NCBI GenBank assembly: GCA_965644315.1
Contig: CBFFRQ010000040.1
Location: forward strand, 62,001-126,000
Source of the DNA: Caecitellus pseudoparvulus
Lineage: Eukaryota; Protista; Bigyra: Bicosoecida
Length of the DNA stretch: 64,000 nt
Direction: 5' to 3'
The notes beneath the pieces are model-generated. The model saw nothing but the letters and a program-made list of their open reading frames with translations. It was not told the DNA's origin and did no database searches. Below are positions 1 to 64,000 of the stretch, in pieces. The position numbers were made by a program, and so were the translations under genes. Position 1 is the stretch's first letter. Every line of letters begins with the position of its first letter.

Positions 1-2002
1 CCAGCCGGCTGTGCTGGTGAAGGCGCTGGGGTGCATCGCGGTGGTGGCGGCGGCGTCGGCGTCGGCCTTCAAGGCGTACTACGCGGAACTCATGCCCCTT
101 GTGTCCCAGGTCATCGTGAACCCGCCCACCGGCACCGGCTCCGCAGAGGCCACCAAGACCGTGCAGGGCAGCGCCATGGAGTGTGTCGCCCTCATGGGCG
201 AGGCAGTCGGTGCAGAGACATTCGCCCCCGATGCAAAGGTGGTGCTGAACACCCTGCTCACCATCCTCAAGGCCGGCTCCACCATGACCAACGACCCCAG
301 TCTGCGGTACCTGCAGGACTCAGTCGCGCGCATCGGCCGGGTGCTGGGCCCCGAAGCATTTGCTCCGTACTTGCCTTCCGTGCTCCCCGCCCTCCTCGCT
401 GCCGCCACCCGCAAGGTGCAAGCCAGCTTCACCGACGCCGAGGCTGAGTCGGTGTCGGCACCGTACACGGTGGATCAGGCCTCTGGCACCGTCACCATGG
501 CGCTGGATGTGCGGGGCGTGGGCGTGAAGCAGGTGACCCTGAACACCTCTGAGATGGAGGAGCGTACCCACGCCGTGAAGCTGCTGTCTGAGTACATCCA
601 GTTCATGGGCCCAGCCTTGGCGGGGCACCTGCAGGAGCTGGCAGCTGCCATGCTGCCCAACGTCTCCTACTGGTCCTCCCACACCATTCGCCGCACGGCA
701 GCGCACTGCTACGCGCGCATCGTGGGGGCTGCCGCCGCGTCCGCGCGCACATCCGGTGTGCCTGCCGGCTCCGACCCTGCCACCAGTGCGGCTTTGACTG
801 CCGTCGTGCAGATCGCGCAGGACGGCCTCGTGCCTCTGCTGAAGGAGGTGACTCGTGAGTGCAACGATGAGGCGCGCATCGCCCAGTCAGAGGCGGTGGG
901 GGATATCCTGGGCGCCCTCATGTGCGGCGGGGATCTGGAGGTGGATGAGACGCCGGAGTACACCCAGTCCAGCCGACCCTGGTTCGGTGTGCCTCTGGAG
1001 ATGGCCGTGGGCATCGTGCGAACGATGCTGGGCGTGCTGGCCAAGGACGTGGACAGCCACATGAGCACGCTGAAGGCAGTGCAGGAGGACCCAGATGCAG
1101 ATGAGACGTCCCTGGAGATGCTGGATGAGCAGCTGGAGGCCAACGACCAGGTCATCCGGCACTGCGTGGACGCCATCGGGTACCTGATCAAGGTGCACCG
1201 CGCCGCCTTCCTGCCCATCGCCGAGGCGCACGTCGTGCCGGTCATGCACAAGCTGCTGCACAGCGACATGCCAGACCACCTGAACTTCTGTGCCATGTGC
1301 ACCTTCACCGACCTGCTGGAGTGGTGTGGCGAGGGCGGGCACAAGTACACTGACGTGCTCATGCCGGCGGTGCTGACTGGCATCGGGTCTGACTACCCCC
1401 TCCTGCGCCAGTGTGCGCTCTACACGGCAGGCATTATGGCCCTGCAAGCCCCCGCTGCCATGGTGCGTATGAACGTGCTGGACGCCACGGTGCGCGGCTG
1501 CATCAGCGTGATGGGTGCGCCAGACGCCCAGGAGGAGGACAATATCCACGCCACAGAGAACGCCGTGTCCACTCTGGGCAAGCTGCTGCTGCATGTGGCC
1601 CCCCTGCAGACGTCCACGACGGGGGCTCAGCCGTCCGCTGTGGCGAATGCCGCATCTGCGTACTGGAAGGCTTGGATGCAGCGCCTGCCTCTGCGGGAGG
1701 ATGTGGAGGAGGCACGGTGGTGCAACGCCACGCTGTCCACGGCTGCCGCCACGGGGAACGCCACGATGATGGGTGCTGGCAGTCCCCCCGCGAACCTCCC
1801 CCTGGCCCTCAGCGTCATGGGCGAGGTGTTGGTGCAGGCGGGTGGCGGCGGTGGCGAGGGGGCGCTGGAGGTGGCCGACGAGCAGACCCTCGCGCGCATT
1901 GGGGCGATTTTCAAGCAGATCCAGGGCTCCGCGCCTGCCCTGCTGCAGGGGCTGAGTCCGGCGGCTCAGGCGGCTGCCGCTGCTGCCGCTTCGCGTGCCT
2001 GA
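1..2002 (+). CDS. IPO5: Importin-5 / karyopherin beta-3 (Pse1/Kap121 family), 5'-truncated by window edge
   Basis: HEAT-repeat ORF with importin-5-like segments: AFKAYYAELMP, AMECVALMGEAVG..F..DA, FAPYLPSVLP.LL, LNTSEMEE, ATENAVSTLGK, LPLREDVEEA. Stop TGA 2000-2002. Confidence 0.85.
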   Translation, partial: QPAVLVKALGCIAVVAAASASAFKAYYAELMPLVSQVIVNPPTGTGSAEATKTVQGSAMECVALMGEAVGAETFAPDAKVVLNTLLTILKAGSTMTNDPSLRYLQDSVARIGRVLGPEAFAPYLPSVLPALLAAATRKVQASFTDAEAESVSAPYTVDQASGTVTMALDVRGVGVKQVTLNTSEMEERTHAVKLLSEYIQFMGPALAGHLQELAAAMLPNVSYWSSHTIRRTAAHCYARIVGAAAASARTSGVPAGSDPATSAALTAVVQIAQDGLVPLLKEVTRECNDEARIAQSEAVGDILGALMCGGDLEVDETPEYTQSSRPWFGVPLEMAVGIVRTMLGVLAKDVDSHMSTLKAVQEDPDADETSLEMLDEQLEANDQVIRHCVDAIGYLIKVHRAAFLPIAEAHVVPVMHKLLHSDMPDHLNFCAMCTFTDLLEWCGEGGHKYTDVLMPAVLTGIGSDYPLLRQCALYTAGIMALQAPAAMVRMNVLDATVRGCISVMGAPDAQEEDNIHATENAVSTLGKLLLHVAPLQTSTTGAQPSAVANAASAYWKAWMQRLPLREDVEEARWCNATLSTAAATGNATMMGAGSPPANLPLALSVMGEVLVQAGGGGGEGALEVADEQTLARIGAIFKQIQGSAPALLQGLSPAAQAAAAAAASRA

Positions 2003-2214
2003 GGTGGCCTGTTGCGCTGTGGGTGAATGCATTGCTCTGACCGGGGTAGGGGGCACAGGCGTGAGCAGAGCGTGGTTGCCCAGCGTGCACCCATGGGCCT
2101 GCTCGGGGCAGTGCTCGGGAGGGGCGCCATGGTGTGTGTGTGTACGGGGCAGCACCCTTCCCTCCCCACGCCGTGCCTGGTTGAGGACTGTGGCCGCTGG
2201 CCGTGGCGTGACGC

Positions 2215-3225
2215 TCACACCAGCAGCAGCGCGTTGATGCAGCCGTCCAGCTCGGGGTTGTTGGTGACTTGGGCGTACTTGCCCCACACCACCTTGCCCG
2301 ACGTCGTGACGAGGCCCAGGTCTGACACGTTCACTTCGATAATGGTGCCCTTCGTGATCACGCCCAGCTGGCTGTACATGGCGGAGGAGGGGTTCTTTTT
2401 GACGCCGATGATGTCCAGCTGGAAGGTCGCCTGCAGCTCTGGGTGCGTCACGTTGGCCTTCGTGAAGCGCAGGGCCTTGGGCCGGATGAAGCGCTCGTAC
2501 TTAGGCGGCTTGCGCGTGAAGCCTTCCCCGACGAAGGTGGCCTTGCGGATGACGCGTTTCCAGGCCTTGTTGCGGCGCTTGCCGGACTTGAGCACCTTGA
2601 ACATCTCGTCATCCGCCACAGGTTTCACCTTGGGGATGGGCACAGACCACTTGCCCGCCTTCTCCTTGCGCTTCTGCTTGATGGTGTTGCTCAGCACCTT
2701 GGCCCGAGAAACGCCCTCGCGATCCAGCAGGTACGACGGCACGGCGCCCTTCGGGATCGTGTCGGCGTTGGCTGTCTTGGAGTCCTTCTCCTCGTGCATG
2801 GCGATGCTGCGCGGGCACGCCAGCGGGCAGTGCAGGCGCGTTGGCGCGGCGCACGCGCTGAGCACCCCTCAGCGTTTCATGCAGCACGCACGTCTTCTTC
2901 ATCTGGACCTTCTCCTTGTAGCGCCGCTGGTTGAACAGCTTCGCGCGGATGCCGGTGAGCTTCTTGGCCATCTTGGCGACATCGTGCGCCTTGCGGGCCT
3001 CCGCCTTGCGCCTGTGCCAGGGGCCGGAAAGCGGTGCAGCGAAGCAGCGGAACATGCCAGCCCAGCAGCACGCACGCCTTGGTGTAGAAGTCCAGGCGCT
3101 TGCCGTGGCGCTTCTGCGCCAGCTCAATGTGCTCGTTCTGGGGCTGCACAGGGGGGAAAGGGGCGACGGCGAGGGTGTGGCGCGTGCCCTGGGCGCTTCG
3201 TGCTCAGCGATGGCCGCCGCACCAT
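2215..3225 (-). CDS. NSA2: Ribosome biogenesis protein NSA2; exons 3225-3223, 3143-3076, 3011-2892, 2806-2215 (260 aa)
   Basis: Spliced product runs MPQNEHIE...[22 protein letters not shown]...[21 protein letters not shown]. Three GT-AG introns (79, 64, 85 nt) restore the frame and give 260 aa. Confidence 0.95.
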
Positions 3226-3609
3226 GTCTGTCTGCTCGTGGTGAAACGCAAGTCAATTACCGCACAGTCCTGTGCGGTGGTGGCGTGGCTCGCACGCGCC
3301 CTGCACAGCTGCAAGGGGCAGCACACGGTGCAGCTCGGCAGGTTGGAGCAGAAGGCAACCCTGCTCTGTGTGTGTCAGCACCTGGTTGTGCGTGGGGGTC
3401 GGTGGAGTTTGCCTGAGCAGGGGAAAGTGCGCCAGCACCGGGCGTGAGCGTGGTGGGGGACTGAGATGCAATGACACGTCGCTCAAAAGCAAACATTCCA
3501 CCCGTGTTGGCGTGCTGCAGGCCAGTGTGCACCCCCGGCTGGTCGCCCGCTGCCTGCCGTTGCCGTGCACTGCACACCTGCGGTTTTTGAGCCGTGCGCC
3601 AGCACCAAC

Positions 3610-6600
3610 ATGGCCAAGTCTGTGCTGGCGACGGCGCTGGCGCTGTGCGCCGCGTGCACCTTGCCGTGGCAGGTGGCTGGGATCGCCAAGATTTCCGAGC
3701 AGTCCCTGCTCCTGCCGTACCGCTCAGGGCCGCACTCGCTGCAGTACAGTCTGTCGGCGTCCCGCGAGGAGTGGGCGTGGCAGTCCACCAACACCTCCGT
3801 CATTTCCGTCTCCACCCCGGCGCCCGGCGGCAAGAGCTCCGAGGTGAACGTCACTGTCATCGCAGACACCAAGCAGCGCGCCTTTGCCATGGTGGAGGCG
3901 CGTCGTGGCGGTGCGTGGCGCCGCCGCCGCCTCGCCAGTGTTCTCAACGGTGCCTGGTGCGAGCACGCCCCCCCCCGCACCCGCTCGCACGCCCCGCCCT
4001 GCGCAGTGCACGAGCTGTCGTGCGACGTCAACGTCGGCGTGCTGCACCGCCTGACGGTGCGCACAGTCTCTGAATTCGTCTATGTGGGGCAGGAGGAGCG
4101 TGTCGAGGTCACCGCCATCGACAGCCAGGGTAACACCTTCTCCACGCTGCAGGGGCTGCCCTTCCACTGGCAAGTGGACCTGCCAGACCGCCTGGCACTG
4201 ACGCGTCTATCGGAGCAGAACACCATGGAGGTGACTCCTGCTCGGCGCCACGTGGAGGAGTCATCAGGGGCTTTCTCTGACTCCGTCCTGCTCACGGGGC
4301 TCACTCCTGGCATCGTGACTGTGTCCGCTAAGGCCTCGGATGCCGCGTACGACTCCCTGCCAGCTGCCGTCACGCGTATTACGGTCAAGGAACACCTGCG
4401 TGTCGTCCCACGAGAACAGGATGGGCCCACCTGCGTCGTGCCTGGTACCGCTGGCCGCCTGGGCCTGCAGCGGGTGCAAGCCACCCGCACCAACGTGACC
4501 CTGCCCAGCGTCAATTTCCGCTGGAGCACCCCTGACACGCAGGTGGGGCAGGTGCACCCGACCCTGGGCGCCTTCCGCATCCACCCCAACAGTGCCGGCA
4601 GCCGCGTGGTGGTGTCCGTGTCTGATCGCCGGCTGCCAGAGGAGGAGGGCGCCTCCACTGCCCTGCTGGTGCGCGACCCCACTCACGTCACCATCGGCAT
4701 GTACGCCGTGTCAGCCCCTGCCCAGGATGGCATCCGCCCGCTCCCCGTGCCGCCTATCCTGCAGGCCTCCAACCGCCTGCTGTGTGCACAGGCGGACTCG
4801 GTGGCGCCCGGGTCCCCCGCGTACACCGGCAGCCCGGATGCCGCCCCCGATGTGGACGAGCTCCTGCCCCCCACCTGCACCAATGTCGTGAGTGGCGACG
4901 GCACACCCTGGCCTGTCGTGGCGGGGGCCGTGTACGAGCTGCACCTGGGGCTGGAGGTGGCAGGGACCGCCTGTTCCGTGTGGTTGGGGGATAATGTCGC
5001 CTTCGACGTGGCCGTGTCCAGCAAGGGGGGTGCCGACCCCCCTCCCGTGCGCTTCCTGTCCTCCGACGTCGTGGAGCTGGGCGCGGGCGTCGTCATGCCC
5101 TCGCAGTGGACCTCCCATCCAAGTGGCTTCGCCCACCACGCCGCCCCAGCACCCGTCACGGAGTCACACTCGTCAGCCGAGCTCGCAGCAGCGCAGCAGG
5201 CGTGTGGCGCAGCCCCAGCCACCTCCTCCAACGCCAGCGTCGTGCGCGGCACCGGCCGCGTGCTGCGTTTCGTGGCGTGCGCCACCGGTGCCCTGCGTAT
5301 CCGGGTGGACACACGCATCGTGAAGGCCCCCCCTCTACCCCCCTCTGAACTCCCTGGACACCCCCTGGATGCGCCGGTGCAAGCCAAGGAACGCCTGGAG
5401 CCTGGGCATGGGGCAGTGCTGGGCAAAGCCATGGAGGGCGTGTACCGATCTGCGGCAGTGGCTGCTGGGGCGGCGGGGGATGCCGTGTGGACCTGGGAGG
5501 GTGGGTCGCGTCTGGACAGTTTGGTGGGAGAGGTACAGGTGCTGGCGCCTGTGGACATCGCCCACCCCGCTCTGCCCATGGTGCTGCTGAGGCCTGGCGG
5601 CGTCGCCCCTGCCACCACCTACACCGCATTCCCGTCAGGCGGCTCGGGGCAGTTCGCGTTCGGTGTTCCGTCCCGGGGCCTCCTGGCAGGCGCCGTGCCT
5701 GCCGCAACTGCCCTCGTGCAGCCATCAGCGGACAGCGAGCTGGTGGAGGACGCCTCCACCGCCATGCTCGTGAGCGAAGTGACCGACCCCTTCAACGCCA
5801 TCGTCATGCCGGTGGTGCTGGCGCTGCCGGCGGCCTTGAGCCCCCTGCCCTCAGCACTGGAAGTGCGGGTGGGAGACCGCCTGTCCGTCGCAGTGGGCGC
5901 CGTGACGCGCTCGGGCCGCGGCTTCACCAACTGCTCCACTCTGGCCAACCCCCTGTCATGGGACATTCAAACTGTGCAGCGGGGTGCTCAGCACAGCTCC
6001 ACCTGGGGCGTGTCTGGGGCGCCTGCTGCGCCTGGTGGCGACGTGGGTCAGGTGCTGGAGCCAGAGGTGTTCTCGACGGCGTGGCAGGACTACCCAGAAC
6101 AAGAAAGTGTTCCGGAACCCTGGACCACGTACAACGCGCCGCCTGCCACTGCCGATGCGCTGTGGGCGACGGTGGGGGGTGTGCCTTCTGCCGCCTGCGG
6201 GGCGGTGTGGGTGCAGGGACTGGCGCCCGGCCTGACGGAGGTGGTGGCCACGCTGGACACGCTGCAGTCCACGGTGCACGTGGGTGTGGGCATGCCCCTG
6301 CGACTGGCACACCCCTGGTCCCCCGCCCTGCCAGCCGAAGCGCCTCTACTGACAACGGCACCCACCCCCGGCCACGCAGGTGTGTACGCAGAGATGGAGA
6401 GTCCTGCTGGCATGCAAGTGCAGCCGGCCGCCTTGCGGTGGCGCTGGGCCAACACACGCACCGCCCACACACTCCTGCTGCCTGTGGGCGCCGCCTCCTG
6501 CGTCGTGCTCGAAGGGGGCATGACTGGGCAAGGCGGTGTGGGGGCCCTGCCACCCACCGCTCGCACCGTGCGTGCGACGCACTCCGTGGTGCAGGGCGCT

Positions 6601-9600
6601 CTGGACGGCATCTCTGTGCAGTGGACGTCGCAGGAACACAGCGCTGGCGCCGCTGCGCTGTCGGTGTTCCACTTGTTCGTGCAGTGCCCGCAGAAAGAGG
6701 CGGGGCCCGTGCTGCTGCGCCTGGATGTACAGGCGACCAGCGCCGAGGCAGGGGTGAACGTCACGGACAGCGTGTACACCACCCTGCACTGCGCGAGGCC
6801 TGCCTCGGTGCGACCACGCCTGGTGCGACCTGACGCGCAGTGGCACGAGTGGGGTGCAGCCCTGTTCGAGCCGTTTGCGTCCAGCCACGCCGCTGACGCG
6901 ACGTTCCAGGGCGTGCCACGCGCGGAACAGGTAGCTATTCAAGGCGTCCCATTCGTCTTTGACCCGCCCGCGGCCCTGGGCGCGGCGCACAACTCGCAGA
7001 GCAGGTATGCCGGTGCGGATTTTGACGCGGCCACTTCCTCCGTGTTGCTGCTGCAGCCGCCCGCCCAGGCCGACGGCAGCCCCCGCCACCAAGTGTACGG
7101 CGTCAGCGTGGACCTGTACTCTGCCTCCCAGCCCCCAGTGCGCTTCGCTTCGTCGTTTGGCTGGAGCGTGAACATCTCGGCAGGTGTCGGCGACATCCCC
7201 CTGCTGCCCTTCCCAGCGCCCGCAGCAGCACCCTCATCACAGTCACCGGCTGCCACCTGTGCTGCGCTGCAGCGAGTGTACGGCCTGACGCCTGACTATG
7301 CCTCCAGCATCAAGCAGCACTGCCCTGCAGAGGGTTTGGCGGAGCTGGGCAGCCCTGCGCTACCGTCGTGCGGGGCTGGGCGTGTTCCACCCACCGCCCC
7401 AGCTGCCATGGGCCGCCAGCTGGCAGAAGGAGGCGTGCTGTCAGGGAGCACCCTGGCCGCCGTCGCAGTGCCTGACGTATCAGCGGGGCGCCTTGAGCCC
7501 CTGCGCCTGGCCCTGCGTGCAACGCCCCTCACGCCGGCCGCTGGAACGGATGCCTTGCAGCACACCGCCACCCTGGGCGCTGCGCCTCGCCTGGACGTCA
7601 CTGGCGCAGACACTGCCGCGGCTGACAGCAGTGTGGGCGAGCTGTCCACCCACCTGTGGGTGTTCCAGCACCCCCGCCACCTCGTCACCCTCCCCTGCCA
7701 TTCCGGCTCCGGGGCTGCCGTGTGGAAGTGGGCGTCCGCGTCAGTTCCGCCTGCAGACACGTCAGCACAGGCAGTGTGGCCCCTGACGCTGTCTGGCTCC
7801 TCATCAGCCGTGCCCCAGCTGGCTTCAGAGCTCCTGCCCACCCCCAGAGCGGAGCGAGTGTGGTCACGCCACGCCGGGTACTGCCGAGACCCGGACGCCT
7901 TTGCTGGCGCCGGGCAACTGGATGTGCGTGGGGTGGAGCAGGCAGGCAGTGCCACGCGCCTGCTGGCACACTCGGCGGGCTCTTTGGATGCCACCTGCCG
8001 TGACATTGGCCTGGAGGCGTCTGTCGTCGGCCGCCGCCCATGCATGCACGTGCGGCGACTGCAGGTGACCGTGGCGCCGGCGGGGGGCGTGAGCATATTT
8101 GCCCAGCAAATGCTCCATGCAGCTGCCGAGACCCCCCTGCACTTGTTCGCGCTGCCCGTGGGGCGCGCGCCAGCAGACGGCAGCCGAGAGGCCGCCGCTG
8201 CTGCCGCCTTTCCCGCTTGGCAGGAAGGGGCCATGCGTGTGACGTGGAGCATCACCAACCCCAGCGTGCTGGAGGTGGTGTCCACACCGGGCGTGGATGG
8301 CGCAGGGCGCCCCATCACGACGCACACCGTGCGCGCCAACCGCGTCGGCACCGCCACCGTCGTGGCAACCATCGAGAACTGCGTGGTGCTGCCTGTGGCG
8401 CGCCGGGGTGCGCCAAGTGACTGCCCCCTGCCCCCCGCTCAGGACTGCTCCGTCGTCACTTCCAACGCCCTCACCTTCACCGTCTTCCCCGGCCTCGCAC
8501 TCATGCCCAAGCGCGTCGCCCTGCTGCCAAGCGCCTCCCTCACCCTGCAAGGCACTGCCGGGCCGGATGCGGGCGACCAGGCGGGTATGCTGTGGTCCAG
8601 CAGCAACACCACGGCTGTGGCAGTGTCTGCCAACGGCACTGTGACAGCCCTGGCTGTCGGCTGGGCCACAGTCACCTGCACGGTGCTGGGGACATCCCCC
8701 TCTGGCGAGCGCATCGTGCTGGACTCGGCCGCCGCCACAGTGGACGTGGCCGTGCCCACCGCCCTGGCCATCCACGCCGACTCCAGGCGTGTCCTGGCCA
8801 AGCAAGGCACCCGTCTGTCCCTGCGCTCGTCACGAGGCATGTCTGCCCTGTCCCTGCACGGGGTGGGCGTGAACGCGTCATGGGCACCCCGTGCCCCCGG
8901 CCTGCGCCTGGTACACCCGCCCTTCTCAGGCGGCCTGTTCACGGGGGCGGACCTGTCGGCGGCGAGCCAGTGGGTGTTGGCGGGGGATGTGGCGTCCCCC
9001 ACTCTGGTACCGGTGGAGGTGAACGTCACGCTGCTCACCACCGCGACGCCCTTCACCCCGGCTCTCACGCTGCGCTTCACTGCGACCCACACGGTGCACG
9101 TGGTGCCACGCTTGCGCCTGGTGGCGCCACTGCCCGCCGCGCCCCTGTTCGGCCGCACGACAGGCGAGGAGGCGGCAGCCCCCCCCACTACCGTGCCCTG
9201 CCCTGCTTCCGTCTGCCTGCTGCAGCTGGTGTCAGGCTCCACTGTGCAGTTCGACTTCAACCTGCCGCTGGCCGAGTTGGTGTTCGCAGTGCACAGCGTG
9301 GAACACGCCGGCATGGCCGTCACCTCCCTCACCCAGTCCGGCTGGGCGGCGCTGACGTGGGGCCAGGGCGAGAGCATCGTCACGGTCAGCCACAGCACCA
9401 GTCGCCAGCACATCCGCCTGCACATCATCGCCGCTCGCCCCGCCGCGCTGGCCCTCTCTGGCCCGGGCATGGTGCAGAGCGCTGCCGACTCACACCACCG
9501 CCTGGTGGTGCTGAGCGCCGCTGGAGCACCCCTTGCCCTGGGCACAGGCGTGTGGACTGGCCTGGCAGGGGAGCCCCCCACTGGCCCCTCCTCCACCACC

Positions 9601-11466
9601 CTGGCCACCGGCAGTGGACCCCTGCCCAAGAGCAACACCACCACGCCGGGGTCCGTGAGCGCCGCCTCTGCCGCGGCAGCCGCTGCAGCGGAGTACGCCC
9701 ACGTCTCCATCCTGCCACCCGGGCCCCTGGCTGAGACAGGTGTCTTTTCTTCCCGCCCCGGTGTCATCCGCGCCACCCTGCGGCCGGACGGCACGGTGTC
9801 CCTGGAGTCCCTGTCGCATGGGGCCTCCCTCATCACCGTGTGGACGCCGCGCAGCCAGCTGGTGGGCGGCAGTCGCCTGTACACGGAACAGGCCGACTCG
9901 GCAGAGGCCGAGGTCATGTTCCTGGCAGCCTGCCACCCCGACGCCATGCTGGGGCTGAGCGAGGCAGCCGTGCAGGCGGCGTGTGCGCCGCCCCCCGCCA
10001 AGGCCACGGCACCTGGGGCCCTATCCGCCTTCGCAGTGGTGCGGTCCAGCACTGTGCTGCAGCCCCACGACGCGGTGGAGATCGTGCAGGGATCGCGCCT
10101 TCGTGTGCGCATCGTGGACGCCGCCACCGCCGCCGCCCCAACACAATGGGCCACCAGCGACGACGCCGTGGCCACTGTGTCCGGGGGCCTGGTACATGCC
10201 CACACGCCGGGCGTGGCGGAGGTGTCCGTCACCGCAGATTTGGGCAGCCGGTACGTGACGTCTACGCTGGTGGTGACGGTGGTGCCGCTCACGTCAGCGG
10301 CAGCGTCTTGGTCTGATGTTGCGGCGGGGGCAGAGGTGGGGGGGGAGACACCCCCCCTTGCCGTCCCCCTGGCGCCCCCCACCGGCGGCCCCCTCATGCT
10401 GGCCTGGATCACAGTGCAGGTGCAGGCTGCAGGGGGCCTGAGCGTCCTGCCCCCTAACGCAGCCCTGGACAGCCAGCTGGACCAGGGGGTGCGCTTCCGC
10501 TGTGTCCTGCCCCCGGACACCACCCCGGACCTGGTGGCCCTGCCCGTGGGCCCCGGCGCCCTGTACACGCCCCAGCACCAGGCCATCCGAAACGCAGCAG
10601 AGGACGCCGTGCAGGCTGGCATGCCGGCTGGCCAGTCGGGGTGCGCCATCCTCCTCCTGGGGGGGGCCGTGTCCCCCCGCCTTCACAAGGCAGCACCCCT
10701 CCTCGGCCCCGTGCCCACACTGGATGCGCCACGCACCCTGCAGGTGCGTGTGGAGGCTGGGCACCTGGGCGCAGACGGCAGCGTGGACTTCAGTCGGCGC
10801 GGAGGGGCCGTGCGACACAAGATCGCGCGTTCCGTCCGTGTGGAGCCTGCCGTCCGCCCCGTGGACGTCTCCTCAGGCATCGCCCTGGCCCTGCCCCGGG
10901 GGCACCTGCTGCTGTCGTCCACCATGCCCACCGTCACCCTGGCAGTGTACGGCGACATGCAGGGGGCAGCTGCCAGCAGCTCAGACGACCGAGTGTCCGT
11001 GACGCTGAAGCCAGCCCTGTCGGGGCAGCGGGAGGGGGGCGAGGGCCCCCTGCCGCCCTCGGCGTACTTGACGGTGTCTGTGAACACCACCCGGGCTTAT
11101 GGCCCGTTCCACGTGGCAGGTGCAGTGCGCCTGACGCAGCCTGGCGCCCACGCCACGCTCCTGCACGTGGCCTTCGAACCGGAGGGATCTGTGTCAGCCT
11201 TCCAGGGGGAGGCGGAGGAGGAGGGCGAGGGTGGCGAGGGGGGCTTCCCTGAGCAGGCCCTGTGGACGGGCGTCGTGGGGCTGCTGGTCCTCCTGGCTGT
11301 GGGGCTATGGAGTCCCCTCCGACGTGGAGCATTGGCTGCGGACGCCACTGCCACGGGGGGTAGCCCACCAACGTCACCTGCTGCAACAGGCGTTGACGGT
11401 GTCGGCACAGGGGACAGCGGCGCTGCGGACCCACTGCAAGGGGATGCCTTGCTGGGGGGCTGGTGA
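3610..11466 (+). CDS. NUP210: Nuclear pore membrane glycoprotein gp210/Nup210-like (signal peptide, Ig-like repeats, single C-terminal TM); probable in-frame intron 3911-4006
   Basis: Signal peptide MAKSVLATALALCAA. SLLLPY...WQSTNTSVISV and VTAIDSQGNTFSTLQGLPFHW match gp210 N-terminal motifs. Ig-like W.S.N/D..VA.V repeats. TM ALWTGVVGLLVLLAVGLW. Confidence 0.75.
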   Translation: MAKSVLATALALCAACTLPWQVAGIAKISEQSLLLPYRSGPHSLQYSLSASREEWAWQSTNTSVISVSTPAPGGKSSEVNVTVIADTKQRAFAMVEARRGGAWRRRRLASVLNGAWCEHAPPRTRSHAPPCAVHELSCDVNVGVLHRLTVRTVSEFVYVGQEERVEVTAIDSQGNTFSTLQGLPFHWQVDLPDRLALTRLSEQNTMEVTPARRHVEESSGAFSDSVLLTGLTPGIVTVSAKASDAAYDSLPAAVTRITVKEHLRVVPREQDGPTCVVPGTAGRLGLQRVQATRTNVTLPSVNFRWSTPDTQVGQVHPTLGAFRIHPNSAGSRVVVSVSDRRLPEEEGASTALLVRDPTHVTIGMYAVSAPAQDGIRPLPVPPILQASNRLLCAQADSVAPGSPAYTGSPDAAPDVDELLPPTCTNVVSGDGTPWPVVAGAVYELHLGLEVAGTACSVWLGDNVAFDVAVSSKGGADPPPVRFLSSDVVELGAGVVMPSQWTSHPSGFAHHAAPAPVTESHSSAELAAAQQACGAAPATSSNASVVRGTGRVLRFVACATGALRIRVDTRIVKAPPLPPSELPGHPLDAPVQAKERLEPGHGAVLGKAMEGVYRSAAVAAGAAGDAVWTWEGGSRLDSLVGEVQVLAPVDIAHPALPMVLLRPGGVAPATTYTAFPSGGSGQFAFGVPSRGLLAGAVPAATALVQPSADSELVEDASTAMLVSEVTDPFNAIVMPVVLALPAALSPLPSALEVRVGDRLSVAVGAVTRSGRGFTNCSTLANPLSWDIQTVQRGAQHSSTWGVSGAPAAPGGDVGQVLEPEVFSTAWQDYPEQESVPEPWTTYNAPPATADALWATVGGVPSAACGAVWVQGLAPGLTEVVATLDTLQSTVHVGVGMPLRLAHPWSPALPAEAPLLTTAPTPGHAGVYAEMESPAGMQVQPAALRWRWANTRTAHTLLLPVGAASCVVLEGGMTGQGGVGALPPTARTVRATHSVVQGALDGISVQWTSQEHSAGAAALSVFHLFVQCPQKEAGPVLLRLDVQATSAEAGVNVTDSVYTTLHCARPASVRPRLVRPDAQWHEWGAALFEPFASSHAADATFQGVPRAEQVAIQGVPFVFDPPAALGAAHNSQSRYAGADFDAATSSVLLLQPPAQADGSPRHQVYGVSVDLYSASQPPVRFASSFGWSVNISAGVGDIPLLPFPAPAAAPSSQSPAATCAALQRVYGLTPDYASSIKQHCPAEGLAELGSPALPSCGAGRVPPTAPAAMGRQLAEGGVLSGSTLAAVAVPDVSAGRLEPLRLALRATPLTPAAGTDALQHTATLGAAPRLDVTGADTAAADSSVGELSTHLWVFQHPRHLVTLPCHSGSGAAVWKWASASVPPADTSAQAVWPLTLSGSSSAVPQLASELLPTPRAERVWSRHAGYCRDPDAFAGAGQLDVRGVEQAGSATRLLAHSAGSLDATCRDIGLEASVVGRRPCMHVRRLQVTVAPAGGVSIFAQQMLHAAAETPLHLFALPVGRAPADGSREAAAAAAFPAWQEGAMRVTWSITNPSVLEVVSTPGVDGAGRPITTHTVRANRVGTATVVATIENCVVLPVARRGAPSDCPLPPAQDCSVVTSNALTFTVFPGLALMPKRVALLPSASLTLQGTAGPDAGDQAGMLWSSSNTTAVAVSANGTVTALAVGWATVTCTVLGTSPSGERIVLDSAAATVDVAVPTALAIHADSRRVLAKQGTRLSLRSSRGMSALSLHGVGVNASWAPRAPGLRLVHPPFSGGLFTGADLSAASQWVLAGDVASPTLVPVEVNVTLLTTATPFTPALTLRFTATHTVHVVPRLRLVAPLPAAPLFGRTTGEEAAAPPTTVPCPASVCLLQLVSGSTVQFDFNLPLAELVFAVHSVEHAGMAVTSLTQSGWAALTWGQGESIVTVSHSTSRQHIRLHIIAARPAALALSGPGMVQSAADSHHRLVVLSAAGAPLALGTGVWTGLAGEPPTGPSSTTLATGSGPLPKSNTTTPGSVSAASAAAAAAAEYAHVSILPPGPLAETGVFSSRPGVIRATLRPDGTVSLESLSHGASLITVWTPRSQLVGGSRLYTEQADSAEAEVMFLAACHPDAMLGLSEAAVQAACAPPPAKATAPGALSAFAVVRSSTVLQPHDAVEIVQGSRLRVRIVDAATAAAPTQWATSDDAVATVSGGLVHAHTPGVAEVSVTADLGSRYVTSTLVVTVVPLTSAAASWSDVAAGAEVGGETPPLAVPLAPPTGGPLMLAWITVQVQAAGGLSVLPPNAALDSQLDQGVRFRCVLPPDTTPDLVALPVGPGALYTPQHQAIRNAAEDAVQAGMPAGQSGCAILLLGGAVSPRLHKAAPLLGPVPTLDAPRTLQVRVEAGHLGADGSVDFSRRGGAVRHKIARSVRVEPAVRPVDVSSGIALALPRGHLLLSSTMPTVTLAVYGDMQGAAASSSDDRVSVTLKPALSGQREGGEGPLPPSAYLTVSVNTTRAYGPFHVAGAVRLTQPGAHATLLHVAFEPEGSVSAFQGEAEEEGEGGEGGFPEQALWTGVVGLLVLLAVGLWSPLRRGALAADATATGGSPPTSPAATGVDGVGTGDSGAADPLQGDALLGGW

Positions 11467-11702
11467 GCAGTGTCCTGGCCTGGAGCTGAGGAGCCTGCGA
11501 AGGAGGCGGCAGCAAGCCTGTGCCAGCAGGCACGTGGGCGCACCGGGCACTTTTCAACACACAGCACGCCTGTCAGTGCCCCACCACGCAGCACGTCGAC
11601 CCCGCACGGCCGGCAGTGAATGCACGCCCTGAAGCACGCCGGCGCCCGCCAGCCACCACTCGCCGCAGTCACGTGTGCCAGCTGTTCCAGCCCACCGTCA
11701 CC

Positions 11703-14700
11703 ATGGCTGCCGCCACCTCCACCTACGTGAGGGGGGAAAGCGACATCTTCGAGTACCTGACCAGCACGCTGAAGGAGCGCATCATGATCATTGATGGCGC
11801 CATGGGCACCATGATCCAGGTGTGTGACACAACGCTCACGCAAGGTTTGCATTTTCCGCACCTCCGCACTTCTGGCCGCCATGACGCTGCCTCGCAGAAG
11901 CACAAGCTGGGGGAGGCAGAGTACCGCGGAGAGCGCTTCGCTGACTACTCCATGGACGTCAAGGGCAACAACGACTTGCTGTCCCTGACGCAGGTGCGTG
12001 CGCTGACGTGTGGCGCATGGCCGCTTCACCTGTGCACTTCGCTCTGCCGTGTCCGCTGCGCAGCCCGACATCATCTACAACATCCACAAGCAGTACCTGG
12101 AGGGCGGAGCTGACATCGTGGAGACCAACACATTCAGCGGCACCACCATCGCCCAGGCTGACTACAAGATGGAGGACTTGGTGTACGAGATGAACAAGGT
12201 GCGTTGCGCAGCAGAGGCCAAGGCGCCCCGCTTGCCCCACCGCCGACGCCCTGGGCCCGCACAGAAATCCGCCGAGCTGGCACGAAAGGCGTGCGATGAC
12301 GTCATGGCTGCAGACCCCAGCCGCCCTCGCTTCGTGGCCGGCGCCATGGGCCCCACGAACCGCACCGCCAGCATCTCGCCTGACATGAACGACTCGTCAG
12401 CGCGAAACGTCACGTTTGACGAGCTGGTGACAGCGTACCTGCAGGCGGCGCGGGCGCTGGTGGACGGCGGCGCCGACATTCTCATGGTGGAGACTATTTT
12501 CGACACCCTCAACGCCAAGGCGGCGCTGTACGCCATCCAGGAGCTGTTCGAGGAGATGGGCCGCCGCCTGCCAGTGTTCGTGTCGGGCACCATCACCGAC
12601 CAGTCAGGGCGCACGCTGTCCGGGCAGACGACCGAAGCGTTCTACGTCTCCATCGCCCACGTGAAGCCTTTCGCCGTGGGGCTGAACTGCGCCCTGGGCG
12701 CCAAGCAGATGCGACCCTTCATCGAGCGCCTGTCCAACACCGCAGACTGCTTCGTCTTCGCGTACCCCAACGCGGGCCTGCCCAACAAGATGGGCGAGTA
12801 CGACGACACGCCTGCCCAGATGGCGGAGGACGTGAAGGACTTCGCCGACGCGGGCTTCCTGAACCTGGCCGGCGGCTGCTGTGGCTCCACGCCGGCGCAC
12901 ATCGCCGCTGTGGCTGGCGCCATGGCCAAGTGCGCGCCCCGAACGTGGACGTCCCCCGAGCCAGTCATGCGCCTGAGCGGGCTGGAGGACCTGACCGTCA
13001 CCAAGGAGCGCCTGAACTTCATGAACGTCGGCGAGCGCTGCAACATCGCCGGCAGCATCCGCTTCAAGAAGCTCATCCTGGCGGGCAAGTTCGACAAGGC
13101 CATGGAGGTGGCACGGAAGCAGGTGGAGGACGGCGCGCAGGTGCTGGACATCAACGTGGACGACGGCATGCTGGACGGCATCGCGGCCATGCGCAAGTTC
13201 CTGAACATCGCCTGCACTGAGCCGGACATCTGCAAGGTGCCGTTCATGGTGGACTCGTCCAAGTTCGAGATCGTGGAGGCGGGGCTGAAGTGCGTGCAGG
13301 GCCGCTGCATCGTGAACTCCATCTCCCTGAAGGTGGGGCAGGAGGAGTTCCTGCGTCAGGCGCGCATCGTGCAGAAGCACGGCGCCGCCGTCGTGGTCAT
13401 GGCCTTCGACGAGGAGGGGCAGGCTGCGACGCGGGATGAGAAGATCCGCATCTGCGCCCGGTCCTACGACCTGCTGGTGGGCGAGCTGGACTTCCCGCCC
13501 TACGACATCATCTTCGACCCCAACATCCTCACCATCGCCACGGGCATGGAGGAGCACAACCGGTACGCTCTGGACTTCATCGAGGCCTGTGCCGCCATCA
13601 AGAAGCGTTGCCCCGGCTGTAAGATCTCTGGCGGCGTCTCCAACCTGTCCTTCGGCTTCCGCGGCGTGAACGTCATCCGCGAGGCCATGCACAGCGTGTT
13701 CCTGTACCACGCCATCGCCGCAGGCATGGACATGGGCATTGTGAACGCCGGGCTGCTGGAGGTGTACGACGACATCCCCACCGACCTGCGGGAGCTGGTG
13801 GAGTCGGTGGTGCTGTGCACGGGCGGACCCGACGCCGTGGAGCGCCTGCTGGAGCGGGCTGAGGAGGAGCGCGCCAAGCTGGAGGCTGCCAAGGCCGCTG
13901 GCGGGGGCAAGGCGGTGGTGAAGAAGACTGCTTGGCGCGAGGCGGATGTGGAGGAGCGCCTGCGGCATTCCCTGGTGAAGGGCATCCCTGACTGGGCGGA
14001 GGCGGACGCAGAGGAGGCGCGGGTGAAGTACGGACGCCCCCTCAGCGTGATCGAAGGCCCCCTCATGGACGGCATGAACGTGGTTGGGGACCTGTTCGGG
14101 TCGGGGAAGATGTTCCTGCCGCAGGTCATCAAGTCCGCCCGTGTCATGAAGAAGGCCGTGGCGTACCTCATCCCCTTCATGGAGGAGGAGAAGCGCCTGG
14201 CGCTGGAGGCCAGCGGCAAGGTCGCGGACGAGGACGACGACTCCATGTACGCGGGCAAGGTGCTGCTGGCGACGGTGAAGGGGGATGTGCACGACATCGG
14301 CAAGAACATCGTCGGCGTCGTGCTGGGCTGCAACAACTACAAGGTCATCGACATGGGCGTCATGGTGCCGTACGACAAGATCCTGGCCAAGGCGCAGGAG
14401 GAGCGCGTGGACGTCGTGGGCCTGTCCGGCCTCATCACGCCATCCCTGGACGAGATGGTGACGGTGGCCCGTGAGATGCGGGCGGCAGGCCTGAAGCAGC
14501 CCCTGCTCATCGGCGGCGCCACCACCAGCCGCATGCACACGGCGGTGAAGATCGCGCCGCAGTTCGAGACGCCAGAGCACCCCGTCGTGCACGTCCTGGA
14601 CGCCTCGCGATCTGTGGTCGTGGTGTCCTCCCTCCTGGACAAGGACACCGCCAAGCGTGACGGGTACGTGTTCGACCACCTGGAGGAGTACGAGGAGATG

Positions 14701-15786
14701 CGGCAGGACCACTACGCGTCTCTGGAGAGCCGCAGCTACCTGTCCCTGGACAAGGCCCGCTCCAAGGGCCTGAAGGTGGACTGGGCCAACCGGCCCTCCC
14801 CCCCGCCCGTCCCCGCCAGCCCCGGCATCACCACCCTGGACGACGAGGACATCGCCAGCCTGCTGGAGTACATTGACTGGAACCCCTTCTTCCAGACCTG
14901 GGAGCTGCGCGGCAAGTACCCCAACCGCGGGTACCCCAAGATCTTCAACGACGCCGATGTGGGCGAGGAGGCGAAGAAGCTGTACGACGACGCGCAGGCC
15001 ATGCTGGCCCGCATCATCTCGGAGAAGTGGCTCACAGCCAAAGGCGTCGTGGGCATCTTTCCCGCCAACGCCGTGGGGGACGACGTGGAGGTGTACATGT
15101 CCAACGTGAAGCGTGACGAGCCAGCCGCCACCTTCTGCATGCTGCGCCAGCAGGTGGAGAAGGAGACGGAGGAGCCCTTCATGTGCCTCGCTGACTTCGT
15201 CGCGCCCAAGGACAGCGGCGTGAAGGACTACCTGGGCGCCTTCGCAGTCAGCGTCTTCGGCGCAGAGGCCAAGTGTGCGGAATTTGAGGCTGACCTGGAC
15301 GACTACAACAAGATCCTGCTGCAGGCCCTGGCAGACCGCCTGGCTGAGGCGTTTGCTGAGAAGCTGCATGCTGACATGCGCCGGGAACTGTGGGGGTATG
15401 CCCCCGACGAGAGCCTGGATGCCAGTGACATGCTGCGTGTGAAGTACCAGGGCATTCGGCCGGCGCCTGGCTACCCCTCCCAGCCGGACCACACGGAGAA
15501 GCGCACCATGTGGGACCTGCTGCAGGTGGAGGAGTTGACGGGCATCAAGTTGACAGACAGCCTGGCCATGCAGCCCGCCTCGTCCGTGTCTGCGCTGGTC
15601 TTCGCCAACCCCGAGTGCAGCTACTTCTCCCTGGGCAAGATCGGGAAGGACCAGGTGCAGGACTACGCCGCGCGCAAGGGCACGTCTGTGGAGGAGGTGG
15701 AGCGCTGGCTGAGGCCGAACCTGAACTACGAGCCGGAGGTGCCTGCGGCGGGGTCTGCCGCGGCCACGGCGGCTGGTGCCCAGTGA
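11703..15786 (+). CDS. MTR: Cobalamin-dependent methionine synthase; exons 11703-11819, 11898-11993, 12064-12198, 12265-15786
   Basis: [33 protein letters not shown], the B12-binding motif [17 protein letters not shown], and the activation domain [17 protein letters not shown]. Three GT-AG introns (78, 70, 66 nt). Confidence 0.97.
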
Positions 15787-16017
15787 AGCGGCTGGTGCCG
15801 GGGGCGGGACAATGCAAGTGTGATGAGTAAGGTGGTTGACCCGCCTGGGGGCGCGGGCAGGCGGTGGGCTGGTGCGTTGCGCGTGGAGCATTCGTTTCTC
15901 AACGCGTGCCAATTCCCAACACACCCTCGCCGCACGGGAGCCTGTGCTGGGAGCTGCTGTTGTGCATGTCTCCCCTCTTGTCCCCTACGACGCCCCTTGG
16001 AAGGGCGGCAGCGCGCC

Positions 16018-18938
16018 ATGGCAGCGCGCGGCGCAGGCGGTGCCGGCAGACACACGCCAGGTCGGCAGAGCACGCCAGGCAGCCAGCGTGGGCCGAAACG
16101 TGCGAAGCGCTGGTGCAGGCGCCGCCCACGCGTGGCATCGCACGCGCTGTCCCCCGCCCCGGCACAGATGAAGATGTGATTGGCAGCTTCAAGGGCGCCC
16201 TGTACAAGCGCAAAGACTTCCTCGGGAAGGAGGAAGCTGGTGCGTGGGCGCTGGTCAAAAACCGCAGGCTCCCGCGCAGCCTCGGCACCCGGCGCACACA
16301 CCGGCCCCTGTGCACAGCCAAGCTGCACCCTGGTCGGACGTACTACTACCGCAAGCATGTGGACGTGGATCGCCTTGTGGATGTCTGCTCGCGCACGGTA
16401 CGGCCCAGCCCCCGCTGCCCTGCGCCATCAACGTCCGCCACACGCAGCTCGCCTGCCCTCCCGCCGCCGCCACAGCTCAAGAGCATGCCAAACAACTACA
16501 AGGTGCGTCCATATCATGTTGCAGTGGGGTGCAGCTACAGCGGTCGAGTGAAGGCGCCTGCGTGGCCCGCTTTCACCCTTTGGCTGTGCTGCAACGGGTG
16601 AACCTTGCAGCTCACTTTCCCGGCACGCCCCGCACTGGCGCCCCCCTCGGCACACAGGCCCTGTCCATTCGAGCCAGCTGCTACATGAAGAAGAAACAGT
16701 ATGCAGAGGCTGTTTTGGATTACAACTGCGTCGTGGAGCAGGCGCCAGATGTGGGTGGCGCCGCGCGTGCCAAACGCAGGTTGCAAGCGATGCTGGCACC
16801 ACACCTCCCGCTCACACTGCCTGCCTGCACAGAACGTCCCGGCCATGTACACACGGGGGCTGGCCCTGGAGAAGTTGGGGCGTGCCGATGAAGCCATTGC
16901 AGACTTCTCACGTGTCCTGGAGCTGGAGCCGTCTCACGTCAACGCAGCGTACAGCCGTGCTGCGTGCTATAACCGCAAAGGGCTGTTCTCGCAGGCCATC
17001 GAAGACTACAAGGTCGCCCTGAGCAAGGACAAGGCGAAGGCCGCCACGTCCCCCGTGCTGGCGTCTCCCGCTCAGCTGCGGAAGGGCTCTTTCCTCCTCG
17101 GCGCTGACAAGTATGTGCAGATGCGTGAGGCTGAGGCGCGGGATCAGCTGGCTCGCGGCAGCACACCCCTCGCCACGCCAGGCGGCAAGCCCCCTCTGCC
17201 CAGCCGAGGTGCAACAGTCGTGCACATGGATTCGGCAGCCAAGCGGCTGTTTGCTGACGGCGGCGACGTGGATGGGCGCGGGCCCAGCCGTGGCGGCATG
17301 GCATCTCCGCCTGGGTCGCCTGCAGGCATGCCGGGGGGGCCGCCGCCACTGCACGATGACAAGTCGGGCAGTGCACGGCCACCTGCCGTCCCGTCTGCCA
17401 AGGCCCCCCTGCGCACGACGGGCGCCACAGGCGGGGAGGGCACCCCGGCCAGCCCCCCCTCCCCCACCCCTCGCCACGCTGTGGCCGGCGCACGAGCCTT
17501 TGGCTTCAACGACACACCAGCCAAGGCAGGCGCAAGGCGGCCCGGCCCCACGGCCTCGGGGGGGCCAGAGACCAGCCGTGTCCTGCACCAGGCCCCCTCG
17601 CGCCAGGAGCAGAAGGCGGCTGCGCCAGCCGCGTCAAGCCAGGCGGCAGCGCCAGCAGGGGCGGGGCGGGCGGCAGCTGAGCAGCACCACGCCCGGGGCT
17701 TCGCAGCACGCAAACGGGGTGATTTCCCGGCTGCCATCGCGGCGTACACGGAAGCCATCGAGGCCGACCCGTCCTACTTCAAGGCGTGGTTCAACCGGGG
17801 CTTTGCACAGGACAAGCTGCGGAAATTCGACGCAGCCATCGCAGACTACACTGCTGCCTTGCGTGTGAACCCAGACAACGCGTACTGCCACTACAACCGT
17901 GGCATTTCCTACGACCGTTCTGGGCAGTACGAAGAGGCCATCGCGGACTTCTCCCGGGCCATGGAGCTGCTGCCTGGGCAGGCAGACTTTGCGCACAACC
18001 GTGGCTTCTGCCACCGCAAGCGAGGGGACTTTGCCGCAGCCATCGCAGACTACACGCGTGCCCTGGAGTTGAACCCGCGCCACTTTAAGGCCCTGTACAA
18101 CCGTGCCTTCAGCCATGACCGCCTAGGGCAGCTGGAGGAGGCGCTGGCAGACTACACCGCCGCCATGGGCATTGACAGCGCCAACCCCAACACCTTCCTG
18201 AACCGCGGCACGACGCTGGAGAAGCTGGGGCGCCTGGAGGAAGCCATCGCGGACTTTGCCAAGGCCATTGCATTGGACCCTGCCTCTGCCGTCGCTCGCA
18301 ACGCGCGTGGCCTGGCCCTGGACCGTGCGGGAGACCGGGAGGCCGCGTTGGAGGACTTCAACGCAGCGTGCAGCGCTGACCCGGCCAACGGCGTCTTCCA
18401 CCACAACCGGGGCTTCTGCCTGCGCAACTTGGGGCGCTTCCAAGACGCCATCGCCGCGTACTCGGCGGCACTGGAACGGGAGCAGACGCCTGCGGCGCTG
18501 AACAACCGCGGGTATGCGTGGCGGAAGCTGGGTCGCTTCGACGCCGCCATCGCAGACTACACGGCTTCCCTGGCCCTGGACCCGACCAACCTGAAGACGT
18601 ACAACAACCGGGCGTACTGCTACGCAAAGACAGGCGCGTACGACGCCGCCATCGGGGACTACTCACAGGTCATCGCTCGAGACCCGACGTCGGCGCACGC
18701 GTTCCACAACCGCGGCATTTCCAACGACAAGCTGGGCCGCTTCGAGGACGCCATCGCCGACTTCACCAAGGTGCTGGAGCTGGACCCCTCCAATGCCAAC
18801 GCCTACTTCAACCGAGGCAGCACGCATGACTCCATGGGGCAGTACGACGCCGCCATCGCGGACTACACCCGAGCGTTGGATTTGGACCGGCACATCTCCG
18901 CTCGCAGCGGCGGCGGCGGCGGGGGAGGTGCTGAATAG
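16018..18938 (+). CDS. Multi-TPR protein; introns 16100-16167, 16240-16317, 16398-16475, 16503-16657, 16751-16832
   Basis: About 3 N-terminal and 12 C-terminal canonical TPRs (NRG....LG....AIADY..AL..P) separated by a Pro/Ala/Gly linker. GT-AG introns join the TPRs in frame. Start codon is tentative. Confidence 0.75.
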
Positions 18939-19061
18939 TTTGTGTTTCGCTGGCGTGCAAACTGTCGCTCATGAGTTGCTTGTGTTGCGTGTTCTGGTGA
19001 GGAGGCTGCGTGGCGCCCGCCGCCCGTTCCGTCTGTGTATAGTTCAATGCAGTGCCCTCTG

Positions 19062-22000
19062 TCACTTGTGCGACAGCAGCATGGTCAGCTGCCCCTCCCG
19101 CAGCGGCTTCAGGGACGCCTTGGGCGGCTTGCCCCGCGCCGTGTGGCTGAACTTCGTCAGGGGCTCATCGGAGAACAGCGTGCCGGACTCCAGGCGCGCC
19201 CGCTCCGCGTGGGACAGGAGCATGGAGGGGTAGGCTTGTGGCGCCACGGAGGCCGTCGCGGCCACTGCGCGCATGTGGCGGTACTCCTCGAAGTACGCCG
19301 GCAGGTGCGTCAGCTTCACGCTGGACAGGGACCCCCGCAGTTTGGCCAGGAAGTCGCTGTGGCCGTAGTCGGGCAGACTGCCCAGCACGGCGTCGTACTT
19401 GTTGGGCGGCAGGCCCCGCGAGGCGAAGGACAGCCCTGCCGTGGCGCTCAGGCGGGGTGCCGCAGCCGTGACGCTGTCTGCCGTCCGGACTGCAGTGCTT
19501 GGCGAGGGTGCGGGGTCTGTCGGTGACATCGGCTGCAGCGCCCCTCGCCGCGCCTGCAGCGTCATGGCCAGGGTGCAGGCGCCTCGCAGCCTGTCAGGCG
19601 TCTGGGCCTGGGCACGCTCCTCCGCCGCACCCTCTGCCTCCTCCAGCACACGGCGCACCTCGGCGTCGACGTCCACTGGAGCCCGTGACGGTGGGGTGGG
19701 GCGGGCGGACCCGACGCTGGTGTGATTGGCGACTGCAGCGCCGGCCCCGCCTCGGCTGGGCAGGAGCCGGGCCAGGGCCACCTTGCCGCTGCGCACAGCC
19801 CGCATGATGGTGATGATGGCCCGGAAGCGCCGGGCCTCGGTGCGGTCTGCTGCCACGCGGGCCAGCAAGTTGGGGCGCCAGTGCCAGTACACGATGCCCT
19901 GCTCTGGTGCGGCCCCCACGAAGTCCACACCAGGCGGCAGCGCCAAGGATCGGGACACGAGGGTGTACGTCGTGTGGCGGGCTGGCGGCAGGCCTCGGGC
20001 CAGGGCTGCTTCACGCAGCTTGCGCTCCAGCAGGGAGTTGAGGGAGGTGCCGGGGGTAAGAGGAGCGCGGCTGCCCTGGCCCCCCGTGCGGCGTGAGAAC
20101 TCCCGCACATCTTGGGGGTGGTACACACGCCGCACAGCTACGTGGCGCAGGCTTGTGCGGTCGTCCGAGTACGGGCTGCCGGTACCAGGGCCCCAGCACG
20201 CGTCACCCTTCGTGTCTGCCCTGGGGAAGCCGTGTGGGTGCGTGGCGTCCCCTGAAATCAACAGGCTCAGCTCGTTCACGTGGTCCTCCTCCTCCACGGA
20301 GAAGGGCTTGGCCCACGTCGGTTCAGGGGCAGTGAAGCGAGGGGTGGTGTCCAGGGTGCCCAGCAGGTGCCCCTCGTTGTCCCACAGCCGGGCCAGCCCC
20401 GACTCCCCTGCCGTGAGCAGGCAGCGGGAACCGGGCAGGTACGTGCAGGAGACGAGGGCTGCCGGATCTGCCGCCCAGGCGCTCTCCCACAACACGCCAG
20501 TCTCGCAGTGGGCGGCACTGGGCAGGGCTTCCACCGTCGTGGGCGCACTAGCTGCCGCCTTGGCACTGCGCAGGGAGTGCCGCACCAGGCTCTTCAACTT
20601 CAACAGGGGCAGGCGGAAGTCGGGCAGGTGGCGCTGAGCTGGTCCTGGTCTGGGGCCGGGGGGCGCAGGGTCCTCCCCGAGCGCTGCAGCTGGCAGACGC
20701 CACCGGTGTACCCGCCCCTTGGCGTCCCCCGTCCACACCACTACGCCGGATTGCAGAGTGGCCGGGGGCAGGCAACCCACTGCCCCGTGCACCATGGACG
20801 GCACGGCGGCTGCTGGCGCCACGCACATGCACGTGACGTGGTGCTGGGGCGGCGCCTGCCACTGCCCACGCAGCCGACACGGCCCCGGCCCCGGAGGCAC
20901 GACCCACAGCTTGAAGGTGCCTGTGGCATCCACGGCCAGCAGGAGTGGAAAGGGGTCCAGGAAGGCCATGCAGGATATGGCACTGCCCTGTGGCAGGGGC
21001 GTGAAGGTGCTCAAGGCGCCACTGGGCGTGGCTTTGTTCAGGTGCCACAACAGCAGCCAGTGCGAGCCAGCCAGGCCCGTGGAACACGTCGCGAGGGCGT
21101 TCAGGTGCACACTGGTGGCTGTGGCCACGACTTCCACGCGGCTGTCCAAAATTGGGGCACTGCGCATGCGGTGCATGAAGGTGGCGGAGGCGGCGGCGTT
21201 GATGCGTGCACCCCGCCCTGCCAAGTCTGCCTTGTCGAGCTCCTCGGCGCTCTCATGCGTTCGGACATAGAACGAGCGCACCCCCGTGTCCTTAGCGTGC
21301 TGCTGCACCCTGAGCATGAAGGCTTCGTCCCGGGATCGCGCAGAGGCGTCGGCATCCCCAGCAGCCTCCACAGCGCTCAGCGTGAGCAGCTCCTGGGCAA
21401 ACGGCACCTCCCGGGGGTCTGGCAGGGGGAACCGGCGCAGCAAGCAGGAGTTCAGCGTCTGGGCATTGTACCCTTCAATGTTCATGTCGTCACACACCTG
21501 CACTTGGCCATCCATGCCGACACTGAGCACTTCCGCCCGCCCAGCCAAGTATTGCAGGCTCAGGATGGCCGCCCCGGGAAGGTGGGGGTCCAGGTCCTTC
21601 ACGAACGCCGCAGAGGACAGCAGCAGCACGCCCAAATTGAAGCATTTGATGTGGCCACCATTGTCCCCGATGAACAGCTTGCGCTGGCGGTCGTCCAGGC
21701 AGGCTGCGGAAATCTCCGCCGTTGTGCGGCCCAGCAGTGCCCGTGCCGAGTGCACACGCAGCGGGCGCCCAGTCAGCGCATCCCACACGATGACGTCCGA
21801 CGCGGTGACGGTGACGATGGACATGGTGGGCTCGGCGAAAAACGTGCCGACGAGCGGCAGCAGCAGGGGCACTTCTTGTGTGAAGGCCAGCACTCGCAGC
21901 TTGTCGCCGCCCACGACAAGCAGAGCGTTGCGCTCGCTGCCACCACACTCTGTGGGCAGGCACTGGATACAGAACACTTTCCGCGGCTTGCAGACTTCGG

Positions 22001-24388
22001 AGCGAGGGTCGTCTGCTGACAGGGCGTCTGGCGCGCCCGCGTGGGCTGCAGACTCAGAGTCGTCCGAGTCCGAAGCCACGGCAGCCACTTCGTCCAGGAG
22101 CCCCTCCTCTCCCGTGCCAGCGGCAGCCCTGCCAGCATCCCGTTGCTGAATGCTGGCAGATGCTGCACTTCTTTGGAGCCTGCGTGCTGCTGAGGCGCGC
22201 TCCGCCCGTGCCTGGCGCTTGGCGTGCATGTCCAGCGCATGCGTCGCTGCGGCGTACTGGCTCGTCGTGACGGGGTGTTTCCGGCGCGTCGCTGCGTCGC
22301 CAGAGATGAATGCAGACACTGAGCGCGGAGGGGGTGTGACGTCCACGTACGCTGGCTTGCCCAGCTCCATGTCAGCCGTGCGCCGAGTGCTGAGAGCTGC
22401 CGGGGCCTTGCTGGCACGGGTCGGGTCCACCATCATCGTGAACAGACGGCGGGCCCGGCCCTCACCACGCTCTGGGTACAACGCCGCCCGTGCCCGGGCA
22501 AAGCTCATGCTCCGGCCAGCTTGCAGAGTGGCGGTGGGCGACAGCGGCTGCCCGCCGCACACGACGGACGGACTGCTGGACGCCGACAACGGCGGCAGGC
22601 TGGCACGGCTGGCTGAGCGCAGCGGCGATGCAGGGGGCAGCAGTTGCGTCCCCCCGGCACTGCGTGGCGGCTGTGCCTGCGCCTGCACCTGCCCTTGGTT
22701 CTCCTGCATCCACTGCGAGGCGGCAGCATTCTCCACATCCATCCCGACACGGCCCAGGATCAAGTCCTCTTCTCGCTGGGCGGCCGCTGTCTCTGCATCA
22801 CGCTGGGCTGCGAAGGAGGCGGTTAGGGCCGACCGGGCAGCCAGGGCGACGTCTGATTGGAGGAGGAAGCGGGTTTGCAGGCACTCGTGGCTGTGCAGGT
22901 GCCACACGCGCATGTACCCAGCCTCGTCCAGGGACACGATGTGCGGCACGGGCACGGACAGGTCATCTGAAATGGACACGTCCAGCACTGCATACTCGTG
23001 CCCCTCCAGTGCGCTGGCATGCACCTTCACTGGCCCCTGGCGCCGGCGGCTGGAGTGGGCTGCGTCGCTGGAAGTGCCGCTGGAGCGAAGGTCCCCGATC
23101 CACGGCTTGAGCGGCCACACGTACACTCGGTTCATGTGCTTGGGCGTGACGCGGCTGTCGGGCGGGCCGAAGCCGCAGGTGACGACGACGTCTGCGATGC
23201 GGGAAAGGCGCATGCGCCGCACACCCAGCTCGTGGGCTTCCAGACTGCGCTCGGGCAGGCAGCGCCCCTTGCGCGCATCCCACACGCGGAGGATGCCGTC
23301 TGCACTGCCGGAGAGCAGGAGCGTGTTGAGGTGCCCCGGTACCGCCACCATGGTGTGGATGATGGACAGGTCCTGGGGCATGGAGATGCGGTGCTGGAAG
23401 GTGCGGGGACACACGCCGCGCACCGCCTGGCCGCCAGGGCCTGCCAGGAACACCAGCGCACAGCCCTCTGAGAAGCACAAGATATCCACCTCCAGGTCCA
23501 GGGACATGCGGTTCACGAGGCGTGCCGTGGCCATGTCGAAGGCACTCAGCCAGTGCGTCGTGCGGTCTTGCTTGGAGCTGGTGAGCAGGAGGCCCAGGCT
23601 GTGCACCCAGCACATGGCCAGCACTTTGTGTGGCTGAAAGGCCGTGTCGTGCCGGAAGTTGCGCACCTGTGTCAAGTACGTGCGCGCCAGGGACTGCGTG
23701 GGCTTCTGCGCACGCACCATCTGCGTGTGGCTCTCCAGGGTCGCCACCTGCAGCACGTCAGTGGACGGGTCGCGCATGGGCAACAGGGCCTTGACTGGAG
23801 TCAAGTGCAGCGTGCGGTCCAGTCCATCCACATACTCGTAGCGGAAGCGCAGAGATGCAGTGGCGCCTGAAGGCCCACCCGCGTTGACTCCCAGCTGCAC
23901 GATGTACGCGGAGAACTCCTCCCAGTCGATGGTCTTGTCGTCGTTCACGTCCACTTGCCGAAACAGGTCTATCATTTGCACGTAGAATTCGATGGCGTCC
24001 CTCACCAGCACGCCCTGCGAAAGGCAAGGCGGTGCGCACCTTGAGGGGGTGTGCGGAAATCGACCCGGCCAACAGGCCAACGCACCAATGCCTGCTGCAG
24101 GACGTAGAGGAACTCGGACAAGGACAGGCCACCCCCATCCCCCTTCTCATCGAACATTTGCCGAATGCGCTGGACGTTCTGCTCCGACAGCAGGCTCATG
24201 AGCTGGGACTGCCGCCTCCACACCTTGCGCTCAGCGCCATTTGCCTGCACCTCATCGCCCGCCATGCCGTACAGAAACGCGTCCACGTCCTGCACGGGCA
24301 CTAAATCTCCGTGGGAAATGGAAAGTTCTGTACCATCTCCAGCTGTCGCTGCCCTGTCGTTGCCCCCTGACGCTTGCGCTGTTGCCAT
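19062..24388 (-). CDS. Large EF-hand + WD40-repeat protein (WDR49/WDR64/EFCAB8-like); intron 24085-24015
   Basis: EF-hand LFRQVDVNDDKTIDWEEF, preceded by MFDEKGDGGGLSLSEF. WD repeats LLSGSADGILRVWD, GH...VLDV...MRVW, LLTAGESGLARLWD. Confidence 0.75.
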
Positions 24389-24516
24389 GCCTTGCACAAC
24401 GTGGCTTGCCTTGCTGGGTGCTGGCGCTGCTCACCACGCCGCAGCCAAAGTGGGGAGGGGCACGGCACCTTCAGCTGCAATGGTCCATGTCCATCTCGAA
24501 AGTGCAATGGCCTGGT

Positions 24517-25071
24517 TTACAGTAATTTGAGGTGCCCTGTGACAGCCGACACTGCCTCCTCCGTGCCTGTGTGCGGTGGAAAGCGATGGTGCACGCAGGG
24601 CCCGCCTGGGCAAGCAAGGCCACGCAGGTCGCCCAAACCACGAACCTGGACCAATGGCCAGCACAGTCAGTGTGCCCCCATCCACTTGTGTCCGCCCTGC
24701 ATCCCGCACAGTGCAGGTGGGGAGGCCGGCGTAATTCGCCTTGGCCTGCAGCTGCCGCCTGAGGAACGGAATGGAGGGTGGTGTATGACAGCCTCAATGG
24801 CGGCTGGGGCAAGCAGCAGGCCCCGTGGCGGTGCATCTCACAGTTCCTCCTCACTGCCGATGCGCAGCACGATCTTCGCAGAGCCAGTGGCGTCCCACAC
24901 CTCCACTGCTCCTGGGTCGAGCTTGAGGCCAGCCTTGTACCCGCCGATGGCGGCGTGGCCACACTGGGCCGCGATTTTTCCTTTCTTCATACCAATGTCC
25001 GTGCGCACGCAAAAGGCCATCTTGTAGGAGTCCCTGCTGAACGCAGCAGCTAGCCGCGAAGCGAAGCCCAT
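24517..25071 (-). CDS. PTH2: Peptidyl-tRNA hydrolase 2; exons 25071-24842, 24758-24646, 24566-24517 (130 aa)
   Basis: KMAFCVRTDIGMKKGKIAAQCGHA, KIVLR, VRDAGRTQV..GTLTVLAIGP, VTGHLKLL*. Introns of 83 and 79 nt. Confidence 0.93.
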
Positions 25072-25256
25072 GGCGGAAATTGATCAGCTGCCCTGTGGGG
25101 ACACTGCGGCACTGAGTGGAGGGAATTTAATAGGGCACACAATTAACACAAAAAACATTTATGAAGGATTTCATTTGTTTTGTGGTTTTCTTTCCCAGAC
25201 TCCACGTGTGCCTGGTGCTCTGGTCACAGTAAGCAGGCAACAGAGCTTCCGCAAAC
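25072..25256. promoter_or_regulatory. Putative bidirectional promoter between PTH2 and RidA
   Basis: 185-bp gap between divergent ATGs, with an AT-rich core (25125-25195) in otherwise GC-rich DNA. Confidence 0.45.
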
Positions 25257-25737
25257 ATGGCTGCCGACGCCAGTGCTGCCCCAGCGCTCAGCCCCGTCGC
25301 AACCGACAAAGCCCCCGCTGCCATCGGTCCGTACAGCCAAGCCATGTGTGCTGGGGACACGGTGTATGTGTCTGGCTGCATCGGCATGGTGCCGGGCGAC
25401 AGCAAGGCCTTTGCAGGCGATGGCGTGGCGGAGCAGGCAGCGCAGGCGCTGGCCAACATGGCCGCCATCCTGGACGCCGCCGGTTCCAGCATGCAGCACG
25501 TCGCCAAGACGACCGTGCTGCTCACAGACATGGAGCACTATGCCGAGGTACGGGCGGGCTGCGCCGCCAACGCGCTCGCTTGTCGTGAGAGCATGGCCTC
25601 TTCTTCGCCGGGCACAGGTGAACAAGGTGTACGCTGAGGCGTTCGGCGAGCACAAGCCCGCGCGGGCAGCATTTGCAGTCAAGGGTCTGCCTGCCGGGGC
25701 GCTGGTGGAAATCGACGCGGTTGCCGTGAAGAAGTGA
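25257..25737 (+). CDS. RIDA: RidA/YjgF/UK114 imine deaminase; intron 25548-25617
   Basis: APAAIGPYSQA, VYVSGCIG, KTTVLL.DM...VNKVY..F..HKPARAAFAVKGLP.GALVEIDAVA. Catalytic Arg retained. Confidence 0.93.
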
Positions 25738-25931
25738 ACGGCTGGATTGAAGACCAAGAGAAGACCGGCACGTCGCATCCGGGCCTTGGATCCGCGCAAA
25801 GCAGTCCAGAATGCAAAACTTCACATGCACGGTACAATATGATTACGTTGTGATGCATGCCATGCCTTTGCACTGAACGTGGGCGGGACGGTGGGTTGAC
25901 ATCGGTGGCGGTGCGAAGCGATTTCCGCAGC

Positions 25932-27250
25932 ATGGCGGCTGCCGTCACCAGCGCCCCGCTGCACACGCTGCTGGCTCCTGATAACTTGACGAACCTGTGC
26001 GTTGCTTGTGCTCACGCATGAATGAAGTGCCCAGCGTTGCACAGCAGCTTGCCTCTCCGCTTTTCAGAGCCAGCATTGACTTTGTGGCCGAGGCGCCGCC
26101 TGACCACGACTGCGGCCCAGGCTGCGCACTGATGGCAGAGGGGGGACATGTCGCAGTGCCTGTGTCTTCGTTCCGCGTAATTTACGATGCCGCCCAGGCG
26201 GCGCTGCGGGACGAAGGCGCCGTGCAAGCCCTCAACCACGCAGCAGCACTCGCCACCATCAACCCGCGTTGCTACTACGCCTTGGCCCGCCGCCGCCAAG
26301 CGATGCAGGATGGACGCGTGCAGCCAGACAGTGAGTTGCACTTTACACGGCTGCTGCTGGCTGGAAAGGGCGTCAAGGCCTCCGAGCTGTGGGCGCACCA
26401 CGCTGCTGCGTTGCACGGAGCTTTGCTGAGCCGTGTGCCAGCGGCAGCGGTGACTCCCCTCTGCCCTGGGGCAGCGCAGAGAGTGGGGTCGGCAGAAAAA
26501 GCAAGCGCTGCATGTAAAACTGCGACAGTTGGATCAGACCCAAGCCCTGTGGCCGATGCGCTGCTGATGTTGGAGCAGGAGTGCAACCTGTGCCGGCGCG
26601 CTGCCACGACGCACAAACGCCTGTACTACGCCTGGCGACACCGTCTGGCAGTACAAAGGGCTCTTTTGTCTCTCGGCACGCACATCTCGCACGGCGCCTG
26701 CCAGGCGGTGCGTTGCGTTTTGCGGGATTTGGACGCAGTGGAGGAGTGGGTGCGCCTCCGCCCAAGCGACCACTCTGCGTGGCACCACCGCATACAGGTG
26801 CTGATAGACTTGAGCACCGCGCTGCACTCACACTGGCAAGTGCCTGATGCCCTTCTGTGTGCGCTGTGGGGGCGGGAGCTTGCGTTGCATGCGTACGTGG
26901 CAGGAGCACACCCGGGTCACAACGGGCAACGCAGCGCCACACGCAGCCTCGTCTTGGCAGCCAGGTCTACACTATGTAGCGAGTCTAGTGTGGCGTCGGA
27001 ATGGCCCCTCCCTGCCAGCCTGGCGGCCTGTGCGGCTTCCTGGCGCGATGCTGGTCCTGTTGAGCTGGGCGGTAAGCTGGCCTCAGCCGCAGTGGCGGCG
27101 TGGCAAGGTGGCGCTGCCGAGACTGGTGCTACCGAGGGGGTGCTAGGGCGCGTACAGGTGTGGGTGCGGGACAGCCTGGCGAGGGACTGGGCCGTGAGTC
27201 TGGATGGCAGCGAGCGAGGGAGTGCCAGCGAAGCGCTGCCAGACAGCTGA
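25932..27250 (+). CDS. PTAR1: Protein prenyltransferase alpha-subunit repeat protein (PTAR1-like); intron 25997-26067
   Basis: PPTA-like repeats in PTAR1 order: INPRCYYALARRR, KASELWAHH, YYAWRHR, WVRLRPSDHSAWHHR, HPGH. Upstream ATG exon splices in frame. Confidence 0.65.
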
Positions 27251-27428
27251 GCAACTTGCGCAGTGCGACACTTTCAAGCCAGCCTGCACAACGCAGCCAA
27301 TGCTACAAGTGGGTCGACGCCTGTCTCGACTCCCATTGCCATTGCTCAGTGCCAGCCCTCGCGTGTGTTGGCAGTGGGACCCGACGGAAGCGTGCGGAAC
27401 TTGGTAGCAAACTGCGCACCACGCCAAC

Positions 27429-28676
27429 ATGGCGAACGCAGAGGCAACTGCAGCCCTGGCGGGCTGCCTGCAGGCATATGACACTACAGGGGCCATCCTA
27501 GCGATTCGAGACGGTGCTGAGATCCATGCCCCCTTGGATGGCGGGTTTGAAGCCATGAACCTCGCCGTGCAGTTTGGCATGGTGGAGGTGGTGGGGGAGC
27601 TGCTGCAGCATGGCGTGGGCATTGGCACGCCCATGGTCAACGGGTACTCGCCGCTGCATCTGGCTGCCCAGTTTGGGCAGGCAGATGTGGCTGCCTTCCT
27701 GTGCGATGCGGGCGCCGACAAGGCAGACAGGGGCCAGTCAGGTTACGCGCCCCTGCACGTGGCTGTGCAGTTCGGGCAGGCCAACGTGGTGGAAGTGCTG
27801 CTGCAGGCTGGCGCAGACATCAATGACGCGTTTGGACAGCATACTGCCTTGACGCTGGCCGTGCAGCACGGGCAGGTGGAGGCGTTGGCGGCCCTCGTGG
27901 AGTTTGGCGGGAGCGTGGACCACGCCATGGCGTCAGGGCACACCCTCGTGCACCTGGCCTGCCAGTTCCAGCGCCCAGCCATCCTGAAATGGCTGTGCGA
28001 ACACGGCGCTGACCTGTCCGCGACGTTGCCGTCAGGAGAAGGGCCGGTTCACTTTGCAGCGCAGTTCGGCGCGCTGCGTTGCCTGCGGTATTTGATCGAG
28101 ACAGCAGGACAGGACTTGCGAGCGAGTTCCGCCACCGGCCACCAGACGCCCCTCACCTTGGCAGCCACCATGGGCCGACTGCGCACGGTTCAGTGGATCA
28201 TCTCCCAAGGCGTGCCGGTGGACGACCCTGCCAAGCGGGGCCGCACAGCCCTGTCGGCAGCAGTTGCAGCTGCCCGCTCACACGTCGTGCACTGGCTCCT
28301 GGAGCACGGAGCGGACACTGAGATCACCCAGCCAGACGGCCTGAAGCCTCTGCGTCTGGCCCTGGCGACAGAGTCCACGGCTTGCGCATTGGCACTGCTG
28401 GAAGGCGGGGCTGACCCACTGCCCAACACCGTCGTCCACGGCACCACCAACCTGTGCGTGGTGGTGGAGAATGGCGACTTGGCCATGTTGAAGCGCTTCG
28501 TCGCGTTTGGCGTGCAGCTGCCAGACCCCGTCACAGAGGGCGACCGCCCCTGCCCGTACAAGAGTGCCGCTGCGCTGGAGGGAACGGACTGCCTGCACTT
28601 CCTGCAGCGCACGTACAGGTATCAGAGGTGGCGCCGAGGGCTGCTGTTCCTACGGACTGCCGTGCGCAGTGCGTGA
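27429..28676 (+). CDS. Ankyrin-repeat protein
   Basis: About 9 ankyrin repeats (GYSPLHLAAQFGQ, GYAPLHVAVQFGQ, TPLTLAATMG ... GAD). Confidence 0.88.
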   Translation: MANAEATAALAGCLQAYDTTGAILAIRDGAEIHAPLDGGFEAMNLAVQFGMVEVVGELLQHGVGIGTPMVNGYSPLHLAAQFGQADVAAFLCDAGADKADRGQSGYAPLHVAVQFGQANVVEVLLQAGADINDAFGQHTALTLAVQHGQVEALAALVEFGGSVDHAMASGHTLVHLACQFQRPAILKWLCEHGADLSATLPSGEGPVHFAAQFGALRCLRYLIETAGQDLRASSATGHQTPLTLAATMGRLRTVQWIISQGVPVDDPAKRGRTALSAAVAAARSHVVHWLLEHGADTEITQPDGLKPLRLALATESTACALALLEGGADPLPNTVVHGTTNLCVVVENGDLAMLKRFVAFGVQLPDPVTEGDRPCPYKSAAALEGTDCLHFLQRTYRYQRWRRGLLFLRTAVRSA

Positions 28677-28835
28677 GGGTTGAGATGCGGAAAGTGGGGG
28701 GGTGTCTGCCACGCTGCGCCACAGGGGGGCACATGCTGCAGGTGCCGTGCAGGCCTGGCGCAAATTCAAGACTGTACAGATGTGCGCCCGTGGGCGGCTC
28801 GTGAAGTGGCGCTTGGCTGCTGCGCCCGATCGGAC

Positions 28836-30765
28836 ATGGCTGGCCTGCGCGGCGAGGAGGGGGCGTGGGCGTGGCCCGACACGGCGCCAGCGTTGCGGAG
28901 ATTGGAGCGTGCACTGACCTGCCCACTCTCAGGCCGGCTGCTGACGAACGGCATCCAGCTGCCCTGTTTCCACGTCTTTGACAACCTTGCTCTGCGGCAG
29001 TACAATGCCTCCACATCTTCCAGCAAGTGCCCACAGTGCCAAGCGTGCGTAGCGGAAATCGGTCGCCGTGCGGGCGCATGAGGCAGCACGCTCGCTGACG
29101 CCCACACCACGCTCACAGGGCGTATAGCACGGCACAGTGCAGCACGGACTCGCTCTCTCGCAATGTCGCGGGGGCATGGAACACTCTCAAGCCTGTGCGT
29201 TGCCTGCGCCACTGCCTGGCACCATTCAAACGCGTGTGGCACTTGCCCAGCACCGCTCACAGGAGCTGTTGCGCCTCGTCCAAACTGACCCAGGCCTGGC
29301 CAACGCTGGGTCCCGTGCGACGACAGGAGGAGGTGCTGGGACGCGTGCCTCAGCTGCAGCCACTGTGCCTGCCCCCCTGGCCATCCCCAACTACCACGGC
29401 ATGAAGGCGAAGCGCTTGCGCACCTTGCTGCGGGATTTGGGGCTGCCTTCCACCGGCAAAGTGGAGGACTTGCGCAGCAGCCACAAAGCGTACATCGTGC
29501 AGCACAACGCCATGGTGGACGCCGGAGAACCTTTTTCGCCCCAGGACGTCCTCGCGGCGGTGCACCAGCAACAGCGTGCCCACGCAAGCGATCAGCGCGA
29601 AGCGAGAGCTGCAAAGGCGCTGGTTGACAGAGCCGCCGAGGCGTTCCAGGACGGCGCGGCCCCCCGCGGCCAGCGCAAGCGGTCAAAGCTGCAAGAGGGC
29701 TTCCTCAACCTGCTCCGTGAGACGCTGCGACGGGACTTTGAGCGGTATGGCGTGCTGCACGGGCGGAAGAAGCGACCGGGAAGGCAGCGACGCAAGAGGC
29801 AGCGCAGCAGCGCAGAAAGCCCTGCACCCCCTGCGAAAGCTGCACGCTCAGCGCAGTCCAGTGGGAGCCCTACAAGGGAGCCTTGGATTGTGGTGTTCTC
29901 TGAGACCGCCCAGCGGCACTTCTACTTCAACACCCTAACAAACGTCGGGCAGTGGACGGCGCCACCTGACCTGCCAGAGCTGCCCGCCGTTTCATTACCC
30001 CCTGCGCCGAGTGCCTCAACCACACCCGCCAAGACGCCCACCCAGGCCACAAGCAAGCCTGCCTCGTCTGCAGGGAGCCAGGGGCCCCTGCATGCCGCGT
30101 TTGCCGCCGCCCAAGCTTCTGCGGACCTTAACCGCACGGTGTTTTCTGGGCACTCGGACGACACGCTCTCCACGCCTGGCGGAGGCGAGGTGCTGCTGCT
30201 GGACTCACAGGAGTCTGTGGCCACGACACAAGGCCCTGTCCCACAACAATCGCAGCCGAACATGACCTTGAGTTTCCCTGATACGGCGCGAGACACAGCA
30301 CAAGATACACAGCGCAAAAGCAGCGAAGCACAAGCGCAGCCCGCGTTGCCGGAGTCACAAGACAGCCCCCTGACGCCCCAGGGTGCAAGACGAGGCGCGA
30401 GACGGGCCGCCCCCACTTCACCGACAGGGTTGCCTGACTCGGGGTGGGAGTCAGACGTGGCCCCCACCCTGCCCCTCACTGGCACACAGGCCATTCCACT
30501 GCCTGGCACGCTGGTGCCGTCAGGCGAAGCCGCCTCGCCCACACAGCTCCTGGCGTCCAGCTCCCTGCCTGACACAGCGCCGATGCCCGCCAGCTCTCCT
30601 GTGGCCCTGTCTGGGGGCCACTCCTGGTCCTGTCCCGCCTGCACGCTGTTGCACGAGGGGCCAGATGCCGGCCGAGTAGCGTGCATGGTTTGCGGGACGG
30701 CGAACCCCGAACCGAGACGCAGTGGCCTGCGCCGCTCCACTCGGCGACAAAGCAGTATTCGCTAG
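28836..30765 (+). CDS. RAD18: RAD18-like protein (degenerate RING, SAP, WW, RanBP2/NZF zinc finger); exons 28836-29044, 29119-29194, 29263-30765 (595 aa)
   Basis: W..TAPALRRLERALTCPLS..PCFH..CPQC. RAD18-type SAP IPNYHGMKAKRLRTLLRDLGLPSTGKVEDLRSSHKAYIVQHNAMVD. WW PWIVVFS...FYFNTLTNVGQWTAP. Finger WSCPACTL...CMVCG. Confidence 0.7.
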
Positions 30766-30893
30766 TGATCACAATGCACATGTGTTGCCTGTGGTAGATT
30801 TCCCCTTTGACTAACCCGCACTGCGAGTCTTTGCGAGCGGCCAGAGCACTGCGTGCATCGTGCAGCGTGCAGCGCCAGCCCGATTCGGCCGCC

Positions 30894-32180
30894 ATGGCCA
30901 GCACCGAGCCAGAACCCTCCCAAGATGACCTTCGGGAGCTGGCCATGAAAGGAAGTCTGCCTGTTGTCTTCAGCTTGGCAGATGCCGACGTCAGCGCCGC
31001 AGAACCCCCAACAGAGGCTCTGGTGCGGAGCGCTGCAAACGCCGCACACCACGCCAAGCTCTGCAAAGCCGCACTCCGCCAGCCTCACCCCAACTGCAGG
31101 TCATGGCGCCACGCTGCCTGCCTCTCAGCCTGACCTACATCAACAGCAAGGTGCAAGAAGTGTTCTCCAAAGTAGCCCCGTCCACGCCCGCTGGCACCGC
31201 CTCCAACCTGTGGTTCAGCGCCGCTGGCGTGCCACTTCGGGACCCAAGCCTGCCCTTTGGCGTGCTGGCAGATGCCCTGCTGCCGGCTGGGCACACGGGC
31301 CCCATCCCAGTCCAAGTGCACCTGTCCAGGCGGGCGTCAGACGTCGTGCGTGTCCAGGCGGCCTCGTGTGAAGGGGCACAGCCGTCACCTTCCCCCCTTT
31401 CCTCCACAGCTGCCAGCTGGTGCAGATGCCGAGAGCAATCGGTTCACGTTCATGAACAGCCTGAAGCAAGGTGCGTGGCCACAGGGGCGCTGTCGTATGC
31501 CCGCCTCGCCTGTATGAGCACGCACGCATCCCCTTTGCGTTGCAGCGATCTTCCTGCGGTGTGGCTCGGACAGAGCGTACATTGACAGTCCCACAGCGAA
31601 ACTGGACGCCCTGTGGAGCGCGATGCAGGAGCAGGAGTGGCGAGGGTGTCACTGGCGCAGCCTCATGAGCGACACAGTGGAGGGGGTGGCGAGGGTCCTG
31701 CAGCGGGCTGGGCAGGAGGCAGAGCAGGCCGCAGTGCCGCCACCCCCAGCCCCAGCCGCACAGCCTGCTGAAGATGCAGATGGCCAGCCGGCTCAAGCGA
31801 CAGAGGCACAGCCTGCTGCGGCGACGGACGCCGAGGCCTCTGAGACTGCCGTGCACAGTGTGCCGCTGCGCCTGCTCTGCCGCGGCGAGAGCTCCTTTGT
31901 GCAGGGGCAGATGCTGTGGCCCGTGCAGTCAGAGCAGGATCTGAAGCCCCTGCATGCGCGGGGCATCGTGGGCGCCAGCAGGTCCCTGGGAGATGCCGTG
32001 CGTGCGCTGGCCGACACAGCTGACTGTCCCAGGATACGCTCCGCCCTGGGCCAGGAGGGTGTGTGCTTCGTCGTGCAAGGGATCGTCGTGCCTGCCCAGG
32101 CCGACCCTGTGGAACTGTACCACACCCTGGCACACCCGGATGCGTTTCTCTATGTCACGGTTGCTGCGCCAGGCGAGTGA
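30894..32180 (+). CDS. ATG5: Autophagy protein ATG5; introns 31023-31099, 31346-31409, 31471-31545
   Basis: GSLPVVF, MAPR, LWFS..GVPL...LPFGVLAD, FMNSLKQA (ATG12-conjugation Lys), VPLRL, VQGI, LAHPDAFLYV. Confidence 0.88.
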
Positions 32181-32515
32181 GCGTGATGCACTGCGTTGAT
32201 GTGGGGGGGTGAGCAAGCGGCGTGTGGCAAAGCAGACGTCCAGAAATGCATATAATAGACACATCCACGCAATCTTAGAAGAATGTCTCTCCCTCCAGAA
32301 CGATCAGTCCGGCTGTGAAGGTGAAGGTTGCTGTGCGGAAATAGCGCCATCCAACACGCCGAAACAGGACGAGAGGCGACCCCCTCAGAGCCGTGTGCGT
32401 GTGTCCGACGCGGCATGGCGTGGCCATAAATCCTAGCATGCATTTCCTCCTCGTTCTCCACGCCACAGGATTGCACGAACACCCTTCCCTGCCGACGACA
32501 CAGACCGCCTGCTTC

Positions 32516-34231
32516 ATGGCTGCTCTGCCTGCCCACGTCCGGCGAGAGTTTGCGCAGCACCTCGACGCCGACGTCATTGACGACCTGCACGCCTCCCTGG
32601 GACACGACACGGCAGCCACGATCAAAGCCCTCCGGGACATGTCTGGCCAGGCCCAAACAGGCCCAGCCTGGGCCAAGCCAGCCGCCCACTCGCAAGCACT
32701 GCCCGGCGCACGTCAGACACCCCGAACAACGCCTGGCAAGCTGGGCACGAAAGGGGCCAAATGGGTGCAGCGTGGGGATGCACTTGTCTCACGCAGTGCC
32801 GACCCCGCCGGCGCAGCAGCGGCTGACTCGCCCGTGGACGCTTGGTGCGCGTCGGGCAGTTTGCCTCCTGCAGTGCAGTTGGCCGTCACGCTGTGGCCCG
32901 TGCCGCCTGCCGATGTGCAGCAGGTGTGGAGCGCCAGCCACGCCCAGCCATCCCAGTGCCATGATGTGCTGAAGGAGGTGTATCCAGACCTCTTTGCCGA
33001 GGCACAGCAGCGCATGCTCGATGCCCTGGACGCCGCCCGAGCGCTGCTGGCGGTGGAGCAGGAGGAGGCTGTCGGCATCTACCGCACCTTGGCAGGGGGC
33101 GTGTACAAGGCGGCCTGCAAGTGGCACGAGGCAGCGGATGCATTGGCTGCCAAGCCGCCTGCGCCTGCACCAGCCCCAGCTCCCTCCCCTGGAACGCGCA
33201 ACAAGGGCCGCAAGGGCCGCCGCAAAGGCCGCCTGCAGCACGCCGCAATGAGTCACTCCCAGCCACACCAGACGCCTGCACCACCCCAGCCCGCCCTCGC
33301 CAAGTCACGCAGCCTGCAGTCCGCCCAAGACCATGCCCTGCAACAGCTCTGCCGTGACCCTGCCGTCCTGCAAGTCCTCATGATTGAGGCCATGGCCGCA
33401 CAAGCTGGTGTCACAGGCATGCACCTGCCAGGCCGCCCCCTCCTCCCAGACGCGCTGCCAGCCCCTGCCCCAGACACCACCCCTGCCCAGCGCACTCAAC
33501 GCACAGCAGCAGCCGCCACCGCTGCAGGCCTCAGCGTGGACCAACGCAGCTCCAAACGGGGCCTCATTCCCCTGCACCTCGCCAGCCGGCCCCGCCAACA
33601 AACGCAATTCGACGCGGACGGCAACCCCATCGTCAAAGGACGCAGGCGGCGCACCAAACACCCACAGCACAGCACACACCGGCCCAAAAGTGCGGACGGG
33701 CCGCTGGACCACGAAGAGGCTCAAGAAGCCTTTGCACAAGAACGGGCCGCAGGCCTCGCTCTCCGGCACGAACGACAGAAACTCATCGCACGTGCCCGAC
33801 GAGCGGGACGCGCCCACGGCCGCTTCGGCGGCGCCGTCGCAGGGTACTTCTGGGAACAGGCCGCCGACCTCAAAGACGACGTGCACAGCGCCGACAGGCG
33901 CGCCTCGGAACGCCTCCTGCGCCGCATGAACCCCGGCCTCGCGCCCAAACGACACTCTGGCCGTGTGGCGCTGTCCGAAGGCTGCACCGTGGACCTGCAT
34001 GGCCAGTACAAGCGGGATGCTCTGCTGTTGCTGCAGCAGGACATCCTGCCCAGTGCATTGGCCCAGAACATCCGCCGCTTCTCCGTCATTGTCGGGGCGG
34101 GCAAACACAGCCGAGGCGGGTCGCACCCCCTGGCCACGGCGGTGGAGGAGGCCCTCCGCCACGGACAGCATGCAGGTCAAGTGAAGTCCTTCCACAGGAA
34201 CGCCGCCACGTACATTGTGGACATGCTGTGA
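32516..34231 (+). CDS. Smr-domain endonuclease-like protein with N-terminal CUE-like helices (Cue2/N4BP2-type architecture)
   Basis: C-terminal Smr VDLHGQ...FSVIVGAGKHSRGG..L..AVEEAL, preceded by a DUF1771-like helix (ARRA...GGAVAGYFWEQA). N-terminal LDADVIDDL....D....I.AL. Start chosen at the best-looking ATG. Confidence 0.75.
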   Translation: MAALPAHVRREFAQHLDADVIDDLHASLGHDTAATIKALRDMSGQAQTGPAWAKPAAHSQALPGARQTPRTTPGKLGTKGAKWVQRGDALVSRSADPAGAAAADSPVDAWCASGSLPPAVQLAVTLWPVPPADVQQVWSASHAQPSQCHDVLKEVYPDLFAEAQQRMLDALDAARALLAVEQEEAVGIYRTLAGGVYKAACKWHEAADALAAKPPAPAPAPAPSPGTRNKGRKGRRKGRLQHAAMSHSQPHQTPAPPQPALAKSRSLQSAQDHALQQLCRDPAVLQVLMIEAMAAQAGVTGMHLPGRPLLPDALPAPAPDTTPAQRTQRTAAAATAAGLSVDQRSSKRGLIPLHLASRPRQQTQFDADGNPIVKGRRRRTKHPQHSTHRPKSADGPLDHEEAQEAFAQERAAGLALRHERQKLIARARRAGRAHGRFGGAVAGYFWEQAADLKDDVHSADRRASERLLRRMNPGLAPKRHSGRVALSEGCTVDLHGQYKRDALLLLQQDILPSALAQNIRRFSVIVGAGKHSRGGSHPLATAVEEALRHGQHAGQVKSFHRNAATYIVDML

Positions 34232-34251
34232 GCACTGGCAAAGCGTGTGTC

Positions 34252-35397
34252 TCAGTGCCAAGCTGCCTTGACGTGTCCAGCGGGACTGCACCGTGATGAC
34301 GGCCTCTGCCTGACCCAACCACCAGCCTTCTTCTTGCCCTTGCCCCGGGCCTCACGCTTCATCCCCCTCAGCCGCTCCTCTGCATCAATGGCCCGCCTGC
34401 GCAGCCCATCCATCGCCGCCTTGGCCCTCCCAGCCTCCGCAACAGCAGCATCCCGCCCCGCGCAAGCCACCGCCGCCTGATGCTGTGCCGCCGCCACCTG
34501 CCGCTCCAGCTCACAAATGCGGTCTGCCTGCTGCGTGTTGCAGGCCACTGCGCGACGCAGCTGCTGCGACAGCCCCGCAATGTGCCTGGCGCTGCTGTCA
34601 GCTGCCTCGCGCTCAGCCACACGCTCAGCCACCTCCCGCACTGCCCTCTGCGCCTTGGCAGCCGCACCACGAGCAGCCCGCACTGAGGCCTTCAACCTGC
34701 TGATCACGGCATCGTACCGCTCCTGCATGGCGCGCACTGCTGCGGCGTTAGCGGCGTCCACCTCCGCCTGTGCTGCCAGCAACTCAGCCACTGCACCGCG
34801 GTGACGTGCTCGAAGCCGCCGTACCACGGAGCGGTGAGCTTGCCTGGCATCGTGCACACTGGCACCAAGAGTGTCAAAGTGGTGCTGCTTGGGCTGGCGT
34901 GTGGGTGGTGGTGGTGCCTTGCTGTGGGTTTGTGTCGCCTTCTGTGAAGGGGCAGCCTGGCTTGCTTGCCGCTGACGAGCATGCCTTCTCCTGGCCCTGC
35001 CGCGAGATGGGCGACCTGATGCGGTTTCTGGCATTTGTTCAGGGTTACTGGGAGCTGGCTGCATGCCATGGCCGTCGGAGATGCTGTGCAGCATGGCCAT
35101 TGCTGCTTCACCGGCCGCCTCAGCCTGCCTCGTGGCGTCCGTGCTGGCTGCGCCACACGAGCTGCTGCTGCCGCCAGAGGAGCTTCCCGAGGCTGGCAGA
35201 CCGCAAGGGGCTGGCTCGTGTGATTTATCGACGGTGTATGCTTGGTAATCTGCACTGGAATCCTGCGCCGATGTGCTTGGGCCGCTGCTCCCTGCGCCTT
35301 GGCGCTGTGCGGAAAATGAGCCCTCCAACCCCTCCCGTCTCTCCAGCCCCTGCACGCTCTCCATCACGCGCAGAATGAGGCGATCCAACGGCTCCAT
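34252..35397 (-). CDS. Uncharacterised coiled-coil protein
   Basis: Long ORF with Ala/Arg/Glu/Gln heptad-rich C-terminal half. Converges on the Smr gene with a 20-bp gap. No family recognised. Confidence 0.55.
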   Translation of the reverse strand: MEPLDRLILRVMESVQGLERREGLEGSFSAQRQGAGSSGPSTSAQDSSADYQAYTVDKSHEPAPCGLPASGSSSGGSSSSCGAASTDATRQAEAAGEAAMAMLHSISDGHGMQPAPSNPEQMPETASGRPSRGRARRRHARQRQASQAAPSQKATQTHSKAPPPPTRQPKQHHFDTLGASVHDARQAHRSVVRRLRARHRGAVAELLAAQAEVDAANAAAVRAMQERYDAVISRLKASVRAARGAAAKAQRAVREVAERVAEREAADSSARHIAGLSQQLRRAVACNTQQADRICELERQVAAAQHQAAVACAGRDAAVAEAGRAKAAMDGLRRRAIDAEERLRGMKREARGKGKKKAGGWVRQRPSSRCSPAGHVKAAWH

Positions 35398-36299
35398 GTT
35401 TGTGGGATTGCGAGATTGTGTTGACGCACTCAACTCTCAAAGAGACAGCGACAGGCGGCGCGAACGGGCTGTAACGGCAGCTGTGCAGATGTAACGGTTG
35501 TGCAAGGTGACGGTGCTCGGCACCTGAGCCTAGTCAGAGCAGCTGAGTGGGTCAGAGGAGGTGCGACATGTGTTATTGCTGGGGGTTGGTGTACACTGCC
35601 TGCTATCTTGGATTTGGTGGCGTGGGATGTGTTGCTGGGGTGGGGCCAAATACAAGGGCGCTGTTGCCCGTGTGCAATCGACTCGGGGCAGGTGGCACAG
35701 AAGTGGGGAAGCTGATCAAATGTGGAGGCATTTTCTGGCGTTCAGGTTAATGGAGCCTGTGTGGGCACTGGGGGCACCGCGAAGCCTGCTCTGTAGTCCG
35801 ATGGTCATGAAGGGTTCTCGAGTGGACGCTCCAATCCGGGACTTGCACACAGGGCAGGCCAGGACAAAGAACTCCAGTTCGAGCATCAATCTTAAGTCCA
35901 TGCCTCGTGTCACAGCTGGCCGTCTGCAGGAGTCGAGCCGAGCTGCGTGGCGCGAAGAACGAGGCAGAATGGAACCCCGTAGAGCTTCTGGACGCGCAGA
36001 GGAAGGAAGCATGCCAACTCAGCAGGATAGGAAAGAGGGCTTAAACAGGGCTTGCCTGCCTTCTTGTGCCTCGTGATCTCGAAAGGAGTCCATGTGTGTC
36101 AGCAATCCACGGGGTGTTGCCAGCGGTTCGCGTGTGCCGATCCACAACCTGCCGCCGCTGGAACACCACGTTGCTCGAGCGCCATGCGGGGCGCACGGCA
36201 CAGAAACCAGCATGCAGACTCAGTTGCGTGGGGCGCTTGTGAACGCAAGTGTACCGATGTGCATTCTCCAAGGCGAACTGCAAAAGGAATGCAGTCCGC

Positions 36300-36313
36300 G
36301 TTTCACGTGAAAC
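36300..36313. promoter_or_regulatory. Perfect 14-bp palindrome GTTTCACGTGAAAC (CACGTG E-box core; identical to the bacterial parS core)
   Basis: Read directly upstream of the LRR gene. Function unknown. Confidence 0.35.
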
Positions 36314-36403
36314 TGTGCCGCCCAGCCCACCAACACCCCCTCCCATGAAGCAGCAAGCATCCAACCACAGTGCCACACATACGAGTGCCGCAAATTACCC
36401 TGC

Positions 36404-39400
36404 ATGAATCGCCTTGTATGCCCCATGCCTCACGCTCCACGCTTGGAGCCAGTCTTTTCAGCCCGCAAACCCGACCTGCAACTTTCCCCAACCTCGGCGC
36501 GGCGCCGAAGATCCATTGAGAACCTGCGGCCCGCTCTGCAGGCTTGGTGCACTTTGACGCGATTCACCTGGGTAAAGCATCATAAATCTTTCCCTTGGAC
36601 GTACAGGTCTTGTTGGTGCGACCGTAGCTCGGACATGATGCAGGGCAGTTCTCGAGTGATGGAAGTACTGCCTGCACGGCACTTGCACCACACACACTGC
36701 GAGGCTCTGTCCTCCTGCCCTTCCGAGCAAGTTTTAGAGACTTCCCAGGGTCAGAGGGGTACTGTGGAGTCCAAGGGCACCCAAGAACGCACTTTGCTTC
36801 GTTCACCCACGATGGAGCAGCGGAGCCAGATCGGGGCTCAGCCAAGGAGGCATGTGCGACGAACGCAGGCGGCGTACTGGTCCAATTGGAGCAGCAGACG
36901 GTGGTGGTCAGGGTGGATGGAGTGGCTGTGGCTTGTGTACATGTCGTCCATCCTGCGAGGGGTAGTGGGTGGCGTTCCTGGATGCTGTGATGTGGAGAAT
37001 GACGTGCTGATGGACTGTAATTCGTGCACAGGAACCAGCTTGACTATATCATACAGTACCATTTCTGGGATCAACGCGAGTGCATTTGACAGCCTCACCA
37101 GCCTCACAGACCTTGTCTTGTACGGCAACGACCTGACCAGCCTGCCTGTGGGAGTGTTTGACAGCCTCACCAACCTCACACACCTTGACCTGAACAACAA
37201 CGACCTGACAAGCCTGCCTCTGGGCGTGTTTGACAGCCTCACCAGCCTCAAAGAACTGGACATGAGATTCAACGACCTGACCAGCCTGCCTGTGGGAGTG
37301 TTTGACAGCCTCACCAGCCTCACAGACCTGTACTTGAGCCACAACGACCTGACAAGCCTGCCTGTGGGAGTGTTTGACAACCTCACCAACCTCACAGACC
37401 TGCACCTGAGCCGCAATGACCTGACGAGCCTGCCTCCGGGCGTGTTTGACAGCCTCACCAGCCTCACAGACCTGCATCTTGGCAGCAATGACCTGACAAG
37501 CCTGCCTCTGGGAGTGTTTGACAGCCTCACCAGCCTCACAGACCTGCACCTGAGATACAACGACCTGACCAGCCTGCCTCTGGGGGTGTTTGACAACCTC
37601 ACCAGCCTCACAATCCTGGGCCTGAGCTACAACGAGCTGACGAGCCTGCCTGAGGGTGTGTTTGACAATCTCACCAGCCTCACAGACCTGCACCTGAGCC
37701 ACAACGACCTGACGAGCCTGCCTGTGGGAGTGTTTGACAACCTCACCAACCTCACAGACCTGCACCTGAGCCACAACGACCTGACCAGCCTGCCTCTGGG
37801 GGTGTTTGACAATCTCACCAGCCTCACAGACCTGCATCTTGGCAGCAATGACCTGACAAGCCTGCCTGAGGGAGTGTTTGACAGCCTCACCAGCCTCACA
37901 CACCTTGACCTGAGCCACAACGACCTGACAAGCCTGCCTCCGGGAATGTTTGACAGCCTCCCCGACCTCACACGCCTGTACTTGAGCCACAATGACGTGA
38001 CGAGCCTGCCTGTGGGTGTGTTCGACAGCCTCACCAGTCTCACTGACCTGTCCCTGACCAACAACGATGCCCTGACCAGCCTGCCAGTGGGTGTGTTTGA
38101 CAGCCTCACTTGGCTCACATATCTTGACCTCACCAACAACGATGCCCTGACCAGCCTGCCTGTGGGTGTGTTTGACAACCTCACCAGCCTCGCATACCTG
38201 TCCCTCACCAACAACGATGCCCTGACCAGCCTGCCTGTGGGTGTGTTTGACAGCCTCACCAGTCTCACTGACCTGGACCTGAGGAGCAACGACCTGACCA
38301 GCCTGCCTGTGGGTGTGTTTGACAGCCTCACCAGCCTCACAGAACTGGACATGAGATACAACGACCTGACCAGCCTGCCTGAGGGAGTGTTTGACAGCCT
38401 CACCAGCCTCACATACCTGGACCTGAGCGTCAATGACCTGGCCAGCCTGCCTATTGGTGTGTTTGACAGCCTCACCAGCCTCACAGACCTGCATCTTGGC
38501 AGCAATGACCTGACGAGCCTGCCTGCGGGCGTGTTTGACAGCCTCACCAGCCTGACATACCTGTCCCTGAGCAACAACGACCTGACCAGCCTGCCTGTGG
38601 GCGTGTTTGACAACCTCACCAGCCTCACAGACCTGTTTCTTGGCAGCAATGACCTGACGAGCCTGCCTGACGGCGTGTTTGACAGCCTCACAAGCCTGAC
38701 ACTCCTGCACCTGAGCAACAACGATGCCCTGACCAGCCTGCCTGTGGGCGTGTTTGACAGCCTCAGCAGCATTGCATCTTTGTATGTCTATGGGTCACCC
38801 TTTTCCAGTTCATGTCCACCCTCATCTCCAGTAGCCATCAACTGCTCCATGCAACACGTCCCCGTGACCTCACACCGTCTGTGCATGTGCAGTGGCTGCC
38901 CCACAGCACCACCAATTACCAACACAACACTCAACTGCCATGAATCGTACAGCTGCTCGACCGCCTCAGGCGACGACTCGTTCATCTTGCATGACGGTGC
39001 ATCTGTGGACTGCTCAGGGAACGCCTCGTGCACGAGTACCATCATGTTCTGCACTCACAGTTCAACACCTACTTCATGTAGCATTTCATGCACTGGCGAA
39101 GGCTCCTGTATAGGCAGCACATTGTATGGTGCCTGGAACTGCCTAAGTGGTTCTTGTCCGACCGTTGTGGATGTTGGATGTGTGCCAAGGCAACGTGAGC
39201 CATTGTCCACTCCTTCGGCAACGCCAAGTCCCACACAGTCCCCATTGCCATCTTCCACACCCAGCGCAACTCTCCAGCAAGCTCAAGCTAGTCCCACTTC
39301 AAATTCGCCATCGGGCACTTCAAGCAGCTCTGGAGCTCCCACTTCATCTCCGTCTGTGACTCCATCTTTGACGCCTACAGTGTCACGTACCGCGGCGTTA

Positions 39401-41830
39401 AGTCCTTCCACTGCCCCAACGGTATTCATCACAGCCATCCCTCGCACCTCCACATCACCCTCCCCTTTCCTTCCCCGCTCGGCTTGGGCGCTCACCCACC
39501 CCTCCATCAACCCCTCACCAGCTCCCTACACCGTCCCCCGCTTCTCATCACAGCTCGCATGTGCTGATCACTGCTCCTCCCCACAAGCCATCATCCTCCC
39601 CTGCCCTCGACCAGGCTCATGCCTCCCCCACTCCGACGTGCGCCTCCTCACAGGCTGCCAGCCTGGACACCGCGGCCTCGCATGCCAAGCCTGTGACGAC
39701 GGCTGGGCTGCTACCTCCCCCTGCACCACCTGCCGCCAGTGTCCCTACAATGGCGTGGCGCCAGGTATCGTCAAGGCTGGCACGACAGCCACACAGATGG
39801 CGCTGGGACTGGCCATGTCCCTCTTCGCAGTGCACGGCTATGCACGTGCTCCAGACCGTGTCGCGACGAGCCTGTTCAGTGGCGGCCTGCGCCTGGCCAT
39901 GTGGTACATCGGCATGGCGGGGCAGGTGGCGTTGTTGGCTGCCGACACGCCAGGCACACTGCAGGCGACAGCCCACACCCTGGGCCACTGGGCCGACGTC
40001 TGTGGCATGGCCCAGCCGTGGCGAGATGGCCAAGGCCAGACTATGCTGCCCAACGGCACCATGTACGCCAGCCAGCCTGAGCCAGCCCAAGGCGTCGATG
40101 TCCTGGGCATCCTGGGCGCACTCACAGGGCGAGCTGGCGTCGCGACAATGCCAGGTGCAGGGTGCCTCGTGGGCGGAGGCGACAGCCGCAGCCCGCATGA
40201 CACCACCAACATCATCATGGCCGTGTACGGCGCCGTGCTGCTGTGTGTCAGTGCCGCTGTGCTCTGGTGCGCTCGCCCTGCACCTGGCAAGACCTGGACC
40301 ACCATCCTGCTGCTCCTGGCGCCAGCGGCGTACATGCAGGTGGTGCCCAGTATCATCCAGGGCCAGGCCCGTGTCGTGGGTCTGCAGCCAGTGTGGCGTG
40401 GCATGTCCAGTCCGGACGATGTCGCTGGGCATGCGGCTGACGTGGGCGGGTACGCTGCCTCCCTGACGTTGCAGTGCTTGGCTGCCACAGTGGGTGTGCT
40501 GAGTGTGCTGGCGTGGCGGCAGTGGCGAAGGTCGGAACACCTGCTGCCACGGGGAGCGTCCATTCATGTGTTCTGCAGCAAAGGATACCGCACACAGTAC
40601 ACGCCACAGCAAGCAGTCCGCCTCGCACACGATACAGGCGCAGACAAGGAACTCCAAGCAGCAGCTGTCGCGGCTGCACGTGCCAGTGAGCGTGCCTGCT
40701 GGGGTGCCGGGCGCCTCCTGCCCACACACGCCTTCCCTGCCCTGCAGATGGCCCTCGTCGTCCTCGTGGCGGTCATGGGCAGCATGACGACATCCATCGT
40801 CGCTCGCCTCGTGTGTGTGGGTGTGGGCGTGGCGGGCAGCATGGCCCTTGTGCAGCACCGTCGGCCGTGGGCGCTGGCTGAGCTGACCGACCTGGATGTG
40901 CTGGCCCATGGGGGCATCCTGGTGCAGGTGGTGTGTGTGGGTGTGGGCACGGCGGGTGGCGGACTGGCCACTGCTGCATCCATCATCTCCGGCATCGGGC
41001 ACGTGCTTGTGCTGCTGTGGCTGGCGATGGCTGTCGCTCGAGGGTACAGCGGCCGAGTGCGAGCACTGCTGGCACGTGTGGCTCGGCGCCTGCGAGCGCT
41101 GCTGCCTGAGCTGGGGCCAGCCAGTGCAGGAAGCGGCAGCAGTGGCCAGCTGGGCGATGTGACTGACAGCCAAGTGCCGGGTGTGGGCAGCATTGTGTGG
41201 GTGTTGGCGCAGCGGTGTGTGCGGCGAGGCAAGGTGCGGCCGGCAGCGTCTCGCCCAGCGTCAGATGTGTTGAGTGTGCTGGGCATGGTGCAAGAGCAAG
41301 GACTGACCGTGGAGACTGGCATGGCGGATGTGGTGGGGGGCTCGGGATCAGCTATGGTGGCCATGCCGGCTGGCAGTGCAGCCCAGTTCCCGTCAAACAG
41401 TAGCGCCAGCAAGGGCGGCAAGCACCTCTTGCACTCACTTGACACAGCCACTACTGCCACTGCCCACGGTGTGCATGGCACAAACCCTCTCTTCCGACAC
41501 AGCGGCTCCTCCACACCCTTGCGTGCAGCAAGGCATGCCCCGCAGCCAGCTGCCTCCACAGGCCCACTCCGCTCCAACCGCTCTGCGAGTGTAGGCGCGT
41601 TCCCAGCCCTGCCATCTTCCCGCACCCAGGGCTCGCGAGGTCAAGTTGACCCGTCTACTCTGCTCGAGCACGTGGTGGTGTCTCGTCCAGAACGACACAT
41701 GTCCATTGACCGGAGCTTTGACGACAAGGGACGTGTATCCTTCTCAGCTGCTCGCCTTCAACGCAACTCTATGCGCAGCAGTATCTATGAATCCCAGAGG
41801 TCGAGAAGCAAGAGCATGGCTGTGAAGTAG
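36404..41830 (+). CDS. Intronless LRR receptor: signal-like segment, Cys cap, 24 VLR-like LRR modules, Cys-rich domains, S/T/P stalk, ~9 TM helices, cytoplasmic tail (true start likely 36812 or 36917)
   Basis: 1808-codon ORF. Repeats LTSLPxGVFDxLTxLTxLxLxxND, CQPGHRGLACQACDDGW motif, hydrophobic segments at 39790-41040. Confidence 0.88.
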   Translation: MNRLVCPMPHAPRLEPVFSARKPDLQLSPTSARRRRSIENLRPALQAWCTLTRFTWVKHHKSFPWTYRSCWCDRSSDMMQGSSRVMEVLPARHLHHTHCEALSSCPSEQVLETSQGQRGTVESKGTQERTLLRSPTMEQRSQIGAQPRRHVRRTQAAYWSNWSSRRWWSGWMEWLWLVYMSSILRGVVGGVPGCCDVENDVLMDCNSCTGTSLTISYSTISGINASAFDSLTSLTDLVLYGNDLTSLPVGVFDSLTNLTHLDLNNNDLTSLPLGVFDSLTSLKELDMRFNDLTSLPVGVFDSLTSLTDLYLSHNDLTSLPVGVFDNLTNLTDLHLSRNDLTSLPPGVFDSLTSLTDLHLGSNDLTSLPLGVFDSLTSLTDLHLRYNDLTSLPLGVFDNLTSLTILGLSYNELTSLPEGVFDNLTSLTDLHLSHNDLTSLPVGVFDNLTNLTDLHLSHNDLTSLPLGVFDNLTSLTDLHLGSNDLTSLPEGVFDSLTSLTHLDLSHNDLTSLPPGMFDSLPDLTRLYLSHNDVTSLPVGVFDSLTSLTDLSLTNNDALTSLPVGVFDSLTWLTYLDLTNNDALTSLPVGVFDNLTSLAYLSLTNNDALTSLPVGVFDSLTSLTDLDLRSNDLTSLPVGVFDSLTSLTELDMRYNDLTSLPEGVFDSLTSLTYLDLSVNDLASLPIGVFDSLTSLTDLHLGSNDLTSLPAGVFDSLTSLTYLSLSNNDLTSLPVGVFDNLTSLTDLFLGSNDLTSLPDGVFDSLTSLTLLHLSNNDALTSLPVGVFDSLSSIASLYVYGSPFSSSCPPSSPVAINCSMQHVPVTSHRLCMCSGCPTAPPITNTTLNCHESYSCSTASGDDSFILHDGASVDCSGNASCTSTIMFCTHSSTPTSCSISCTGEGSCIGSTLYGAWNCLSGSCPTVVDVGCVPRQREPLSTPSATPSPTQSPLPSSTPSATLQQAQASPTSNSPSGTSSSSGAPTSSPSVTPSLTPTVSRTAALSPSTAPTVFITAIPRTSTSPSPFLPRSAWALTHPSINPSPAPYTVPRFSSQLACADHCSSPQAIILPCPRPGSCLPHSDVRLLTGCQPGHRGLACQACDDGWAATSPCTTCRQCPYNGVAPGIVKAGTTATQMALGLAMSLFAVHGYARAPDRVATSLFSGGLRLAMWYIGMAGQVALLAADTPGTLQATAHTLGHWADVCGMAQPWRDGQGQTMLPNGTMYASQPEPAQGVDVLGILGALTGRAGVATMPGAGCLVGGGDSRSPHDTTNIIMAVYGAVLLCVSAAVLWCARPAPGKTWTTILLLLAPAAYMQVVPSIIQGQARVVGLQPVWRGMSSPDDVAGHAADVGGYAASLTLQCLAATVGVLSVLAWRQWRRSEHLLPRGASIHVFCSKGYRTQYTPQQAVRLAHDTGADKELQAAAVAAARASERACWGAGRLLPTHAFPALQMALVVLVAVMGSMTTSIVARLVCVGVGVAGSMALVQHRRPWALAELTDLDVLAHGGILVQVVCVGVGTAGGGLATAASIISGIGHVLVLLWLAMAVARGYSGRVRALLARVARRLRALLPELGPASAGSGSSGQLGDVTDSQVPGVGSIVWVLAQRCVRRGKVRPAASRPASDVLSVLGMVQEQGLTVETGMADVVGGSGSAMVAMPAGSAAQFPSNSSASKGGKHLLHSLDTATTATAHGVHGTNPLFRHSGSSTPLRAARHAPQPAASTGPLRSNRSASVGAFPALPSSRTQGSRGQVDPSTLLEHVVVSRPERHMSIDRSFDDKGRVSFSAARLQRNSMRSSIYESQRSRSKSMAVK
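36718..36731 (+). repeat. 14-bp direct repeat, copy 1 (CCCTTCCGAGCAAG)
   Basis: Identical to 42031-42044. Confidence 0.85.
37061..38800 (+). repeat. Coding tandem array: 23 full LRR units (19 x 72 bp, 4 x 75 bp) plus one terminal unit
   Basis: Units counted directly. Core CTGAC(C/A/G)AGCCTGCCTnnnGG(A/C/T/G)GTGTTTGACA(G/A)CCTCACCA(G/A)CCTC repeats. Unit lengths sum exactly to 37061-38728. Confidence 0.95.
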
Positions 41831-42030
41831 GGTCAGCCTGATCTGAGTTTGGCCGATGTGACCCCCGGCTTGTCGCTGAGTTCGACGCGCACTTCACTTC
41901 AGCAGCGCACCTACGACCCACTTGCAAAGGCACACTATCAGCAAGGTCAAATATTCAGCCAAGCGAGGGCCTGCTACATTCCTCAGTGGCCTGATTGAGC
42001 CTCCATGCGGCGAGGCAGCTTGTGGCACAC

Positions 42031-42044
42031 CCCTTCCGAGCAAG
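42031..42044 (+). repeat. 14-bp direct repeat, copy 2 (CCCTTCCGAGCAAG)
   Basis: Identical to 36718-36731. Confidence 0.85.
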
Positions 42045-42348
42045 CAACGACCCCCCTCAGCTTTCACAACCGGCCAGTGCTCCAATCCAGCCTTGAGAAC
42101 AAATCCTTCGCACTTCCCAATCCAAACTCCTTCCCAGTCCTTCACACTCCTCCCTTTGAGTTTGTCACCTTCTCTTCGATTGCAACACACCACCCAAAGT
42201 GAGCCGGTCTTCAGCTGCTGTGCGATGCGACGCTGATGCTGCGCGGGGCAAGTCGTGCTCCCGCCTCAGCTGAGCAGCCTCAAGCTCCCTGCACATAGAA
42301 AGTGAATCAAAACAATTTAATATCCCTTTATTTCCCTCTTTTGCAGGA

Positions 42349-43372
42349 ATGGCGGCCCCGACATCCACAACGGCAGCTGCAGGCGCATCAGCTGATGGTG
42401 GTCAGCTGACCAAGGCAGCTGCGCTGCAAGCCACGCTCCCTGCCAACCTCATCTTCCGGCAGCTGTTTGACCGCGAGTCGTGCACATACACGTACGTTTT
42501 TAATCAGCCACATCAACCTGCTCGCCATCTTCCTTGCCATCTGCTCCCCTTGGCGCTGCTTCACGGCTGCTTGCTCTTTGCTCTTCAGGTATGTGTTGGC
42601 TGATGCGACGACCAAGGAAGGCGTGCTCATCGACCCCGTCGACACCCTCGTGGACCGCGACGTTTCCATCTTGAAGGAGATGGGCATTTCGCTGCAGTAC
42701 GGGCTGAACACGTGAGTGCTGCGGTCTTCAACGCAAACGCCTCCTCTGCTCAAGTCACCGCTCCTCACTTCACACAGGCACGCCCACGCCGATCACATCA
42801 CGGGCACACACCTGCTGCGTGAGCACTTCCCCGGTATGAAGTCCGTGCTTGCCAAGGCGAGCGGCGGCAAGGCTGACGTGCTGGTGGCAGATGGCGACGT
42901 GATCACGGTTGGCAGCCTGGCGCTGGAGGTGCGCGCCACACCGGGGCACACGCCAGGCTGCGTCACATACGTTCTGGACGAGGCCATGGCATTCACGGGT
43001 GATGCCCTGTTCGTGCGAGGCTGTGGGCGCACCGACTTTCAGGGGGTGCGTGGTTGAGCAGCGCAAGCATTCGCACCCGCCGCACCGCCCCCCGCTCTCT
43101 CGCCGCAGGGAAGCTCCAAGGACCTGTACACGAGCATCCACTCCAAGCTGTACTCGCTGCCCGACAACTGCCTCGTGTACCCCGGGCACGACTACAAGGG
43201 GCGCACCGTGACGACCATCGGCGAGGAGAAGGCGCACAACCCCCGCCTGCACACCGGCATCTCGGCCGAGGCGTTTGACAAGATCATGGCGGAGCTGGGC
43301 CTGCCCCCTCCCAAGAAGATCGACGAGTCCGTCCCCGCGAACCTGCGTGACGGCGCGCCCGCCTCTGCTTGA
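42349..43372 (+). CDS. ETHE1: Persulfide dioxygenase (metallo-beta-lactamase fold); introns 42492-42588, 42712-42777, 43046-43108
   Basis: [93 protein letters not shown]. Confidence 0.95.
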
Positions 43373-43500
43373 CGCTCGCCGCGAGTTGGCACGTCTCCTC
43401 CCAATGCACGTTTCAAGGCAAAAACCACCCGCTCCGTTGCCCCGCTTTCTCCCCTGATGTTGACGCACCCTGTTTGGCCGGCTCAAGTGACACGAGCAGG

Positions 43501-44632
43501 ATGGCTTCCTCAGCCACTGCCGCCACCGGCATCGTGGTGGGCGGCTCCACAGCTGCGCCAGTGAAGCACACCACGTACGGCACGCTGGCGCACCCTCTCT
43601 GCCGCACAGCTCAACGACTGACTGGCTGTTCCTCTCCTCACAGGCAACCTATTGTGACTGGTACATCTGTCATTGCCATCAAGTACAAGGATGGCGTCAT
43701 GATGGCGGCTGACACGCTGGGTACGTTTCGGCCGCCTGCGTTTCGCCTTGCAACGCCGGCACACACCACGCCGACCTTTCCCAGGCTCGTACGGCGGGCT
43801 GGCTCGCTTCACTGACTTGCGACGGCTGAAGGTGGTGGGCAAGTCCACGCTCATCGGGTGCAGTGGCGAGTACAGCGACTTCCAGTACATCTTGAGCCTG
43901 CTGGACGAGTTGGTGTGAGTGTCGCGGCAGCAGAGTCCGTTGTGGCCGCGCATGCCCTGTGCTGGCTGCCAAGAATCGCCCAAGCTGACCTCCGATGCCA
44001 TTTGAAAGCAAGGGATTGCGTGCCGTATTCTCGCGGGTCCACCTGCAGTGTAGGGCGTGGCGTGTGTTGACTGACGGCTGCCACGCTGTATTTGCGCAGG
44101 GAGGAGGACGCAAATGTCGAGGATGGCCGGGAGCTGACGGCAGAGGAGGTGCACAACTACCTCACACGGGTGATGTACAACCGGAGAAACAAGGGCAACC
44201 CGCTGTGGAACAGCATCGTCGTCGCGGGCGTGGAGGATGGCGTCGCGTGCGTGCGGCCCGCGTTACACCTGCGTTTCTCCAACCCCCCACACGCTTTCTC
44301 ACTGCCTGCGCAGGACCCTGGGCACGGTGGACCACATTGGCACTGCGTACACTGAGGATTTCATCGTGACTGGTTTCGGGGGGCACATGGCCATCCCCCT
44401 GATCCGCGAGTCCTGGAAGCCAGACATGTCCGAGTCTGACGCCCGGGCGTTGGTGGAGGAGTGCATGAAGATCCTGTACTACCGTGACTGCCGCACGATT
44501 AACAAGATCACGCTGGCGAAGATCACGGCAGAGGGCGGCATGGTGTCGGAGCCGTTCACCCTGGCCACCAAGTGGGACTTCCAGTCCTTCATCAAGGCCA
44601 AGGCTGGCGCGGACACGGGCGGGTCGTGGTGA
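43501..44632 (+). CDS. PSMB4: 20S proteasome subunit beta-7 (PRE4/PSMB4); introns 43575-43643, 43721-43784, 43915-44099, 44247-44313
   Basis: TQPIVTGTSVIAIKYKDGVMMAADTLGSYG, GEYSDFQY, YNRRNKGNPLWN, TGFGGHMAIPLIR, LYYRD. Confidence 0.95.
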
Positions 44633-44682
44633 TGCGCTTGTTCCCCGTGCCCGGCTGAGTCCCAGCGCGCAATGCATTTCCA

Positions 44683-47600
44683 TCAACCCTCCTTGCTTTC
44701 GGCGCTGTGTGCAGCATCGGCGGTGGGACTGGCGGCAGCCTGGGCGCGTTGCAAGTGACCCGCACCCACCTTGCACCCGTTGTCAAAGTGACCTGTGTAC
44801 ACGTCGCCGTTGGGGTGCCGAATGGCCCCTGGTCCGTGCCACTGCCCCTCCAGAAAGCCGCCTTCGTACTCGGATCCATCTACATACACTGCCCTTCCCT
44901 GGCCCGTCATGCACCCCTTCTCCCACTCGCCAGCGTAACTGACCAGCCCTTCCAAGCCGTCGCCTCCCGTGCTCTGCACTGACCGCTCCAGGACGCCCTG
45001 TCCGTGCCGCAATCCGTGGGCCCACTCCCCAGTGTACACGGACTGCTCCCCTGTACCCCTGTACTGCATCTTACCTTGGCCGTGCATGGCCCCGCCCCGC
45101 CAGTGCCCGGTGTACACATCTCCCCAATCTCCGTCCAGCACCTCCACCTCCCCAGCACCAACGGACGCAGTGTGGCGAGACAGCGTGCTGAGGTCTGGCT
45201 TCAAGGCTTGCCTGCCGTCTGCCAGCGGGTGCACGCTGCCCTGCAGGGTCCACGTGCAGGTGCCCTGTCCACACTCCACCCCATCTGCCCATTCACCGAC
45301 GTATTTCCTCACGAGGATGGGCGGCTCCATGGCAAACACGGTTGACTCGCCCCGCCCTGACCGTTGGTCCTGCCTCCACATGCCAGTGTACGTGGAGCCG
45401 TTGGCGAGGGTCTCCGTGCCGCGTCCGTTCCGCAGGCCGAACTTGAAGTGACCCGTGTACGTGAAACCGCTCGGGCCCACCAGCGTGCCCACTCCGTGCG
45501 CCTTGCCTCGCTCCAGCTGCCCGTTGTACCGCTGCCCATTCGCGTACACCACTGTGCCCAGCCCCTCGGCCGCATCATCGGCCCACTTTGCCAGCAGCTT
45601 GTCCATGCCAGGCGTGGTGCTCTCCCCAATGCCGGCGCGCTTGCCGAAGCGGAATTCGCCGCGGTACGTCGCGCCGCTGGCCTCGGTCAGCACGCCCTTG
45701 CCGTGCCGCAAATCCTGCGCAAACGCCCCTTCATACACACCCCCATCACACGTCTCCTCTGTGCCATCGCCGTGCCGCATGTCCCCGCGCCACTGCCCGT
45801 CGTACCGCCCGCTGTCGCCGTAACTCACAATACCGTGGCCGCTACGCAGACCGCCCTCCCACGCGCCTTCGTACGTGTCCCCGTTGCTGTACGTCGCCCG
45901 GCCCTGGCCACTGCGGCAGTCCGCACTCCACTGCCCAGCGTAGGTGAGGAGGTGGGGGGGCGGCAAGCCGCCGACTCCTGCATGCTCAGACCGCCCTCCC
46001 CCACGGGGCAACGTCACAGTGTCAGCCAGGCCGCCGAACGCCAGGCCTTGCCCGGGGCTGCCCAACACTTCGTGCCGGGCAGTGGCGCCCACTGTGACCC
46101 CAAGGCCAGACTGACCCCCCCCTGCCCTGGCCACGACGCCCGTTCGGGCAAGGTCCACTCGGAGCCGGGTGGCTGCCAGGGCCTCGCCTGCCTCGTGCAC
46201 AATCTTGAGTTGCACGTCTGTCGGGTTCGTGTACGTCACCTCCTCCATGCGAGGTGCCAGGCGGGCGGGGCGGCTGCGGGTGAAGCCGCCGGGCCCCTGG
46301 GGGGGGGCGGTGTCCCCCCCCTGGACACCCCCTCCCCCAGCAGGCTCAGATCCCAGCGCCGCGGAAGACGCACCATGACCCCCCCCCTCGCCGCCAAGGG
46401 ACGGAAGCGTCGTCTCCAGTGGCGCCTGAGAGGCGCTGGAGGCCACCCCCCCCTCTGCCGCCAGCTCCGCCAGGGAAGCGGAAAGGTCCAGCGTGTCCAG
46501 GGTGCCATTGGGCCGGGGGTGCTCCGGTCCCCCCCCTCCCCCACCTGACTTTTCCTTGGCGGAGGAGATGGCGAAGGAGGAGCCCAGGGTCCAGTCCAGG
46601 GCCGAGGCGGGGGAGAGGAAACCCGGAACAACTGGTCCGTGTTCAGGCGCGCCGCCCTCTGGCAGTTCGCCTGAGAACAGTTCGTCCGGGGACAGGGCGA
46701 AGTGCTCACCCCCCAAGGGGGCATCCCACGAGGGGGGCACCCCAGGGGGGGGGTGGGCCATGGTGCCCTCCCCGCTGCGTTGGCCCCCCACCCACGTCCC
46801 CGTGTACGTGGACCCCGTCGCCGCCCAAGTGCCCACACCTGTCCCATGCGGGCGGTCCGCCCTCCACTCGCCGTCGTACGTGTCTCCGTTCGCGAAGACT
46901 GCGCGACCCTGACCCCCCCTCAGGTGGTCCTGGAAGGCCCCTACGTACTGCGTGCCGTCCGGAAACGTCACACAGCCACTGCCGTGCGCAGGCAAGTTGT
47001 CTGAGCCGACAACAGGGTGGAGATCTGCGACGCTGCCCGAGGGGGGTGCGAGGGGGGGTGCGGGGGGCCACGGGTGCAGGTCAACGGCCCACCCCGCGGG
47101 GTGTGGGCAGGATGGGCCCACCACGCCGCCCAGGACGACCAGACGGGGAACGGGCCGCAGGAGCCCACCTACACCCCCCTCATCTCCCCCTGCACCCACC
47201 TTGGTCTCGCCACCCCCTTCTTCCGCCTGCGCCTTAGCCACGTGAGGTGGCAGGGGCCTGACGTGCTGCATGACAGTCAGACTGTGGCCGTACCGCGACC
47301 CAAGATCGGCCGGCGACCTGGAGCCCGCCAGCTCCTGCCCTGACGCGATGTGGGGTCGCAGGTGGCGCCACACACCCGCCTCTAGGTCCAGCGCCCACAG
47401 ATCGCCAGGCACGGCGCCGGCGTGCCCCGCACCACCGTAAACCACGAGGTGGGGGCTGACAGCCCAGGCGGCATCCCCATCCGCCGGCAGCGATCCACGA
47501 GCAGAGGCCCCCCCGCCTGAGCCGCCCCTGGGCGAGGACTTGCGACCGCCCTTGTCGCGGGGGCTGCGCTTGCGACCGCCTTTGCGACCGCCCTTGCGAC

Positions 47601-49245
47601 CGCTGCCTGGTCGCGGCGAGTCGGGGGACGCAGGCACCAGCTGCATGGTGGGGGGGGGCACATCCGCGAGGCATGCACCAGGCACATCCACGAGGACGGC
47701 AGACGCCCAGGCGCGGGGAGGGGGGCACGGTCCCGGCACGAGGGGGGGTGTCGGCGGTGACTCCGCCAGTGACTCCACGACCTCTGCCCCCGCCTCCGCC
47801 TCGCCCTCCGGAGTCAGGGGCAGCAGCGTGGCGGGGACACGGGGGATGGACACCGGCGCCCACATCCAGCTCTCCAGGTCCAGGGTCCACACATCACTGA
47901 GGGCGGCACCACGAGCATCCCGCCCCCCGAACAGGAACAGACGGCTGCCGTCAGCGGCGACAGCGGCCGAGTGTCCCGAGCGGGGGGCAGGCCCGTGCAA
48001 CGCAGCATCCCACGGAGTCAATCCAGCCAAGGGTGTCACCGCCCCGTCAGGCGAGGCGCAAGCGGCGGCGGATGCAGTGGCCACAGTGGTGCGGACAGAG
48101 GGCGCCACTGTGCCTGTGGCGTGGCTGTACAGGGCCGCCGGCTTGGCTTCCACGCCCTCCGCCACCACCGCCTCCTCGGCTGACAGGGCGGCGCTGGCGG
48201 CGGACCAGGCAGCCACGGCCGCCGTGTCCACGCTGGTGGGGAGGTTGTACCACTGCTGTGAGGCGGGGAGATACACCCACGCCTCAGTGAGGGGCGCGGG
48301 CGCGTCGTCGGCGAGGGACCCCCCCAAGAGGATGAGGGCACCCCCCCCTCCGAAGGGGGCGGCATCCCCCCCCCCACTCCACTCCTCAGGCAGGGGCACG
48401 CGACCGGCCCCAGCCAGGTCAGGGTCAGCACCACCAGCACCCCCCTTCTTGCCCCCCCGCGCCTTCCCATCGCTGGCCTTCTTGCGTTTGGAGGAGCTGC
48501 GTCCAGAGGGCGGGGGCGCCTCCACACACGGCTGCAGGGCAGTCAGTGTGGCGCCATGGCGGGCGGCAGGCCACACTGGTGGCGGCGGTGTCTCGGGTTC
48601 CGCCTGGCCTCGAGGGCTCTTTCGGGACCCCTTGGGGGACGCCCGGCCCTTGCTTGCACTGGCACTGCCCGCAGCGCTGCTGTGGCTCATTGCAGTTGCC
48701 GGCCGGGGAGCGGGTGGTTGCGTGTGCACCTCCGTCTTCAGCGAAAGACTGCCAGAACTGGAGGGCACTGCGTTCACGACACACAGCGCCTGTGTGGGGC
48801 GGCGGTACGGCCCATCCCGGCGTTCACCCCCAAAGACATAAGTTGTGTTGCCGATGCTGGCGTAGGCGGCGTCTGCAGGGCAATGCGAGGCGGGAACGTG
48901 TGCGGTATTTGGTTGCGCAGTCGACGCGAGATCGCACACTCGCGCCCAGCGCCCGAGCCCCCAGCACGCACCTGCCACGTCAAGGGCGACGCGCTTCGTG
49001 TGATCACTCCACTGCACTGCCGCGGGCTGGATGGCCAGGGTCTCCTCTGCACTGGACAGCAGCGCGTCGCCCTGGACTGCGCCTGATGCCGCTCCCGTCG
49101 TGGCTGGCACGCCGCCGCAAACTGCCACTGCTGAGCCCTGTGCGTGGCTGGCCTGCACGACAAAGTGCCGGGCACGCAAAAAGGCGCCTTCCACAACGGG
49201 CAGGGGGGTGAAGGCTTGCGCCTCCAGCACCTCAGCAGCCGCCAT
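44683..49245 (-). CDS. Kelch-repeat + MORN-repeat fusion protein; probable in-frame intron 48971-48873
   Basis: Kelch blades (YVFGG, PAARHGA, PAPRSGHSA..LFLFGG..LSDVWTLD, SRYGHSL), followed by two blocks of MORN repeats (Y.G.W/F....R.G.G). Confidence 0.8.
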   Translation of the reverse strand: MAAAEVLEAQAFTPLPVVEGAFLRARHFVVQASHAQGSAVAVCGGVPATTGAASGAVQGDALLSSAEETLAIQPAAVQWSDHTKRVALDVAGACWGLGRWARVCDLASTAQPNTAHVPASHCPADAAYASIGNTTYVFGGERRDGPYRRPTQALCVVNAVPSSSGSLSLKTEVHTQPPAPRPATAMSHSSAAGSASASKGRASPKGSRKSPRGQAEPETPPPPVWPAARHGATLTALQPCVEAPPPSGRSSSKRKKASDGKARGGKKGGAGGADPDLAGAGRVPLPEEWSGGGDAAPFGGGGALILLGGSLADDAPAPLTEAWVYLPASQQWYNLPTSVDTAAVAAWSAASAALSAEEAVVAEGVEAKPAALYSHATGTVAPSVRTTVATASAAACASPDGAVTPLAGLTPWDAALHGPAPRSGHSAAVAADGSRLFLFGGRDARGAALSDVWTLDLESWMWAPVSIPRVPATLLPLTPEGEAEAGAEVVESLAESPPTPPLVPGPCPPPRAWASAVLVDVPGACLADVPPPTMQLVPASPDSPRPGSGRKGGRKGGRKRSPRDKGGRKSSPRGGSGGGASARGSLPADGDAAWAVSPHLVVYGGAGHAGAVPGDLWALDLEAGVWRHLRPHIASGQELAGSRSPADLGSRYGHSLTVMQHVRPLPPHVAKAQAEEGGGETKVGAGGDEGGVGGLLRPVPRLVVLGGVVGPSCPHPAGWAVDLHPWPPAPPLAPPSGSVADLHPVVGSDNLPAHGSGCVTFPDGTQYVGAFQDHLRGGQGRAVFANGDTYDGEWRADRPHGTGVGTWAATGSTYTGTWVGGQRSGEGTMAHPPPGVPPSWDAPLGGEHFALSPDELFSGELPEGGAPEHGPVVPGFLSPASALDWTLGSSFAISSAKEKSGGGGGGPEHPRPNGTLDTLDLSASLAELAAEGGVASSASQAPLETTLPSLGGEGGGHGASSAALGSEPAGGGGVQGGDTAPPQGPGGFTRSRPARLAPRMEEVTYTNPTDVQLKIVHEAGEALAATRLRVDLARTGVVARAGGGQSGLGVTVGATARHEVLGSPGQGLAFGGLADTVTLPRGGGRSEHAGVGGLPPPHLLTYAGQWSADCRSGQGRATYSNGDTYEGAWEGGLRSGHGIVSYGDSGRYDGQWRGDMRHGDGTEETCDGGVYEGAFAQDLRHGKGVLTEASGATYRGEFRFGKRAGIGESTTPGMDKLLAKWADDAAEGLGTVVYANGQRYNGQLERGKAHGVGTLVGPSGFTYTGHFKFGLRNGRGTETLANGSTYTGMWRQDQRSGRGESTVFAMEPPILVRKYVGEWADGVECGQGTCTWTLQGSVHPLADGRQALKPDLSTLSRHTASVGAGEVEVLDGDWGDVYTGHWRGGAMHGQGKMQYRGTGEQSVYTGEWAHGLRHGQGVLERSVQSTGGDGLEGLVSYAGEWEKGCMTGQGRAVYVDGSEYEGGFLEGQWHGPGAIRHPNGDVYTGHFDNGCKVGAGHLQRAQAAASPTADAAHSAESKEG

Positions 49246-49410
49246 GGCAGGGTGCGCTGGCGTGGTGAAGCTCGCAGCAAAACCCACTGCCGGACGCTGC
49301 ACAACGCGGCAACAAACGTGGCAGACTGCGGCTTCGTCGCTCATCTGCCTGCCAGTACATGCCTCCTCAGTATACTGTGTTCATTTTGACCTGCGCCCCT
49401 GCACTGTCAG

Positions 49411-51463
49411 TCACTGTGCCGGCTGCTGCAGCATGGGGCTGGCGTGGGCGGCCCACAACTCGGCATACCGCCCCCCCTCCTGCAGCAACGCTTCGTGGGC
49501 CCCTGCTTGCACCAGCTCCCCTGCATCCAGCACCAGAACTTTGTCTGCCTCCTGTGCCATCTGCAGTCTGTGGGCGATGAGCAGGCAGACTGCGCCGGTG
49601 CGTTGCACGGCCTCGCGCACGCTGGCCATGACTGTCTGCTGCGTTTCACTGTCCAGCGCGGACGTGGCTTCGTCTAGAATCAGCAGGCGGGGCTTGCGCA
49701 GGAGGGCCCGTGCGATGGCGAGGCGTTGCCGCTCCCCCCCGCTGATGCTGGCGCCGCCGCCAACCACCGGCGTGTCAAGGCCGTTCGGCTGTGCTGCCAA
49801 CCAGGCGCCCAAACCAGCTGCTTCCACTGCAGCAGTCACCTCGCTGTCAGTGGCCTGGGGACTGCCCAGGGCGATGTTCTGGCGCAGGGTGGTGTTCAGC
49901 AGGCACGCGTCCTGCGGCACCCACGCCACCAGCTTCCGCACCTGTGCCTCACTCAAGCTGCCCAAGCACTGCCCGTCCAGCGACATGCGCCCTCGGAGAA
50001 TGGGCCAGAAACGCAGCAAAACGTGCACAATGGTGCTCTTGCCCGCCCCAGAACTGCCCACCAGCGCAGTGATCTTGCCTGGCTCGGCGGTGAAGGTGAC
50101 GTCTTTGAGGCGTTTCGGTGACCCGCTGACATCGTAGCTCTGCTGCACGCCCTGCAGGGCCAGCCCCAGCGCAGCGCCAGGGGTGCTTTCTGCAGTGGGC
50201 ACGGCTGCTTTCGGCAGTGGCTGCTGCAGGAGGTCCGCCAGGGCCTCCATGGCCGCTGCCTGGCCGACAAGTTGTGTGAGCATGTCAGGCAGCCATGCGA
50301 TGGGTTCAAACGCCCCGCGCACCATGCCGATGATGGTCAGGAAGGCCCCCGCGGAGAGGGTGCCAGAGTGCATGAGTTGAGCTGCCGCCAGCATGGCCAC
50401 GAGCTGCGTGGCGCGCACAATGGCCTCTTTGGCCACGTTGCTGTTGGCTTGCGTCTGCTTCGACTGCGACAGCGTCTGCCACGTTGCGTGCAGCGCGTCG
50501 CCATACGCCGCCACCTGGTCCTCCTCTGCGCCGTACGCAGAGATGAGGGGCACGTTCTGCAGGCAATTCAGCAGGAATGAGCCTGCCTTGTTGCGGTGCC
50601 CCTTCAGGCTGCGGAAGAACGGCCGCTGCGCTTCGGAGGATCGGCTGGTGAAGTGCACAAACGCAGCGAGGCCCGCGGCCAGGAACGCCGCTGCCACGCC
50701 AGACCCATGCCATGTCGCAAGCAACACGATGGTCCCCAGTGTCTCCAGCGCCACTGGCAGCAAGCGCAGGAGCAGCATGTCAGACGCCTTTTGAGCGGCG
50801 TGGGCGCCTGCCTCGGCCGTCTGCTTCAGCGTCTCCGCGTCGGAGGTGACGTGGAAAGGCACGCCCAGAGCCAGCATGTGCTGGAAGGAGCGCTGGTGCA
50901 GGGCCATGCTGGCCTTGCTCTGCACCTGCGTCAGCGCCCAGCGCTGCACCTCCCGAAACACGACGGCCAGGACGGCCGCAGAGAACCAGAGCAGGAGCGA
51001 CGTGAAGCAGGAGTTGCCGTGCATGAGGTCATCCAGGGCTTGCCCGAGGAAGCTGTGGTGTGCCAGACGCAGCGCCTGTGCGGGGGTTCACCAGTGAGCA
51101 GTGTTTGTGCGAGGCAGGCTGGCGTTTCATGTCGACACTCACCTTGCTCGCAAACAGCGCCACTGTGACGAGGAGGGGGAACCATGTCGACGCAGAGGAG
51201 GTGGGGAAGATGAAGGGGTGCAGTACGCTCCACACTGCCTTCCAGTTCGTGTGCCCCGCGCCCTTCATGGCACTGCAGCAATTGGCAAGCGCTTCGCCTA
51301 GCGTTTCACGCAGTTCAAGCCTACCGTTTCCCGGAGCTGCTTGCGCCAACTGTGCGGCACGATCGCGCCGATCAAGACATGCAAGCAATAGCACAGAGGC
51401 CGTCCTCGCCTCATCCAAGTTCTCACACGCATAACGCAGTTTGAGCTGCCATTCAGACTGCAT
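49411..51463 (-). CDS. ABCB half-transporter (ATM1/HMT1/ABCB6-like); intron 51142-51076; start 51463 or 51268
   Basis: TMD followed by an NBD with Walker A GSSGAGKST, Q-loop VPQD, signature ISGGERQR, Walker B ILDEATSALD and H-loop IAHRL. Confidence 0.85.
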
Positions 51464-51481
51464 TGCCCCCACACTGGCCCA

Positions 51482-54400
51482 TCACTCTGGCACAGACAAG
51501 GAGTTGCCGGCATCGCGCAGCAGCCTCCCGTGCGTCAGCGCCTCTGGCTGCGCGAACAGCACAGCCTGCCAGGCAAACGCCGCGTCGCGCTGCATGGCAC
51601 CCCACACGGCGCCGCCCGTGTCAGCGGTTGGCAGGGGCACGTCACGCCGAGCACGCGCCTCGGCTGCTGCGACCTGCTCCGCAATGTCCTCCGGGACCAC
51701 CTCGCTCGTCAACTCCCGCCACCCCAGTGCACGCAACGCGAACTCCTCGCGCCCGTTGAACGCCAGGTGGGCTGCGGAGGGGCCGTCGCCGCCGCCATCT
51801 GCAACCTCCTCCTCCTCGCCCTCTGCGACCACCACAGCCTCGCCCACGACGACGGCAGAGCCGGCCTGCCCGCCAGCTGTCCCGCATGGCACCGCCGCTC
51901 GCAGGGCCTTGGCCCGGGCCAGAATGGCCTCCCCGGTCTCGCCAGGCCCCGAGCACGCCAGCTCCCGCCACACTGCGCCAGGGCACGTGCGCACCAGCTC
52001 GCGCCAGCGGGCAGTGGCAATGGAGCCCAGAGCCACCAAGGCAGCCTTTTCCGCCTCGCCAGACACTTGCGTGGAGGCGGCCGTCTGCAGCGTGTCACAC
52101 ACGGCTGCCAGCACTGTGCGTACAGCTGAAACGGCGGCGTAACGCGCGGCGGCCGCGCGCTGCGTCAGGACCACTTGCTCTTCCTCGGCGTGTGCCTTGT
52201 TCTCAGCTGCGTCGGCGTCTTCCAGGATGAAGCCTTGGAACTCTGTGCGCCCAGCCTGCGGCGGTGGCTGGCTGCTCGCCCCGCCCTCGCCCACCACGAC
52301 AGCGGCAGAGTCACCCCCCTCCACCTGCTCGCTGGCCTCGGCCGCTGGGGCGGCCTGGGCCTGCAGGGTGCGGTTCACGTCAGCGAGGATGTCACAGGTG
52401 ACCCACAGGTCCGCCACAGTGCCGGCATCCTCCGCCAACGCATGCCCCAGCACGTCGTGCATGCAGGCCCAAGTGTCGTACGGCGCGACAGCCTGCAGCG
52501 TGTGCAGGGCAGCAGGGGGTGCGCTGCCGTCTGGCAGGGCGTCCAGGGAGCGGATGGAGGAGCTGGCGCCGTGGCGGGCCAGCCAGGCCAGGGCGTGGGA
52601 GGGCAGCAGCACGCCTGCCTCCAACCACACCGCCAGCACTTCCGACACCATGTGTGTGGACCCCGACTCCATGGCCAGCACGCCAGGGTCTTCGCCCGGC
52701 CCGCCACCACACCATGTGCCAAAGAGGCCCTGCAGCGCCGCCGCCACGCCGGCCTCGGCGGCGTCAGCGTGGGAAATCAACGCCTGTGCGTTTGCAACTT
52801 CCGCACCCCCCTGCACGGGCTCAGCGGGAGCGCCACGCAGCAGCCAGCGCAGCGTGCCGGCATACCGAGCCGTAAGAGTCTCGGCATGGCGCAGAGTCGC
52901 GCGTCCGTGGATGCCCAGGCACATGATGAACAGGCGCAGGACGCAGCGGGCACGCTCAGCCACGTCTGTCGGCAGCGGGCTGCGTGAGACCTCTGGCCCA
53001 GCATCGGCCTTGCGGGCGGGAATGGTGGGCAGGGCGTCGCCCCCCGCCACCACTGCGTCGGCGCCTTCCTCGCCCTGGGTGCCGGCTGGCGGGGCGTCGC
53101 TGCTGCCTGGCGGCTGGGACGTCACGAGGTGCTGCAGCCACTGCGCCATGGGCGCATCTTGCACCTTGGCCCGCAGGCGCATGAAAATCAGCGTGCAGGC
53201 GTCAGCGACGTCGCGTGCGAGGGCAGAGGGCGCCAAAGCTGCGCCTTCTGAGCGCAGTTCAGGGGGCAGGATGGCCCGAGCGCCCATGTCGGTGAGCATG
53301 GAGGGGTGCACGAGCGAGGAAAACGCCACGGGCGGGTGTGGCACGGCATGGCGCACGGACGGCGGCATGACGGTGCCAATGGTGCTGCCACGCATGTACG
53401 TGCCCAGCAAAGCACAGGCACGGTCCAGACTGGCGCGGACGAAGCGCCTGTGCGGCTGCGCGAAGTCCAGCGGCAGCGGCGCGAGGGGGTGGTCAGCAGG
53501 CGTCGTTTCCGCCACCAACGCAGCGTCCCACTCGTCCCAGAACCACGCGAACTCCATGCAGGAGATGAAGTGGGAGAGCCAGTCGGCGATGGCAGCGCCG
53601 ACATCGTCGCCCAGCTGCCCTTCCTGCAGCCGCTTGTACGCGACACGCATGCACATGCCGACGGCTTCCAGTGACGGCGGCGTTTCGTCCCCTGCCACGT
53701 CAGCGTCGTCGGCGCCCTGTGCGTGCACGTCGGCGACGATGAGGTCCAGCAAAAAAGACGTGTAGTACAGGGATTCGAACCGCCGCCGAGGCGCCGGCAG
53801 CAGCGCGCACTCCATGGCCACTGCCGCCGCAACGCCGGTGATGGGGAACGGCGTGGCCATGGTCATGACTGCAGCGGCAGCATCGGCATGCAGCGGGTGG
53901 TGCGTCACCAGCACGTCCACCACCCAGTCCCGAGCCATGAGCAGCCATGCTGGGTGGCGTGCGGCCTCGGCCAACTGCAGGCGCTGCAAAATGCTGGCGC
54001 CAGTGCTCAGCACGCAGGGGGAAGGTGTGACTCCGAAGAAACGCGCTGCAGGCAGCCCAAGGAACGCGCCTGCCAGCGCAGCAGCTGTCAGCTGCGCAGG
54101 GTGGCTGGTTTGCGCAGTGGTGGAGTCGTCCCCGATGACGACGCCTTGTGTGGGTGCGGCGTTGTGAGCGATGATGCCGACTGAGAAATCGGTGGGTGCT
54201 CCCCACACGCCGCCCTGCATCGCAGACGGCGCAGGCAGCGGCAGCGGCGGCAGCGGCGTGGGCAGCTGCCCCGGTTCTGTGGACATGAGGTGCTGTTCCA
54301 CGAGGGGCGTGAGGCGGTCAATGGGGGGACACGCCTCTCCCTCCCACCCCAGCTCAGCCTGGCTCGTGAGCGTGTGAGTCAACTCCAGCAACGCCAGGCG

Positions 54401-55316
54401 CGCCGCGCCCAGGGCGTCGGCAGCGTCACTGCCAGACAGCCACGCCGCGGGGGACGGCGCCAGCGGGCTGAGGACAGACCCCACACCTGCCAGCTGCGTC
54501 GCCTGGCTGCCTTCCGCCGCGCCCAGCGGATCGGCCAGCGTGCCCTGCACGGCAGAGAGCAGGGCGGCGGTGTGGCCCCCAGGCGCCAGGATGTGCCCGC
54601 ACCACACCAGCATCATGCCCACGGCGTAGTGTGCCAGGACAGACACTGCCCGCGGCCCCGCGGCGGCGGCTTGCAGCAGGGCTGTGGCAAATGCTGCCAG
54701 GGCGCTGGGCGACACCAGGCCCACGACGCCAGCCTCGCCCAGGAAGCGCATGAACATCTTGCAGCCCAGCACGTCGCCGGAGCGGAGGGCGTCCTGCAAA
54801 GCGTCCACTGTGGCCTGTAAGAACTGGCCCACGAAGTGCTTGTCGGCGAGGCTGCCTGGCGCGTCGGCCCTGCTGCGCAGCAGTGCCAGCAGCAGGGCAT
54901 ATTCCGCAGTCCGGGCCGGGAACTCCCGAATGCTGCGCAGGCGAGGGGACGCAGGGGTGCAGCGTGCAAGTAGAGTATTTTAATCACATTTACTCTGCTT
55001 GCAGCACGTTCTGCGCCCTTGGCACGCACCATGTGAGCAGGGTGTCCCGTACAAATGCCGGCGCCTCCAACACAGCTGCCTCAATGTCCGCTGTCTGCGC
55101 CAGCAGCGCTTCGGAGGGCGGCGAGCCGTCGATGGACTGCCCAATCAACAGCAGAGCCTTGCGCACTGCCCGTTCATCCGTCGTCTGCTTTAAGTCCCCT
55201 TCAATGCACGCCAGCAGGGCGTCTGTGCTTCCGTACTTGCGGTAGCGCTTGTGCACGGGCTTGCCGGCGCCGTACACTGGCGCTGGCCCGCCAAGGGCTG
55301 GAGCTGGCGTGGCCAT
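51482..55316 (-). CDS. NCBP1: Nuclear cap-binding protein subunit 1 (CBP80), divergent; intron 55029-54933 (1245 aa)
   Basis: CIREFPARTAEYALLLALL resembles the MIF4G P.K..IY..L.GL segment. Also KMFMRFL, LYYTSFLLDL, and WLSHFISCMEFAWFWDEW, which matches CBP80 WFSHHLSNFQFRWSWEDW. Confidence 0.8.
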
Positions 55317-55466
55317 GCCGCGTGGGGCTGGGGCAGAGCGGAGACCAGGGGCACGAAGGACGCCTGCTGCCCTCGACTGGTCTTCGGACGGGTGGTGCGG
55401 GGCTTTGAAAGTGCATTGGAAGGGTTGCCTGTGGAGAGGGAGCGACAACCCACCCTCCCCCCACGA

Positions 55467-58044
55467 CTACTTGCTCAGCTGCGCCAGCTGCGCCAGGAAC
55501 TGCTCCGCGCACAGCAGCTCCGTGCAGCCGTACATGGCATACTTGGCGCCTGGGGCGTCGGAAGCACCCCCCCCTGCGCCGTGGCTGCCTGGGCCGCTGG
55601 CGTGTGCGGCGCCAGAACTGCTCTTCCGTCGCGAGGCCCACTTGTGGACATCGTAATACTCTGACTGTGTTCCGCCTCCCACCACGAACACGATGAGGCC
55701 CCCGTCTGTGTGGGGCCGCGCAGAGGGCGGCGTGGGTCCCGGCGTGTTGGCCAGCGGGTCCAGGACCATGGAGGAGCCCCCCCCCCTGGGGGACGCACCC
55801 CCCCCCAGGGCAGGGTGGTCCTTCCCATCAGCCAGCGCGGACGCTATGCCCGTCATGAGGCTGTGGCTCTCCAGGCCCATCAGGCCCTTCACGCCCGCCA
55901 CAGCTGCCGCAGCGGCCTGGGATAGGTGACCCGTCAAATCACTCCAGAACGCCGCCCCCCCTCCGCTGGAGCCAGGTGCAGTGCCCTTGCTGCGCACAGT
56001 GCGGGCGCCGCCCACAGTGGCTGCCATGGCGCGGTGGGCGGCCAGATACGACAGGGCGGCGATGCCACGTGTCACTTCCTCGGGGGCGGGTGCAGGGGGA
56101 GGCGCCAGGTCCACTGCCTGGTCGTCCCCTGCTCCAGCAGCCGCCTCGTCCGCCGCCTCGCCACCGCCGCCGCCGCCCCACAAGGCACCAGACAGGAAAC
56201 CGCCTGCTGACCCGGAGCCGGCCGCTGCTGCAGCTGCACAGGCAGCTGTGTGGGCTTCGCCTGACGCGCGGAGGATGGCTGCCACTTCACTGAATGCGCG
56301 CTGGGCGGGGGTGCGGTCTGACGGGGACCAGGTTGGAGCGGGGGCATCTGGGGACGGGTTGGCGGGTGACGGCGGCACAGCGCCGATGGGGGCGGCGTCC
56401 GCAGACAGCAGGAACATGGCCGCAACGCGAACACGGTCCATGAAGGCGCCCTTGCCACGGGTCACGGTGCCCAGGTTCACGCCACTGTTCGGGGATGCGC
56501 CGGCCTTGGCTGCTGCCTTGACCCGCGTCATTTCCTCCTGGGGCACGCCCAGCAGGGGGTACACACGCGCAGCGGTGGGCGTGTCCTCCGCCTCGTAGAA
56601 CAGCGGAATCTCCCGCGACGTGACGATCTGCGGAGCGGGGAGCGGGGGGGTGTGGGGTGTGGTCTGGGTGCGTGCTCAGCCGCACTGTGCGCCACGCACA
56701 TCCATGAGTGCCTGCAGCAGCTTCGTGTGGCTCTGCAGCTGTGCCTTGCGCCGCAGGAGGGCCGGTAGGCCGTCCATGGCACTGGCCAGGCCCGTCGTGT
56801 TCACCAGCGTGTCACCCTCCGTCTCCGCCTCGCCGGCGGTGTGGCGCAATTTCCGCTCCTCCGCCACGAGCGCCTTCAACTGGGCGTCGTTGCCCTCGAT
56901 GGCGCCAGGCAGCGGCGCGGCGGAGAATTCCTCCCAAAACGCATCAGTTCGCACGTCCAGGTCCACTGCCTCGCCCCTGGCGCCAGCGCCTGCGTCTGCT
57001 GAAGGCGGAATGCGCGCTCGATTGCCCTTCAACCCCAGCGTGTCAGCGATGAAACCGCCGTAGGAGCTGGGGTGCGTCAGCATGCTGCACAGGTCCAAGG
57101 ACCGGTCCAGCAGCAGGAGCAGGGGGCGCTCCACGCGCACGTGCCCCGTCACTGCCGAGGCGGCAGTGGGGTGGGCAGCCCCGAACACACTGTCCCGTGC
57201 AATGCCCCCCCCGTCCTCCGCCACACAGGCACGCAGCATGGCGGCCAACTGCTGCGCGACGGCCATCTCCGGGCCCCGTGTCGTGGCCTGGATGACGGGG
57301 ACGACGCCGAGGGTGACGCAGACACAGAGCAATTGCTGGGCAATTGCGTGGGTCGCCGCCATCACCTCCTCCTTGCCCTGCCCCGGCCGGTGCAGGTCCG
57401 CGAAGGCCGCCGGCTGAGCCAGGCTGAACAGGTCTGAGCCCAGGGTGACGAAGTCATTGTAACGGTCCACCACGCGCGCCAGGAGGCTTGACGCGTTGGC
57501 CGCCACCATCTGCTGCGCCAGAGACTGCAGCGTGCTGCGCGCGATGGGCTGTGTGAAGTACACGTACTGCGCCTTGTACCGGCGTGCGGCGGCGTCTGCT
57601 GCGATGGCGGCGACGTTCTCCGGCGTGGGCCGCAGGAAGTACACTGCGGGGACATCTGGGATGCCATCACGCGCGTCGGACACCACGGCGTGCAACGTCA
57701 CTCCTGCGCCGAGAGTGGCGGGGTGCACGTGACGGGGAGCGAGGTTGAGCGGTGCCCATGCGCTGGCATGCTGGGCCAGTGCCACGCACCGTGCTTGCGC
57801 AGGTCACCGATGCGCATCAAGGGGCTGATGATGTCTCGACCCGTGGCGTCGTACACCAGCACCTTCCACTCGTCACTCCATTCGGACTCCTCGCCACCCC
57901 CTGGCTGTGCCTTGAGCGTCAGCATAGCCGCCACGGTTGCTGCGATGCGGAAGTTGCCAGTCACGTGGCCAGACCGCCTGCGCTGCCAGTCGCCACCACC
58001 GCGCACTCCGCACCTGCGTGGGCATCCTGGAGAGAGAGAGCCAT
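55467..58044 (-). CDS. SLY1: Sec1/Munc18-family SLY1; introns 58013-57940, 57789-57704, 56699-56628
   Basis: MALSLQ..MLTL, WKVLVYD..GRDIISPL...DLRKHGVTLH, IPDVPAVYF..PT.EN, RPLLLLLDRSLDL, D.FW, IVFVVGGG...EY, YGCTEL. Confidence 0.93.
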
Positions 58045-58856
58045 GCTTGATAACCTGTCCTGTGCTGTGTGGAGTCACCTGTGCCAAACCCTATCGCCAG
58101 GCCTCGGCAAGCGCAGCCAGCCACGGCTAACCTGCAGCGAGTGCTGCCTCGGCCCCTGGCCGCTGCTGCTGTGCTGAAGCTGCGCAGAGGGCAGCGTGGG
58201 CAATTCCCTGGTCAGTATAGTAGGAATTGGGCGTGCTTGGCCGTGGGGTGCTTGTTTTGTACATTCTGGACCACTTCAGCCCTGCAATGGTGAAACTCGC
58301 TCCGCTAAAAGACAAGGCTCCTGTGCAGAAGACGATGCGTGGTTAATTCAATCCGAAGATGCACCGAAGGTGACTCTTAAGAAAACAGACTTCTCAGTCG
58401 ACCACATCCTCTCCCAAACAATCTTTTGTTTTGCGTTACGTTGCATTGCATTGAAGCTCTCAACAAACTAAATCTTCACAATCTGGCGATCATGCTCTGG
58501 GTACTGCTGCGTCGCACCACGCACAGCGGCGCTTGAATGACCCCGTCACTGTGAAACCTTCCTTCGTGCGCAGCGCAGCAGGCACTTACTCTGCATGCCG
58601 CAACCGCAGTGCCGGCGCTGAGAGCCGGACACGTAGTGCGTTGTGAAACGCAGCGGCAGGCCTCTGTCATCACGCCAACGGCTGAGGTCGTCGCCCGCGG
58701 GAGTCAGCCCCCTTCACCCTCGCGAGTCACACAGGTTTGACTGAAACGCCACTTTCACCTCCCCGTCTGGTCCATGCTGCACGTTGTTGCTCGGCAGCGT
58801 GCAAGCTGCAGCGCACAGCCCTGCCAAGCCGTGGTGCTTTGCACCCACCGCTCGCG

Positions 58857-59294
58857 TCACATGCACATGCGGTCGCTCTTGTGCTTGGAGCGCTTCTCCA
58901 GCAGCTCTGTGCGCGTGAGGGGGCGGCTGCTGACCTCCTTGACGATTTTGTAGCTGCCAATGCTGGTGCGGGATTTCACGCGGTACTTGGCCACGTGCCC
59001 CCCCTGCGAGGCGTACGTGCCAAAGGCGTCTTCTTCCGCACGCAGACGCTTGGAGGCGGCGTCTGCTTCGTCCTCTGCGTGCTGGATGGCGACGCTGTGC
59101 TCCACTTCCTGGGCAGGAGCAGCTGAGCCATTTGCAGCTGCTTGCGCGCCAGCCTGGGCGGCGTCCTGCCTGGCCCGCTTCGTGCCCTTGCTGCTTTTCT
59201 TCTTGCTCTTCTTGGATGAGAGAGAGGTGCCTCCCTTCAGGCGCAGCTTGCCCCGCTTCACCTTCGCGAAGGCGTCCTGCTCCGCGTCCGCCAT
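58857..59294 (-). CDS. Short FRG1-like basic nuclear protein (145 aa)
   Basis: N-terminal FAKVKRGKLRLKG plus Lys tract, and C-terminal ELLEKRSKHKSDRMCM, resemble the FRG1 termini (YVKSTKLVLKG; LLDRRAKLKADRYC). Confidence 0.6.
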   Translation of the reverse strand: MADAEQDAFAKVKRGKLRLKGGTSLSSKKSKKKSSKGTKRARQDAAQAGAQAAANGSAAPAQEVEHSVAIQHAEDEADAASKRLRAEEDAFGTYASQGGHVAKYRVKSRTSIGSYKIVKEVSSRPLTRTELLEKRSKHKSDRMCM

Positions 59295-59722
59295 GTTGAG
59301 AGGAAACGCGGACGAAACGTCAGTCGTTAGTCGATTCCTACGCGCCAGGTAAGCACTCCAGCGTGTTCCCGATACCAGCTGGCTTAAACTTCACAACCAA
59401 TTGAACGGTTGAAATGCGCTGTATTGAGGTTTGGGCGGAAGTGCACGCTTGGGGGGCATTGGGACGCGCAGGAGTCCTGGTCCGCCCTCAGCCAACCACT
59501 GATCGTGAAAAGGACGCCACAGAGGGGATTCCCACAGAGATGCACTGCAAAGTCATCCCTGGTCCATGCTCCAAGGGCCTGGGCAGTGCTCAGGCCACAG
59601 CCTGGGGCCATACCGTGCGGCCACAGCACGCAGCCTCTTGAACCGGCAGTGCAGCAAGGCGCTCTGAGCGACTTTCCAGCTCTGAAGTCGTTCCACATTG
59701 CGCTGGCCAGTCACTGGAACAG

Positions 59723-60811
59723 CTAGCCAGTTGACGGGGGGCCCGCCTCGTCGCCTGTGCCGGCTTGGGCGGCAGCGGCGCCAGGCGGCGGCGGAAGGAC
59801 GTGCTCCGGCAATTTCTGGCCACTTGCTTCAAGGGCCAGGACCACTGCGGGACTGAGGCCCAGCTCTTGCCATTCTGGCGCCGCGGCGTGCGGGCCCGTG
59901 GCGGTGGGGCTGAAGGGGACGTTTTTGCCCAGGGAAGTGCGAGCTGTGATTTGCTGCTTGATGACAGCCATTGCCGGCAGCAGCATGAGGTGCGGCACGC
60001 CTTGCACCGCAACGAGGAGGTGCAAATGCAGCTGGTTCACGTCGGAAGACAGCGGCAGGTGCGTGAGGGAAGGCAGCAGGTACAGGCAGCCAGGCCGCAT
60101 GCCGTTTCCGCCCAGCGCTGCGTTGACGTTGCGCACCAGCTCTTCGTCGGAAATGCACGCCTTGGCGGCGAGGGCCTTGCTGCCCTCCTCCCGCTTGATG
60201 ACATTGTGTTGAAATACGAACTGCTGCCCTGCCTGTGGCCCCGTGGCGGGCTGGTACAGCCACGAGTACACGACGGGGACGTGGGCGTTGTGCGGGGCGT
60301 GTTGAAGCGTGGCTTTGGTCAGGCGCACGACGAAGTCCAGGAGCTCGGTCACCACCATCATGCCCACAGCTGCAATGGCCTTGTGCTCGGCTGGCGTGTA
60401 CTCCCGTGTTGGCGGCGCCTCGGCGGCGCCTGCGCTGCCTGGCGTTTCGCCGGTGCCTCTGCTGGCCAGCGCAGCAGACACCAGTGCGTCCATGTCGCCA
60501 GCACAGCCCATGTCCAGCAGGCGACACGCCAGCACGGGGCGTTCCTGGGGCTGTGACTTGCCGCTCTGCTTGCTCACTTGCACCATGGGCACGGGGACTG
60601 TCTGGTCGTCGACCGCGCTCACGCTTTGTCTCAGGCGGTTTGAGATCAACTGCGTCCCGGGCTCCAGGTCAAACGGCAGAGGGTGCGGGCCGAATGCGGC
60701 AAGTGCTTGTTCGGCGCCCCATTTCTGCAGCTCCTCCTTCACTGTCTCGGACAGGAAGTACTGCGCCGCGGGGCAGTCGGGCTGCTCCCGAATTCCGCTG
60801 CTGGAGCTCAT
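59723..60811 (-). CDS. Uncharacterised protein, possible HIT-like motif
   Basis: Long ORF with host-like codon usage. Contains DVNQLHLHLL. Start is uncertain. Confidence 0.55.
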   Translation of the reverse strand: MSSSSGIREQPDCPAAQYFLSETVKEELQKWGAEQALAAFGPHPLPFDLEPGTQLISNRLRQSVSAVDDQTVPVPMVQVSKQSGKSQPQERPVLACRLLDMGCAGDMDALVSAALASRGTGETPGSAGAAEAPPTREYTPAEHKAIAAVGMMVVTELLDFVVRLTKATLQHAPHNAHVPVVYSWLYQPATGPQAGQQFVFQHNVIKREEGSKALAAKACISDEELVRNVNAALGGNGMRPGCLYLLPSLTHLPLSSDVNQLHLHLLVAVQGVPHLMLLPAMAVIKQQITARTSLGKNVPFSPTATGPHAAAPEWQELGLSPAVVLALEASGQKLPEHVLPPPPGAAAAQAGTGDEAGPPSTG

Positions 60812-61004
60812 GGCATGTGGCGCAGAAGCCCGGCTGGGTGCCGGGCACGGGAGCGGCACATGGGACGCATCGCATGTGCGGCATGTATTTGCTGCAGTGC
60901 GGGTTGTGGGGCTGGGCGCAGAGTGCACTGCGCGCGCCAACGTGCCCTCGCCAGCACATGCGCCTGCGTTTCACCACGCCAACGCGTGCGCCGCCTGCTC
61001 CACG

Positions 61005-62008
61005 TCACTTGACAGTGGCACGCTTGAACAGCAGACCCTCCGGGTACTCTGCTGCTCCCGGCAAGCTTCGCGTGCTTGGTGCATCGCTGCCTTGGGCCGG
61101 CTTGCTCGTCGCTGCGCGCTCCAATTGACTCTGCAGCGCAGTGCGTGCCTGAGGCAGCACACTGCGGCGCCAGCGCTGCACCAGGGCCGCTGCGCCCATG
61201 GCTTCCTCATACAGCGCTTGCCCTGTTTCGTCCCCGGCTGCTGGCCGCGGCAGGGCGCTGTCGGGCGTCGACACAGCTTGCTGCGTTGTGGGAGGGTCAA
61301 AGTACGCTGCTTCGTTGCTGATGCTGTCCGCGGCAGAGGTGGAGCAGGCGCTGCCACAGGCGGCAGAGGGCGGCGCGTGGGAAAACGCGAGGATGCACTG
61401 CCGGTGGGCAAACGCCTCTGCGTCAGGGGTGCCCGCAGGCTGTGGAAGGCGCAGGTGCAGGTACAGGGCGTGTCGCAGAGTCTCGGCGGCAAGCAGTGCC
61501 TCCCCGAAGTTCAGCTGAGCCCTGCCAAGCGTCCAGGCTGCAGTGGCCCATTGGGGACGTTGTTCAAGGGCCTTCGACGCCGCCTGGAGATGGAGGGGGC
61601 GTTGAGGAGCAGGGGTGAGCACGTGAGCAGCCGCGTTTCGTGAGGGTTTCGCCTCACCTTGACAGCTTCGAACGCCTCGTCCAGCTCCAGGTGCACCTGA
61701 GCCAGCATCTCCCACACGACTGCATCTGCAGAGTGCACCTGCAGGTACAGCTTGAAGTGGTTTGCTGCCTTGGCCATGGCGCCACTCTCAGCAGCAGCTG
61801 TGCCTGCACGCTTGTGCTCGCTCGCCGCTGCCCGATGGCTGTCGTGGTCTTCATCTGCGCCCTCTGGCTCCGCTGCAAAAGCCTCCAGCGTGGACGCAAA
61901 GGGGGTCATCGCCGCCCGCCGCTTGGGCAGGGACAGCGCACAGACTTCAGGCTTGCAAGCACTGGCTGTGCCATCTCGGCCTGCTTGCCTGGGGCGTTTG
62001 CTCGCCAT
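61005..62008 (-). CDS. TTC33: TPR protein TTC33-like; intron 61657-61584
   Basis: G..AAESG, WEMLAQVHLEL.E.FEAVK|AA..A....P.W..A.WTLGRAQLNFGE follows the TTC33 pattern. Confidence 0.75.
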
Positions 62009-62186
62009 ACTGCTGTGCGTCCGCGCAGATTGACCGGGGCGCCAAATCCAACTGCTCCGCGAACAAAGCCCGCCCCGGTGCAATTGCACAGGACGTACAT
62101 CTCGCCTCTTCCGTGCTTGGCGTTTCCTGGACCAGCGCAAGTGCCGGGACCGCAGTGCGGAGTTTGCTGCACTGCCCCACCACGCC

Positions 62187-64000
62187 ATGGCCTTTGCCGG
62201 CAATTTCCCGCCTCCACCTGTGGTCGAGTCCCGGTCATCGAGTAGGCCTACACGCAAGGCATATGAAGCGCCAAGGTGCGTGTCAGTGACCCTCTCCGCC
62301 GCGCGCCAGTGACGACCAGTGTCTTGTGGCTGGGTGCTGCCATGTGTGACCGCCGTTCACTGCGTCGTCCTCGCAGAATGGACACGCTGCTGGTGCGGTA
62401 CCTGACGTCCCTGCCCAGTGATCTCACCGTGCGGTGCCAGGGGGAGACCTTCGCCCTGCACAGCCTGCTGATGGGGGCGCACTTCAACTTCTTCTCGTCT
62501 CTCGCCTCCTCCACCCTCAGCGATGCGTCGAACGTGGACCTGTCTGACCTCCCGGGCGGGCCGCCGGTGCTGCGCCGACTGCTGGTGTGGCTGGGCGTGG
62601 GGGGCCAGACGGGCCACGGCAGCAGTGTCCTGGCCGACGCGGAGGAGGAGACCATGCTGCTGGTCAAGGTGGCGGCTGCGTTGCAGTTCCTGCAAGTCAA
62701 GGCGCCTATCAGCGACAGCGCTGCGTCAGACGAAAGCCCTCTTGTGGAGAGGCTGGTGTCTGCACTCACAACCAACTTGAACTTGCGTTCCCTGCAGTCG
62801 GGCTCTGGACACTCCCTGAAGCAGGGCCTGAGCTTGATCCTGAAGTTCCTCAGCGCAGTGTCGGAAATTGACGAGTGGGACATGGCACTGCCACGGGGCG
62901 TGCGAGCACTCGTGGAGAGCGCCCTCTGTGCCTGCGCATCCACAATGACAGGAGCACTGCAAGCTCTGTTGAATTGCGAGCCGGGGCCGCTGGGCTGGTG
63001 CCTGCCGTGTTTCCTGCCCACCCTGACACTCGCTGGCGTGCGCACCTGCCCCACGGCGCGCGCAGTGGAGGGCGAGCCCACCGTGCACGAGCTGGTGATG
63101 CTGGCCGGCACGGAGACTGTGCGGTCGGTGCTGGATGACTGTCTGGGGCAGGGCATGGCCAGTGCTGACGCGCTGTTCACGGCTCTGGACATGCTGGAGC
63201 GCCTGAGTCAACCTGTCGGGGTCAGCACCACTGCGGCACAGGGCTGGAACGGCGCCATGGACACAGACGTCGCGCTGCCCATCCTGACCAGCCTGCAACA
63301 GTGCCTGGACTCTCTGTTGGCGTTCCCAGCCACTGACGACGCAGACGGGGGTGCGCCGACGACACAGCCCACGCTCGTCGCTCGACATGCACTGCAGTTG
63401 CTCAACGCTGTGGCTGCAGGGGCAGTGCCCACCCTGGCCTGCTACAGCGACTCGAACAAGGCCCATGGAGTGCACTCTGGGGGTGGCTCCAAGGTCCTTC
63501 CGCCGTGTGAGCTGCCGTCGGGGTTTGATGGTTCGCCGGCGGTTTTCCAGCCCGTGACGCGGCAGGTGAAGAACTCCGAGACGGTGATGCATGGCATCCA
63601 GGGCACCGAAAAATACCAAAACACACCACTGGCCCTCTTGCGCCTGGTTGATATGGAGGCGGTGGGTGCCCTGCCGCTGCCTGTGCAGGCGCACGCGGCT
63701 GCGGAGCGTGCGGCAGCCAACCTGGGCAAGGTGACGGAGGCGCCCTCCTCTGACAAAGACACGGCGGTGGACTGGATCAGCGCCGTGGAGTCCCACAGCA
63801 CGCTGTGCCTGCTGCCAGACCTGCAGAGTCTCCTGCACTTTGCCGATTCCCTGGGCATGTCTGCGGAGTGTGCGCTGACCGCTGCGTGTGTGGCACATGC
63901 GCTGGCTCTGCAAGTGTACGTGTTCAGCCGCCTGGAGTCCAGCAGCACTGCGCAGGAGCTCCGCCGTCTGCACCAGGCTGTGCTGACTGCCGGTGCCGCG
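62187..64000 (+). CDS. BTB/POZ-domain protein, 3'-truncated by window edge; intron 62276-62376
   Basis: SDLTVRCQGETFALHSLLMGAHFNFF...DLPGGP is a BTB start. The frame is absent from the ORF track, consistent with no stop before the window end. Upstream gccATGg exon splices in frame. Confidence 0.7.

What the first reader, a model, noticed from the sequence alone, without database searches (positions are those of the whole stretch)
37061..38800. VLR-like LRR array with fixed scaffold and hypervariable ligand face in a protist receptor
Seen: 23 full units share the scaffold LTSLPxGVFD(S/N)LT(S/N)LT-x-L-x-L-x-x-ND almost unchanged, even at many synonymous sites. The four x positions in xLxLxx vary widely (D/H/E/I/R/Y/L; V/D/Y/H/G/S/F; Y/N/R/S/G/T; G/N/F/H/R/S/Y/V). 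Known: these are the concave beta-sheet ligand-contact residues, and this 24-aa module with Cys caps and a Thr/Pro stalk is the design of jawless-vertebrate variable lymphocyte receptors. Inference: a convergent, diversifying recognition receptor (prey, virus or self/non-self) in a unicellular eukaryote. This is the best candidate for an undescribed system here.
Basis: partly seen in the sequence, partly recalled or inferred. Interest (0 to 1): 0.82.

Follow-up and report, generated by a model that had tools for sequence, protein, structure and literature searches.

The report
LRR surface receptor on nine-helix anchor
This is one complete, germline-encoded gene of a roughly 16-member family of marine-protist surface proteins; it carries 23 near-identical leucine-rich repeats that differ mainly on the ligand-binding face, sits on an undescribed nine-helix membrane module, and resembles lamprey VLRs only in the features common to this general class of repeat.

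Summary
One uninterrupted ORF (36404-41830, +) carries 23 units of 24-25 residues (37061-38794). Scaffold codons are almost invariant, and rare codons are fixed at scaffold sites. Variation is concentrated at positions 6, 17, 19, 21 and 22 of each unit.

The VLR reading is only partly supported.
- The repeats are ordinary "typical" LRRs. The best solved matches are LRRTM and SHOC2, and VLRs are one match among hundreds.
- The caps are not LRRNT or LRRCT.
- The gene is complete, and no LRR cassettes flank it.
- No APOBEC-type deaminase was found in the genome.
- The anchor is a nine-helix module, not GPI.

The gene belongs to a family of about 16 LRR-headed genes with 8-55 units each. About 35 genes share the membrane module, and relatives carry C-type-lectin-like, PAN-like or FG-GAP heads. 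Between paralogues the caps and tail are old (dS about 1 or more), but the module has dS about 0.2, which indicates gene conversion.

Within homogenised arrays, concave-face dN is about twice scaffold dS. This suggests that selection keeps the units different. It does not prove an arms race.

The scan had already reached the family-level reading on other DNA of this genome (s1-661125). The function has not been tested. My best guess is a ligand- or prey-binding surface receptor or adhesin.

The parts
36404..41830 (+). Whole open reading frame, 1808 codons plus stop, with no intron needed. The true start is uncertain.
   Evidence: Candidate start Mets lie at 36917, 36812 and further upstream. 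In the recent paralogue pair L034/L037 the leader upstream of the hydrophobic segment shows omega about 2.2, so it may be untranslated.
36917..36982 (+). Signal-peptide-like hydrophobic segment (MEWLWLVYMSSILRGVVGGVPG).
   Evidence: An equivalent segment precedes the CC motif in all full-length paralogues. Whether it is cleaved was not tested.
36983..37060 (+). N-terminal Cys cap (CC-x9-C-x2-C), specific to this family.
   Evidence: Conserved in the paralogues. No Pfam LRRNT hit. Identity to paralogues is 43-71%, with dS about 0.85 or more.
37061..38794 (+). Array of 23 LRR units of 24 residues (four of 25), consensus LTSLPxGVFD(S/N)LT(S/N)LTxLxLxxND, followed by a degenerate capping repeat.
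38795..39190 (+). C-terminal cap plus Cys-rich domain of about 130 residues (about 22 Cys). No known family.
   Evidence: no Pfam hit. It has 17 matches in the genome, so it marks the LRR-headed subfamily. Nearest language-model clusters in the ESM Atlas (protein atlas search) are unnamed.
39191..39550 (+). Ser/Thr/Pro-rich mucin-like stalk. Its length varies among paralogues.
   Evidence: In the read sets, 81 other letters replace 87 letters at 39216-39304.
39551..39760 (+). Juxtamembrane Cys knot with 8 invariant Cys. Weakly DUF7630-like or Ephrin_rec_like.
   Evidence: DUF7630 scores 17.4 bits, below the 27-bit cut-off. The Cys columns are invariant in alignments A1 and A2. The model shows a small beta structure.
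39761..41101 (+). Nine-helix membrane module. It has a glycosylated extracellular loop between helices 2 and 3 and a cytosolic helical insert of about 65 residues between helices 5 and 6. No Pfam family.
   Evidence: Hydropathy. AlphaFold2 model with pLDDT 78 and pTM 0.80. It is 89-93% identical among 13 paralogues. Only 38 relatives were found among 1.84 billion proteins. There is no credible PDB match. Shape matches with TM 0.59-0.60 to ESM Atlas clusters of DUF7630 and LRR_8 proteins.
41102..41827 (+). Cytoplasmic tail of about 240 residues, Ser/Arg-rich at the end.
   Evidence: 53-67% identical to subfamily-A paralogues, dS about 0.6-1.1, omega 0.3-0.6.

Best explanation
The stretch is the ligand-binding head of one complete, germline-encoded member of a lineage-restricted family of protist surface proteins.

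Architecture (shown): signal-like segment, a family-specific Cys cap, 23 typical LRRs, a Cys-rich cap domain, a mucin-like stalk, a Cys knot, a nine-helix membrane module and a cytoplasmic tail.

Evolution (shown):
- The repeat scaffold is kept nearly identical, down to rare codons. I attribute this to concerted evolution of the array (unequal exchange or conversion among units).
- Each unit's concave-face residues (positions 17, 19, 21, 22) and loop position 6 stay different.
- The S/N toggles at positions 11 and 14 make or destroy N-x-T sequons.
- Between paralogues the heads, caps and tails are old and divergent. The membrane module is kept about 90% identical, consistent with gene conversion.
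- The same module carries other adhesion or recognition heads in other genes.

Function (inferred, not shown):
- The head binds an extracellular ligand on one long composite concave surface. Candidates are the surfaces of prey or other cells, or the substrate.
- The family provides a germline repertoire of different heads.
- The nine-helix module is a common transducer or anchor. An invariant Arg sits inside helix 2, and conserved charged residues lie at helices 7-9.

It resembles a VLR only in using the same general class of LRR on a stalk. It is not a somatically assembled system.
For: Architecture and array.

Identity by descent rather than codon bias.

Selection pattern:
- In this array, scaffold dN/dS is 0.08, concave dN is 0.61-0.65 and scaffold dS is 0.30-0.34. 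The ratio is 1.9, with a bootstrap range of 1.4-2.7.
- The other homogenised arrays give 1.6-2.9 (L031, L035, L036, L038, L039). Old arrays with scaffold dS 0.8-1.4 give 0.4-1.1.

Family:
- 64 LRR matches with at least 15 close loci, and arrays of 8-55 units.
- 17 cap-domain matches.
- 73 matches to the module, about 35 of them full-length.

Mosaic ages: N-cap, C-cap and tail have dS about 0.6-3 or saturated, while the module has dS 0.18-0.25.

Other heads on the same module: a C-type-lectin-like head in P0003, a PAN/apple-like insert in L043 and L052 (both read by eye from the motif, with no Pfam hit), and FG-GAP and Ephrin_rec_like in distant relatives.

Topology and fold.

Rarity.

Not VLR-like in organisation.
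Against: - No expression, localisation or binding data exist. No RNA run was found.
- The dN>dS signal is confounded. The sites were chosen after seeing their variability. Gene conversion erases scaffold synonymous differences. Pairwise counts ignore the tree.
- The recent paralogue pair L034/L037 gives only omega 0.73 in the LRR region, from 11 nonsynonymous and 5 synonymous changes.
- No contig spans the array in independent read sets.
- The start codon and signal cleavage are unsettled.
- The role of the nine-helix module (transducer, channel or mere anchor) is unknown, and it has no solved relative.
- The LRR head itself was not folded here.
Confidence: 0.68

Rival explanations
1. Programmed diversification. 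The family works like a VLR or antigenic-variation system: frequent mitotic gene conversion or unit shuffling among arrays and paralogues creates new heads within clonal populations.
For: Gene conversion is demonstrably active in the family, since module dS is 0.2 against about 1 or more in the caps and tail. The number of units ranges from 8 to 55, with higher-order block duplications in L038 and L039. Many members sit on small contigs (C210, C191, C112, C155, C134, C114). Related marine samples hold family pieces at 95% identity or more but not this gene's unique parts.
Against: The gene is complete, with no interrupting spacer. No orphan cassettes lie near it. No APOBEC_N deaminase was found. 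Heads, caps and tails of paralogues are old (dS about 1 or more), so heads are not being exchanged rapidly. Two samples of the organism show the same unique flanks, and the only change is one stalk indel.
Confidence: 0.07
2. Passive surface coat or adhesin. The LRR solenoid is a structural spacer or generic sticky surface. The x positions vary only because they are unconstrained, and there is no ligand-specific recognition or signalling.
For: Variable x positions are a generic property of LRRs. Concave dN saturates at 0.5-1.2 in all arrays regardless of age. The concave residues come from a limited alphabet (D, S, H, Y, N, G, R). A mucin-like stalk is typical of coat proteins. LRR omega in the recent pair is below 1.
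Against: Concave dN exceeds scaffold dS in all six homogenised arrays, which neutrality alone does not give. The membrane part is a conserved nine-helix module with invariant charged residues and a conserved cytosolic insert and tail, more than an anchor needs. The same module carries other recognised binding domains.
Confidence: 0.17
3. Artefact or dead gene. The array is a collapsed or expanded assembly product, or the locus is a pseudogene.
For: No read-derived contig spans the array. The family does contain broken members (L036, and the split pair L042/L038).
Against: The frame stays open for 5.4 kb through all domains. All 23 units are distinct in DNA, so they can be assembled. Every bin of the array is covered in two samples. 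Scaffold dN/dS of 0.08 shows purifying selection.
Confidence: 0.03

Closest known systems
Variable lymphocyte receptors of lampreys and hagfish
   Same: Both use a 24-residue typical LRR with an LxxLxLxxN-L-x-SLP-x-GVFD-x-L motif. In both, diversity lies on the concave strand positions, Cys-containing caps are present, and a Thr/Pro-rich stalk follows. VLR-A and VLR-B chains are hit at 3e-47 and 4e-43.
   Different: VLRs have 4-9 units, LRRNT and LRRCT caps, a GPI anchor, an incomplete germline gene completed from flanking cassettes, and AID/APOBEC-type deaminases. Here there are 23 units, family-specific caps, a nine-helix anchor, a complete germline gene, no cassettes and no deaminase found.
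Typical-class extracellular LRR receptors of animals (LRRTM, LRRC15, ALS, Toll/TLR3, Slit-like)
   Same: These are the best sequence matches to the array (LRRTM 2e-78, ALS 3e-62, LRRC15 2e-61, TLR3 4e-45). They share the repeat length and motif, and the heads are extracellular with Cys caps.
   Different: They use a single-pass anchor with TIR or PDZ-type tails and standard LRRNT/LRRCT caps. Their repeats are not homogenised at the DNA level.
LRR-containing G-protein-coupled receptors (LGR4-6, glycoprotein hormone receptors)
   Same: The logic is the same: an LRR horseshoe, a Cys-rich hinge and a polytopic membrane domain. LGR4/5 heads are hit at about 1e-43.
   Different: The membrane part here has nine helices with a large extracellular loop and a cytosolic insert. 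It gives no 7TM Pfam hit and no convincing structural match to rhodopsin-type receptors.
Uncharacterised LRR_8 / DUF7630 proteins in ESM Atlas clusters (taxa recorded mostly Cnidaria and Porifera; also haptophyte, chlorophyte and ciliate clusters with Ephrin_rec_like)
   Same: The predicted shape of the Cys knot plus membrane module matches at TM 0.59-0.60 over about 395 residues. One such cluster is 78% LRR_8-bearing. Language-model neighbours carry DUF7630, Ephrin_rec_like or TRP labels.
   Different: No sequence-level link passes thresholds. DUF7630 scores 17.4 bits against a 27-bit cut-off. PF06011 TRP hits other loci of this genome, not these. None of these proteins has a described function, and no paper mentions DUF7630.
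Polycystin-1 (PKD1)
   Same: It has an extracellular LRR with caps plus C-type lectin and other adhesion domains on a long glycosylated ectodomain, anchored by a polytopic (11-helix) membrane part. This comparison rests on my own knowledge.
   Different: No PKD, REJ, GPS, PLAT or PKD_channel domains were detected. The helix count and layout differ.

Membership tests
Leucine-rich repeat proteins, typical 24-residue class (Pfam LRR_8) | Tandem LxxLxLxxNxL units scoring above the Pfam gathering threshold | tested here: met
   LRR_8 E 5e-153, 497 bits against a 27-bit cut-off, 15 stretches. Period 72 nt, 23.2 copies.
Variable lymphocyte receptors | LRRNT and LRRCT caps of the standard type | tested here: not met
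   No LRRNT or LRRCT among the Pfam hits for the whole protein. The cap pieces also give none at E<=5. The caps have their own Cys patterns.
Variable lymphocyte receptors | Incomplete germline gene completed from flanking LRR cassettes | tested here: not met
   The ORF runs uninterrupted through all domains. The only LRR match inside the window is the gene itself.
Variable lymphocyte receptors | AID/APOBEC-family cytidine deaminase in the genome | tested here: not met
   PF08210 has no match at E<=0.1 in the 30.6 Mb assembly. Other deaminase families were not searched, and the assembly may be incomplete.
Variable lymphocyte receptors | Stalk followed by a GPI anchor, or secretion | tested here: not met
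   An S/T/P stalk is present, but it is followed by a Cys knot, nine helices and a tail of about 240 residues.
Variable lymphocyte receptors | Diversity between cells or clones of one individual | not testable with these tools
   Only short-read contigs of two samples were available, and none spans the array.
DUF7630-linked polytopic surface proteins (uncharacterised) | DUF7630 Cys-rich domain above the Pfam threshold | tested here: inconclusive
   17.4 bits against a 27-bit cut-off, E 0.005. The relatives P0016 and P0030 score 23.3 and 27.3 bits.
DUF7630-linked polytopic surface proteins (uncharacterised) | Same fold of the Cys knot plus membrane module | tested here: met
   TM 0.60 and 0.59 by query over 392 and 399 residues to two ESM Atlas clusters, one of them 78% LRR_8-bearing. 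Both sides are predicted models.
TRP-like Flc family (Pfam PF06011) | Match to the TRP C-terminal domain model | tested here: not met
   PF06011 matches 26 other places in the genome, but none of the module loci (one search compared). There is no Pfam hit on the module.
LRR-containing GPCRs | Rhodopsin-type seven-helix domain | tested here: not met
   No 7tm Pfam hit. Foldseek finds nothing at E<=0.001, and the best TM-score is about 0.16. VIA-align gives Z about 7 on partial helices only.

The most novel reading that the evidence does not exclude
The roughly 16 LRR-headed genes, together with about 20 genes that carry other heads on the same conversion-homogenised nine-helix module, form a germline-encoded and fast-diversifying recognition repertoire of a unicellular grazer, used for prey, virus or self/non-self discrimination. 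In this reading, selection actively keeps every repeat's concave face different, and a common transducer is kept uniform by gene conversion. It would be a protist counterpart of expanded innate receptor families, built on a membrane module with no described relative.
Probability: 0.25. Interest if true: 0.8.

Novelty: new variant of a known kind. Interest (0 to 1): 0.55.

Why it matters
Surface recognition in free-living marine protists is almost unknown at the molecular level. That includes how a grazer tells prey, viruses or kin apart.

This locus shows a modular design: interchangeable binding heads (LRR, lectin-like, PAN-like, FG-GAP) on one rare nine-helix membrane module that gene conversion keeps uniform. 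The LRR arrays keep a uniform scaffold while their binding-face residues stay different.

If the heads bind specific ligands, the family would give a tractable entry into protist recognition, and it would assign a function to an uncharacterised membrane fold that is also predicted in cnidarian and sponge data sets.

The report also corrects a tempting over-reading. Resemblance to VLRs at the repeat level does not imply a VLR-like diversification system.

Tried and rejected
1. Word-index protein searches with the membrane module, once as a region of the whole protein and once alone, returned nothing. The candidate lists were probably swamped by low-complexity words. The exhaustive profile search then found 38 relatives.
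2. The first AlphaFold2 run, on 11 mostly near-identical paralogues, was unusable (pLDDT 39). It was repeated with distant relatives added (pLDDT 78). The mapping of variable positions to the concave face rests on the LRR motif and established structural knowledge.
3. Foldseek and VIA-align against the PDB gave only generic helical matches. I reject any assignment to a solved fold.
4. The TRP/Flc lead from the ESM Atlas was not confirmed by PF06011.
Heads of relatives were therefore read only from metagenomic proteins.
6. Reads: only Logan contigs were available. They are fragmented across the array and the multi-copy module, so neither array-length polymorphism nor expression could be judged. 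A joint at 38428>38734 in one sample is a single contig path through repeats, and I do not count it as an allele.
7. Literature searches found nothing on this family or on DUF7630.
8. The organism's name is withheld, and I did not pursue it.
9. The ORFs on the opposite strand (37049-38710, 37627-38772, 36838-37611) are by-products of a stop-free repeat, not genes.
10. Operator rules: read laying was given 5,201 letters. No spliced model or read-through of stops was used.
Full report
**1. What is at the coordinates**

The window is GC-rich (62-72% in 2-kb windows outside the locus). GC dips to 58-59% across 36-40 kb.

A single open frame runs from 36404 to 41830 on the + strand, 1808 codons. 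Tandem Repeats Finder reports a 72-nt period at 37085-38770 with 23.2 copies, 84% matches and no indels. Pfam gives LRR_8 at E 5e-153 in 15 stretches, plus LRR_4, LRR_5 and LRR_14.

Cut in register, the array is 23 units of 24 residues, four of them with a 25th residue Ala. The consensus is LTSLPxGVFD(S/N)LT(S/N)LTxLxLxxND. A degenerate last repeat runs into a Cys-rich cap.

The long ORFs on the opposite strand across the array are by-products of a repeat without stops.

**2.

Over 22 full units, the scaffold positions have 0-0.5 bits of entropy. Positions 17, 19, 21 and 22 (the x of xLxLxx) have 2.0-2.5 bits. Positions 11 and 14 alternate S/N. With L-T following, this creates or removes N-x-T sequons in 7 and 3 units respectively.

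With the atypical first unit included (23 units), five positions carry 64% of all pairwise residue differences.

Conservation reaches synonymous sites and is not codon bias. The array fixes TTT for Phe (21/22), CCT for Pro (21/22), CTC at two Leu positions (22/22 and 20/22) and AGC for Ser (22/22). In the rest of the same gene these codons are used 13%, 18%, 27% and 20% of the time.

All 23 units are distinct in DNA. Twenty of the 23 concave four-residue sets are distinct, drawn mostly from D, S, H, Y, N, G and R.

**3. Selection within the array**

- Nei-Gojobori counts over all unit pairs give scaffold dN 0.025 and dS 0.30, a ratio of 0.08.
- The concave positions give dN 0.61.
- With the first unit added, concave dN over scaffold dS is 1.9, with a bootstrap range over units of 1.4-2.7.
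- The same calculation on the paralogous arrays gives 1.6-2.9 in the six arrays whose scaffolds are homogenised (scaffold dS 0.23-0.47).
- It gives 0.4-1.1 in arrays whose scaffolds have drifted (dS 0.8-1.4). Concave dN is 0.5-1.2 throughout.

I read this as concerted evolution erasing scaffold differences while selection keeps, or renews, differences on the binding face.

It is not proof of an arms race, for four reasons. The sites were picked after seeing their variability. Conversion lowers scaffold dS. Pairwise counts ignore the tree. The one recent paralogue pair with colinear arrays (L034/L037) gives LRR omega 0.73 from only 11 nonsynonymous and 5 synonymous changes, against 0.21 in the membrane module.

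**4. The rest of the protein**

Upstream of the array lie a hydrophobic signal-like segment (Met at 36917) and a CC-x9-C-x2-C cap.

Downstream, in order:
- a Cys-rich domain of about 130 residues (38795-39190);
- a Ser/Thr/Pro stalk (to 39550);
- a Cys knot (39551-39760);
- a polytopic membrane part (to about 41100);
- a tail of about 240 residues.

Pfam finds nothing for the caps. For the rest it finds only a sub-threshold DUF7630 hit on the Cys knot (17.4 bits against a 27-bit cut-off). The start codon is unsettled.

**5. It is one of a family**

A six-frame search of the 30.6 Mb assembly with the head finds 64 matches in at least 15 close loci at 56-76% identity. Four of these loci lie on the window's own contig, and three lie in tandem on a 48-kb contig.

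I fetched twenty loci. Full-length members share the whole architecture but have 8 to about 55 units. Some have higher-order block duplications (L038, L039). Most use 25-residue units. Family-wide entropy peaks at the same positions: 17, 19, 21, 22, then 24, 6 and 11.

The cap domain has 17 matches. The membrane module has 73 matches, about 35 of them full-length:
- 13 at 89-93% identity (subfamily A);
- about 12 at 42-46% (subfamily B, which includes the LRR genes L035 and L043);
- others at 29-41%.

Some subfamily-A modules lie in frames with no LRR match nearby (C89, C67). One LRR-headed member (L032) has a single-pass anchor instead.

**6. Mosaic ages**

Between this gene and its subfamily-A paralogues, the N-cap, C-cap and tail have dS between about 0.6 and 3, or are saturated. 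The 526-codon membrane module has dS 0.18-0.25 and omega 0.2-0.28.

So the genes are old, and the module has been homogenised among loci on different contigs. The most likely mechanism is gene conversion.

In the recent pair L034/L037 the module is the most divergent part (dS 0.09 against 0.02 in the LRR region). This fits conversion from different donors.

**7. What the membrane module is**

- Two word-index searches found nothing.
- An exhaustive profile search of 1.84 billion representatives found 38 proteins, only four below 1e-30. The ten looked up are all unnamed, and the two best traced come from one metagenome assembly.
- One of those contigs (L052) encodes a subfamily-B LRR gene with the same cap, stalk and a PAN/apple-like insert (read by eye). 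Another protein (P0003) has a C-type-lectin-like head, also read by eye.
- More distant relatives carry FG-GAP repeats or Ephrin_rec_like plus DUF7630.
- With these relatives in the alignment (A2), AlphaFold2 gives pLDDT 78 and pTM 0.80.

The model shows a small beta Cys knot followed by nine long helices. A loop of about 90 residues lies between helices 2 and 3. It holds a conserved Cys pair, plus an N-x-T sequon that is invariant among the 11 in-genome paralogues (A1). A helical insert of about 65 residues lies between helices 5 and 6. With the head outside, this gives an N-out, C-in topology.

Residues conserved down to 20% identity include Arg114 inside helix 2, R419, E444, D449 and R497.

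Foldseek finds no PDB match at E<=0.001. VIA-align gives only generic helical matches with Z<=8.6.

The ESM Atlas shape search gives TM 0.60 and 0.59 over about 395 residues to two clusters of DUF7630 proteins. One of them is 78% LRR_8-bearing, with recorded taxa mostly Cnidaria. Language-model neighbours carry DUF7630, Ephrin_rec_like and TRP labels. The TRP model PF06011 hits other loci of this genome, not these. No paper mentions DUF7630.

**8. Comparison with VLRs**

By sequence the array is closest to LRRTM (2e-78), SHOC2, designed consensus LRRs, ALS and LRRC15. VLR-A (3e-47), VLR-B, repebodies, TLR3, LGR4/5, Toll and plant receptor kinases follow among 316 hits. The GVFD-type unit is therefore the general typical class, not a VLR signature.

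The defining VLR features fail:
- no LRRNT or LRRCT caps;
- a complete germline gene;
- no cassettes in the surrounding window;
- no APOBEC_N in the genome;
- no GPI-type end.

The design is shared only at a general level: a solenoid with caps on a Thr/Pro-rich stalk, with diversity on the concave face.

**9. Reads**

Two samples of one organism hold about 65% of the stretch's sampled words. Marine metagenomes and other organisms hold 5-16%.

Laid on 36700-41900 (5,201 letters), all records are short contigs.
- In the two samples of the organism, every bin of the array is covered, but nothing spans it.
- The unique flanks lie at a depth of about 30-40. The summed depth over the module is about 1000, as expected for a multi-copy segment.
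- Two haplotype-like contigs differ at 36761-36885.
- In both samples, 81 other letters replace 87 letters in the stalk (39216-39304).
- Organism B and a marine metagenome carry array and module pieces at 95% identity or more, but little or nothing of this gene's own caps and stalk.

This is compatible with turnover of family members between relatives, but it is weak evidence. No RNA run was found.

**10. Verdict**

It is not a VLR-like system, and the "fixed scaffold, variable face" contrast is mostly the signature of concerted evolution acting on an ordinary LRR.

The most interesting features lie at the family level: interchangeable heads on a rare nine-helix module that is homogenised by gene conversion. 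This scan had already reached that reading on another piece of the same genome (s1-661125, s1-652552). I reproduced it independently from this locus.

The function remains inferred. My best guess is a surface receptor or adhesin for extracellular (prey, cell or substrate) ligands, with the module as a common transducer.

Noticed in passing
G000:C40:139000-176000 (loci L038 and L042), 13-50 kb beyond the window's end: One family member appears split. L042 holds the leader, N-cap and 10 LRR units and then breaks off. L038, about 25 kb downstream on the same strand, starts inside an LRR array with the same unit types and continues through the cap, stalk and membrane module. I did not examine the inserted DNA.
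   Followed up: partly
window 39551-41128 and its paralogues (alignment A1): The membrane module has dS about 0.2 between paralogues whose caps and tails have dS about 1 or more. Gene conversion is therefore confined to about 1.6 kb in the middle of the genes, across different contigs.
   Followed up: yes
L036 (G000:C18:149000-157000): This is a decayed family member. The frame stops after the cap domain, and fragments of the membrane module follow with TGA stops.
   Followed up: partly
L035 (G000:C67:17000-25500), stalk region: The mucin-like stalk contains about ten near-perfect tandem copies of an 18-residue Thr/Ser-rich unit. L039 and L043 also have repeated stalk blocks, so stalk length is another fast-changing part.
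   Followed up: no
window 39216-39304: In both read sets of the organism, 81 other letters replace 87 letters of the stalk. This is an allele or a strain difference from the assembly.
   Followed up: partly
window 36000-40000: GC falls to 58-59% over the gene, against 62-72% elsewhere in the window. GC3 is 0.67-0.77 in this gene against 0.81 in a neighbouring ORF, and codon usage is less biased.
   Followed up: partly
L051 / P0003 and P0010, P0013, P0030 (metagenomic relatives): The same Cys knot plus nine-helix module is joined to a C-type-lectin-like head, to FG-GAP repeats, and to Ephrin_rec_like domains in proteins of uncultured organisms. This makes it a modular receptor chassis beyond this genome.
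   Followed up: partly
G000, 26 places listed: The genome holds many giant open frames (2,000-6,500 codons) with PF06011 TRP-type membrane domains. They are unrelated to the module studied here.
   Followed up: no
G000 contigs C210, C191, C112, C155, C134, C114: Many LRR-family members lie on small contigs (3.7-48 kb), some cut by contig ends. The family therefore sits in regions that assemble poorly.
   Followed up: no
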